The notes below the pieces were generated by a model that saw only the letters and a list, made by a program, of their open reading frames with translations, made no database searches and was not told the DNA's origin. This document shows, in pieces, positions 1 to 41,291 of a stretch of 41,291 nucleotides of DNA. How positions within the stretch are numbered: the first letter of the stretch is position 1; the number at the start of each line of letters is the position of its first letter. Where the stretch lies: the IMG/VR virus record IMGVR_UViG_2537562194_000035; one strand, written 5' to 3'. The translations under genes were made by a program, and so were the position numbers. This stretch comes from a virus (taxonomy: Duplodnaviria > Heunggongvirae > Uroviricota > Caudoviricetes).

Positions 1-585
1 TTACGCACCAGCCTTTTTCTGGGTTACATTTAAATGATTAACCTTAGCTTCACATTCTTCATAAATCTCTCTTACAGTATCATCGGGTAACTCTTGTAGA
101 CTCAATGCTAGTGCTCTTTTGACTCCGCTCAATGAGTGCAGTTTTTGAATATCTGTATCAAGCAAAACGGTTAGTAGTTCGGCCCCTTTTCTGATCAATA
201 AGTTGGACAAAATCTCTTGTTCAGATGAAGTTAGCGAGTCCCACGCCCTCATGATGATGGAATCACTATCATCAATTCTTTGTTTTTTTGTTCTTTTTGT
301 TTGTTCAATTGGTTCTTTTTTCATGCTTGGCTCATCACCATAACCATTGACTAGCCACTCCATAGATACATGTTCTCTTTCTGCAATGTTCTGGAGATGG
401 TGCTTTCTTGGTTGTGGTGGCGGCTGATTGTTTCTCCTTTTGTAGTAGTTCTGCAATGTCTGAACGTTTATTCCCCATGCTCTAGCCGCCTCACTTCTCG
501 ATTTGTAACGCTCTGCAAGACGAAAAATCCGTTCGATCACTGGTTCTTTTCCTTCGTCGAGAAAAGAACTGTTTTTCATGTTCAT
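1..585 (-). CDS. Prophage immunity repressor, CI-type HTH (motif ...SMEWLVNGYG), divergent from ner/A
   Basis: Minus-strand ORF ending at window position 1-3. Start placed at ATG 583-585 (MNMKNSS...) with an AGGAA Shine-Dalgarno upstream; the track ORF extends to 714 but that N-terminal extension is AT-rich intergenic. Position matches Mu repressor c. Confidence 0.7.
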   Translation of the reverse strand: MNMKNSSFLDEGKEPVIERIFRLAERYKSRSEAARAWGINVQTLQNYYKRRNNQPPPQPRKHHLQNIAEREHVSMEWLVNGYGDEPSMKKEPIEQTKRTKKQRIDDSDSIIMRAWDSLTSSEQEILSNLLIRKGAELLTVLLDTDIQKLHSLSGVKRALALSLQELPDDTVREIYEECEAKVNHLNVTQKKAGA

Positions 586-752
586 GCTCTCAGGTTCCTT
601 TGTATTTATCTTATTGATATTAATAACAAAAACACCGCAAAGAATAAAAAGAACAAAATACCTTGATTTGGTTCTTTTGTTTGTTCTATTATTTACCCGT
701 ACAGATATCCGCACGAATATCCGCGCGGGTAACTTTTTAGAATAGAGGAAGT
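586..752. promoter_or_regulatory. Repressor/ner divergent operator-promoter region (early promoter and repressor promoter equivalents)
   Basis: AT-rich 167-bp gap between divergent repressor and ner; contains direct repeat ATATCCGC x2 (about 703-722) and several AACAAAA-type repeats. Operator positions not resolved. Confidence 0.5.
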
Positions 753-1001
753 ATGAGTAGAAGAGAAGTTTCAGATCACGATTGGCCGCCTGAAATCATC
801 AAGGCGCGCTTACACATGGCTGGCTTATCACTGCGCTCTTTATCTTTAAAGGCTGGTTACAGCAGGGATTCGCTGAAAAGCGTATTACGTACTCCTTGCC
901 GACCGTATCAGCAAATAATTGCTGATGCTCTTGGGGTATCGCCTGAAGAAATCTGGCCCAGTCGATACCAGGTTAAGAGCTATATGAGAAAGGCGTCATG
1001 A
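753..1001 (+). CDS. ner: Ner-like DNA-binding protein (Ner/Nlp family)
   Basis: 82-aa ORF first in early operon with GAGGAAG SD; C-terminal ...IIADALGVSPEEIWPSRYQ closely resembles Mu Ner. Confidence 0.85.
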   Translation: MSRREVSDHDWPPEIIKARLHMAGLSLRSLSLKAGYSRDSLKSVLRTPCRPYQQIIADALGVSPEEIWPSRYQVKSYMRKAS

Positions 1002-1002
1002 T

Positions 1003-3093
1003 ATGTATGTCATTGCAAAAGAACTGATTGGCGCGCCCGGAATGCCTGCTACAACAAAAGGTATTCGCCAGGCATTACAACGTTACGTACAAGGGAAAAG
1101 CTGTTGTTCCCGTCGTCGCTCAGGCTCTAAAGCAACTGAATACAGCATCGACTGTTTACCTGAAGTGACGCAGCAGGCATTACGTGAACGCTACGCCCTG
1201 CAACTGATGACTCAAAAAGTCGATGAATCACCGGCTCCAGTGGTGACAAAGGCCAGACGCTCGCCTGCCGTGGTTGATGCGGTGGAGGCATATCGCGGAT
1301 CACCACAACTGATGGTCGAACGCCTTAATGCCCTGACTGAAAACCAGCGCCAGGTGGCTGATGCACGAATCGCGATCGTCAGCGAAGTTCTGAAAGTCGC
1401 GCAACAACCTGGTTTCAGCTGTGCGAAGGCTATCCGGTTTATCGTTGACAACCTGGCACGTTCGCAGCTGGACGAGCGCATTGTGGCAATGGTTGAGACG
1501 GCGAACGCCAAAAAGGGAAACAGCCGCGCGTTAAGTGAAATCACGCTGAAACGCTGGATTGCGGCCTTTAACAAGGCGCAGAACGCCGCTGAACGCCTGC
1601 TTTTACTGGCACCGGGTAAGCGCCAGGAAATAAAAGCCGAAGATATTAACTGGCTGCCCGAATTTCTGGCGCAGTATCGCCAGTCAAACGGCCGACCAAT
1701 GACCGAGGCTTACGAGGATTTTGTCGCTGAATGGCAGCACCGGCACGCTGATGAGCCTTATATGCTCGATATCATGCCGTCTTATGACACCATTCGCCGC
1801 GCAATGAAGAAACTGCCGGAAGTGGTGAAACAAAAAGGCCGGGTGACCGGCAGTGAATACCGCCAGCTTGAGGGATTCACGCGCCGCGACTGGTCCAGAA
1901 TGCCGGTGAATTATGTCTGGATTGGTGACGGTCACGGCATGAAGCTGAAATGCGCACACCCGGTTCACGGTCGGCCATTTGCACCGGAAGTGACCTTTGT
2001 TATCGACGGTGGCACGCGCTTTGTGGTGGGCTGGAGCCTTGACCTGGCTGAAAATGTTTTCGCCGTAGCCGGTGCCATACAGCACGGCATTCGCCATCAC
2101 GGCAAACCGTTTCTGTATTACTCGGATAACGGCTCCGGGGAAACCGCCGACATCCTGGATAAGGAGGTTGTGGGGATACTGCCGCGACTGGGGATTAATC
2201 ACCCGACCGGGATTGCCGGTAATCCGCAGGGACGAGGCATTATCGAACGGCTTAACCGCACATTACCGATGCGCATAGCCCGTAAATACCGCACCTATTT
2301 CGGGAAAGGTGCAGATCGCGAGACGTTACGCAAAACCAACCGCGATTTACGCTCGGCATTTACTGCCCTGCAACAGGGCAAACGGCTGAACGCCCGGCAG
2401 CAGTCAGCGATGCGTGATTTACCGTCCTGGTCTGAACTGATTGATGCCATTCGTGACGGTGTTGAGTGGTACAACAACCGGCCGCACGATGAATTACCGG
2501 TGAAGCCGAACGGCAAGCATTACAGCCCGGCGGAGTTCAGAAAAAAACGCCTGGCGGAAGAGGACACGGAAATTGAATGGCTGTCCGATGTTGAGCTGCG
2601 GGATATGTTCCGGCCGATGGTGGAACGCCCTGTAAGACGCTGTGAAATACGCTGGCTGAATAATATTTACTACGCGCCCGAGCTGCGTGACGAGCATGGC
2701 CGTAAGGTGCTTATCAGCTATGACATTCATGATGCCGAACGAATTACCGTACGTCGCCTGGATGGCAGCGTGATTTGCGAGGCGGTATGGGACGGCAATA
2801 AACGCGAAGCCTTCCCGGTCAGCGCGGAATACTACAAACAGCAGCAACGCCTTAAAGGCATGCGTAAACGCGCAGAGGAAAAAATCCGTGATGCCGAGGA
2901 TGAGGTTGTCAACGTGCTGGAGCACAAGCCGCAGGAGCCCTGGCTGGAAAACATATACCGCCCTGTGGGTAATACGGTGACCGTTCAGCAACCGGTCGCT
3001 GACGATGAACCTGATGAAGAATACGAGCGTAATTTCCAGCGGGGATTGCAGTTGCTGGAAGCGAAATTAAAAGAAAATGACCCGCTGGCCTGA
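1003..3093 (+). CDS. A: Mu-type DDE transposase A
   Basis: 696-aa ORF directly after ner; size, position and Mu A-like sequence. Confidence 0.9.
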   Translation: MYVIAKELIGAPGMPATTKGIRQALQRYVQGKSCCSRRRSGSKATEYSIDCLPEVTQQALRERYALQLMTQKVDESPAPVVTKARRSPAVVDAVEAYRGSPQLMVERLNALTENQRQVADARIAIVSEVLKVAQQPGFSCAKAIRFIVDNLARSQLDERIVAMVETANAKKGNSRALSEITLKRWIAAFNKAQNAAERLLLLAPGKRQEIKAEDINWLPEFLAQYRQSNGRPMTEAYEDFVAEWQHRHADEPYMLDIMPSYDTIRRAMKKLPEVVKQKGRVTGSEYRQLEGFTRRDWSRMPVNYVWIGDGHGMKLKCAHPVHGRPFAPEVTFVIDGGTRFVVGWSLDLAENVFAVAGAIQHGIRHHGKPFLYYSDNGSGETADILDKEVVGILPRLGINHPTGIAGNPQGRGIIERLNRTLPMRIARKYRTYFGKGADRETLRKTNRDLRSAFTALQQGKRLNARQQSAMRDLPSWSELIDAIRDGVEWYNNRPHDELPVKPNGKHYSPAEFRKKRLAEEDTEIEWLSDVELRDMFRPMVERPVRRCEIRWLNNIYYAPELRDEHGRKVLISYDIHDAERITVRRLDGSVICEAVWDGNKREAFPVSAEYYKQQQRLKGMRKRAEEKIRDAEDEVVNVLEHKPQEPWLENIYRPVGNTVTVQQPVADDEPDEEYERNFQRGLQLLEAKLKENDPLA

Positions 3094-3164
3094 AATAAAA
3101 AAATAACCCGAGCGGCGACTCAGGTTATTTGATTAAACAAGGTATCAAATGAGAGGTTAATAAT

Positions 3165-4097
3165 ATGACTGATATTAACGATGTAATCAAGACCATTGAT
3201 GAACTTATTGATGGCGGCGTACTGACGCAGTATGCCATCGCCAGAGAGGCGGGAATTTCCGACGGCACATTATCGGCTTTCCGCAAGGGGAAATATAAAG
3301 GCGATAACGCCGCTGTGGCTGCTTCCCTGCGTTCCTGGTATGAAAACTGGAATAAACAAAGCGCACTGCCGGAACCGCCGCAGTTTGTGGAAACGCAGAC
3401 AGTCCAGGAGCTGCGCGCACTGTTTCAGGCGGTTCGTCTGATGGGCTGTATTAACGTTATTGTGGGCGTACCGGGTGTGGGTAAAACGGCCACTGCCCGT
3501 AATTACTGCCAGGAGCAACCAAACACCTGGATGATCACCCTGTCACCCGCGCACTCCAGCGTCACGGAGTGTCTGCTGGAGCTGGCCGATGCGCTGGGGA
3601 TTGATTACACCCGCGCGAACAAAGGGGCATTATCCCGCGCCATCCGCCGTCGCCTGATGGGAACGCGTGGACTGGTGATTGTGGATGAGGCGGATCATCT
3701 GGGTATTGACGGTCTGGAGCAACTCCGGGCAATTCAGGACGCCACGGGGATCGGGATGGTGCTTATTGGTAACCCGCGCGGATTGTTTAAAGGTGGACGC
3801 CGCGCCTTTGATGATTTATCGCGCCTGTTCAGCCGTCTTGCCCGTACAAAACAACTTCGCAAGGCCAAAAAGGCGGATGTGCTGGCCATTGCCAGGGCGT
3901 GGGGGATCAGTGGTGAGGCCGAGCTGGCCGTCATGCAGGCTATCGCTGAAAAGCCGGGAGCGTTACGCGTTCTGACACATACGCTTAACCAGGCGTGGCT
4001 CACCGCCAGCGGTGAAGGCGCGGCGCTGACAGAAAAACATATTAATGCGGCCTTTAAAGAGGTTTATACCAACCCTGAATTACTCTCACAGGTGTGA
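3165..4097 (+). CDS. B: Transposition target-DNA activator B (AAA+ ATPase)
   Basis: 310 aa; Walker A GVPGVGKT, Walker B VIVDEADHL; strong similarity to Mu B along its length. Confidence 0.9.
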   Translation: MTDINDVIKTIDELIDGGVLTQYAIAREAGISDGTLSAFRKGKYKGDNAAVAASLRSWYENWNKQSALPEPPQFVETQTVQELRALFQAVRLMGCINVIVGVPGVGKTATARNYCQEQPNTWMITLSPAHSSVTECLLELADALGIDYTRANKGALSRAIRRRLMGTRGLVIVDEADHLGIDGLEQLRAIQDATGIGMVLIGNPRGLFKGGRRAFDDLSRLFSRLARTKQLRKAKKADVLAIARAWGISGEAELAVMQAIAEKPGALRVLTHTLNQAWLTASGEGAALTEKHINAAFKEVYTNPELLSQV

Positions 4098-4099
4098 TT

Positions 4100-4321
4100 A
4101 TGGCGGTATTTAATATTCCTGATATTTACGGACGCTTTTACCTGGTTAATTTCGATAACGTGAAGGTGATTTCACTGGCCGAAAATAAAGAATGTGGCGA
4201 TTTACTTTTTGAATTTAATGACCGCACACGAATGGTGATATCTGCCGGACTTGATCGCGAAGGTGCGACAGACGTTTACAGCGGAATATGCCGTTCTGTT
4301 GGTGCGAAACAAGTCAGCTAA
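4100..4321 (+). CDS. Small early protein, Kil-like by position and size
   Basis: 73-aa ORF immediately after B, as kil is in Mu; no sequence motif confirmed. ATG 4100 preferred over the overlapping GTG 4094. Confidence 0.45.
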   Translation: MAVFNIPDIYGRFYLVNFDNVKVISLAENKECGDLLFEFNDRTRMVISAGLDREGATDVYSGICRSVGAKQVS

Positions 4322-4333
4322 ATGAGGTGTTAT

Positions 4334-4588
4334 ATGAATATGCAATCCTGCGGTAACAAAATGAATTTATTCGACTCCCTGAACAGCGCGCGCCGTCTGA
4401 CCGAACTTGCCGGTGCGGTACTGGAACGCAGTAAGCGCTATCCGCAACGTTTTGCACTGAAAACCACGCCGCCGGTAGGCAACGTGCAGGGAACCGGTGA
4501 AATTGAAATCACCATACAGACCAACGGCCTGCGCCGCCGTGTGAAGGCCACCCGCATCAGCGGCTGCACGGTTTACTGGGAGGTGTGA
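4334..4588 (+). CDS. Hypothetical early protein
   Basis: ORF with GAGGTG SD before ATG 4334 (track start 4322 also possible). Confidence 0.5.
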   Translation: MNMQSCGNKMNLFDSLNSARRLTELAGAVLERSKRYPQRFALKTTPPVGNVQGTGEIEITIQTNGLRRRVKATRISGCTVYWEV

Positions 4589-4589
4589 G

Positions 4590-4871
4590 GTGAAAAAAAA
4601 TCTCATTGCATGGGCGTGGTCGAGTGGTCTTATTGAGTTTGGTTACGTCCTGCCGGAAGGTGCATTGCCGATAGTTGCCGGAAAGCCTGCCACGGTACGG
4701 CATGTGATTGAGGTTATGGCGCGTCATGGACGTGATGAACAGGAGCAGTTACTGGTTCCGGGGATACCGGAAGCGGTGACGGAGGAAGAAGCCTTTAATG
4801 CCATGATTCGGTTCTGCCGTGAGGTCAGACGCCGGGTCAGTTATCCAAACAGAACGAGGACCAGAGGATGA
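4590..4871 (+). CDS. Hypothetical early protein
   Basis: 93-aa ORF, GTG start preceded by GGGAGG; tightly packed in the early operon. Confidence 0.5.
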   Translation: MKKNLIAWAWSSGLIEFGYVLPEGALPIVAGKPATVRHVIEVMARHGRDEQEQLLVPGIPEAVTEEEAFNAMIRFCREVRRRVSYPNRTRTRG

Positions 4872-5140
4872 GTAAAGTCGTACGCATTATTTTCGAATAC
4901 AAGGAGCACGTTATCCATAAAAACGCTGATGGAACAGTGCGCATGGGGGTAAGTCTGGACATACGTTCAACCGGGATAAAGCAGAAAGGTGATGGACCCG
5001 CCATGATTTTTGGGGTGGTTATGCTCGCGGAAAGCAGAGACTTTGCTGAACTTGTGGCAATGAAAGCCAGTGCGCTCATGAAAGATATGAGCATGCGTTC
5101 CGGGGTTATTAAAGGTAATGAATTTAATCAGCAGGGGTAA
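4868..5140 (+). CDS. Hypothetical early protein, paralogue 1 (N-term MSKVVRIIFEYKEH)
   Basis: ORF with GAGGA SD; N-terminus near-identical to the next gene. Confidence 0.6.
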   Translation: MSKVVRIIFEYKEHVIHKNADGTVRMGVSLDIRSTGIKQKGDGPAMIFGVVMLAESRDFAELVAMKASALMKDMSMRSGVIKGNEFNQQG

Positions 5141-5144
5141 TTCC

Positions 5145-5438
5145 ATGAGCAAAGTACGCGTTATTTTTGAATTTAAGCATGTTTCGCATGACGAAAAACC
5201 GGCAGGCAATGACTGTGTTGAAGTGCATGAAAAGATTGGTGTGGATGTAAAAACAGAACGTGATACGAATAACAGGCCGACGTCACTCTGTGGCGTTTAT
5301 GCAAGTATTCTCCAGTATCACAGTCCTGAAATTATTCAGTTTCTCTCAGCGGAATTTCAGGCATCTGTACAGGCTTTTGGGGCGGATGCCATCATTAAAC
5401 GCCACCGCGTGCATAAAGCATCAGGCACACTGCAATAA
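5145..5438 (+). CDS. Hypothetical early protein, paralogue 2 (N-term MSKVRVIFEFKHV)
   Basis: ATG 5145 preceded by AGGGG; track ORF starts upstream at 5118 but the paralogous N-terminus begins at 5145. Confidence 0.6.
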   Translation: MSKVRVIFEFKHVSHDEKPAGNDCVEVHEKIGVDVKTERDTNNRPTSLCGVYASILQYHSPEIIQFLSAEFQASVQAFGADAIIKRHRVHKASGTLQ

Positions 5439-5449
5439 GGAAAAACAAA

Positions 5450-5980
5450 ATGGCTAAACGTGTTACAAAATTAAAGGCCGCAGCCGAGGCTGCACCGCAG
5501 ACCCGCGAAGAAGTCAGCCGCGATATCCGTACCCTGGGCGATATTCAGCGAGAGGCGCTACGGCTGGAAACGGCGATGAATGATGAAGTGGCAGAAATCA
5601 CCGCCCGTTATACGCCGCAGATTGAAAACCTTAAAAAAGAAATCAAAGTGCTTTTTAAGGGGATTCAGGACTGGTGCAAAACCAACCGCGATGAGCTGAC
5701 GAACGGCGGCAAAACCAAAACAGCCAATCTGACCACCGGAACAGTGTCATGGCGGCTGGGAAATCCATCATGCAGCGTCAGCCGTGATGTGGAAGGTGTG
5801 ATTGAAATGCTGCGCCGTATGGGGCTTGAGCGATTCATCCGCACGAAAGAGGAAGTGAACAAGGAAGCGGTCCTAGCGGAGCCGGATGCAGTGAAAGGCA
5901 TTGCCGGTATTAAGGTGAATAAAGGCGCTGAAAGTTTTTATGTCGAGCCTTTTGAACAGGACGCCGGACTGAATAAATAA
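5450..5980 (+). CDS. gam: Host-nuclease inhibitor Gam (Ku-like DNA-end binding)
   Basis: 176 aa with extensive similarity to Mu Gam (e.g. ...NRDELTNGGKTKTANL..., ...FIRTKEEVNKEA..., C-terminal PFEQDAG). Confidence 0.9.
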   Translation: MAKRVTKLKAAAEAAPQTREEVSRDIRTLGDIQREALRLETAMNDEVAEITARYTPQIENLKKEIKVLFKGIQDWCKTNRDELTNGGKTKTANLTTGTVSWRLGNPSCSVSRDVEGVIEMLRRMGLERFIRTKEEVNKEAVLAEPDAVKGIAGIKVNKGAESFYVEPFEQDAGLNK

Positions 5981-6077
5981 CACCGCATTAAATCTTTAAA
6001 TATCACATCGTTTTAAGTATGGCGCTCGCGTCAGGGGACTGCCTGCGCCTGTAAACTGAAAATAAGGAACAGGATAT

Positions 6078-6620
6078 ATGGCATATTTTTATTTCAAATT
6101 AGACCGTGTGCAGACAAATAAATATTTCACCAAATATCAACAGACTGTTTTACCGCTACGCAACAGTATTCTTCGGGCATTACTGAAAAATACAGGCGCT
6201 GCCGGATTGCGCTTAAAGCCGTTTGCCATGGACGTAATCAGTGAGTTTTATTTTTCTGGTGCTCTGCCTGCGGGCTGGCGTAAGCGCGATGATGTGGCTT
6301 TTATCGGGGACGGACCGTGCTTTATTGCCAGACCTGATGAGTCATGCCCTGAAGGACCGGCGATTGCCGCAATGATTGAAGCCGCTGAACGCGAGTTAAG
6401 AAAGCGTCCTGATTTCCTTGTCTGGCTCTGTGAAAAGCTGGGGGTAATGAGAATCCCCTCCATGTTTAACATGGACTCCTGGTGGACCCCGTCGCTCTCC
6501 CGTGATGCCCTGTGCGTGGTGTTTAAAGTAGGCGCTTATGGCAGGGAAATAAAAGGGGGTATTCCTGAAGAATGCCAGGAGATTAAACATTCTGAATATG
6601 TGGCGCTGACGGAGGAATAA
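6078..6620 (+). CDS. Hypothetical protein, first gene of coupled early block
   Basis: 180-aa ORF with AAGGAACAGG SD after a 97-bp gap; no motif recognised. Confidence 0.55.
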   Translation: MAYFYFKLDRVQTNKYFTKYQQTVLPLRNSILRALLKNTGAAGLRLKPFAMDVISEFYFSGALPAGWRKRDDVAFIGDGPCFIARPDESCPEGPAIAAMIEAAERELRKRPDFLVWLCEKLGVMRIPSMFNMDSWWTPSLSRDALCVVFKVGAYGREIKGGIPEECQEIKHSEYVALTEE

Positions 6621-6623
6621 TTC

Positions 6624-7157
6624 ATGATTGGTGCAAAAGTGCTTGAAGGGGTTAAAAACTGGCTGAGTATTTACGGGCGTCTGACCTGCGGCATTCTGGC
6701 TGAAAAAATGAATATGCCGCCATCCTCGATGGTTTATTTTCTGCGTGATGCGGTCGATGCCGGGGTGCTGACGGAATGTAACGGTTTTTATGATATTCCG
6801 CGTCCCCGCCCGGTGCAGCCGGTTCGTCGCAAATGCAGCCAGGAAGGTGCGGCTGATGATGTTCAGTGGTGCAGCTTCAGAAAATCCCTGCCGTGGATTG
6901 AGGGGCATGATATTCCGTCAATGGCGTGGGAATTTGCTCAGGGCGTTCTGACCTGTGAAACCGTTTATGTGGTGGCTGAAGTTGATGAGCAGGCCATGAA
7001 AGAAGGCGTGCCCCAGTTTGTGATGGCGTATATCGACATACGCCTGGGTGTCATTATCTGCGGTTTAAGCGGCTGGAATATCACCTCGCGCGTTCTGCGT
7101 TACCTGATTGTTGACCGGACGGCCGCGCCTGCCGGGATATCTGCGGAGGTGGCGTAA
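6624..7157 (+). CDS. Hypothetical protein
   Basis: 177-aa ORF starting 4 nt after the previous stop. Confidence 0.55.
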   Translation: MIGAKVLEGVKNWLSIYGRLTCGILAEKMNMPPSSMVYFLRDAVDAGVLTECNGFYDIPRPRPVQPVRRKCSQEGAADDVQWCSFRKSLPWIEGHDIPSMAWEFAQGVLTCETVYVVAEVDEQAMKEGVPQFVMAYIDIRLGVIICGLSGWNITSRVLRYLIVDRTAAPAGISAEVA

Positions 7158-7672
7158 TGTTCTTTAAAACATCAAACCCTTCCGCGCTGGCCGCGTGGCA
7201 AAAATATCAGCAGGACTGCCAGAAAGTTAAGGATGAGGCAAAACGCCTTGAGGCCGTGCTGAATGTTGCGTGCCGGTCGGTATTTGTATCCGGTATCAGT
7301 GGCTTTTGTTTTAAAGGGCTGCGCTTTATGGATGACAAATATCCTTTTCATCGCGACTTATGGCGAAAACCGACTGCGTCGAATGGCTGGAGCTGCACAC
7401 CGCGCACATCACGTATTCCCAAAGCCCTGCGCGTTGCCTCTGACGAACTTAACAGTCTGTGGCGTGAATATTCGCCCGTCACGTATGCCAGAACCGATGC
7501 ACTGTTGTTCTGGCTGGGTATTGATTTCTCGGCAATCATGTTTGGCCCTGTGAAGTGGTTCTGCGTTGACGATGTGATTTACCTTGAGTGCGGCGTAAAA
7601 CCCGCAAATCAGAAAATGACCGAAATTCTGTCTGATGAGTTTTATGCTGCTGAAAAGCGAGTCAGGGGGTGA
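7157..7672 (+). CDS. Hypothetical protein
   Basis: 171-aa ORF; start overlaps the previous stop. Confidence 0.55.
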   Translation: MFFKTSNPSALAAWQKYQQDCQKVKDEAKRLEAVLNVACRSVFVSGISGFCFKGLRFMDDKYPFHRDLWRKPTASNGWSCTPRTSRIPKALRVASDELNSLWREYSPVTYARTDALLFWLGIDFSAIMFGPVKWFCVDDVIYLECGVKPANQKMTEILSDEFYAAEKRVRG

Positions 7673-7675
7673 TGC

Positions 7676-8227
7676 ATGATGATATTACAACCCATGGGGA
7701 GAAAAGGCCGTGCACCCGCTCATGTTCGCGCATGGACACCTGAAGAAGATGCGCTGCTGATTGCGCTTTATCCATCCACCCCGGTTAAGGATATTGCTGT
7801 CAGGATAAAAAGAAGTTTCTGGGGTGTACATAACCGGATTGTTTTATTACGCGGTACTTACCCGGAGTTGCTCAAATGCAAACGCCTCAGATTTAAACCT
7901 GATGAAGATAAATTTATCCGAAAAAATGCCAGAACAATGACCGGTAAGCAAATAGGAGAATATCTGGGGCGAGACCGGGATTCTGTCCACAATCGGGCGC
8001 GATATATTGGCGTAAGCATGAAAAAATACGGAGAGTTGCTGCCCTTCACCCGCATACCTGACGATGATGTTCGTCTTATTCGTGAATTACGGGATGCTGA
8101 ATCACCACGGCGTCTTACCTTTAGGGAAATCGGCGAGAAATTTGAATTATCCGAGGGCACGGTGAGTTTTATTTATCACCGTCGTCGGACTGCCGAAGAT
8201 GTTGTATTACGGGAATTAATGCCATGA
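7676..8227 (+). CDS. Putative DNA-binding protein with three tandem HTH/Myb-like repeats
   Basis: 183 aa; three repeats of a W/F-x-P-E/D-E-D...helix pattern (WTPEEDALLIALY..., FKPDEDKFIRKN..., IPDDDVRLIRELR...LTFREIGEKFELSEGTVSFI). Confidence 0.5.
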   Translation: MMILQPMGRKGRAPAHVRAWTPEEDALLIALYPSTPVKDIAVRIKRSFWGVHNRIVLLRGTYPELLKCKRLRFKPDEDKFIRKNARTMTGKQIGEYLGRDRDSVHNRARYIGVSMKKYGELLPFTRIPDDDVRLIRELRDAESPRRLTFREIGEKFELSEGTVSFIYHRRRTAEDVVLRELMP

Positions 8228-8475
8228 TAACGACATTATTTGTTGAATCAGATGAACCCCTTGTGTGTGCCGTCGGAATGCCGGTCTGTGGCGGAACGCT
8301 GACCGGTGTTTATTTCGGGGATTTGCGCGGTTATCCCTGGCATTCACTGAATGATGCTTTCCCGCCTGATATGGAGGCTGTCGTGCTGATTGTTCAGTAT
8401 GGTGACCAACAGGAACTGCGCATCGGCCATATGGGGTATGAAGGCTTTTTTATTGATGAAGAAACCGGAGCCTGA
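8224..8475 (+). pseudogene. Early gene truncated at its 3' end by the IS629-like insertion
   Basis: Reading frame runs into the IS left terminus, whose TGA supplies the stop. With the IS and one GCC copy removed, the frame continues about 20 codons to a TGA at 9846-9848 overlapping the next gene's ATG. Confidence 0.7.
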
Positions 8476-8526
8476 ACCGCCCCGGAAATCCTGGAGACTA
8501 AACTCCCTGAGAAAGAGGTAAACAGG

Positions 8527-8853
8527 ATGACTAAAAATACTCGTTTTTCCCCCGAAGTCCGTCAGCGGGCGATTCGTATGGTTCTGGAAAGTCAGGATGA
8601 ATATGACTCACAGTGGGCGGCAATTTGTTCCATTGCCCCAAAGATTGGCTGTACGCCGGAGACTCTGCGTGTCTGGGTTCGCCAGCATGAGCGGGATACC
8701 GGGGGCGGTGATGGTGGGCTCACCAGCGCTGAACGTCAGCGTCTGAAAGAGCTGGAACGTGAAAATCGTGAACTGCGCCGCAGTAACGATATCCTTCGCC
8801 AGGCTTCCGCTTATTTTGCGAAGGCGGAGTTCGACCGCCTCTGGAAAAAATGA
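8527..8853 (+). CDS. IS629-like transposase OrfA (HTH, leucine-zipper region)
   Basis: 108 aa, [22 protein letters not shown]..., recognised from memory as IS629/IS1203 OrfA. Confidence 0.9.
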
Positions 8854-9740
8854 TGCCACTGCTGGATAAGCTGCGTGAGCAGTACGGGGTCGGACCGGTA
8901 TGCAGCGAACTGCATATTGCCCCGTCAACGTATTACCATTGTCAGCAACAGCGACATCATCCGGATAAACGCAGTGCCCGTGCGCAGCACGACGACTGGC
9001 TGAAGAGAGAGATACAGCGCGTATACGATGAAAATCATCAGGTGTACGGTGTGCGTAAAGTCTGGCGTCAGTTGTTACGGGAAGGAATCAGGGTGGCCAG
9101 ATGTACAGTGGCACGTCTCATGGCGGTTATGGGACTTGCCGGTGTTCTCCGGGGTAAAAAGGTCCGTACGACCATCAGCCGGAAAGCCGTTGCCGCAGGC
9201 GACCGCGTAAACCGTCAGTTCGTGGCAGAACGACCTGACCAGCTGTGGGTGGCTGATTTTACTTACGTCAGCACATGGCAGGGCTTCGTCTATGTGGCGT
9301 TTATCATTGATGTGTTTGCCGGATACATCGTGGGGTGGCGGGTCTCATCGTCTATGGAAACGACATTCGTGCTGGATGCGCTGGAGCAGGCGTTGTGGGC
9401 CCGTCGTCCGTCTGGCACCATCCATCACAGCGATAAAGGCTCTCAGTATGTGTCACTGGCCTATACGGAGCGACTAAAAGAAGCCGGATTACTGGCATCA
9501 ACAGGGAGTACAGGCGACTCGTATGACAACGCGATGGCTGAGAGCATCAATGGTCTTTACAAAGCGGAGGTAATACACCGTAAGAGCTGGAAAAACCGTG
9601 CAGAAGTGGAACTGGCCACACTAACGTGGGTGGACTGGTATAACAATCGACGATTGCTGGGAAGGCTGGGCCATACTCCTCCGGCAGAAGCAGAAAAAGC
9701 TTATTATGCTTCCATCGGAAACGATGATCTGGCAGCCTGA
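8850..9740 (+). CDS. IS629-like transposase OrfB (DDE catalytic domain)
   Basis: 296 aa; overlaps orfA at an A6 run (8845-8850), a likely programmed -1 frameshift site for an OrfAB fusion. Confidence 0.9.
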
Positions 9741-9844
9741 GTTCACAGATAAAACACTCTCCAGGAAACCCGGGGCGGTTCAGCCTGCCTTGAAGATGAG
9801 GACGGACAGGTGACGCACTGGTGCCATATTTCAGCTTTACCGGA

Positions 9845-10213
9845 ATGACGGGAGGTGAATGCGTGAGAAGTTATATTGATAATGAAAAACTGAAGACAAT
9901 CAGCGACTGTCTTAGCTTGCTGGCAAAAATAAAAGAAACCATTGAAGAGATTAAATTTCAGCTTGAATACGAACCCTGTGGCGATGATACATTGCGTAAC
10001 TCTGCCAGAAAAGCACTGGCTGTCTTTCAGAAACAACGCCGGACTGTTGAATACCGCCTTGCTGTATTGCGCCAGGAGGAAAAGGAAAGAAATATAAGAC
10101 GTCATGAACTCGTTAATGATTTTCTTGTTCGTGAATTAAAGGAGCGTGTGCCGGAGTCGGTATTTTTTGAGTGTGAGGCTGTTGCCCGTAGCAAAGCACT
10201 GGAAACTGATTAA
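9845..10213 (+). CDS. Hypothetical early protein
   Basis: ATG 9845 overlaps the reconstructed stop of the interrupted upstream gene (ATGA); the track ORF begins at 9821 only because of the IS-induced frame change. Confidence 0.5.
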   Translation: MTGGECVRSYIDNEKLKTISDCLSLLAKIKETIEEIKFQLEYEPCGDDTLRNSARKALAVFQKQRRTVEYRLAVLRQEEKERNIRRHELVNDFLVRELKERVPESVFFECEAVARSKALETD

Positions 10214-10225
10214 ACAGGCAGGTGA

Positions 10226-10561
10226 ATGATGAGTATTGAATTAAGATCGTCTTATGAATATCGTAAAATTCTCATCGCCGGAGGCATGAAACCGGAAGAT
10301 GCAGAAAAAATCGTTTCTTTTATGGATAAAGAATGTGACAAACGGGATATGCCAGAAATTATTATGGATGACATGATTCTGCATTCAGCCGTAGCGTTAA
10401 GCCCATTATGGATTGTGCATTCTCTTGCTGAAATTGCCAAAGGCACCGATAAACAGGCAGCTGTTGCTGCCCTTCAGACGCTTAATGAAATGCGTATATC
10501 TCCACGCCCGACATTAATACATATGATTCTGTCCAGCATGGAGGATAAAGCAAATGAATAG
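10226..10561 (+). CDS. Hypothetical early protein
   Basis: 111-aa ORF with AGGTGA SD. Confidence 0.5.
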   Translation: MMSIELRSSYEYRKILIAGGMKPEDAEKIVSFMDKECDKRDMPEIIMDDMILHSAVALSPLWIVHSLAEIAKGTDKQAAVAALQTLNEMRISPRPTLIHMILSSMEDKANE

Positions 10562-10751
10562 TCTACCCGCTGGATGGGCGCGGCCACTAATGGCCAGGAA
10601 GCATCATTTTTTTAAAACAGGCGAAAATATCAGTATATGTGGACGGTGGTTATATCTGGCTCATAATCGCGAGCCGGATACATTTGAAAGCCCTGATGAC
10701 TGTGCCGAATGCCGCAGAAGACTGAATAAGGAGAAAGATAATGGACAGTAG
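10554..10751 (+). CDS. Small hypothetical protein with C-terminal Cys cluster (DCAECRR)
   Basis: 65-aa ORF with GGAGGA SD. Confidence 0.45.
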   Translation: MNSLPAGWARPLMARKHHFFKTGENISICGRWLYLAHNREPDTFESPDDCAECRRRLNKEKDNGQ

Positions 10752-11037
10752 TTCGCAGTTGTTCTGGTATTTATATATCACATCCTTTTTCGGTGCATTC
10801 GTCATTACACGATGGCTGTGCCGGAAAGTTATCAGTATTTTTCATAAAAAATACCTGATTGGGCAGGCTGCGACTTCTCTGATTAATGCACTGGCCAGAT
10901 ATCATAAGGGGGAATGCTACTCAAGAATAAAAACTGATGATGGTTTTAATATTTTTGTGATTCCTCCGGAGTATCGGGTTCAGCTCGATCGGGAAAATAA
11001 TACCTATCATATCCGCAGGAGTGTTGATACAGCATGA
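10741..11037 (+). CDS. Hypothetical protein with N-terminal transmembrane helix
   Basis: 98 aa, AGGAG SD; hydrophobic stretch LFWYLYITSFFGAFVITRWL. Confidence 0.5.
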   Translation: MDSSSQLFWYLYITSFFGAFVITRWLCRKVISIFHKKYLIGQAATSLINALARYHKGECYSRIKTDDGFNIFVIPPEYRVQLDRENNTYHIRRSVDTA

Positions 11038-11543
11038 GAGGGAAACTGATATCTGCCATTCATGTGGCAAAACGCGAGCTTGCCCTGGATGATGAAACCT
11101 ACACATCCGTACTACTGGCGGTCACCGGCAAAACCAGCTGCCGGGATATGTCACCGGATGAGTTATCCCGCGTGCTGGATGTTTTCAAAAAACGCGGTTT
11201 TAAAGTGCGTCAGAACCCGGTTAACCGGGCCTTAAAACCGGGTACGGTGACCGCTAAAATTCGCGCCATCTGGAAGGTGATGCACCGGCAGGGCTTTATC
11301 TCTGATGGTGCGGAAACCGCCCTTAACCGCTGGGTGAAATCGCAGACGGCCGCGCAAAACGGCGGCGAAGGTGTGGCAAACTGGCAGTGGCTGGAGCAAC
11401 ACCCCGCCCTGGCCTCAGATGTGCTGGAGCGTCTCAAGCGATGGCACCGCCGCAAAATGCTGGCCGCGATGGGAATGCCCGAACGCACGCTGATGGGGTA
11501 TGACGCCGTTTGCAGGCAGTATGAAAAATCACTTCCCCGTTAA
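11034..11543 (+). CDS. GemA-like protein (Mu gp16 family)
   Basis: 169-aa ORF; position just before Mor/C and general resemblance to the Mu GemA family; assignment from memory, not verified. Confidence 0.55.
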   Translation: MRGKLISAIHVAKRELALDDETYTSVLLAVTGKTSCRDMSPDELSRVLDVFKKRGFKVRQNPVNRALKPGTVTAKIRAIWKVMHRQGFISDGAETALNRWVKSQTAAQNGGEGVANWQWLEQHPALASDVLERLKRWHRRKMLAAMGMPERTLMGYDAVCRQYEKSLPR

Positions 11544-11547
11544 CCCC

Positions 11548-11580
11548 AAATCCCGCCACAACGCGGGATTTTTATTTTAA
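11548..11580 (+). terminator. Rho-independent terminator at end of early operon
   Basis: Stem ATCCCGC / GCGGGAT (11550-11556 and 11563-11569), 6-nt loop, followed by TTTTATTTT. Confidence 0.7.
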
Positions 11581-11612
11581 ACTTACCGGGAACGCGAGAA
11601 CCGGAGGCTGAT

Positions 11613-12038
11613 ATGGCAGAAACTCAGATGAGCATGTTTGGTGGTGACAGTGAGCAACTGCACGCCCTTATCGACCGCCTTGATGACATCCCTGATGATG
11701 TTCTCAAAAAGAACTGGCCGCGGACCCTGTCAGAACTGGTTGAAGTCACCGGCGCAGAACTTCAGCGTCAGGGGATTGAGCCGGTACTGGCCGGCAAACT
11801 GGCACGCAAGGTGGCTGCGGCTCAGGCAGCCTATATGGGCGGACGGGGTTATTACCTGCCGGTCGGGGAATCTCTCTTTGCCGAGCTGCGAAACAATGAG
11901 ATATTTTCGCGCTGGGACCGGGGCGAGAAAATTGAATCCCTTCGCCGCCATTACCGGATGTCAGAAACCCAGATTTATACCGTCATACGTGAACAGCGCC
12001 GTCTGCATCTGGCAAGAACACAACCGCCACTTTTCTGA
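11613..12038 (+). CDS. Mor/C-family transcriptional activator (middle or late gene activator)
   Basis: 141 aa, GGAGG SD; C-terminal HTH region ...GRGYYLPVGESLFAELRNNEIFSRW...ESLRRHYRMSETQIYTVIREQRR typical of the Mu Mor/C family. Confidence 0.75.
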   Translation: MAETQMSMFGGDSEQLHALIDRLDDIPDDVLKKNWPRTLSELVEVTGAELQRQGIEPVLAGKLARKVAAAQAAYMGGRGYYLPVGESLFAELRNNEIFSRWDRGEKIESLRRHYRMSETQIYTVIREQRRLHLARTQPPLF

Positions 12039-12109
12039 TATTCCGCAAAGCCTGCCGCCTTTCCTTCACCGTTACGCTGACTCAGAGAACATCATGAGAC
12101 AGCGTAACA

Positions 12110-12610
12110 ATGCCAAAACTCCCCGCACCACTGCGTAAAAAGCTGATTGCCCTTGTTCTGGCCGGTGCCGGGACGTTCACGATTGCCACGCATTACACCG
12201 GTTACTGGGAAGGGAAAGAAAACTCCACGTATATCGATCCCACCGGTACACCCACCATCTGTTACGGCCATACCGGCCCGGATGTGAAACCGGGTATGAC
12301 CCTGACGGATGAAGAATGCCTGGAACTACTGGAAAAGGACATGAAATGGGCCTTTGCGGCCATTGATCGGCGTGTTCAGGTGCCGCTTACCCGTGGTCAG
12401 ACGGTGGCGCTGGCTTCGTGGATCTTCTGGGCCGGTGAAACGAACTTTCGCAACTCCACGCTTCTGCGCCTGATCAATGCCGGGCAGATGCCCGCGTCCT
12501 GTAAGCAGTATATCCGCTGGATTTATTCAAAGGGGGTGAAGCTCCCCGGCCTTGAGGCCCGCCGTTCGGCGGATGAATGGTTATGTCGCTACGATTTGCC
12601 GAAAGTCTGA
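12110..12610 (+). CDS. Endolysin, phage lysozyme (GH24-like) with N-terminal signal-anchor-release domain
   Basis: 166 aa; hydrophobic N-terminus LIALVLAGAGTFTIA, then catalytic-type motif E-x8-D-x5-T (YWEGKENSTYIDPTGTPTICYGHT). Confidence 0.8.
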   Translation: MPKLPAPLRKKLIALVLAGAGTFTIATHYTGYWEGKENSTYIDPTGTPTICYGHTGPDVKPGMTLTDEECLELLEKDMKWAFAAIDRRVQVPLTRGQTVALASWIFWAGETNFRNSTLLRLINAGQMPASCKQYIRWIYSKGVKLPGLEARRSADEWLCRYDLPKV

Positions 12611-12683
12611 ACCGCTTCTGGCGACCGATCATGATAGCGCTGCTGTGTGCGGTACTGCTGTTACGGGGTGTCCTGTGGCTGCG

Positions 12684-13073
12684 GTGAATAATGCCTTACC
12701 GGCCCTGATTGCCGGGGCGTGCATGGCGGCGCTGGGGATTATCGCTGTACTGGTTGCCGCGATATGGGGAATGCACCAGAAGACGCAGCGCCTTGAAGAC
12801 AATAATCAGGTGCTTGTGCGTGAGCGGGATGAGGCGCGTCAGGTGCTGGCAAATCAGCAGCACACCCTGCAACTCATTTCACAAATCAGTGAGGCGGCCA
12901 CGAATGAAAAACAACAGAACATTCAGCACAGCGAGGGGCAGCAGAGCGTTGTCCGCCGGTCGCTGGCAGCAGTGCCTGCGGCCTCTGCCCCTGTTCCTGA
13001 TGATGTGGCTGATCGGGTGCGCCGGGCCGTCTGTGAAATACGTGCCTGTGAAGCCGGTGCCGATCCCCGCTGA
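12684..13073 (+). CDS. Putative i-spanin (Rz-like): N-terminal TM helix plus periplasmic coiled coil
   Basis: TM segment ALPALIAGACMAALGIIAVLVAAIWG followed by a Q/E/R-rich helical region. Start uncertain (GTG 12684, ATG 12723 or ATG 12573); stop firm. Confidence 0.5.
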   Translation: MNNALPALIAGACMAALGIIAVLVAAIWGMHQKTQRLEDNNQVLVRERDEARQVLANQQHTLQLISQISEAATNEKQQNIQHSEGQQSVVRRSLAAVPAASAPVPDDVADRVRRAVCEIRACEAGADPR

Positions 13074-13275
13074 ATGGCTGGCTGACTGCCTAGTCCCTCC
13101 TGCGCCGGAGCCGTTCACGTTTGGGGCATCGGTCACTTACAACCTGCAACTGCTGGCGGTGATCAAGAACTGCAACGTGGACAAGGCCAGTATTCGTCGT
13201 CTGGAGACGCGGCGACAACATGAATTTACTGATATGGCCGGAACGCCTGCTGTTCCGGCAGGAAAAACGAAGTAA
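12904..13275 (+). CDS. Putative o-spanin (Rz1-like lipoprotein) in alternative frame overlapping the i-spanin
   Basis: Lipobox-like LIGC followed by a Pro-rich segment (VKPVPIPAEW...PPAPEP); start uncertain (ATG 12904 or ATG 13000). Confidence 0.4.
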   Translation: MKNNRTFSTARGSRALSAGRWQQCLRPLPLFLMMWLIGCAGPSVKYVPVKPVPIPAEWLADCLVPPAPEPFTFGASVTYNLQLLAVIKNCNVDKASIRRLETRRQHEFTDMAGTPAVPAGKTK

Positions 13276-13284
13276 GGAAAAGGT

Positions 13285-13512
13285 ATGGATGATTCAGATC
13301 GTGCTCAGGCTGTGATGGAGCGGGGATCAGAACGCGCCCTTTGTAACCGGCTGACACGTAAGCGCCAGGCAGTGGATACGCCGGGCAGACGTGTCTGCGC
13401 GGACTGTGGTGGAGAGATCCCCGCCGCACGTCTTGTTGCTGTGCCTGATGCCATCCGTTGTGTGAACTGCCAGAACATCATGGAGGCCCGTAATGTGGGT
13501 CAGCATCGTTAA
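13285..13512 (+). CDS. TraR/DksA-family C4 zinc-finger protein
   Basis: 75 aa; CADCGGEIP...CVNCQ four-cysteine motif. Confidence 0.7.
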   Translation: MDDSDRAQAVMERGSERALCNRLTRKRQAVDTPGRRVCADCGGEIPAARLVAVPDAIRCVNCQNIMEARNVGQHR

Positions 13513-13801
13513 AGATTATGTTGTGCCGATCCTTTCGGCGACGGCAACCGCTGGCGGGATATTCATGGCGCTGATGCGCAAAACGTTTGTCCCCCGCGAG
13601 GCCTTTGAAAAACTCTCCGACCGCGTTGAGAAGGTGGAAACCCGCCTGTCGTCACTGCCGACAGAAGCCGAGGTCAACCGTCTGAATGTGGAAATCGTGA
13701 CCCTGCGGGGTGAACTGAAAACCACGAACGCCACGCTCCGCTCTGTCTCCTATCAGAACGAACTGCTGCTGGAGCAGGCTGTAAGGAAAAAAACGCAATG
13801 A
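13493..13801 (+). CDS. Hypothetical membrane-anchored coiled-coil protein
   Basis: 102 aa, GGAGG SD; N-terminal hydrophobic segment. Confidence 0.55.
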   Translation: MWVSIVKDYVVPILSATATAGGIFMALMRKTFVPREAFEKLSDRVEKVETRLSSLPTEAEVNRLNVEIVTLRGELKTTNATLRSVSYQNELLLEQAVRKKTQ

Positions 13802-14088
13802 GTGATTTCATTACTGAAGATCAGCGTCTGGTCATTCTGCGGTCGCTGGCAGATTACAACGGTGAACTGGGTGAATCCGTGCTCCAGGACTGTCTGGATG
13901 ATTACGGCCACCGCGTGTCCCGCGACACCGTTCACACCCACATTGCCTGGCTTGCCGAGCAGGGACTGGTGCGCAAACGCGTTCTGATTAACGGTTATTT
14001 CATCGCGGAACTGACCGGTCGTGGGCAGGATGTGGCGGAAGGCCGGGCCTGCGTTCCGGGTGTGAAGAAACCACGCGCAAGGGGGTAA
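13798..14088 (+). CDS. Hypothetical protein (Mu gp26 position)
   Basis: 96-aa ORF overlapping the previous stop. Confidence 0.55.
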   Translation: MSDFITEDQRLVILRSLADYNGELGESVLQDCLDDYGHRVSRDTVHTHIAWLAEQGLVRKRVLINGYFIAELTGRGQDVAEGRACVPGVKKPRARG

Positions 14089-14090
14089 CG

Positions 14091-14672
14091 ATGGACAAGC
14101 CGACGCGTGGTCGTGTACGCAAGGTGGATTTGCTCCCCGACAGCATCCGTAAGCCGCTGCTGGAAATGCTGCGTGAAAAACGTCTGACGCAGGTCCAGAT
14201 CCGCGAGGAAATCAACCGTCTGATCCGAGAGGCGGGCCTGCCGGAAGAGCAGCAGCTTTCACCGGCGGCCATCAGCCGGGAAGCCTCCCGTAATGAGCTG
14301 ATTGCCCGTAACCTGCGTGATTTACGCGAGCAGACAAAAGCCATGATGGCCGAACTGGGGGACAAGCCAACCGGTGAAACCACAGCGCTGATTCTGGAAA
14401 TGTCCCGCGCCCTGATGTACCGCCGCCTGCGTGCCGCGACCGAATCTCTGAACAGCGACAGCGACGTGGATATGCGCCTCATCAAAGACATCCTCCTGTC
14501 AGCACAGCGTGCGGAAAGTGCCGCCGAGCGCAGCATTAAGCGTGAAAAAGAAATCCGGGCCGCATTTGCTGAAGAGATGGCAAACGCGGTCACCGACGAG
14601 CTGCGCGGCGTGGACGGGATGAGTGAACAGCTTGAGTCCCGTATTAAGGGGATTCTGTTGGGTAAAGCCTGA
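14091..14672 (+). CDS. Putative terminase small subunit (Mu gp27 position)
   Basis: 193-aa helical, charged protein immediately upstream of the large terminase. Confidence 0.6.
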   Translation: MDKPTRGRVRKVDLLPDSIRKPLLEMLREKRLTQVQIREEINRLIREAGLPEEQQLSPAAISREASRNELIARNLRDLREQTKAMMAELGDKPTGETTALILEMSRALMYRRLRAATESLNSDSDVDMRLIKDILLSAQRAESAAERSIKREKEIRAAFAEEMANAVTDELRGVDGMSEQLESRIKGILLGKA

Positions 14673-16336
14673 TGAATAACGCCGAAGAACTCTCACCCTT
14701 ACTGACGAATACCGTCTCCACCCGCAAAATTGATCTGGCCGGTGAAAAAGCCCTGCTGGGCGTGGATGTGCCGGACAGCCTTGATTTGCCCGGTGATATG
14801 CCGGTGTTTCTGGATTATCAGGCCCGCTGGTTTGAGGATGAAAGCGAGGTCTGCATCGCGGAAAAATCCCGCCGCACCGGGCTTACCTGGGCGGAAGCCG
14901 GGCGTAACGTCATTACCGCTGCAAAACCGAAGCGGCGTGGTGGCCGCAATGTGTTTTATGTGGGGTCAAAGCAGGAGATGGCGCTGGAATATATTTCTGC
15001 CTGCGCACTGTTCTCCCGTGCCTTTAACCAGCTGGCAGATGCTGATGTGTATGAGCAGACCTTCTGGGATCGGGATAAAAAAGAAGAAATTCTGACCTAC
15101 ATGATCCGCTTTCCGAACAGTGGATTCAAAATTCAGGCACTGTCTTCCCGTCCGTCAAACCTGCGCGGCCTTCAGGGGGATGTGGTGATTGATGAAGCCG
15201 CGTTCCACGAGTCACTGGATGAGCTTCTCAAGGCGGCAATGGCGCTTACCATGTGGGGCGCGCGCGTGCGTATTATCTCCACGCATAACGGCGTCGATAA
15301 TCTGTTTAATCAGTACATTCAGGAAGCCCGCGAGGGGCGCAAGGATTACAGCGTCCACCGCATTACCCTGGATGATGCCATTGCGGACGGGCTGTACCGT
15401 CGTATCTGTTATGTCACCGGCCGCGAATGGTCACCGGAAAGCGAGCAGAAGTGGCGTGATGATCTCTACAAAAACGCCCCGACCCGTGAGGATGCCGACG
15501 AGGAATACGGCTGTATCCCGAAAAAATCCGGCGGTGCCTATATTCCTCACGCGCTTATTGAAATGGCGATGATCCGCGACATCCCGATTCTGACGTTTGA
15601 AGCCCCGGACGACTTCATCAGCCGTGCCGCATGGCTGCGTGAATCGGAGGTTTTAACCTGGTGTGAAGAACATTTAAAACCGCTTTTAGAGGCGTTAAAT
15701 CCCCGTTCCCGCTTCAGCTTCGGGGAAGACTTTGCCCGCACCGGAGACCTGTCCTGCTTTGTGCTGCTGGAAATCACTGAATCCCTGGCAAAACGCGAGG
15801 TGTTTCGCGTGGAGCTGCGCAACCTGCCGTATGCCCAGCAGGAGCAGGTGATGATGTACATCCTGACCCGCGTTCCGGCGCTGGTCGGTGCGGCGTTCGA
15901 CGCCACCGGTAACGGCGGCTATCTGGCCGAAGCCGCGCTGCTGGCCTTTGGCCCGGACATCATCGACTGCGTGATGTTATCGCCGAAGTGGTATGGCGAG
16001 TGGATGCCAAAACTGAAGGCCGAGTTTGAGGATCAGAATATCCTCGTCGCCCGCCATCAGACCACGCTTGATGATTTGCGCCATGTGAAGGTGGTGAACG
16101 GTATCCCGCAAATCGACAAGGGGCGTACGAAGGACCAGAACGCAACGGCTGTGAACGCCCGCCGCCATGGTGATTTTGCCGTGGCGCTCTGTATGGCAAA
16201 CCGGGCGTCATACATGGAGGGCTTCATCCTGGATGAATCAGCCTGTCAGGCGCTGCCGGAGCGGTCGCGGGCAATGGAGGGCGGTTATCGTGATGACGAT
16301 GAGGCATATCATGAATTTGATCGGGGGTGCTGGTAG
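14672..16336 (+). CDS. Terminase large subunit (Mu gp28-like)
   Basis: 554 aa; position and Mu-like terminase sequence character. Confidence 0.8.
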   Translation: MNNAEELSPLLTNTVSTRKIDLAGEKALLGVDVPDSLDLPGDMPVFLDYQARWFEDESEVCIAEKSRRTGLTWAEAGRNVITAAKPKRRGGRNVFYVGSKQEMALEYISACALFSRAFNQLADADVYEQTFWDRDKKEEILTYMIRFPNSGFKIQALSSRPSNLRGLQGDVVIDEAAFHESLDELLKAAMALTMWGARVRIISTHNGVDNLFNQYIQEAREGRKDYSVHRITLDDAIADGLYRRICYVTGREWSPESEQKWRDDLYKNAPTREDADEEYGCIPKKSGGAYIPHALIEMAMIRDIPILTFEAPDDFISRAAWLRESEVLTWCEEHLKPLLEALNPRSRFSFGEDFARTGDLSCFVLLEITESLAKREVFRVELRNLPYAQQEQVMMYILTRVPALVGAAFDATGNGGYLAEAALLAFGPDIIDCVMLSPKWYGEWMPKLKAEFEDQNILVARHQTTLDDLRHVKVVNGIPQIDKGRTKDQNATAVNARRHGDFAVALCMANRASYMEGFILDESACQALPERSRAMEGGYRDDDEAYHEFDRGCW

Positions 16337-17925
16337 TGGGACGCATAATTGATCTTGACGGAAAACCTTTCTCCTTTGACCCGGAGATGCAGAGTGCCGT
16401 GCTGGATATTCCGCAGATTGCCAGCCGTTATATTGAACATCCGGCCTCGGGTATCACCCCGAACCGGGCGGCACAGTGCCTTCGCGGAGCTGAACGTGGC
16501 GATCTGATTGCCCAGTCCGATCTGGCCGCTGACATTGAAGAAAAGGATACCCACCTTTTTGCAGAGCTGGGCAAGCGACGCCTTGCCATTCAGGGGGTGT
16601 CCTGGAGTATTGAGCCGCCCCCGAACGCCAGCGCGAATGAGAAAAAGGACGCGGAAATGCTCGACGAATATCTGCATTCCGCCGACTGGTTTGATGCCAT
16701 GCTGTTTGATGCCACCGATGCCATCCTGAAGGGCTATTCCTGTATGGAGATTGAGCACGGGATGCTCGGTAAAATGCACATCATCCGCGCCATCCGCTGG
16801 CGTGACAGCGGGCATTTCTGCCTTAACCCGGATGATTTGAGCGAACTGCGGCTGCGTGACGGCAGCCATGCCGGGGTGGCGTTTCAGCCCTTTGGCTGGA
16901 TAGTGCATCAGTCGCGTTCACGCACTGGCTACGGTGGTGCGACGGGGCTTGTCAGAACGCTTATCTGGCCGTTCATTTTCAAAAACTATTCCGTGCGCGA
17001 TCTGGCTGAATTTCTGGAGGTGTACGGCCTGCCGATGAAGGTCGGTAAATACCCGTCCGGGGCAACACCGGAGCAGAAAAGCGCCCTGATGCGGGCGGTG
17101 ATGGATATCGGGCGACGTACAGGCGGGATCATCCCGGCCGGGATGTCGCTGGAGTTTCAGGCGGCAGCGAACGGTCAGGCCGATCCGTTTGAAACCATGA
17201 TTTCGTGGGGGGAGCGTTCCATCTCCAAAGCTATCCTCGGCGGCACGCTGACCACGGAAGCCGGAGACAAGGGCGCACGTTCGCTGGGTGAAGTGCATAA
17301 CGAGGTGCGCCGGGAAATCAGGGATTCTGATTTACGTCAGCTGGCCGCCACGCTGAACCGCGATCTGGTGTATCCGCTGTATGCCCTGAACACCGCCCAC
17401 GCCATTGATATCCGTCGCCTGCCGCGTATCTGTTTCCAGACAAAAGAGCCGGGGGATATCACCAAAATCACCAGTGCGGTGATGCAGCTCAGTACGGGGA
17501 TGGATATTCCTGATCCCTGGGTGCGGGAGCAGACCGGTATTCCACAGCCTGCCCCCGGTGAAGCCATCTTCCGTGTCCGTCAGAGTGGCAATGAACCTGC
17601 TCAGACAGACAAAGAGATGCCACCGGAAAAACAGGAGAAGACAGAGCAGACAGCGCTGGCTGCCAGACTGCCGGAAGCGAAGAGCAGCCCCCGAGATGAA
17701 CTGGACGACATGGGGGATGCGGTGCCTGCCCGCCGGTTACAGGAGGCCATCGACCCGGTACTGGAGCCGGTCATTGAAGCCATCAGAACGCGGGGGCTGG
17801 CGGAGGCACTGGCAGACCTGCCTGCCCTTTACCGTGAAATGGATGATTCCCGCCTGATGACGCTGCTCAGTGATGCCATGTTTGCTGCGGAAATGAAGGG
17901 GATGCTGGATGGCACAGGGGATTGA
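16327..17925 (+). CDS. Portal protein (Mu gp29 family)
   Basis: 532 aa following the terminase. Confidence 0.8.
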   Translation: MLVVGRIIDLDGKPFSFDPEMQSAVLDIPQIASRYIEHPASGITPNRAAQCLRGAERGDLIAQSDLAADIEEKDTHLFAELGKRRLAIQGVSWSIEPPPNASANEKKDAEMLDEYLHSADWFDAMLFDATDAILKGYSCMEIEHGMLGKMHIIRAIRWRDSGHFCLNPDDLSELRLRDGSHAGVAFQPFGWIVHQSRSRTGYGGATGLVRTLIWPFIFKNYSVRDLAEFLEVYGLPMKVGKYPSGATPEQKSALMRAVMDIGRRTGGIIPAGMSLEFQAAANGQADPFETMISWGERSISKAILGGTLTTEAGDKGARSLGEVHNEVRREIRDSDLRQLAATLNRDLVYPLYALNTAHAIDIRRLPRICFQTKEPGDITKITSAVMQLSTGMDIPDPWVREQTGIPQPAPGEAIFRVRQSGNEPAQTDKEMPPEKQEKTEQTALAARLPEAKSSPRDELDDMGDAVPARRLQEAIDPVLEPVIEAIRTRGLAEALADLPALYREMDDSRLMTLLSDAMFAAEMKGMLDGTGD

Positions 17926-19240
17926 TTTAGGTTATGCCGCCACGCTTCCCTCAAAAGAGGCGGTGGCATACTTCCGCGCCAAAGGGGCGCATATCAGCTG
18001 GAACTGGTTCGAAACAGACGCGGATGTTCATGCCCGTTCATTCACGGCGGCAAAAGTGGCACGCCTGGACGTACTGACCACACTACAGGCGGAAGTGCAG
18101 CGTGCTGTTGATGAGGGGATTTCACAGAAAGCATTTATCCGCACACTGACACCCCGCCTGCAAAAGCTGGGATGGTGGGGAAAGCAGATTGTGGTGGACA
18201 GCGCCGGTAACGCAGAAGAAGTGCAACTGGGCAGTCCCCGCCGTCTGGCGCTGATTTACAACGTGAACACCCGCGTGGCTTACAATGCCGGGCGTTACAC
18301 GCAGATGATGAACAACACGGACACGCATCCGTTCTGGCAGTATGTGGCGGTGATGGACAGCCGCACCCGCCCGGCGCATTCCGCCCTTAACGGGCAGGTA
18401 TTCCGCTATGACGATCCGTTCTGGAATACACACTACCCACCCAATGGCTGGAACTGCCGCTGCCGTGTCCGGCCATTGTCTCAGACCCGTCTGGATGCAA
18501 TGGGGTTATCCGTTTCATCCGGTCAGGATCATCTTTCCACCCGCAATGTTGAGGCTGGCGTGGATAAGCAGACCGGAGAAGTCAGAGAAATGCCGGTGAC
18601 CACATATTCAGATGGCACCAGAACCATGACACCGGATGTGGGCTGGTCATATAACCCCGGCTCGGCGGCGTTCGGCACAGACCAGGCGTTGATCCGTAAA
18701 CTGATCGAGGTGAAAAGCCCGGCGCTGCGGGAAATGGTAGTGCAGGAGATGAACAACAGCCCGGAGCGGCAGCTGGCGTTCCGCATCTGGGCAAAAAACA
18801 TCATGAAAACCCGGCGAGGCGGTAACGATATCCGCACGCTGGGCTTTATGACCGAAAGCATTGCGCAGGCGGTGGAAAGCCGGACGGGAACGCCACCGGC
18901 CCGCCTGCTGGCGATGAGCGGTAAAAATGTGCTCCATGCGGACAGCATGAAACATCAGAATGACGGTATCGCCCTGACGCCGGAGGATTTCGGTCGATTA
19001 CCGGCAATGCTGGCAAAGCCAAAAGCGGTGCTGTGGGACAAACGCCACAACAATCTGATGTATATCGTGGAAAGTAAGGATAGCAGTGTGCAGATTGCCG
19101 TTAATGCGCCGTACAGCCTGAAGCGTCAGCCGGATAAACTGGATGTGATTGTGAATGCTTACCGGGTTATCAATATGGATAAGCTGAAATCGGATATCCG
19201 GGGTGGAATGCTTGAGGTACTGGAAGGAGATATTGATTAA
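17909..19240 (+). CDS. Head morphogenesis protein, Mu F-like
   Basis: 443 aa following the portal. Confidence 0.75.
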   Translation: MAQGIDLGYAATLPSKEAVAYFRAKGAHISWNWFETDADVHARSFTAAKVARLDVLTTLQAEVQRAVDEGISQKAFIRTLTPRLQKLGWWGKQIVVDSAGNAEEVQLGSPRRLALIYNVNTRVAYNAGRYTQMMNNTDTHPFWQYVAVMDSRTRPAHSALNGQVFRYDDPFWNTHYPPNGWNCRCRVRPLSQTRLDAMGLSVSSGQDHLSTRNVEAGVDKQTGEVREMPVTTYSDGTRTMTPDVGWSYNPGSAAFGTDQALIRKLIEVKSPALREMVVQEMNNSPERQLAFRIWAKNIMKTRRGGNDIRTLGFMTESIAQAVESRTGTPPARLLAMSGKNVLHADSMKHQNDGIALTPEDFGRLPAMLAKPKAVLWDKRHNNLMYIVESKDSSVQIAVNAPYSLKRQPDKLDVIVNAYRVINMDKLKSDIRGGMLEVLEGDID

Positions 19241-19361
19241 CGGTCAGTGGCGGGGGTTGAACCCGCATACATGATCCACCCGGAGGCAGGCACCGACTTT
19301 ACCAGTTAAGCGTACACTGACCGCCTGTTTATTTTATATTCATCCTTTATGCGGAGGCAAT

Positions 19362-19835
19362 ATGTCATCCATTGATGCCGCTGTCGTTGTTGACGTTACG
19401 CGTCTCCAGCGGGTCTTTGCCCGGCTTCAGTTTGTGGGTGGAGGGAAAGACCTGGCCCGCAGTGTGGCGGCGAGTCTTCTGTCATCGTCAGAAATGGCGT
19501 TTGAACAGGAAAAAGAGCCGGACGGCGAACGCTGGCATGACTGGTCAGATCCTTACCGCAAGTGGCGTACCCGTAAGGGATACATGCCCGGCAAAATCCT
19601 GACGCTGAACGGCGATCTGGCCCGACGCCTGACCACGGATTATGGCGATACCTGGGCGCTGATTGGATCAAATGAGCCTTATGCGGCCATTCATCAGTGG
19701 GGTGGCCTGCCTGGTATGCCACCGGGACCGGCGGCCATTGGCGCACGCCCGTATATGGGCTTTGATCAGGTGGCAGAGCAGGAGATCATGGACGAAATCA
19801 GAAAACGCTTTAAAAAGGCCACAGAAACGCCTTAA
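19362..19835 (+). CDS. Virion morphogenesis protein, Mu G-like
   Basis: 157 aa, GGAGG SD; position. Confidence 0.7.
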   Translation: MSSIDAAVVVDVTRLQRVFARLQFVGGGKDLARSVAASLLSSSEMAFEQEKEPDGERWHDWSDPYRKWRTRKGYMPGKILTLNGDLARRLTTDYGDTWALIGSNEPYAAIHQWGGLPGMPPGPAAIGARPYMGFDQVAEQEIMDEIRKRFKKATETP

Positions 19836-20011
19836 TTGTTTAAGGTATGCAAATGCATTACCTTACCCCCTTCAGGCGCGTGTCGTGATTTTCTAACCTG
19901 TATTTAACGGGCTTTAAAATCTGCGTGAAGCGCCTTTGTATTTTTCCCCTGGAAGCACTTCCTGAAATCCCGCAAAACCCGCCCTGAAAATTCCCGGCTT
20001 ATGCTGCCGGA

Positions 20012-21136
20012 ATGAAGACGAAAAACACGCCCAAACTTGCTTATGCCATTCTGAATGCCATCAGCCTGTCCGCAGACGGGGACGGTGACTGGTGTCAGAT
20101 CATGCCAGCCGGTCGGGTAAAGGCCCGTGACGGTCGCCCGGAAAAACCGGCCGAGGGCTGGCTGATTAACCGTGCGACCGTTGAGCGCATGGTATCCCGG
20201 GTTGTGGCGCTCAATCAGCCGGTGAAAATTGACTACAACCACCAGACCCTGATTAAGGGGCATCAGGCACCGGCTGCCGGTTTTGTGATGGCCTCACCGG
20301 AGAATTTTCGCTTCAGTGAAGAGCGTGGCTTCGAGGTGCGCCCGAAGTGGAACCCTCCGGCCCTTGAACATCTGCGTAATAACGAATTCCCCTGGTTTTC
20401 ACCGGTGATTGGCTATGACGAGAACACCGGCGAACCTGTCGAACTTCGGATGCTGGCTATTACCGGTGACCCCGGTCTGACCGGCATGAATCCTGTCGCC
20501 GCGCTGTCGGCGGATGACCTTTATAACGCCTTAAACCCTCCTTTAAAGGATACCTCCATGAATGAGCAATTACGCCAGTTGCTGACGGCGCTCGGTCTGA
20601 CCGTGGCTGACGGTGACGAATTTACGCCGGAGCTGGGCACGGCGGCGCTGTCTGCCCTCACCGGGATCAAAACCCGTGCGGATGCACACGACAACCTGAA
20701 AACACAGGTCGCCAGTCTGTCGGCAGAGCTGGAAACCGCAAAAGGCACACCGGCTGGCGGCATTATTGATCTGACGAAATACGTGCCCGTTGAAACGTAT
20801 AACGCCCTGCGTACCGAATACGTTGCGCTGTCGGCGCAGCACGGCAGCACCACGCTGGAGCAGGTGCTGGACAAGGCTGAATCCGAAGGGCGCATCTTCA
20901 AAAGCGAACGCGGCTATCTGGAACAACTGGGCGGGCAGATTGGCGTTGCGGCACTTTCTGCACAGCTTGACGCCCGCCAGCCGGTTGCGGCCCTGACCTC
21001 TCTTCAGACCGACACCGTGACCGTGCCGGATAAAAAGACTGCCACCGCTGCGCTGTCGGCTGAAGATATCGCGGCCGCCAAACTGCTGGGTAAAACCGAA
21101 GCCGAGTTCCTGAAAATGAAAGAGGAAATGCAATAA
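20012..21136 (+). CDS. Head protease/scaffold protein, Mu I-like
   Basis: 374 aa immediately upstream of the major head gene; Ala-rich C-terminal scaffold-like part. Confidence 0.7.
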   Translation: MKTKNTPKLAYAILNAISLSADGDGDWCQIMPAGRVKARDGRPEKPAEGWLINRATVERMVSRVVALNQPVKIDYNHQTLIKGHQAPAAGFVMASPENFRFSEERGFEVRPKWNPPALEHLRNNEFPWFSPVIGYDENTGEPVELRMLAITGDPGLTGMNPVAALSADDLYNALNPPLKDTSMNEQLRQLLTALGLTVADGDEFTPELGTAALSALTGIKTRADAHDNLKTQVASLSAELETAKGTPAGGIIDLTKYVPVETYNALRTEYVALSAQHGSTTLEQVLDKAESEGRIFKSERGYLEQLGGQIGVAALSAQLDARQPVAALTSLQTDTVTVPDKKTATAALSAEDIAAAKLLGKTEAEFLKMKEEMQ

Positions 21137-22083
21137 TGCCTACCCCGATTACACCGGCGATGATCACAGCCCTGATGACGGGCTACCGTTCTGATTTTCA
21201 GGCCGGGATGTCCATGGCCCCGTCGCAGTATAAAAAAATTGCGATGACCGTGCCCTCCACATCGAAATCCAACACCTACGGCTGGCTGGGGCAGTTCCCG
21301 CAGTTCCGTGAGTGGATCGGCTCCCGCGTCATCGAGAAGATGAAAGCCTATGGCTATGCCATCGTGAACAAAACTTTTGAAGGCACTGTCGCCATTAGCC
21401 GCGATGACTTCGAAGACGACAACCTCGGTATTTATTCCCCGTTGTTCCAGGAGATGGGGCGCGCTGCGGCGGTACAACCGGATGAGCTGGTCTTTGCTGC
21501 CCTGCGTGACGGGATCAGTGCGGCCTGCTATGACGGTCAGAACTTCTTTGATACCGAACATCCGGTTTACCCCAAAGTGGATGGCTCCGGGGATGCGCAG
21601 ATGGTCAGCAATATGTTTGTGGCAAAAACCGGCTCTGTCGGCGCACAGGCTGATTACAGCGGTCCGGCCTGGTATCTGCTTGACTGCTCCCGCGCGGTAA
21701 AACCGCTGATTTATCAGGATCGCCGTAAGGCTGAACTGGTTGCCCAGACCAAAGTCGATGAAGGTCGCGCATTCACCGATAACGAATTTGTGTTTGGTGC
21801 ATCCGCCCGTCGCAATGTGGGCTACGGCTTCTGGCAGATGGCCTACATGATGCAGTCACCGCTGACGCTGGATGCACTGTGGCACGGCTGGTCAGCCATG
21901 CGCGAATTTACCGCTGACGGTGGCCGCAAACTCGGCATTAAACCCACCCATATTGTTGTCCCCACCTCGCTGGAAAAACAGGCGGTGCAGCTGCTGGAGC
22001 GTGAACTGTTCGCAGACGGAAACGCAACCGTCTCTAACGAGATGAAGGGTAAGCTGGAGCTGGTTGTCGCGGATTATCTGTAA
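21136..22083 (+). CDS. Major head subunit, Mu T-like
   Basis: 315 aa, strong SD AAGAGGAAA; followed by a stem-loop. Confidence 0.8.
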   Translation: MPTPITPAMITALMTGYRSDFQAGMSMAPSQYKKIAMTVPSTSKSNTYGWLGQFPQFREWIGSRVIEKMKAYGYAIVNKTFEGTVAISRDDFEDDNLGIYSPLFQEMGRAAAVQPDELVFAALRDGISAACYDGQNFFDTEHPVYPKVDGSGDAQMVSNMFVAKTGSVGAQADYSGPAWYLLDCSRAVKPLIYQDRRKAELVAQTKVDEGRAFTDNEFVFGASARRNVGYGFWQMAYMMQSPLTLDALWHGWSAMREFTADGGRKLGIKPTHIVVPTSLEKQAVQLLERELFADGNATVSNEMKGKLELVVADYL

Positions 22084-22126
22084 ACGGTGAGCCGGGCTTA
22101 CGGCCCGGCCCCTGCGGAGGGCAAAT

Positions 22127-22513
22127 ATGAATGAACATCACACTGTGGCAGCAACAGATGATTCAGGTCTTCAGGTCAGTGGTGACAATTCTGTCACGGT
22201 GCTGGCAGAAGTGCGTTGCAGTCGTTCGGCGTTTCGTCGTGCGGGGTTCCTGTTCACGCGTGGACGTCAGCAGGTTGAGGTCACCCCGGAGCAGCTTGCC
22301 CGACTGGAGGAGGAGCCATGCCTCACTGTGCGAATACTACAGACGTCTGCTGATGATGCGGGGAGCGTGGCGGGTGTGGTTCATGCAGTGGCCGGTACAG
22401 ATTTAGCCGAAGCCGAAGCCGAAGCCGAAGCCGAAGCCGAAGCCGAAGCCGAAGCCGGACAGGATGCTCCCCGGAAAAAGACCGGTAACAAAGCGGAACA
22501 GGCCCGTGCATGA
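22127..22513 (+). CDS. Hypothetical head-module protein containing an (Ala-Glu)8 repeat
   Basis: 128 aa, GCGGAGGG SD; encodes ...LAEAEAEAEAEAEAEAEAGQ... Confidence 0.6.
   Translation: MNEHHTVAATDDSGLQVSGDNSVTVLAEVRCSRSAFRRAGFLFTRGRQQVEVTPEQLARLEEEPCLTVRILQTSADDAGSVAGVVHAVAGTDLAEAEAEAEAEAEAEAEAGQDAPRKKTGNKAEQARA
22406..22453 (+). repeat. Perfect hexanucleotide tandem repeat (GCCGAA)8, plus an imperfect ninth unit GCCGGA
   Basis: Read directly from the sequence. Confidence 0.95.
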
Positions 22514-22929
22514 ATTACGCCACTGAAACCGATATGCGGGCGCGTTACCGCGAGGATTTGCTCAGGCCGTTACTGGCTGTGCCCCGTTCGGATGAGCCGG
22601 ACACGCGCAAGCTGAACCGGGCGCTGACAGATGCGTCAGCCCTTATCGACAGCTATCTGTCCGCCCGTTACACGTTGCCGCTGGAGGTTATTCCGGCCGT
22701 TCTTGTTCAGCACTGTTGCGCGATTGCCTTTTATTACCTGTGCGATCAGCGAGCCTCCGATCAGGCGCGTGACCGTTACCGTGAAGCGCTGGCCTGGCTG
22801 AAAGATGTCATGAACGGCAATGTGCCGGTCGGTGTGGATACGAACGGTGCGGCCCCTGAATCCGGGGATTTACCACAGGTTCAGTCTGATGCAGCGGTAT
22901 TCGGGCGCAACCAGAAGGGCTTCATATGA
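22510..22929 (+). CDS. Head-tail connector/completion protein (Mu gp36 position)
   Basis: 139 aa. Confidence 0.6.
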   Translation: MNYATETDMRARYREDLLRPLLAVPRSDEPDTRKLNRALTDASALIDSYLSARYTLPLEVIPAVLVQHCCAIAFYYLCDQRASDQARDRYREALAWLKDVMNGNVPVGVDTNGAAPESGDLPQVQSDAAVFGRNQKGFI

Positions 22930-23486
22930 TTACGGAAACCGAACAGGCATACATCGCCCGTATCCGTGAGTATTTCGGGAATGAACTGGTGTCTGTTGAC
23001 ACGCATCCCGGCGACTGGAGCGACAGCGTACTGCGCACCATGCTGATTAACGCCCCGGCGATCTACGTTGCCTGGCTGGGTGCCGGTGAAGGCCGTACCC
23101 GTGGTCGCCTGGTCAGTCACTGGGTGTTCTACGTCATCGGCGACATGCTCAACGGGCGTGAGGCCAGCCGTCCCGGACTGTATCAGATTGTGGCCCGGCT
23201 GATTGCCGTGCTTAACGGCTTCAGAACAGAAAAAACCTCACCGCTTTACTTTGAAAAGGCGGTCAACGGTTACACCGAAACCCAGGCGGACAGTGGTGCG
23301 GTGATGTATGCGCTTTATTTCTCCTGCGAGGAAATGATCGCACCGCTGACCGATACCAGCTCGCTGGACGACTTCCTGCGTCATTACGAAACCTTTGTGG
23401 AGCCGCCCGGTACGCCGCCGTTTGAGGCACATATTGATTTGCCGGGGAACACGACAACGGCGGTCGAACCGCCGGAGGAACTGTAA
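22926..23486 (+). CDS. Head-tail joining protein (Mu gp37 position)
   Basis: 186 aa. Confidence 0.6.
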   Translation: MITETEQAYIARIREYFGNELVSVDTHPGDWSDSVLRTMLINAPAIYVAWLGAGEGRTRGRLVSHWVFYVIGDMLNGREASRPGLYQIVARLIAVLNGFRTEKTSPLYFEKAVNGYTETQADSGAVMYALYFSCEEMIAPLTDTSSLDDFLRHYETFVEPPGTPPFEAHIDLPGNTTTAVEPPEEL

Positions 23487-23732
23487 ATGAAAACCATCTT
23501 TATCAAACCCGCGCCGGGACGCCTGATTCGTGATCCCGACACAATGCGCCCGCTGGCACAGGAGGGGGAGGAAAAGCCCTTTACGCCGTTCTGGTGTCGG
23601 CGTCTTGATGACGGCGATGTCATTCAGGCTGAAAAAGCCGCTGAAGAGGCTCCGGCTGTATCTGCGGATGCAACGACTGCGACAGAAAAACCGGTCGCCC
23701 AACCGGCATCCGATAAGGAGAAACCGCAATGA
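23487..23732 (+). CDS. Small structural protein (Mu gp38 position)
   Basis: 81 aa. Confidence 0.5.
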   Translation: MKTIFIKPAPGRLIRDPDTMRPLAQEGEEKPFTPFWCRRLDDGDVIQAEKAAEEAPAVSADATTATEKPVAQPASDKEKPQ

Positions 23733-25231
23733 TTAATTTTGACGGGATCGGTAATGACCGCCGTATACCGCTGATTGAGGTTGAGTTTAATAACTCCATG
23801 GCTGTCACCGGCACTCCGGCACAGCGTCAGTGTGTGCTGCTGTTTGGTCAGGCGAGAATGAAAGAGAATGCCGTGGACGGTGCCGGTGTTCTGGATGTTC
23901 CGGTCAGGATCACCCGTGCGTCTCAGGCAACAGAACTCTGGGGGCGCGGCTCCATGATTGCCCTGATGGTGGCGGAATTTATCGCCATCAATCCTGATGC
24001 TGAACTGTATGCCATTGCTCAGGGGAACGGCACCGGACAGGCAACGGCTGCGGCCATGAATCTGACCGGAACGGTCACCCGTGACGGGATTGTTTATGCC
24101 TGCGTGGGGGGGCGGCGTTATACACTCCCGGCACCAAAAGGTAAGAAAGGCAAAGAACTGACCGACGAGCTGGCCGCGCTGATCAATGCCGATCCTGACG
24201 CGCCCTTCACGGCCTCCTCTGGTGCAGGAAGTGGTGATAATGGCGCAGGTCTGAAAGGGTCTCTGGGGATCACCGCCCGCTTTACCGGTGAATGCTCCGT
24301 TCATGATGTGCGCCTGAACTATCACGACGGGGAAGCAACCCCGGAAGGAATACAGGTCGCTATAGCCTATCCGAAACAAAAAGCGGCTAACCCGGATATC
24401 ACCCGAAGCGTGGCGGGTATGGGCGATCGCCAGTACAACTATGTCGTCATGCCCTATAAGGATGATGCAAACCTGAAAATCATCAGTGATGAGCTTCTGA
24501 AACGCTGGGGACCGGCCAAAATGTCTGACGGCGTGCTGTGGCTGGCACATACCGGCACGTTTGGTGAGGTGCAGGCATTCGGGGCAAAACGCAATGATTT
24601 TCTGGCGACCTGCACATCCATTCCCAAAGCCCCTGAACCGGATTACCTCTGGGCAGCGGCGGTCTGTGCCACCTGTGCACCCTCTCTGGGAGCAGATCCT
24701 GCGCGTCCGCTTCAGACGCTGGCGCTTCCGTCACGCATGGCCCCGGCTCCGGCCGATCGTCTGACGCGTGAAGAGCGTAACAGTCTGCTGTGGGGAGGGA
24801 TTGCCACGGTCAGTGTGGCTGCCGGTGATGTGGTTCAGATCGAACGTCAGGTGACCATGTATCGCCAGAACGTGTACGGCGAAAGTGATCCCAGCTATCT
24901 GGATGTGGAAACCATCTACACCCTCTCCTGGCTGCGTTATTCCCTGCGTACTTTTATCACACAACGTTTTCCGCGCCATAAACTGGCTGATGACGGGACG
25001 CCCGTTCGTGCCGGTCAGAATATCGTGACGCCGGAGATCATGAAGCTTCAGTTAATTTCGCTGGGTGAAGAGTGGGTGGAACTCGGGCTGGTCGAAAATC
25101 TGGACACCTTTAAAAAGAATCTGCTTGTGGAGCGTAATGCGTCAGATCGAAACCGTCTTGACGTGTTATGCACGCCGGATCTGGTTAACCAGTTCCGCTT
25201 CCTGGCAGCACAGATCCGTTTCATTTTGTGA
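23729..25231 (+). CDS. Contractile tail sheath protein, Mu L-like
   Basis: 500 aa followed by the tube gene. Confidence 0.8.
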   Translation: MINFDGIGNDRRIPLIEVEFNNSMAVTGTPAQRQCVLLFGQARMKENAVDGAGVLDVPVRITRASQATELWGRGSMIALMVAEFIAINPDAELYAIAQGNGTGQATAAAMNLTGTVTRDGIVYACVGGRRYTLPAPKGKKGKELTDELAALINADPDAPFTASSGAGSGDNGAGLKGSLGITARFTGECSVHDVRLNYHDGEATPEGIQVAIAYPKQKAANPDITRSVAGMGDRQYNYVVMPYKDDANLKIISDELLKRWGPAKMSDGVLWLAHTGTFGEVQAFGAKRNDFLATCTSIPKAPEPDYLWAAAVCATCAPSLGADPARPLQTLALPSRMAPAPADRLTREERNSLLWGGIATVSVAAGDVVQIERQVTMYRQNVYGESDPSYLDVETIYTLSWLRYSLRTFITQRFPRHKLADDGTPVRAGQNIVTPEIMKLQLISLGEEWVELGLVENLDTFKKNLLVERNASDRNRLDVLCTPDLVNQFRFLAAQIRFIL

Positions 25232-25239
25232 GGTAAGGC

Positions 25240-25605
25240 ATGAGCGGAAAACAGTATCAGGGTACGGCCACTATCCGTGTGAACGGTCAGGAATACGAGA
25301 CGCTTGAGGGGGCTACATTTTCTCCGTCTGGTTTTGAACGTGAAGTGGTGAAAGGCGCGAAAGTCTATGGTTACCGCCAGAAACCACGTGAAGCGACGCT
25401 GGACTGCAAATTTCCGGCAGGCGGAGAAGGTTCACCAGCCGCCGATGAAATCAACAACTGGACTGCGGTCACTATCGAGTTTGTGGCGGATACCGGCGAA
25501 GTCCACATGATGACGAAGGCCTGGAGCAGTGAACCGGCCTCGCTTGACGGTGGCGGGGAGATCTCCGTGAAGTTCGCCAGCGCCTCCAGTACCCGTGTTC
25601 AGTGA
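25240..25605 (+). CDS. Tail tube protein, Mu M-like
   Basis: 121 aa directly after the sheath. Confidence 0.8.
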   Translation: MSGKQYQGTATIRVNGQEYETLEGATFSPSGFEREVVKGAKVYGYRQKPREATLDCKFPAGGEGSPAADEINNWTAVTIEFVADTGEVHMMTKAWSSEPASLDGGGEISVKFASASSTRVQ

Positions 25606-25619
25606 TCAGGAAAAATAAA

Positions 25620-26096
25620 ATGACCACACGTAAGAAAAAAACGGCAGTTTCCGAGGCAGCCGTGATGGAGGCAATCCGGGAAGCACTTGAGGGGGCTGAT
25701 CCACGCACTGCCGGGCTGACAGAGCAACTGGCAAAGGGATATGTGGATCTGCTTGATGGTCTGCCGTTTGGTGAGACCCGTGAATATCGTGTCACGTTCC
25801 GGGAACTGACAGCGAAAGACAGTATTGACGCAGAAGCAGAAGCCGAGCGCGTGGTGGAGACAAACAATGGCCCGATGCTGATAGCGTCTCCGTCGTTACG
25901 CGGTGTTGCACTGCTGCGCCGTCAGATTGCCGCAGTGGGAGACATTGAAGGTCCGTTGTCACCCCGTCAGATTGGACAGTTAAGCGAGCGCGATCTCTCC
26001 CGCCTGATGGCAGCGGTCAGCCTGCTGGATACCGCGCTTGCCGGAAAGCTGGCAGCTGACCGGGGGCGATCAGGCGCAGTGTCGGGATCAGATTGA
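25620..26096 (+). CDS. Tail assembly chaperone (Mu gp41 position)
   Basis: ATG 25620 with AGGAAA SD; acidic protein before the tape measure; a +1-frame ORF (26038-26220) extends from its 3' end to the tape measure start. Confidence 0.6.
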   Translation: MTTRKKKTAVSEAAVMEAIREALEGADPRTAGLTEQLAKGYVDLLDGLPFGETREYRVTFRELTAKDSIDAEAEAERVVETNNGPMLIASPSLRGVALLRRQIAAVGDIEGPLSPRQIGQLSERDLSRLMAAVSLLDTALAGKLAADRGRSGAVSGSD

Positions 26097-26222
26097 AGAA
26101 GCGGCAATTATCCTGGGGATGGTGACAAAAAGCGGTCCGGAATGGGCGCTTAACCTCCCCCTGTCGCAACTTTACCGGCACTGCCGACAGACAGAAAAAA
26201 TCATCAGAACGAAGCAGTAAGT

Positions 26223-41291: not shown

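Follow-up and report, generated by a model that had tools for sequence, protein, structure and literature searches.

The five tightly packed genes at positions 6,078 to 8,475 of the window, the 41,291-nt stretch of viral DNA analyzed here, are best read as a set of genuine, independently exchangeable accessory genes of the region termed semi-essential early (SEE) rather than as one system, a reading to which we assign a probability of roughly three in four. Relatives carry these genes in many combinations, which argues against one new system, and the block, which belongs to the long-known SEE region, is an ordinary mosaic of accessory genes in a common STEC prophage and had already been catalogued. 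Below, we profile the locus, the distribution of its genes among related prophages, and the five predicted proteins (P1 to P5, in order of transcription).

Genomic setting and coding evidence

The window matches a Mu-like prophage in STEC E. coli 95NR1/95JB1 at 100%, and its genes run in the order repressor, ner-like, MuA, MuB, small ORFs, Gam, the block, further small ORFs, GemA and Mor, followed by the lysis and head genes. The preliminary description had placed the five ORFs in a non-essential early interval of a transposable phage, and they indeed sit between Gam and GemA, within the early operon of this Mu-like prophage. The block is present in 233 of 5426 complete E. coli genomes; in O157:H7 genomes it is 100% identical, and we take those copies to be Sp18. 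The window and the Sp18-type prophage are essentially the same element. Sp18 is the Mu-like prophage of E. coli O157:H7 Sakai (PMC4406740). Two Stx phage records annotated with 'inserted Mu-like phage' regions (LC727881 and LC727895) match at ~96% over a wider region. The copy in the window (95NR1/95JB1) differs from these O157:H7 and Stx phage copies by an IS629 insertion in the fifth gene.

[quoted passage not shown] The block occupies the same Gam-GemA operon position as that region (in which gp11 is E10-12, gp12 is E13 and gp9 is E8), and its genes are dispensable and uncharacterized, as in Mu. Mu, however, lacks P1 and P5, has only gp11 and gp12 at this position and carries gp9 elsewhere; the cassettes between P5 and GemA also differ, with gp13/gp14/gp15 in Mu and four other small ORFs here.

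As first described, the five consecutive ORFs (180, 177, 171, 183 and 83 aa) are closely packed: all lie on the plus strand, with 3-nt gaps or 1-4-nt overlaps between them, and RefSeq annotates the same five CDS. The TAA of P1 is followed by 3 nt and the ATG of P2, P2 and P3 share a TAATG (1-nt overlap), the TGA of P3 is followed by 3 nt and the ATG of P4, and P4 and P5 meet in an ATGA (4-nt overlap). Ahead of each start, within the upstream gene, lies a GGAGG/GGGGG-like Shine-Dalgarno motif, and junctions of +3, -1, +3 and -4 nt, together with these motifs, would permit coupled translation of P1 to P5. Such spacing does not distinguish the five genes, because the whole early operon is equally tight, with junctions of -11 to +15 nt from MuB to GemA. 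The sole real boundary near the block is a 97-nt gap after gam; a search for an internal promoter or terminator delimiting the block returned none that was convincing, and Rfam gave no match across positions 5400-8600.

The post-gam gap (5981..6077, plus strand), which forms the upstream boundary of the block, holds a conserved intergenic element in which an AT-rich segment precedes a hairpin (GGCGC..GCGTCAGGGGAC..GCGCC, at ~6022-6050). This ~97-nt element is common to the window and the Mu SEE region, and is conserved in 39 of 40 distinct post-gam stretches, Mu included, the exception (locus L025) having a fragmented gam. Its conservation is independent of whether the next gene is a DUF5420 variant, gp11 or a small ORF. 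RNAalifold returned a 10-pair hairpin with one compensatory change, and, as no T-run follows it, the hairpin is not a canonical terminator.

The five ORFs are genuine genes, given that each matches a PHROG family (E ~1e-52 to ~1e-104) and that pN/pS is 0.16-0.23 for all five relative to an orthologous locus at ~92-96%. Antisense ORFs at 6399-6908 and 7861-8160 (170 and 100 aa) gave no family matches. NCBIfam returned nothing useful for the five proteins, and PDB searches by sequence gave no match for any of them, nor for a gp11 profile. MIF matches in the PDB sequence search (E~0.2-0.5) were dismissed as chance. PADLOC gave no matches for P1, P2, P3 or P5, and for P4 only noise at E~0.01-0.02. 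We found nothing on these proteins in literature on Mu gp11/gp12 (Mup11/12), DUF5420, or anti-defence functions in Mu-like early regions. The initial characterization of a block of unknown function, devoid of catalytic motifs, is thus consistent with our results, in that the proteins have no recognizable catalytic domain and no member has an experimentally known function; nor does homology to Mu supply one, with P2, P3 and P4 matching the uncharacterized gp11, gp12 and gp9.

Distribution of the five genes among Gam-to-GemA intervals

The intervals come from Enterobacteriaceae prophages that are closely related to one another, with P1, gp12 or gp11 serving as anchor, and the frequencies reported here are uncorrected for phylogeny. 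Among 53 distinct Gam..GemA intervals we distinguished 21 architectures and eight presence/absence combinations of the five genes. The full set occurs in 11; 13 carry gp11 without the other four, 10 carry gp11 and gp12 only, and six carry DUF5420 and gp11 only, while certain intervals run directly from Gam through gp11 to GemA. In the gp11-anchored sample, the full set accounts for 9 of 49 intervals and gp11 without the other four for 13 of 49. Downstream of Gam, P2/gp11 is the one gene that stays constant across this phage group, a constancy that is partly by construction, given the choice of P1, gp12 and gp11 as anchors. The co-functional module proposed in the preliminary description is not supported by this comparison: the ORFs are not conserved together, nor are they gained and lost together.

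The linkage that remains is partial. Every P4 in the gp11-anchored sample was accompanied by gp12 (19/19), and every P5 by P4 (13/13); among the collected loci, P5 without P4 and P4 without P5 were both found, and one locus (L089) carries DUF5420-gp11-P4-P5 without gp12. Given the partial linkage of P4 to gp12 and of P5 to P4, there may be sub-modules within the five.

These data bear most directly on the idea that the five genes constitute one co-translated anti-defence or host-takeover system, whose products would be joined in a complex or pathway. The tight or overlapping junctions, the existence of the full set in 11 of 53 intervals, and an early-operon position typical of takeover functions are what such a system would lead one to expect, but the same tight spacing extends throughout the operon, the genes occur in eight combinations including gp11 alone, Mu has only gp11 and gp12 here with gp9 elsewhere, and nothing in the block matches PADLOC or any characterized family. 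Weakened by the co-occurrence data, this explanation is in our estimate very improbable.

Features of the encoded proteins

P2 (177 aa; 6624..7157, plus strand; phrog_1949, E 2e-104) is the Mu gp11 orthologue, with 67% identity to gp11 over 177 aa in a full-length, collinear alignment. Residues 90-167 match Pfam PF25754 (Gp11_C) at 135.5 bits against a cut-off of 27, over profile positions 1-78 of 78. Like Mu gp11 it lies downstream of Gam, but with P1 intercalated. Weak HTH_20/WH matches in a few gp11-family members make an N-terminal winged helix possible.

P1 (180 aa; 6078..6620, plus strand; phrog_2260), which is absent from Mu, is a divergent member of the DUF5420 superfamily. By score it falls outside Pfam DUF5420 (PF17457), with no match at E<=1 (cut-off 26 bits), and its nearer relatives P0004, P0006 and P0014 reach 12-15 bits, below the same cut-off. 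A profile of the P1 family, however, retrieves 26 representatives, and 19 of 25 aligned sequences match DUF5420 (best E 9e-28), which establishes homology to genuine DUF5420 members at the profile level. Those relatives of P1 that lie at 20-40% identity belong to DUF5420 and have the same length (~180-195 aa); motifs shared across the family are PD.R..EGK, P.FS.W and, at the C-terminus, EIK.SEF.ALTEE. A scan of the genome collection with the DUF5420 alignment gave 51 pattern matches, none of which was confirmed against P1. P1 yields a structure model of high confidence (pLDDT 94), for which no relative among solved structures was found.

P3 (171 aa; 7157..7672, plus strand; phrog_2314, E 1e-85) is the Mu gp12 orthologue, homologous over its full length (54% identity over 169 aa, E 4e-67). 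Precomputed PF26885 assignments exist for its homologues, including a 98%-identical cluster representative (P0015), and its structure model is of low confidence (pLDDT 65). P1 and P3/gp12 appear to be distant paralogues sharing one fold. Aligned by hhalign, P3/gp12 and the DUF5420 alignment are collinear over 159 columns (E 0.0018, with a probability of only 15%), and the order of secondary-structure elements in P3 agrees with that in P1. In BFVD, all five P3 matches with a probability of at least 0.9 fall within the top 11 matches of P1; these BFVD matches are only unnamed or uncharacterized phage proteins, among which Mu gp12 is absent by recognizable name. Direct comparison of P1 with P3, by BLASTP or by hhalign with a shallow P1 alignment, was not significant, and the collinear match was obtained only with the broader DUF5420 alignment.

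DUF5420 genes recur in several contexts. In Mu-like phages they follow Gam, and in an integrase-type prophage the gene comes behind ERF-YqaJ-SSB; elsewhere it follows NinB or a protein with a weak beta-clamp-like match, or lies within a cI-to-Q early-right operon. A bolder reading of these neighborhoods would unite DUF5420 and the Mu gp12 family in a single, previously unrecognized, phage-restricted alpha/beta superfamily, without a solved relative, that is encoded beside DNA-end-binding or recombination genes (Gam, Erf/Exo/SSB, NinB). Its members would act on the way the host processes DNA ends, or on a defence that monitors this process; they might, for instance, protect phages that carry Gam against RecBCD- or Gabija-type surveillance, and gp11 might be their DNA-binding partner. 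We regard this as decidedly unlikely in its entirety.

A related proposal, which we think unlikely, is that gp11 forms a two-component unit with a partner from the DUF5420/gp12 superfamily, whose gene would lie on the upstream side (P1) or on the downstream side (P3), both versions being present in the window. P1 and P3 apparently share one fold and flank gp11; P1 and/or P3 occur in 36 of the 49 gp11-anchored intervals, always directly beside gp11; and the partners occur singly, with DUF5420 but no gp12 in L089, and gp12 but no DUF5420 in Mu. Set against this pairing are the 13 of 49 intervals in which gp11 has neither partner, and the lambdoid-type prophages in which DUF5420 has no neighboring gene with a recorded Gp11_C match.

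P4 (183 aa; 7676..8227, plus strand; pI 10.2, net charge +13), distantly related to Mu gp9 (E8), is a basic protein predicted, from its charge and repeats, to bind DNA. It matches phrog_323 ('transcriptional regulator, D5-like', E 6e-58) and contains tandem repeats of HTH/Myb-like type, the three copies reported for the fourth ORF being moderately supported by repeat z-scores and sub-threshold Pfam matches. Repeat 1 resembles repeat 2 (z=3.9, p~0.005) and repeat 2 resembles repeat 3 (z=3.0, p~0.01), the comparison of repeats 1 and 3 being not significant alone. Separate sub-threshold Pfam matches fall on repeat 1 (Myb), repeat 2 (HTH_11/HTH_23) and repeat 3 (Sigma70_r4/AsnC), short of the curated thresholds (Sigma70_r4 23.3 vs 24.1, Myb 16.9 vs 24.4, HTH_AsnC 21.5 vs 27), and one allele bears the RefSeq name 'SANT/Myb-like DNA-binding domain-containing protein'. 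P4 is 32% identical to Mu gp9 over 101 aa and has the same HTH repeat type; the two differ in that gp9 carries two repeats and is encoded upstream of gam, P4 three repeats and downstream of gp12. Phages of Vibrio, Klebsiella, Mycobacterium and Citrobacter also contain the repeat domain.

P5 (8224..8475, plus strand; phrog_6925, E 2e-52) is truncated to 83 aa in the window, where it is inactivated by IS629. The native protein, intact in IS-free prophages (L002 8825-9136), has 103 aa, a pI of 4.05 and a net charge of -16. The interrupting element, an IS629/IS1203 of the IS3 family (1310 bp; 8473..9782, plus strand), points in the direction of the early operon, shares 99.8-100% identity with the IS629 copies of Stx phages, and is named 'IS3-like element IS1203 family transposase, programmed frameshift' by RefSeq. 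Its termini are TGAACCGCCCCGG, it is flanked by a 3-bp target duplication (GCC; 8470-8472 and 9783-9785), and its terminal TGA provides the stop codon of P5 here. The displaced 3' remnant of the gene (9783..9848, plus strand), collinear with L002 9071-9136, comprises the last 20 codons and the stop, and encodes the conserved C-terminal ...VTHWCHISALPE. IS629 occupies this site in only 2 of 5426 complete genomes (95NR1 and 95JB1). P5 has no match in Pfam, PDB or PADLOC. Its C-terminal ...THW...LPE motif is reminiscent of DUF551; we do not claim P5 as DUF551-like, there being no Pfam match at E<=1.

The charge of native P5 invites the suggestion that at least one of the genes is a stand-alone anti-defence factor, with P5 as a DNA or protein mimic blocking a restriction or nuclease system, or with P1/P3 countering RecBCD- or Gabija-type defence triggered by Gam. 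A net charge of -16 in 103 aa would suit such a mimic, and high turnover with patchy distribution is typical of counter-defence genes. Further, Mu-type Gam and GemA are reported to sensitize phages to Gabija (bioRxiv preprint PMC12407980), for which neighboring genes could compensate. Acidity by itself, however, counts for little; P5 is interrupted in the window and missing from many relatives, and no homology to known anti-defence proteins was found in PADLOC or in PDB sequence searches. We hold this suggestion tentatively, as possible at well below even odds.

Putative roles and significance of the exchangeable early genes

In our preferred reading, of independently exchangeable accessory genes, the block would be transcribed as part of a long early message that starts with ner/A/B, passes through Gam and extends as far as GemA and Mor. 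Functional assignments for P1 to P5 draw on weak HTH matches, net charge and gene neighborhood. The likeliest roles are that P4, and probably P2, associate with DNA and serve as early regulators or nucleoid modulators. P1 (DUF5420-like) and P3 (gp12) would be optional, distant paralogues with one phage-specific alpha/beta fold, and would act as accessory factors in DNA replication, recombination or end-processing, because in unrelated phages DUF5420 genes adjoin Gam, Erf/exonuclease/SSB, NinB or a clamp-like gene. P5 would be an acidic, protein-binding inhibitor or mimic. Each gene would fine-tune lytic growth or host takeover and be individually dispensable, and such dispensability would account for free gain and loss among lineages.

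As it stands little changes, the block being already catalogued. Its analysis nonetheless provides a clearer map of the constant (gp11) and exchangeable genes of the SEE region, and, via a confident fold model, a putative tie between DUF5420 and Mu gp12. Together, gp11 and gp12/DUF5420 constitute defined targets, in the tractable phage Mu, for old SEE phenotypes that have remained unassigned. If any of these genes encode counter-defence factors, then the exchangeable SEE genes would also help to explain how phages of the transposable kind withstand the defences that Gam triggers.

The five genes in the early operon of a Mu-like prophage

The five consecutive plus-strand ORFs between Gam and GemA (P1 to P5, 6078-8475) are all present at the lengths first ascribed to them, and the overlapping or near-abutting junctions of the preliminary description are borne out as TAA-3 nt-ATG, TAATG, TGA-3 nt-ATG and ATGA; at every junction the preceding gene contains a GGAGG-like ribosome-binding site. 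Every member matches a PHROG family (E 1e-52 to 1e-104) and has a pN/pS of 0.16-0.23 relative to an orthologous locus of 92-96% identity, and long antisense ORFs across the block returned no matches in a family search; on these three grounds P1 to P5 are real genes, of the expressed type and under selection, in the early operon of a Mu-like prophage. Close spacing is not peculiar to them, as the whole early operon is equally compact, with junctions of -11 to +15 nt and sizeable gaps only 3' of gam (97 nt) and 3' of gemA (69 nt).

From end to end, the interval 5400-11200 is 100% identical to chromosomal DNA of E. coli 95NR1 and 95JB1; numerous STEC genomes, O157:H7 and O111 among them, also match at 100%, a 1.3-kb insertion excepted. 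RefSeq annotates the matching locus as a Mu-type prophage, in the order repressor, ner-like HTH, Mu transposase, MuB-like AAA ATPase, five small ORFs, Gam, P1 to P5, four small ORFs, GemA ('gp16 family'), Mor, lysozyme and spanins, and head genes; the same DNA appears in two Stx-phage records, LC727881 and LC727895, under the label 'region of the inserted Bacteriophage Mu-like phage'. A search with the block alone (6078-8472) finds it in 233 of 5426 complete E. coli genomes, with at least 80% coverage in 214 of those 233; it belongs to the mosaic accessory DNA of a common prophage and has been catalogued before.

Three further features of the prophage were observed. The small ORF at 4334-4588 aligns with the C-terminal half of Mu Kil at 33% identity, and its homologue in a related contig (L089; 74% identity) bears Pfam PF26843 Kil_protein; the ORF is probably the host-killing, septation-inhibiting gene of the prophage. 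The adjacent small early ORFs at 4868-5140 and 5145-5438 (90 and 97 aa) form a tandem paralogous pair, sharing 33% identity over 55 aa (E 8e-4) and both beginning MSKV(V)R(I/V)IFE(Y/F)K. GC content is 0.43 at 10001-11000, the four-small-ORF cassette 5' of gemA, compared with about 0.50-0.52 over the block and its insertion sequence and about 0.57 in the late genes; together with further low-GC stretches at the left end (1-1000) and beyond 33 kb (33001-41000), this agrees with a recent exchange of accessory cassettes.

The five genes are exchanged independently among relatives

Related loci were drawn from IMG/VR with P1, gp12 (the family of P3) and gp11 (that of P2) as anchors, and annotated by family HMMs and BLAST. 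The resulting 53 distinct Gam-to-GemA intervals display 21 gene orders. Whereas gp11 is present in all 53, in part by construction since it served as an anchor, gp12 occurs in 33, a DUF5420-type gene (the family of P1) in 26, P4 in 22 and P5 in 16. Only 11 intervals contain all five genes; gp11 stands without the other four in 13, with gp12 only in 10 and with DUF5420 only in six, while the remainder combine DUF5420, gp11, gp12 and P4 (six), gp11, gp12, P4 and P5 (four), DUF5420, gp11 and gp12 only (two), or DUF5420, gp11, P4 and P5 (one). The gp11-anchored sample alone gave a similar pattern, with all five genes in 9/49 and gp11 without the other four in 13/49. Some prophages have a direct Gam-gp11-GemA order, the L089 contig reads Gam-DUF5420-gp11-P4-P5 without gp12, and in Salmonella-type loci gp12 is followed directly by P5, without P4. 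P1 itself is variably kept, missing, or swapped for alleles of 23-40% identity, with two copies in one locus, and the cassettes 3' of P5 alternate too. Residual linkage in the gp11-anchored sample, where P4 was never seen without gp12, nor P5 without P4, may stem from common ancestry of close relatives.

The ORFs are thus not conserved together, and the proposal that they constitute one co-functional five-gene module, plausibly a host-takeover or anti-defence system, is not supported. Single genes of the block, P5 especially, could still act against host defences on their own: Mu-type Gam and GemA sensitize phages to Gabija according to a preprint (PMC12407980), which would provide a rationale for counter-measures encoded nearby.

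The gap 3' of gam (5981-6077) is strongly conserved in sequence in Mu, in Sp18-like prophages and in Mu-like ones further removed, whatever gene follows. It comprises TTTTAATTAT, then GGCGC..GCGTCAGGGGAC..GCGCC, with a predicted hairpin at ~6022-6050 of 10 pairs, including one compensatory C-G to U-A change; there is no T-run 3' of the hairpin, and an Rfam search returned no match. This element, a mildly new point, could be an RNA processing site, a protein-binding site, or a recombination hotspot for cassette exchange.

P1, gp11 and gp12

P1 (6078-6620), which is not in Mu, has no match in Pfam, and a word-indexed search recovered just 14 relatives, one of which (38% identity) is named DUF5420. 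A full HMMER profile of the P1 family, run against 1.84 billion cluster representatives, retrieved no more than 26 proteins, and 19 of 25 aligned family sequences match Pfam DUF5420; by way of these relatives, P1 can be placed in a small DUF5420 superfamily, as a divergent member. Beyond Mu-like phages, DUF5420 members lie directly 3' of ERF-YqaJ-(364 aa)-SSB in an integrase-type prophage, 3' of NinB, 3' of a gene with a weak beta-clamp-like match, in a compact early-right operon that lies between a cI-like repressor and Q, and beside DUF1382, DUF4406 and a DNA methylase in an early region. Taken with the position 3' of Gam, these neighbourhoods may tie the family to modules for DNA replication, recombination or end-processing.

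P2 (6624-7157) is the orthologue of Mu gp11 (67% identity, full length), with a Pfam Gp11_C match of 135.5 bits (cut-off 27) and, in only a few family members, weak winged-helix/HTH matches in the N-terminal ~60 residues; all 222 detectable homologues are from E. coli or Salmonella. P3 (7157-7672) is the orthologue of Mu gp12 (54% identity), and its homologues bear PF26885 and are confined to Enterobacteriaceae.

An AlphaFold2 model of P1, fed the DUF5420 alignment, is confident (pLDDT 94.3, pTM 0.86) and runs beta, two alpha, four beta, two alpha, three beta, alpha. For gp12 the model is poor (pLDDT 65; residues 38-82 unreliable) but shows the same element order, and its five BFVD matches at probability >=0.9 all fall within the top 11 for the P1 model. 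By eye, the two proteins have N-terminal YFK/FFK, central PD/PR and C-terminal EIKxSEF/EILSDEF motifs in common, and hhalign matched the DUF5420 alignment to that of gp12 collinearly, end to end, over 159 columns (E 0.0018), at a probability of just 15%. Together these findings suggest a common fold, and P1 and P3 are probably distant paralogues flanking gp11, a relationship that we infer rather than prove. This probable paralogy of DUF5420 and gp12, together with a confidently modelled fold that is without a PDB match, is the other mildly new point. In a Salmonella-type Mu-like locus (L081; IMG/VR contig 2663762818_000004), two tandem DUF5420-like genes at ~5341 and ~5898 (38% and 31% identical to P1) precede gp11 and gp12, so that three consecutive genes of the proposed superfamily are lined up around gp11.

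P4, P5 and the IS629 insertion

P4 (7676-8227; PHROG 323, 'transcriptional regulator, D5-like') is strongly basic (pI 10.2, net charge +13). Its three HTH/Myb-like repeats find moderate support: against shuffles, repeats 1 and 2 score z=3.9 and repeats 2 and 3 z=3.0, each repeat has its own sub-threshold Myb or HTH Pfam match, and one allele is named 'SANT/Myb-like' in RefSeq. The repeat domain is common in unrelated Vibrio, Klebsiella, Mycobacterium and Citrobacter phages. Mu gp9/E8 is 32% identical to P4 over 101 residues; in Mu it is located upstream of gam.

P5 (8224-8475; phrog_6925) is short here because an IS629/IS1203 element (8473-9782, 1310 bp) lies inside it, oriented with operon transcription and flanked by a GCC target duplication at 8470-8472 and 9783-9785. 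The stop codon is the terminal TGA of the element, and the last 20 codons are displaced to 9783-9848; in IS-free prophages the protein has its native 103 aa and is strongly acidic (pI 4.05, net charge -16). Searches of family, structure and defence databases gave no match other than phrog_6925.

We propose that P4, and possibly P2, would bind DNA as early regulators, that P1 and P3 may be accessory factors in DNA metabolism, and that P5 may be an acidic binding or inhibitor protein, presumably non-functional in this copy; such roles would be consistent with the published description of the semi-essential early region of Mu, to which the older phenotypes arm and cim belong. The insertion at the P5 site is found in two genomes only, 95NR1 and 95JB1, and sits 5' of gemA and mor. 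Mor in Mu depends on the early transcript; if the same holds here, IS629 could be polar on middle and late activation, and the prophage crippled.

Follow-up and report, generated by a model that had tools for sequence, protein, structure and literature searches.

An IS629/IS1203 copy inside a small early gene of the Mu-like prophage Phi12 in E. coli O111:H- strain 95NR1

The window, i.e. the whole stretch of 41,291 nt that was analysed, is identical to E. coli 95NR1 from position 4863794. 95NR1 and 95JB1 are O111:H- isolates of the 1995 Adelaide HUS outbreak, and both genomes were completed by Forde 2019, where the prophage considered here was named Phi12 and described as 'Mu-like Myoviridae' (PMC6602927). 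Compared with strain FRIK944, the prophage starts 272 bp ahead of the window and ends at window position 40327, which makes 40,599 bp with the insertion sequence (IS) and 39,286 bp without it; the PHAST coordinates given for Phi12 stop at the invertase gene (Forde 2019, PMC6602927). The gene set assigned by PGAP in 95NR1 and its relatives is Mu-like, including a repressor, a Ner-like protein, MuA transposase, MuB ATPase, Gam, GemA, a Mor/C activator, Mu-type head and tail genes and com/mom, with GemA and Mor also recognized by Pfam. The early genes follow each other closely on the plus strand from approximately 753 to 11543, and the best early-promoter-like site is found at 663-692. Except for the gene interrupted by the IS, all Phi12 genes in 95NR1 are annotated as intact. 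The features of the interrupted locus and of the distal part of the early region are collected in Table 1.

Table 1. Features of the interrupted early gene, the inserted element and the end of the early region (window positions)
Feature	Position	Strand	Remarks
Target gene, truncated 5' part, 83 codons	8224..8475	+	WP_000633439.1; stop TGA supplied by the IS (8473-8475)
Target-site duplication GCC, left copy	8470..8472	+	
IS629/IS1203 (IS3 family, IS51 group), complete, 1310 bp	8473..9782	+	transposase co-oriented with the phage early operon
IRL, left terminal inverted repeat	8473..8497	+	5'-TG start
orfA, 108 aa	8527..8853	+	HTH_Tnp_1 (Pfam, 2.4e-12)
OrfAB fusion	8527-9740	+	
ALIL frameshift-stimulating pseudoknot (RF01497)	8808..8924	+	Rfam 121.5 bits, E 2.9e-32, gathering score 50, full-length
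orfB, 296 aa	8850..9740	+	HTH_21, rve (DDE; 9e-28) and rve_3 (Pfam); -1 frame relative to orfA
IRR, right terminal inverted repeat	9758..9782	+	CA-3' end
Target-site duplication GCC, right copy	9783..9785	+	
Target gene, displaced 3' end, last 20 codons and stop	9786..9848	+	
Next early gene, 116 aa (phrog_6158)	9863..10213	+	GTG start, GGAGG Shine-Dalgarno
gemA (gp16 family), last ORF before the terminator	11034..11543	+	Pfam GemA 2e-30; 43% identity to Mu GemA
Intrinsic terminator-like hairpin and T-tract (to ~11581)	11548..11581	+	9-bp stem, -12.9 kcal/mol
Mor/C-family activator gene, the only one in the prophage, just upstream of the lysozyme gene	11613..12038	+	Pfam Mor 2.8e-32

The boundaries of the element are exact to the base by sequence inspection. 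It starts with TGAACCGCCCCGG and finishes with CCGGGGCGGTTCA, the two ends agreeing in 22 of their first 25 positions, so its terminal inverted repeats are imperfect; a repeat search places the arms at 8469-8497 and 9758-9786, with 86% complementarity. The pseudoknot match covers both the slippery A6 run (8845-8850) and the overlap of the orfA stop with the orfB ATG, and PGAP labels the locus as an intact programmed-frameshift 'IS3-like element IS1203 family transposase', together with an 'AL1L pseudoknot' feature. The IS3 family is thus represented here by a length within approximately 1.2-1.5 kb, TG...CA ends, overlapping orfA and orfB with the -1 frame, a predicted -1 frameshift signal, a 3-bp duplication (3 or 3-4 bp being expected) and near-identity to IS629/IS1203. 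The initial annotation had reported a complete 1310-bp IS3-family element with intact orfA and orfB and a GCC duplication; all of this was borne out, the direct repeat being present on both flanks.

Copies in O157:H7, O111 and other E. coli genomes match the element over all its 1310 nt with 100% identity, which is far beyond chance; among 5426 complete E. coli genomes, 3043 have a match that covers at least 80% of the query. The IS copies of the outbreak strains have been described as 99% identical to IS1203 of strain PH (Forde 2019, PMC6602927). Judged by its sequence, the element is an exact IS629/IS1203 copy with all testable IS3-family features; it is complete and apparently active. IS629/IS1203 is the dominant IS of EHEC O157, O111 and O26, and the copy at 8473-9782 is the same throughout, only its location being particular. 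At 8465-8485 on the minus strand, the left inverted repeat and the flanking phage DNA each contribute half of a terminator-like hairpin with a T-run after it; this hairpin is antisense to the early operon and probably fortuitous.

Removal of the element and one GCC restores an ORF of 103 codons that starts from the ATG at 8224 and ends with the TGA at 9846-9848, the insertion point being at codon 83/84. The intact gene is annotated as WP_000633440.1 (103 aa) in IS-free relatives. The restored protein matches phrog_6925 (1.9e-52) with residues 1-103 aligned to positions 1-112 of the 113-position profile, and in alleles from loci that are 88-91% identical to the 1600-nt empty-site query described below the frame is kept across the insertion point, with 94-95% amino acid identity. 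These comparisons indicate that the phrog_6925 target is a genuine early-operon gene, and that the ORFs on the two sides of the element are not naturally separate genes, related prophages having one continuous 103-aa frame. No Pfam domain was found in the restored protein, and phrog_6925 is a PHROGs family of unknown function. A tblastn search of the phage collection with the restored protein yielded two records only, both of them Stx phages with an inserted Mu-like phage, so isolated phages are uninformative on the function of the gene. The truncated protein lacks the last 20 residues, with two of the four cysteines among them, and is probably inactive.

The restored frame had initially been described as overlapping the start of the next gene. 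The continuous 103-codon ORF stands, but the overlap does not hold well: the restored stop overlaps an ATG at 9845, and the better-supported start of the next gene is the GTG at 9863. The latter is preceded by GGGAGGTG, is used as the start by PGAP, and is consistent with the phrog_6158 match, where 116 aa are aligned to positions 3-117 of the 118-position profile. Since this start is better supported, the 103-aa and 116-aa genes in the present allele are probably separated by 14 nt rather than overlapping. In a more distant allele (locus L007) the 103-aa gene and the next gene overlap by 4 nt.

The slot occupied by these two genes (8224-10213) is a variable cassette. In the Sakai prophage Sp18 and typical O157:H7 relatives, both genes are replaced by a single 61-aa hydrophobic ORF (ECs_5772; locus L010, positions 8912-9097; compare L008 and L009). 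Sp18 is predicted to be intact, and its DNA is packaged efficiently, although mitomycin C does not induce phages of the Sp18 type (PMC2669165). Since Sp18 has no 103-aa gene and its DNA is nevertheless packaged, the gene is dispensable for particle production, and, given that it occupies a variable cassette slot, the loss of the 103-aa protein alone should not matter for phage growth.

Sp18 and phage 804-3 of FRIK804 belong to the same phage group as Phi12, 91-100% of the early region being aligned with identity of approximately 98% or higher. They share the identical junction of gemA, terminator and activator and are found at many integration sites; unlike Phi12, they have no IS, and it is the slot hit in Phi12 that holds the 61-aa ORF cassette in Sp18. 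The same phage is also present in O157:H7 strain FRIK944, where it is approximately 99.9% identical and integrated in ureC, and the same left end adjoins prpD, ureC, agaF, irp1, motA, lsrC, ygfK and other genes, in agreement with near-random integration. This near-identity in FRIK944, along with the many integration sites, points to a currently mobile phage group.

The distribution of the insertion was analysed in the same 5426 complete E. coli genomes, with coverage of at least 80%. The occupied-site query spanned the left end of the IS, with 250 nt from the phage and 250 nt from the element, and was found in two genomes only, 95NR1 and 95JB1. The empty-site query was the reconstructed 1600-nt junction with the IS and one GCC deleted; it has a 100% full-length match in at least 12 genomes and is covered by at least 80% in 122, with the 103-aa ORF annotated there. 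The empty sites of other genomes have a single GCC, and the reconstructed junction is matched at 100%. The comparison with related prophages lacking the IS, proposed in the initial annotation, has thus revealed an empty site with an intact 103-aa gene.

One of the empty sites is that of the O111:H8 strain 8B. The junction between host and prophage, located in a slipin-family gene beside yjbD and rluF, is common to 95NR1, 95JB1 and 8B only, and in 8B this chromosomal site is occupied by the same prophage in its IS-free form. The remaining differences between the prophages of 95NR1 and 8B (approximately 39.3 kb) are six substitutions, at window positions 642, 3798, 11504, 29042, 35854 and 38686, and a 12-bp indel in a hexanucleotide repeat. 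This near-identical IS-free prophage at the same site shows that the prophage was integrated first, and that the IS arrived later in the outbreak lineage. On these genome comparisons the insertion is recent and specific to the lineage of the 1995 Adelaide outbreak clone; the suggestion of a recent event, made initially from the intact ORFs and the duplication, agrees with the restriction of the occupied site to 95NR1 and 95JB1 and with the IS-free site in 8B, six SNPs apart.

The insertion itself is already known, both from the published genome and as a catalogued copy: Table S3 of Forde 2019 lists it at 4872285..4873498 in 95NR1 and 4871941..4873154 in 95JB1, and its effect is not discussed there (PMC6602927). 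The same table gives 32 chromosomal IS1203 copies in 95NR1 and 33 in 95JB1, and Phi12 has its own entry among the prophages tabulated in that paper (PMC6602927). The importance of the copy beyond these two strains is small, as it is one of 32 or 33 in the published outbreak genome, and it cannot account for any difference between the two outbreak isolates, since both have it.

Taken together, the data make it very probable that IS629/IS1203 transposed into a 103-aa accessory early gene of Phi12 in the 1995 Adelaide outbreak lineage, after integration of the prophage; nothing was found in the structure of the locus that contradicts an IS insertion. Members of the IS3 family transpose by a copy-out-paste-in mechanism via a circular intermediate, with the OrfAB transposase produced by -1 frameshifting. 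In the case of Phi12, copy-out-paste-in by OrfAB would have resulted in the insertion at codon 83/84 and the duplication of GCC. The 103-aa protein would lose its last 20 residues and probably be inactivated, with phage growth presumably little affected by the loss itself, while transcription from the early promoter would now have to cross 1.3 kb of sense-oriented IS, causing at most partial polarity downstream. Overall, we expect that the gene is knocked out and that any polarity is partial at most.

What could be affected downstream depends on the organization of the end of the early region. The terminator stem (11548-11571), followed by TTTTTATTTT, is located 5 nt after the gemA stop. It is the sole strong intrinsic terminator of the early region and is identical in Sakai Sp18 and FRIK944. 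This hairpin with its T-tract is the probable end of the early transcript, in accordance with the end near 11580 proposed in the initial annotation. The activator gene follows the terminator. Its product resembles Mu C (39% identity, 105 bits) more than Mu Mor (27%, 52 bits), and its position, directly upstream of the lysozyme gene, is that of C in Mu. No recognizable promoter was found in the approximately 40 nt between the terminator and the activator start, so transcription of the activator may depend on read-through from the early promoter, in which case upstream polarity would matter.

This organization differs from that of Mu, where gemA and mor are followed by the terminator t9.2 inside the middle promoter Pm, and then by C 0.8 kb further on, whereas in Phi12 the order is gemA, terminator, single activator, lysozyme gene. 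A single C-like activator placed after the gemA terminator suggests that regulation in the Phi12 group is a two-tier cascade rather than the three tiers of Mu. The Mu annotation also contains a semi-early promoter just upstream of gemA.

The initial annotation proposed polarity on gemA and the downstream regulators, and through it an effect on lytic development; this is plausible, but the sequence of the IS gives it no positive support. On its sense strand there is one weak terminator-like hairpin (-4.6 kcal/mol, with a poor T-tract), as compared with -12.9 kcal/mol for the gemA terminator. The sense strand is mostly G-rich, the C/G ratio being below 1 in most 100-nt windows, which argues for poor Rho loading; modest C>G windows are two, 8900-9000 and 9400-9500. 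No promoter-like site was found in the IS or at its right end. Translation can restart at orfA, which has its own ribosome-binding site, 51 nt after the stop of the truncated gene. Since no strong terminator is present in the sense-oriented 1.3 kb of IS, polarity is expected to be at most partial, acting on five small ORFs, gemA and, via terminator read-through, the C-like late activator. Some polarity is possible, because translation of orfB, approximately 0.9 kb, requires frameshifting or coupling; the estimate of a partial effect could err here, as much of the RNA of the IS may thus be ribosome-free and open to Rho. A literature search found no measured polarity of IS629, and for polarity in the Mu early operon the only usable statement was that Mor is encoded by the early transcript.

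A stronger effect has to be considered, in which gemA and the C-like late activator would be starved of transcription from the early promoter, leaving Phi12 a 'grounded' prophage, which would be repressible and might still transpose, without completing late gene expression. The tight packing of the early genes on one strand and the lone strong terminator at 11548-11571 are in line with such an effect, as are the lack of a recognizable promoter before an activator that may depend on read-through and the analogy with Mu, whose early transcript encodes the activator Mor (PMC2582627). Moreover, IS elements have repeatedly hit the early operon in related prophages, e.g. IS1 in gam of TW14588, which fits IS hits as one route of prophage inactivation. 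On the other hand, a strong terminator is lacking on the sense strand of the IS, whose RNA is rich in G, orfA has its own ribosome-binding site and the next phage gene a strong Shine-Dalgarno sequence, and, given the semi-early promoter near gemA in Mu, internal promoters may exist here too. On balance, strong polarity seems rather unlikely to us, if far from negligible.

The nearest precedent comes from the same clone. In 95JB1, another IS1203 copy is located approximately 150 bp upstream of a type IIG methyltransferase gene, and the corresponding methylation is fully lost, for which the authors invoke premature termination (Forde 2019, PMC6602927). This association of an IS1203 insertion with lost activity of a downstream gene favours strong polarity: the element is the same, it lies inside an operon upstream of genes that possibly depend on read-through, and a polar effect has been proposed for both insertions. 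The two cases differ in that the methyltransferase insertion has a phenotype, the loss of CRARCAG methylation, whereas the Phi12 copy is a table entry only, and is present in both strains.

The extra length might also have consequences for packaging. If the additional 1.3 kb exceeded the capacity of Mu-like headful packaging, filling from the left end would lose the right end of the prophage and produce dead-end particles. With the IS, the prophage has 40,599 bp, as compared with 38,759 bp in Sp18, 39,180 bp in 804-3, 39,269 bp in FRIK944 and ~39,274 bp in 8B, so it is 1.3 kb longer than any IS-free relative measured. The Mu headful is only about 2 kb longer than the Mu genome. Insertions in Mu are reported, in work ascribed to Bukhari and Taylor (1975), to shorten or remove the host DNA at the right end. 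However, 1.3 kb is within the usual margin in Mu, and we regard a packaging defect as improbable.

IS elements have also entered the early operon of other prophages related to Phi12: IS1 is found in the 5' part of gam in TW14588 (locus L011, positions 4972-5666), IS1A in 2012EL-2448 and ISEc22 in 23CRST047. The 'X' mutants of Mu have IS1 in the early region, where essential early functions are hit and killing is abolished. In Phi12, the X mutants and the TW14588 gam::IS1 prophage alike, the one long early operon of a transposable phage is interrupted by an IS, but the X mutants are hit in essential functions, and Phi12 in a small accessory gene that lies downstream of A, B and gam.

It is conceivable, and in our opinion very improbable, that IS629 and the Mu-like phage regulate each other, with the IS serving as a reversible 'grounding' switch on the transposable prophage. 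If so, early derepression would read into orfA and orfB, yielding more transposase, and replicative transposition of the phage would amplify the IS; polarity of the IS would throttle the single C-like late activator, and excision promoted by IEE could undo the throttling. IEE-promoted excision of IS629 exists in EHEC, including O111:H8 (PMC9943667), and the insertion in Phi12 may therefore be reversible. The existence of such excision also underlies the last alternative, that the IS-bearing state is ancestral and the empty sites arose by precise excision, or else is an assembly artefact, which is effectively ruled out, as the insertion is present in two separate PacBio assemblies and in the authors' curated IS table, the empty sites span many chromosomal integration sites, several serotypes and more divergent alleles, and only one outbreak clone has the occupied site.

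Phi12 provides a natural example of an IS in the long early operon of a transposable phage, with a near-isogenic IS-free partner in O111:H8 8B. The pair of 95NR1 and 8B could be used for measuring the polarity of IS629 or the packaging tolerance of Sp18-type phages.

Several other features of the prophage were observed. Its left end reads TGTAACC... and its right end ...GCGCTATA, with TTTGATACC present in both at nt 18-26. The right terminus is TA (reading ...CTATA; window 40290-40340, and locus L002, positions 11480-11540), as opposed to CA in Mu, while the left end is TG. A clean 5-bp target duplication of the prophage was not found at the three integration sites compared, which are flanked by CGAC (4 bp) in 95NR1, CGAT (4 bp) in SRCC 1675 and GTGAA/TTGAA (4 of 5) in FRIK944. 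The annotated right flank of both 95NR1 and 8B does not include the 3' part of the slipin gene; the genes found there instead are a hypothetical one of 207 nt, one for a nucleotidyltransferase and one for a zeta toxin.

The substitution at window position 642 (G here and in FRIK944, T in 8B) falls into the intergenic control region between the repressor and Ner genes, 21 nt upstream of the early-promoter-like site at 663-692. A perfect hexanucleotide repeat, (AGCCGA) x 8.8, is located at 22405-22457, inside an HI1506-related gene of the head region, and its copy number varies in frame, with two units fewer in 8B and three fewer in FRIK944. The stretch at approximately 36040-38080 (95NR1 4899834-4901873), between the Gin-like invertase and com/mom, contains a DUF6645 gene of 2 kb, then DUF1378, DUF826 and one gene on the reverse strand, and it looks like accessory cargo without a Mu counterpart. 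The absence of CTGCAG (PstI; the site of the resident EcoGIII) from Phi12 was noted by Forde 2019 (PMC6602927); in the whole 41.3 kb, with the IS and the host flank included, we find 0 such sites, as against 10.65 +/- 2.75 expected from shuffles.

Follow-up and report, generated by a model that had tools for sequence, protein, structure and literature searches.

Next to the start codon of lys, the endolysin gene of a Mu-like prophage of E. coli, lies an inverted repeat that probably acts as a transcript-specific translational mask, of the style known from T4 gene e, which would prevent premature synthesis of the endolysin. We hold this model with a confidence somewhat above even. Transcripts of the upstream activator gene (11613-12038), after which no terminator-like site is found, would run on into lys. 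On such read-through RNA, nucleotides 12071-84, which make up the -10 and discriminator of the lys promoter, would pair with nucleotides 12095-108, just before the lys AUG. The resulting hairpin, of about -20 kcal/mol, would bury a weak ribosome-binding region, with the consequence that little endolysin would be made. Once the activator has accumulated, it would bind its box at 12035-56 and RNA polymerase would start at about 12085, inside the hairpin; the late mRNA would then be devoid of the whole 5' arm and would begin with an unstructured 25-nt leader, open to translation. The hairpin, the absence of a terminator, the anatomy of the promoter and the recurrence of the arrangement in relatives all come directly out of computation.

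The stretch of DNA analysed here (the window, 41,291 nucleotides) is a Mu-like E. coli prophage. Its segment 11600-12700 is 99% identical to segments labelled 'inserted Mu-like phage' within two Stx phage records, and the prophage was found in 231 of 5,426 complete E. coli genomes, O157:H7 strains among them. Around the repeat, the order of elements is gemA (11034-11543), an intrinsic terminator, a gene of the Mor/C family of activators, a gap of 71 bp, lys, and spanin-like genes (Table 1). Elsewhere, inside the early region of the prophage, an IS3-family insertion sequence occupies 8527-9740, with an orfA-like ORF and a transposase (rve, HTH_21). The activator shares 39% identity with Mu C and 27% with Mu Mor, and no second gene of the family was found among the window ORFs tested with Pfam. 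While Mu has both Mor and C, the window phage has a single Mor/C-family gene among the ORFs scanned, which suggests a transcription cascade in two stages rather than three.

In Mu, the Pm promoter overlaps the early terminator. By analogy, the segment 11548-11612 could hold an activator-dependent, autoregulated promoter overlapping the terminator that precedes the activator gene. The left arm of this terminator, AAATCCCGC, has the same core as the box of the late promoter. Sixteen nucleotides on from the terminator arm comes TATTTT (11573-78), and further on the ATG at 11613 is preceded by a good SD, GGAGG. Were the activator gene indeed to have an activator-dependent promoter, late RNA might follow soon after read-through RNA.

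Table 1. Positions in the window of the elements discussed in the text (-10, box, start and second promoter are predictions)
Feature	Position	Strand	Remarks
Intrinsic terminator	11548..11571	+	9-bp stem then TTATTTT; between gemA and the Mor/C-family gene
Mor/C-family activator gene, 141 aa	11613..12038	+	Pfam Mor, E = 2.8e-32
Putative activator (C) box, CTGATATTCCGCAAAGCCTGCC	12035..12056	+	about -50 to -29 from the predicted start
Promoter spacer	12057..12070	+	hypervariable among close relatives
Hairpin 5' arm	12071..12084	+	covers the -10 and discriminator, -14 to -1 from the predicted start
Predicted -10 hexamer, TACGCT	12073..12078	+	inside the hairpin 5' arm; resembles Mu Plys
Predicted late start, G12085 (or A12084)	12085	+	in the loop, 7 nt past the -10; 25-nt leader
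Hairpin loop	12085..12094	+	from repeat arms and RNA fold
Hairpin 3' arm	12095..12108	+	holds GAGA (12096-99), the sole SD-like element; ends 1 nt before the AUG
lys, phage lysozyme	12110..12610	+	Pfam Phage_lysozyme, E = 6e-37
TraR/DksA zinc-finger ORF	13285-13512		downstream of lys; by Pfam not Com-like
Second late promoter	19962..20005	+	upstream of an I-like protease/scaffold gene (ATG 20012); internal control for box and -10

The inverted repeat and its predicted fold

The first-pass annotation had reported a perfect 9-bp inverted repeat abutting the lys ATG, and GTTACGCTG (12071-12079) and its exact reverse complement CAGCGTAAC (12100-12108) are found there letter for letter. The repeat is in fact longer than first noted: 13 of 14 positions are matched between arms that extend over 12071-12084 and 12095-12108, leaving a loop of 10 nt. 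It had further been proposed that, as RNA, this sequence would form a hairpin over the lys initiation region, and folding was named as one way to check it. The computed fold agrees with the proposal. The hairpin is stable, at -20.2 kcal/mol (z = -6.05, with 0 of 200 shuffles folding as well), its z-score lies at about -6 to -6.9 across computations, and it is retained when folded in a context of 211 nt. In the predicted structure the weak SD-like GAGA is buried and the stem ends one nucleotide before the AUG, so that sequestration of the SD and/or AUG by a stable hairpin, as in systems of the T4 gene e type, is predicted for lys. A comparison of the region 11400-12800 with Rfam gave no match at E <= 1.

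The ATG at 12110 is the first start after an in-frame TGA (12095-97), and the RefSeq annotation of an identical copy of the gene uses the same codon. The earlier remark that no SD is visible was essentially right, the best pairing between the leader and the 16S anti-SD being a 3-bp GAG, at -2.7 kcal/mol. With Mu gp22, which carries the annotation of a SAR endolysin, the lys product shares 39% identity, and its N-terminus displays a hydrophobic stretch resembling that of the Mu SAR endolysin. Endolysins of the SAR type are dangerous if made early. An ORF of 14 codons overlapping the lys start (12094-12138, plus strand) does exist, as had been noted. It was considered as a functional upstream ORF and rejected: ATGs occur in the loop in only three of eight lineages, with differing frames and lengths, and the ORF is therefore probably incidental.

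A perfect 9-bp inverted repeat is, by itself, ordinary: with loops of 3-40 nt, 23 are found in the window, as against 7.2 +/- 3.7 in dinucleotide shuffles. Arms of 14 nt with at most one mismatch occur once in the window, at lys, and since 23% of shuffled windows have at least one such repeat, window-wide statistics alone are not decisive. The raw folding energy at the lys repeat is only in the top 2% of 50-nt windows, but this sliding-window measure is uninformative, stronger folding being usual in GC-rich coding regions. When the 45 nt preceding each of the 48 plus-strand gene starts of the window are compared, lys stands at z = -6.9, the next best value is -3.25 and the median 0. Taken together, position and comparison across lineages make the repeat more than chance. 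We regard it as quite improbable that the arms are a functionless complementarity between two independently constrained elements, the -10 and the ribosome-binding region. The frequency of such repeats in shuffled windows and the unexceptional raw energy would agree with this, and so would the invariance of the arms in all close relatives, as a result of which no covariation is seen within the lineage. It is nevertheless difficult to reconcile with lys being the strongest outlier among the gene starts, and with the same register being kept, by different sequences, in six other lineages.

Anatomy of the predicted late lys promoter

The late promoters of Mu have a -10 and no -35, C protects a site at about -55 to -30, and the activator site is centred at -43.5 (PMC2582627). 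The features of a promoter of this type are present upstream of lys: TACGCT, a box at -50 to -29, the position of which fits the footprint of Mu C (about -55 to -30), and no TTGACA-like hexamer; the promoter scan gave no sigma-70 match at this promoter. The window sequence TTACGCTgacTCAGAGAA (12072-89) resembles the Mu Plys sequence TTAGACTgccaTCAGAGAA, whose start is known. The Plys oligonucleotide used in Mu has 20 nt downstream of the start, and from the design of this oligonucleotide the Mu +1 was placed at A1957/G1958 of L001, with the -10, TAGACT, at 1945-50 (PMC4461284). The start predicted in the window corresponds to these two nucleotides. Homology and spacing together thus predict where lys transcription begins; the actual start, the read-through from the activator gene and the effect on translation are what we infer.

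Counted by hand, a core AAWCCC starts 26 nt before TAnnCT in Mu and in L069, L070, L076, L093 and L153, the core being AATCCC, but AAACCC in L153. The TAnnCT hexamer is common to the aligned relatives, and the predicted leader measures 23-27 nt in all eight lineages. Two details count against the placement of the promoter in the window, namely a core-to-TAnnCT spacing of 25, versus 26 elsewhere, and an extra upstream repeat in the box.

Because the -10 lies in the left arm and the predicted start in the loop, the late lys mRNA would be devoid of the 5' arm, and the hairpin could form only on transcripts that come from upstream. The late promoter is predicted, in other words, to be placed as in the T4 gene e type, where late RNA is without the 5' strand of the hairpin. 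Of the 15 predicted pairs, 13 depend on nucleotides upstream of +1. For the late leader, beginning at 12085, the folding energy is 0.0 kcal/mol, with z = +0.2 for the 86-nt 5' end of the late RNA; the mean unpaired probability from -13 to +3 is 0.27 on read-through RNA as against 0.51 on late RNA. The terminator scan found no terminator-like site between the stop codon of the activator gene (12038) and lys, though Rho-dependent termination may still occur there; a ribosome terminating at 12036-38 should be too far from 12071 to melt the stem.

In the com-mom system of Mu, the late transcript itself contains a hairpin, which the zinc-finger protein Com opens. The first-pass annotation had likened the lys repeat to this system, and the likeness is that a hairpin hides the start codon in a Mu late function. 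The analogy breaks down on the position of the promoter: the late transcript of the window is predicted to start inside the hairpin, so that the hairpin would not be contained in it, and a late lys mRNA without the 5' arm would need no trans-acting factor to unmask it. It is very unlikely that the late lys mRNA carries the hairpin, either to be opened by a Com-like factor or as a 5' stabilising stem. A stable structure directly adjoining the AUG, together with a very weak SD, would suit such a role; yet the 5' arm holds the sole -10-like element at the right spacing from the box, and it is the loop that matches the start of Mu Plys. If transcription began upstream of 12071, moreover, the box would sit at about -15 to -36, against a centre of -43.5 in Mu (PMC2582627), and the -10 that such a start requires would fall in the hypervariable segment 12057-70.

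An alternative suggestion had been that the repeat is a dyad bound by the Mor/C-family activator. This was given up, the putative activator box being a separate block, at 12035-12056, which is common to the promoter at 19962-19983. As an activator-binding dyad the repeat was also rejected on its geometry: it spans 38 bp and is centred near +5, where a 16-bp imperfect dyad near -43.5 would be expected. We rate as most unlikely the broader proposal of a DNA-level dyad operator overlapping the core promoter, whether for a repressor or for the Mor/C activator. Perfect Watson-Crick 9-mer arms straddling the -10 and +1 to +24 are what an operator might look like, and the window stem has zero G-U pairs; roles at the level of RNA and of DNA are therefore indistinguishable from the window lineage alone. 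Against an operator stands, besides the location of the activator box and its presence at a second promoter that is without the repeat, the behaviour of the other lineages, which differ in arm sequence, arm length and loop (4-17 nt) and keep only the register to the -10 and ATG. Such varying arms and loops are unfit for a conserved protein-DNA geometry, and G-U pairs in three of these lineages (below) favour the sense RNA over the antisense.

The second promoter allows box and -10 to be compared within one genome. Its box, CTGAAATCCCGCAAAACCCGCC (19962-19983), is near-identical to that of lys, CTGATATTCCGCAAAGCCTGCC, and the spacing from box to TTAYGCT is 37 bp at both (TTATGCT at the second promoter, TTACGCT at lys). 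A strict pattern of proximal box plus -10 matches just these two sites in the window, where 0.4 would be expected. No repeat of the hairpin type accompanies the second promoter. Its -10, TATGCT (20000-05), puts the predicted start on the A of ATG 20012, and the gene has no SD; a leaderless late mRNA is possible for this I-like gene, but such an mRNA would be unusual, and the -10 assignment could be slightly off. When translations are read side by side, the N-terminus of the I-like gene product resembles that of Mu I. A third, weaker candidate late promoter precedes ORF 36041-38080: at 35966-36009, CTGAATTAACGCAAAA is followed by TATGAT with almost the same spacing.

Variation among close relatives follows the same partition. 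In 14 haplotypes, the box region (12030-56) is almost invariant, 10 of the 14 positions of the spacer (12057-70) are variable, and the segment 12071-12109 has only two variable sites, the A-A mismatch at A12080 and U12092, in the 10-nt loop, where folding adds a weak inner A-U pair. An activator site followed by a spacer and then by a core promoter with its leader would be expected to give this succession of invariant, variable and invariant segments. In a sister clade (L017-L031), the activator is 83-88% identical and Lys 96-100% identical, a disparity which points to a recombination (mosaic) junction in or near the activator gene.

Hairpins in divergent Mu-like lineages

Loci were collected from genomes, viral contigs and metagenomes through alignment of the activator (relatives at 46-84% identity) and retained where the activator gene is followed by that of an endolysin. 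Hairpins in the same register, though of differing sequence, are present in six further divergent Mu-like lineages, and three endolysin types are found with them. In L069, the L070 group, L093, L076 and L153, whose activators are 45-60% identical to that of the window, the 5' arms begin at -20 to -10 and end at -5 to +6 of the predicted start, the 3' arms cover about -22 to +3 of the ATG, and 9-15 of the 10-16 pairs need nucleotides upstream of +1. The z-scores of these five are, in that order, -3.3, -1.8, -2.7, -4.2 and -5.8. The 3' arm changes with the -10, as in the combinations TACGCT/AGCGTA, TTATC/GATAA, TTCTG/CAGAA and TCCTT/AAGGA. Owing to G-U pairs, the sense-strand RNA of L069, L070 and L153 is more stable than its antisense counterpart, an asymmetry that favours a role at the RNA level. 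The endolysin of L153 appears to be GH108-like, as judged from its N-terminal sequence only.

Pasteurella phage Pmp9, whose endolysin is an amidase, has by inspection the same design, with a 13-bp perfect stem (z = -4.1). Its 5' arm contains TAAACT and its 3' arm AGAGAG, followed by UUUUUU-AUG (L159 1366-1401). Aligned with MAFFT, the eight lineages agree on the -10 and the ATG but have their hairpins in different columns, and for this reason no formal covariation statistic is given; z-scores for each lineage and tables of register were used in place of RNAalifold and of covariation by pair counts. At most loci with activators 42-48% identical (Aeromonas-type), the gene is followed by a canonical terminator and has no Lys homologue beside it; these loci are uninformative for the hairpin.

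The same lineages bear on the main rival to a translational mask, in which the hairpin would serve the ending or processing of the activator transcript, as a weak terminator, a pause site or a 3' stabiliser. In L153 (GAGGGTTTTTTTGATG) and Pmp9 (GAGAGTTTTTTATG) the hairpin is followed by a U-run, resembles an intrinsic terminator, abuts the endolysin start and shares sequence with the late promoter; in these two lineages it probably ends transcription from upstream as well. In Mu and in many distant relatives, a canonical terminator follows the activator gene. Considered with the terminator-like hairpins of L153 and Pmp9, this makes insulation of lys from upstream transcription seem a common theme. 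We nonetheless find a 3'-end role unlikely for the window, where CAATGCCAAAAC comes after the stem, a T-run is missing and the terminator scan is blank; L069, L076 and L093 are likewise without a T-run. Furthermore, the 3' arm consistently lies over the SD/AUG region, and there would be no need for this in a pure terminator. As an intrinsic terminator proper, the window hairpin was rejected on the CAATGCC that succeeds the stem in place of a T-run and on the silence of the scan at that place.

Known systems and meaning for Mu-like phages

In phage T4, long early transcripts of gene e fold and sequester the SD/AUG; the late promoter lies in the DNA for the 5' strand of the hairpin, late transcripts are without that strand and are translated, and the same logic operates at soc, gene 49 and I-TevI (PMC3014915). 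Masking of the T4 gene e type, with which we group mobE of Aeh1, is the closest of the known systems to the mask proposed here. At gene e as in the window, the protected gene is that of the endolysin and the danger is premature lysis. The phages belong to unrelated groups, however, the window being a transposable Mu-like prophage of the siphovirus type. The T4 late promoter is of the gp55 type (TATAAATA), whereas that of the window would be a sigma-70 promoter with a TAnnCT -10 and a putative dependence on the Mor/C-family activator; and the mechanism of gene e has been described, while that of the window is wholly predicted.

The other close system is Plys of Mu itself. At Plys, Mu has the same order, C then lys, a similar -10 and start, a box at about -50 to -30 and a leader of about 24-25 nt. 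The comparison with Mu Plys advised in the first-pass annotation shows a likeness in the -10/start region. The likeness does not extend to the hairpin: Mu has in the equivalent register just a weak complementarity of 7 bp, between GCCATCA (-6 to +1) and the TGATGGC that spans the lys ATGs (L001 1951-1985; z = -1.3), as against the 13/14-bp stem of the window. Mu relies on an intrinsic terminator between C and Plys, where the window has none. At Mu PI (L158 1228-1250), a perfect 7-bp repeat pairs CTGCTCA with TGAGCAG just before the SD of the I gene. The 7-bp repeats of Plys and PI may be weak versions of the same design.

It is conceivable, although we would put it a little short of even, that a hairpin joining the -10/discriminator to the ribosome-binding region is a conserved and previously unrecognised module of the lysis cassette across Mu-like phages, convergent with T4 gene e. 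So understood, the module may be present in at least seven lineages, with three endolysin families, sometimes doubling as a terminator and being vestigial, at 7 bp, in Mu Plys and PI. A limited search of the literature found no description of such masking in Mu-like phages.

If the masking proposed for lys is real, it would explain how premature lysis is avoided in a Mu-like prophage that has no terminator between the activator gene and lys, and it would represent a second, independent evolutionary solution with a logic identical to that of T4 gene e. The sequences of the promoter -10 and of the ribosome-binding site would then be forced to co-vary and to evolve together. For annotation and for engineering, the consequence would be that lys expression depends on the site where the transcript starts, and not just on transcription of the gene.

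What the first reader, a model, noticed from the sequence alone, without database searches (positions are those of the whole stretch)
22406..22459. (GCCGAA)8 microsatellite inside a head-module gene
Eight perfect hexamer units encode an (Ala-Glu)8 tract. Perfect tandem repeats of this length are slippage-prone; because the unit is 6 nt, copy-number change keeps the frame and only alters tract length, giving length polymorphism rather than on/off switching. The protein sits between the major head and connector genes and may be a decoration or scaffold-like protein.
Basis: seen in the sequence. Interest (0 to 1): 0.45.

Follow-up and report, generated by a model that had tools for sequence, protein, structure and literature searches.

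The report
Known typing microsatellite in Mu-like prophage
The six-base repeat is real and its copy number changes quickly between closely related E. coli strains, but it is already used as the surveillance typing marker EHC-5 and only lengthens or shortens a floppy tail of a small phage protein of unknown role.

Summary
Observation confirmed. Window 22406-22453 holds eight perfect GCCGAA units and 22454-22459 a variant ninth unit (GCCGGA). They are in frame in a 128-aa ORF (22127-22513) between the Mu-type major head gene gpT and the head-tail adaptor gp36.

The slippage and length-polymorphism reading is correct. Among 103 E. coli complete-genome records I infer 18 allele sizes, from 1 to 20 units. 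In the 13 tracts I read base by base, every change is a whole unit. In seven alleles of 6 to 20 units, the 1.2-1.5 kb of flanking sequence fetched is 100% identical to the window. Prophages sharing one insertion site still differ (8/8/6 and 13/14/15).

It is not new. The published primers for MLVA locus EHC-5 (Izumiya 2010 scheme for EHEC O157/O26/O111) match perfectly at 22334-22356 and 22474-22496, bracketing the tract.

The protein is neither a decoration nor a scaffold protein. It belongs to the Mu gp35 / HI1506 (FluMu_N) family, whose function is unresolved. This lineage lacks the family's C-terminal domain, and the (Ala-Glu)n tract starts at that domain boundary. AlphaFold predicts the region as disordered, and the protein evolves under much weaker constraint than its neighbours.

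Best reading: a slippage-driven, probably near-neutral length polymorphism. Interest is low.

The parts
22406..22453 (+). Eight perfect GCCGAA units (codons 94-109, (Ala-Glu)8). This is the variable core of the VNTR.
   Evidence: Copy number is 6, 8, 10, 13, 14, 15 and 20 in loci whose flanks are 100% identical.
22454..22459 (+). Variant ninth unit GCCGGA (Ala-Gly). It closes the array in most alleles and is itself expanded in some.
   Evidence: Protein P0001 has (AE)5(AG)4.
22127..22513 (+). CDS for a 128-aa Mu gp35 / HI1506-related protein (identical in this stretch to Sakai ECs_4975).
   Evidence: Pfam FluMu_N 9.8e-9, 35.2 bits against a cutoff of 25.8. phrog_3622 2.5e-81. PDB 2OUT E 1.6e-4. 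Weak tblastn match to Mu gene 35. RefSeq annotation 'HI1506-related protein'.
22199..22345 (+). Folded N-terminal FluMu_N domain (aa 25-73): beta-hairpin, helix, strand.
   Evidence: AlphaFold2 pLDDT 83-92 for blocks 21-70, with elements E25-38, E41-52, H54-61, E66-73. Top Foldseek PDB hit is 2OUT.
22460..22510 (+). Short basic C-terminal tail (QDAPRKKTGNKAEQARA) after the repeat. Other lineages carry a 9-nt (KKA) insertion here.
   Evidence: pLDDT about 40-50 with no secondary structure.
22334..22356 (+). Binding site of the published MLVA EHC-5 forward primer.
   Evidence: Primer from S5 Table of PMC10062581. Exact single match in the window.
22474..22496 (-). Binding site of the published MLVA EHC-5 reverse primer. 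The amplicon 22334-22496 is 163 bp.
   Evidence: Primer from S5 Table of PMC10062581. Exact single match in the window.
22116..22121 (+). Shine-Dalgarno sequence GGAGGG, 5 nt upstream of the ATG at 22127.
   Evidence: Read directly from the sequence.
22510..22513 (+). ATGA overlap: the gp35 stop codon overlaps the gp36 start codon, suggesting translational coupling to the head-tail adaptor gene.
   Evidence: gp36 is Pfam Phage_Mu_Gp36 3.5e-35.

Best explanation
The tract is a hypervariable coding hexanucleotide VNTR, identical to the published MLVA typing locus EHC-5. It lies in a Sp18-type Mu-like prophage of Shiga-toxin-producing E. coli.

Shown:
- It is a perfect (GCCGAA)n array.
- Alleles differ only by whole units, while kilobase flanks stay identical.
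- Prophages that are identical by descent (same insertion site) carry different copy numbers.
- Arrays of 1-2 units show the same span in every record sampled, whereas arrays of 4 or more units vary.

Inferred mechanism: slipped-strand mispairing during DNA replication adds or removes 6-nt units. Because the unit is two codons, each event only lengthens or shortens an (Ala-Glu)n stretch.

Shown for the protein: it is a Mu gp35 / HI1506-family protein made of a folded FluMu_N domain and a C-terminal region predicted to be disordered. In this lineage the family's usual C-terminal helical domain is missing. The repeat begins exactly at the conserved 'DL' where that domain would start, and a short basic tail follows it.

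Inferred consequence: the length changes are tolerated and close to neutral, not a switch. The region is unstructured, and the protein's non-repeat part evolves with dN/dS of 0.56-0.88, against 0.03-0.10 for the flanking head and adaptor genes.
For: Repeat and chance:
-.

Identity with EHC-5:
- Both primers match with 0 mismatches and bracket the tract.
- In PCR-based MLVA of O157 isolates, EHC-5 fails to amplify in 31-100% of strains per clade. When present it shows alleles 2-14. That fits a variably present prophage.

Polymorphism:
- 229 of 5426 E. coli genomes carry the region.
- Match spans differ from the window by whole 6-nt units, plus an inferred 9-nt tail insertion in some lineages. 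That gives 18 allele sizes from 1 to 20 units in 103 records.
- Direct reading of 13 tracts (the window plus 12 fetched loci) confirms 2, 4, 6, 8, 10, 11, 12, 13, 14, 15, 16(+1) and 20 units.
- For alleles 8, 10, 13, 14, 15 and 20, the 706 + 541 nt flanks are identical. For the 6-unit allele, 814 + 645 nt are identical.

Identity by descent:
- Only O111 strains 95NR1, 95JB1 (8 units each) and 8B (6 units) share the window's prophage/host junction.
- Cattle strains 118, 121 and 113 share an identical 1501-nt junction but have 15, 13 and 14 units.

Short-array stability:
- All seven sampled one-unit records have the same 868-nt span.

Protein family and architecture:
-.

Disorder:
- pLDDT is about 40 with no secondary structure for residues 82-112.

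Weak constraint:
- gp35 has 9 synonymous and 15 nonsynonymous differences; gp36 has 31 and 7 (Fisher p = 8e-4).
- pN/pS is about 0.43 in the N-domain and 0.9-3 in the leader and linker.
Against: - Neutrality is inferred, not measured. No phenotype data exist for any allele.
- The dN/dS contrast rests on one divergent lineage with 21-24 substitutions.
- AlphaFold used a shallow alignment of 13 sequences, and poly(Ala-Glu) could be helical in some conditions.
- The array persists in prophage lineages whose flanking region is 8-10% diverged, always with the same codons. That could mean something maintains it, although recurrent slippage alone homogenises arrays.
- I could not read the original EHC-5 paper (Izumiya 2010, not held). 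The identification rests on primer sequences quoted in a later paper.
Confidence: 0.75

Rival explanations
1. Adaptive 'tuning knob'. The length of the acidic (Ala-Glu)n spacer modulates how the basic C-terminal tail or the N-domain of gp35 acts, for example in DNA or neck binding during head completion. Rapid length change would then be selected to diversify phage properties.
For: - The tract persists, pure and with the same codons, in prophage lineages whose flanking region is 8-10% diverged.
- It sits between a folded domain and a conserved basic tail.
- The gp35 family typically has a linker between two domains (PDB 2OUT title; sequences).
- The protein shows elevated dN/dS, which could reflect diversifying selection.
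Against: - There is no preferred length. Almost every size from 1 to 20 occurs, and one-unit alleles are common (7 of 103 records; cluster P0057 has 150 member sequences).
- The region is predicted to be disordered.
- Nonsynonymous changes concentrate in the leader and linker rather than on a defined surface.
- No functional data exist for any gp35 homologue, and Mu cryo-EM could not even locate it.
Confidence: 0.1
2. Decaying remnant. In the Sp18 lineage gp35 has lost its C-terminal domain and is dispensable. The ORF is kept open mainly so that ribosomes reach the overlapping gp36 start, and the VNTR is a by-product of relaxed constraint.
For: - The C-domain is absent, although it is present in Mu gp35 and in the Edwardsiella and other homologues.
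- dN/dS is 0.56-0.88 and substitutions are spread evenly over codon positions (7, 7, 7-10).
- The gp35 stop and gp36 start overlap as ATGA.
Against: - The ORF is annotated as an intact 'HI1506-related protein' in all but one of the listed rows; the exception is a 13%-coverage partial hit. None is flagged as a pseudogene.
- N-domain motifs shared with distant homologues (FRRAG, EQLA.L..(E/D)P.L.V) are retained, and N-domain pN/pS is about 0.43.
- A strong Shine-Dalgarno sequence precedes the start.
- The prophage family is evidently mobile, with many different insertion sites, up to 4 copies per genome, and copies inside Stx phages and on a plasmid.
Confidence: 0.12
3. Head decoration or scaffold protein with a variable surface-exposed tract.
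For: The gene occupies the slot after the major capsid gene where many phages encode decoration proteins.
Against: - The protein is in the FluMu_N / HI1506 family, not a known decoration fold. Foldseek against the PDB gives only 2OUT.
- The Mu cryo-EM study describes capsid stabilisation as independent of cement proteins and did not find gp35 on the capsid.
- By homology to Mu, where scaffold Z is the C-terminal part of gene I, the scaffold would be part of the gpI homologue at 20012-21136.
Confidence: 0.03
4. The copy-number differences are assembly or sequencing artefacts.
For: Many short-read-derived proteins end inside the tract (the 'partial' entries P0055, P0062, P0063, P0069), which shows that the repeat breaks assemblies.
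Against: - Independent complete genomes of related strains give reproducible values: 6535WT, 6535NalR and M1300706002 all have 14; FRIK2455, FRIK2533 and FRIK2069 all have 8.
- Every sequence-verified difference is a whole unit.
- Fragment-length MLVA by PCR finds the same kind of variation at this locus.
Confidence: 0.01

Closest known systems
MLVA locus EHC-5 (Izumiya et al. 2010, Microbiol Immunol 54:569; scheme used in Japanese EHEC O157/O26/O111 surveillance)
   Same: Both published primers match the window exactly and bracket the tract. The locus is absent from many strains and highly polymorphic when present, as I see in complete genomes.
   Different: Nothing at the DNA level; it is the same locus. 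The one paper naming EHC-5 in the searchable library treats it purely as a marker. I found no description of the gene product, the (Ala-Glu)n reading or the Mu-like prophage context. The original paper could not be read.
Mu gp35 / Haemophilus FluMu HI1506 (PDB 2OUT; Pfam PF17891 FluMu_N)
   Same: The N-terminal domain is homologous. The gene sits in the same position, between major head gene T and adaptor gp36. A low-complexity region follows the N-domain.
   Different: Mu gp35, HI1506 and the Edwardsiella and other homologues carry a C-terminal domain (DLNxRIRxAVxxLDKDNPxHFTxxGxPKVxAV...). The Sp18-type protein has the (AE)n repeat plus an 18-21 aa basic tail in its place. The function of the family is unresolved.
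Other prophage- or plasmid-borne MLVA VNTRs, such as Salmonella Typhimurium STTR6 in a Gifsy prophage and STTR10 on pSLT (recalled from memory, not checked here)
   Same: Short-unit VNTR on a mobile element, giving null alleles where the element is absent and fast copy-number change where it is present.
   Different: Different element, unit and gene. The resemblance is recalled, not tested.
Simple-sequence contingency (phase-variable) loci of Haemophilus and Neisseria
   Same: The mutational mechanism is the same: slipped-strand mispairing at a perfect short tandem repeat inside a coding region.
   Different: The unit is 6 nt (two codons), so no frameshift or on/off switching occurs. Every sequence-verified allele is in frame.

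Membership tests
MLVA locus EHC-5 | Published forward and reverse primers anneal on either side of the repeat, in convergent orientation | tested here: met
   Forward primer at 22334-22356 (+) and reverse primer at 22474-22496 (-), 0 mismatches, each with a single site in the window. Amplicon is 163 bp.
MLVA locus EHC-5 | Copy number polymorphic among EHEC strains; null in strains lacking the locus | tested here: met
   An inferred 1 to 20 units across 103 records, and presence in only 229 of 5426 genomes. MLVA data show null alleles in 31-100% of isolates per O157 clade and alleles 2-14.
MLVA locus EHC-5 | Repeat unit and genome position as given in the original description (Izumiya 2010) | not testable with these tools
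   The original paper is not in the held library. Only the primers quoted in PMC10062581 were available.
Mu gp35 / HI1506 (FluMu_N) family | Pfam PF17891 match above the gathering threshold | tested here: met
   35.2 bits against a cutoff of 25.8, E 9.8e-9, residues 36-72.
Mu gp35 / HI1506 (FluMu_N) family | Gene located between Mu-type major head gene T and gp36 adaptor gene | tested here: met
   gpT at 21136-22083 (Mu-like_gpT 6.6e-119). gp36 at 22510-22929 (Phage_Mu_Gp36 3.5e-35). Mu has the same order.
Mu gp35 / HI1506 (FluMu_N) family | N-domain fold like PDB 2OUT | tested here: met
   phmmer against PDB gives E 1.6e-4. The AF2 N-domain has pLDDT about 90. 2OUT is the top and only credible Foldseek hit, although the score is weak (E 3.6e-3, prob 1.00, TM 0.33 over the whole chain).
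Mu gp35 / HI1506 (FluMu_N) family | Two-domain architecture with a C-terminal helical domain after the linker | tested here: not met
   The alignment shows the C-domain in P0084, P0086, P0087, P0089 and Mu gp35, but not in the window protein or any Sp18-type E. coli homologue. It is therefore a truncated or variant member sharing only the N-domain.
Phase-variable contingency locus | Repeat-number change shifts the reading frame or alters promoter spacing, giving on/off expression | tested here: not met
   The unit is 6 nt, and all 13 tracts read directly are in frame. The tract is internal to the CDS.
Phage head decoration / cement protein | Fold or sequence related to known decoration proteins, or located on the capsid surface | tested here: not met
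   No decoration family appears in Pfam or PHROGs and no such fold in Foldseek against the PDB. The Mu cryo-EM study describes capsid stabilisation as independent of cement proteins. Location in the Sp18 virion itself is not testable here.
Phage scaffolding protein | Homology or position of the Mu scaffold (gpZ, C-terminal part of gene I) | tested here: not met
   The gene I homologue (Mu-like_Pro 1.5e-76) is at 20012-21136. The Mu annotation places scaffold Z inside gene I.

The most novel reading that the evidence does not exclude
In the Sp18 lineage, the C-terminal domain of the gp35 neck/head-completion protein has been replaced by a self-expanding acidic (Ala-Glu)n spacer plus a basic tail. 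The rapidly mutating spacer length would tune a step in head completion or DNA retention, making this a phage structural-module 'tuning knob' that happens to have been adopted as a typing marker.
Probability: 0.07. Interest if true: 0.45.

Novelty: already known. Interest (0 to 1): 0.13.

Why it matters
In practice the locus already matters as a surveillance marker. Knowing that EHC-5 sits in a transposable Mu-like prophage explains several things.
- Null alleles arise where the prophage is absent.
- Genomes carrying two to four prophage copies could give multiple bands.
- The locus can move between lineages, or into Stx phages, independently of the chromosome.

Biologically it adds one small point. 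The gp35/HI1506 family tolerates loss of its C-domain and 1 to 20 Ala-Glu pairs in its tail. That fits a protein whose tail sequence is of little importance, and it gives a natural allelic series for anyone who wants to test what gp35 does.

Tried and rejected
- **Hidden overlapping gene.** The +1 frame ORF 22131-22406 (91 aa) ends exactly at the repeat and stays open in diverged loci. Its dN/dS (0.50-0.62) is not clearly better than the annotated frame's, and the annotated frame carries the Pfam/PDB homology. Rejected as coding evidence.
- **Wider species survey.** The genome-contig scan with the family alignment returned only Edwardsiella and one MAG locus, neither with the repeat. A second homologue search seeded with the Edwardsiella protein added only one sequence. 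An all-against-library HMMER search gave 14 hits, which were useful for architecture only.
- **Literature searches that found nothing.** ECs4975; MLVA + O157 + Sp18; O157-37 + O157-25 + 'repeat sequence'.
- **Literature searches that found nothing relevant.** VNTR + O157 + Mu-like; GCCGAA + 'tandem repeat' + O157; HI1506. The two papers cited in the Mu GenBank record (PMID 29767456 and 17400915) are not held.
- **My early assumption that the window is Sakai Sp18 was wrong.** The gp35 region is 100% identical to Sakai. However, the right junction matches only O111 strains 95NR1, 95JB1 and 8B, and the early region differs.
- **EHC-6 primer.** It does not match the window.
- **Terminator scan.** It gave nothing convincing around the gene.

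Full report
**1. The observation**

Reading the sequence shows GCCGAA repeated eight times at 22406-22453, then GCCGGA at 22454-22459. Tandem Repeats Finder gives 22405-22457, period 6, 8.8 copies, 100% matches and score 106. The next best array in the 41-kb window scores 44.

The run of identities at lag 6 is 47 bases. Elsewhere in the window the longest is 8, and in 200 first-order Markov simulations the maximum is 12. Chance is therefore excluded.

The tract is in frame in ORF 22127-22513 (128 aa). Codons 94-109 are (Ala-Glu)8, followed by Ala-Gly and the tail QDAPRKKTGNKAEQARA. A GGAGGG Shine-Dalgarno sequence lies 5 nt before the ATG, and the stop codon overlaps the start of the next gene as ATGA.

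**2. Context**

The window is a Mu-like prophage. Pfam identifies these genes in order:
- MuF (17909-19240)
- gpG-like morphogenesis protein (19362-19835)
- gpI protease/scaffold (20012-21136)
- major head protein gpT (21136-22083)
- the 128-aa ORF
- gp36 adaptor (22510-22929)
- gp37 (22926-23486)
- DUF2635 (23487-23732)
- tail sheath (23729-25231)

The 901 nt around the tract are 100% identical to prophage Sp18 of E. coli O157:H7 Sakai, where the gene is ECs_4975. The window itself is not Sakai, for three reasons:
- Its prophage/host right junction (prophage end at 40327) is shared only by O111 strains 95NR1, 95JB1 and 8B.
- Its first 591 nt do not match the corresponding left-end (repressor) region of Sakai Sp18.
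- It carries an IS3-family element that Sakai Sp18 lacks.

**3. Is the copy number polymorphic?**

Yes, strongly. The region occurs in 229 of 5426 complete E. coli genomes, at 268 places with 1 to 4 per genome. It also occurs inside two Stx-converting phage records and on one plasmid.

From the spans of the 901-nt query in 103 distinct records I infer these unit counts:

| Units | 1 | 2 | 4 | 5 | 6 | 7 | 8 | 9 | 10 | 11 | 12 | 13 | 14 | 15 | 16 | 17 | 18 | 20 |
|---|---|---|---|---|---|---|---|---|---|---|---|---|---|---|---|---|---|---|
| Records | 7 | 3 | 4 | 2 | 4 | 3 | 20 | 6 | 5 | 3 | 3 | 15 | 18 | 4 | 1 | 3 | 1 | 1 |

Some lineages are assumed to carry a 9-nt insertion in the tail. All five divergent loci fetched to check this (L008-L012) carry the insertion, and their spans fit.

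I read 13 tracts base by base (the window plus 12 fetched loci):
- Six (the window and L002-L006) have 8, 10, 20, 15, 13 and 14 perfect units, with 706 + 541 nt of flank identical to the base.
- Strain 8B has 6 units, with 814 + 645 nt identical.
- Five loci from lineages 4-10% diverged over the 901-nt region have 11, 16 (+1 leading GCCGGA), 2, 4 and 12 units.

Two groups of prophages that must be identical by descent, because they share one insertion site, still differ:
- O111 strains 95NR1 and 95JB1 have 8 units and strain 8B has 6.
- Cattle strains 118, 121 and 113 share an identical 1501-nt junction next to a fimbrial gene but have 15, 13 and 14 units.

Replicate or derivative genomes agree with each other, so this is not assembly noise. 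6535WT, 6535NalR and M1300706002 all have 14 units, and three FRIK strains all have 8.

Short arrays look stable: all seven sampled one-unit records have the same 868-nt span. Protein clusters add interrupted alleles (VE, TE, SE, KA) and alleles with expanded GCCGGA units, such as (AE)5(AG)4. Many 'partial' proteins end inside the tract, which marks short-read assembly breaks.

**4. It is a known marker**

A paper on Japanese EHEC surveillance MLVA lists a locus EHC-5 that fails to amplify in most O157 isolates and is very variable when present. Its S5 Table gives the primers ATACTACAGACGTCTGCTGATGA and CCGCTTTGTTACCGGTCTTTTTC.

Both match the window once, without mismatch, at 22334-22356 (+) and 22474-22496 (-). 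They bracket the tract with a 163-bp amplicon.

The paper's S3 Table shows EHC-5 null in 76%, 31%, 100%, 97% and 60% of clade 2, 3, 7, 8 and 12 isolates, with alleles 2-14 otherwise. The scheme is attributed there to Izumiya et al. 2010.

The original paper is not held, so I could not confirm its stated unit and coordinates.

**5. What the protein is**

- Pfam FluMu_N: 35.2 bits against a cutoff of 25.8.
- phrog_3622, unknown function.
- PDB 2OUT, the NMR structure of HI1506 / FluMu gp35, described in its title as a two-domain protein.
- A weak tblastn match to Mu gene 35.

The curated Mu GenBank record calls Mu_35 a 'head-to-tail connector complex protein'. The 2025 cryo-EM study of Mu could not resolve gp35. 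It says only that gp35 may be an additional connector-related protein, and it describes capsid stabilisation as independent of cement proteins. By homology to Mu, the scaffold function would lie within the gpI homologue. 'Decoration or scaffold' is therefore not supported.

Distant homologues, including Mu gp35, Edwardsiella P0084 and P0087, P0089, P0091, P0093, P0095 and P0097, share one architecture. It consists of a variable leader, the FluMu_N domain, a low-complexity linker, and a C-terminal domain beginning 'DL(N)xRIRxAV...'.

The Sp18-type proteins stop following this pattern exactly at 'DL'. The (AE)n tract starts there and is followed only by a short basic tail. Pfam has no model for the C-domain.

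AlphaFold2, run with a shallow 13-sequence alignment, gives a confident N-domain (pLDDT 83-92; strands 25-38, 41-52 and 66-73; helix 54-61). It gives pLDDT of about 40 and no secondary structure for residues 82-112.

**6. Constraint**

I compared the window with three loci from a diverged lineage (L008-L010).
- The 93 non-repeat codons of gp35 have dN/dS of 0.56-0.88, with substitutions spread evenly over codon positions.
- The adjacent gpT C-terminus and gp36 have dN/dS of 0.03-0.10.
- gp35 has 9 synonymous and 15 nonsynonymous differences against 31 and 7 for gp36 (Fisher p = 8e-4).
- Within gp35, pN/pS is about 0.43 in the N-domain and 0.9-3 in the leader and linker.

The three loci are not independent and the counts are small. 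The direction is nevertheless clear: the tail region where the repeat sits is under little sequence constraint.

**7. Mechanism**

Shown: a perfect array, whole-unit changes, flanks invariant over more than 1 kb, variation within identical-by-descent prophages, and stability of very short arrays.

Inferred: replication slippage (slipped-strand mispairing), with a rate that rises with array length. Because the unit is two codons, the frame is never lost, so this is not a phase-variation switch.

Inferred: the resulting 1 to 20 Ala-Glu pairs in a disordered tail are tolerated and close to neutral.

Rivals:
- An adaptive spacer-length 'tuning knob' (about 0.1).
- A dispensable remnant ORF kept open for translational coupling to gp36 (about 0.12).
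- A decoration or scaffold protein (about 0.03).
- An assembly artefact (about 0.01, contradicted by the PCR-based MLVA data).

**8. Verdict**

The protein assignment is wrong, and the locus is already known and in routine use as EHC-5.

What I did not find in the searchable literature is the gene-level description: an (Ala-Glu)n tract taking the place of the C-domain of a gp35/HI1506-family protein in a Mu-like prophage. That is a modest annotation point, not a discovery.

Noticed in passing
window 8231-10213 (orfA 8527-8853, orfB 8850-9740; ALIL pseudoknot 8808-8924): An IS3-family insertion sequence lies in the prophage early region, inside a 1983-nt segment that replaces 204 nt of Sakai Sp18. 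It has two overlapping transposase ORFs (HTH_Tnp_1 and rve) and the Rfam ALIL frameshifting pseudoknot (121.5 bits). Whether it inactivates an early gene was not examined.
   Followed up: partly
window 22131-22406 (+1 frame relative to gp35): A 91-aa alternative-frame ORF starts 4 nt after the gp35 ATG and stops exactly at the first repeat unit. It stays open in loci about 8-10% diverged over the surrounding region. Its dN/dS (0.50-0.62) gives no clear sign of coding. Two database proteins (P0073, P0082) are frameshift hybrids of the two frames.
   Followed up: yes
window 22091-22109: A 7-bp GC-only hairpin (GCCGGGC-TTACG-GCCCGGC) lies directly after the major head gene stop, with no T-run after it. 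Mu has a predicted terminator at the same position after gene T. It may be an mRNA stabiliser or attenuator that lowers expression of downstream genes. It was not folded or tested.
   Followed up: no
window 36041-38080: A 679-aa cargo protein with a SASA sialate-O-acetylesterase domain plus DUF6645. It resembles the NanS-p esterases of EHEC prophages (resemblance recalled, not tested) and lies downstream of the tail-fibre and DNA-invertase region. Sakai annotates it as hypothetical (ECs_4993).
   Followed up: no
window 1-591: The left-end region, including most of ORF 1-714 (-) which has no Pfam hit, has no megablast match to Sakai Sp18. The rest of the prophage is 96-99% identical to Sakai Sp18 wherever the two align. 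This suggests a different repressor or immunity module. The prophage left end appears to lie beyond the window start.
   Followed up: partly
window 40327/40328 and related loci (L015, L017-L019): The prophage right end is at 40327. Relatives sit at many different chromosomal sites (sorM in Sakai, next to fbpC, ydhK or a fimbrial operon, inside Stx phages, on a plasmid), with up to 4 copies per genome. This Mu-like family has therefore transposed recently and often in STEC.
   Followed up: partly
window 22127-22405 compared with 21700-22083 and 22510-22929: In the diverged lineage, synonymous divergence in gp35 (dS 0.09-0.14) is two to three times lower than in the flanking gpT and gp36 genes (0.27-0.38), while nonsynonymous divergence is several-fold higher. 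Counts are small. The cause (mosaic recombination, a constraint on the RNA, or chance) was not resolved.
   Followed up: partly
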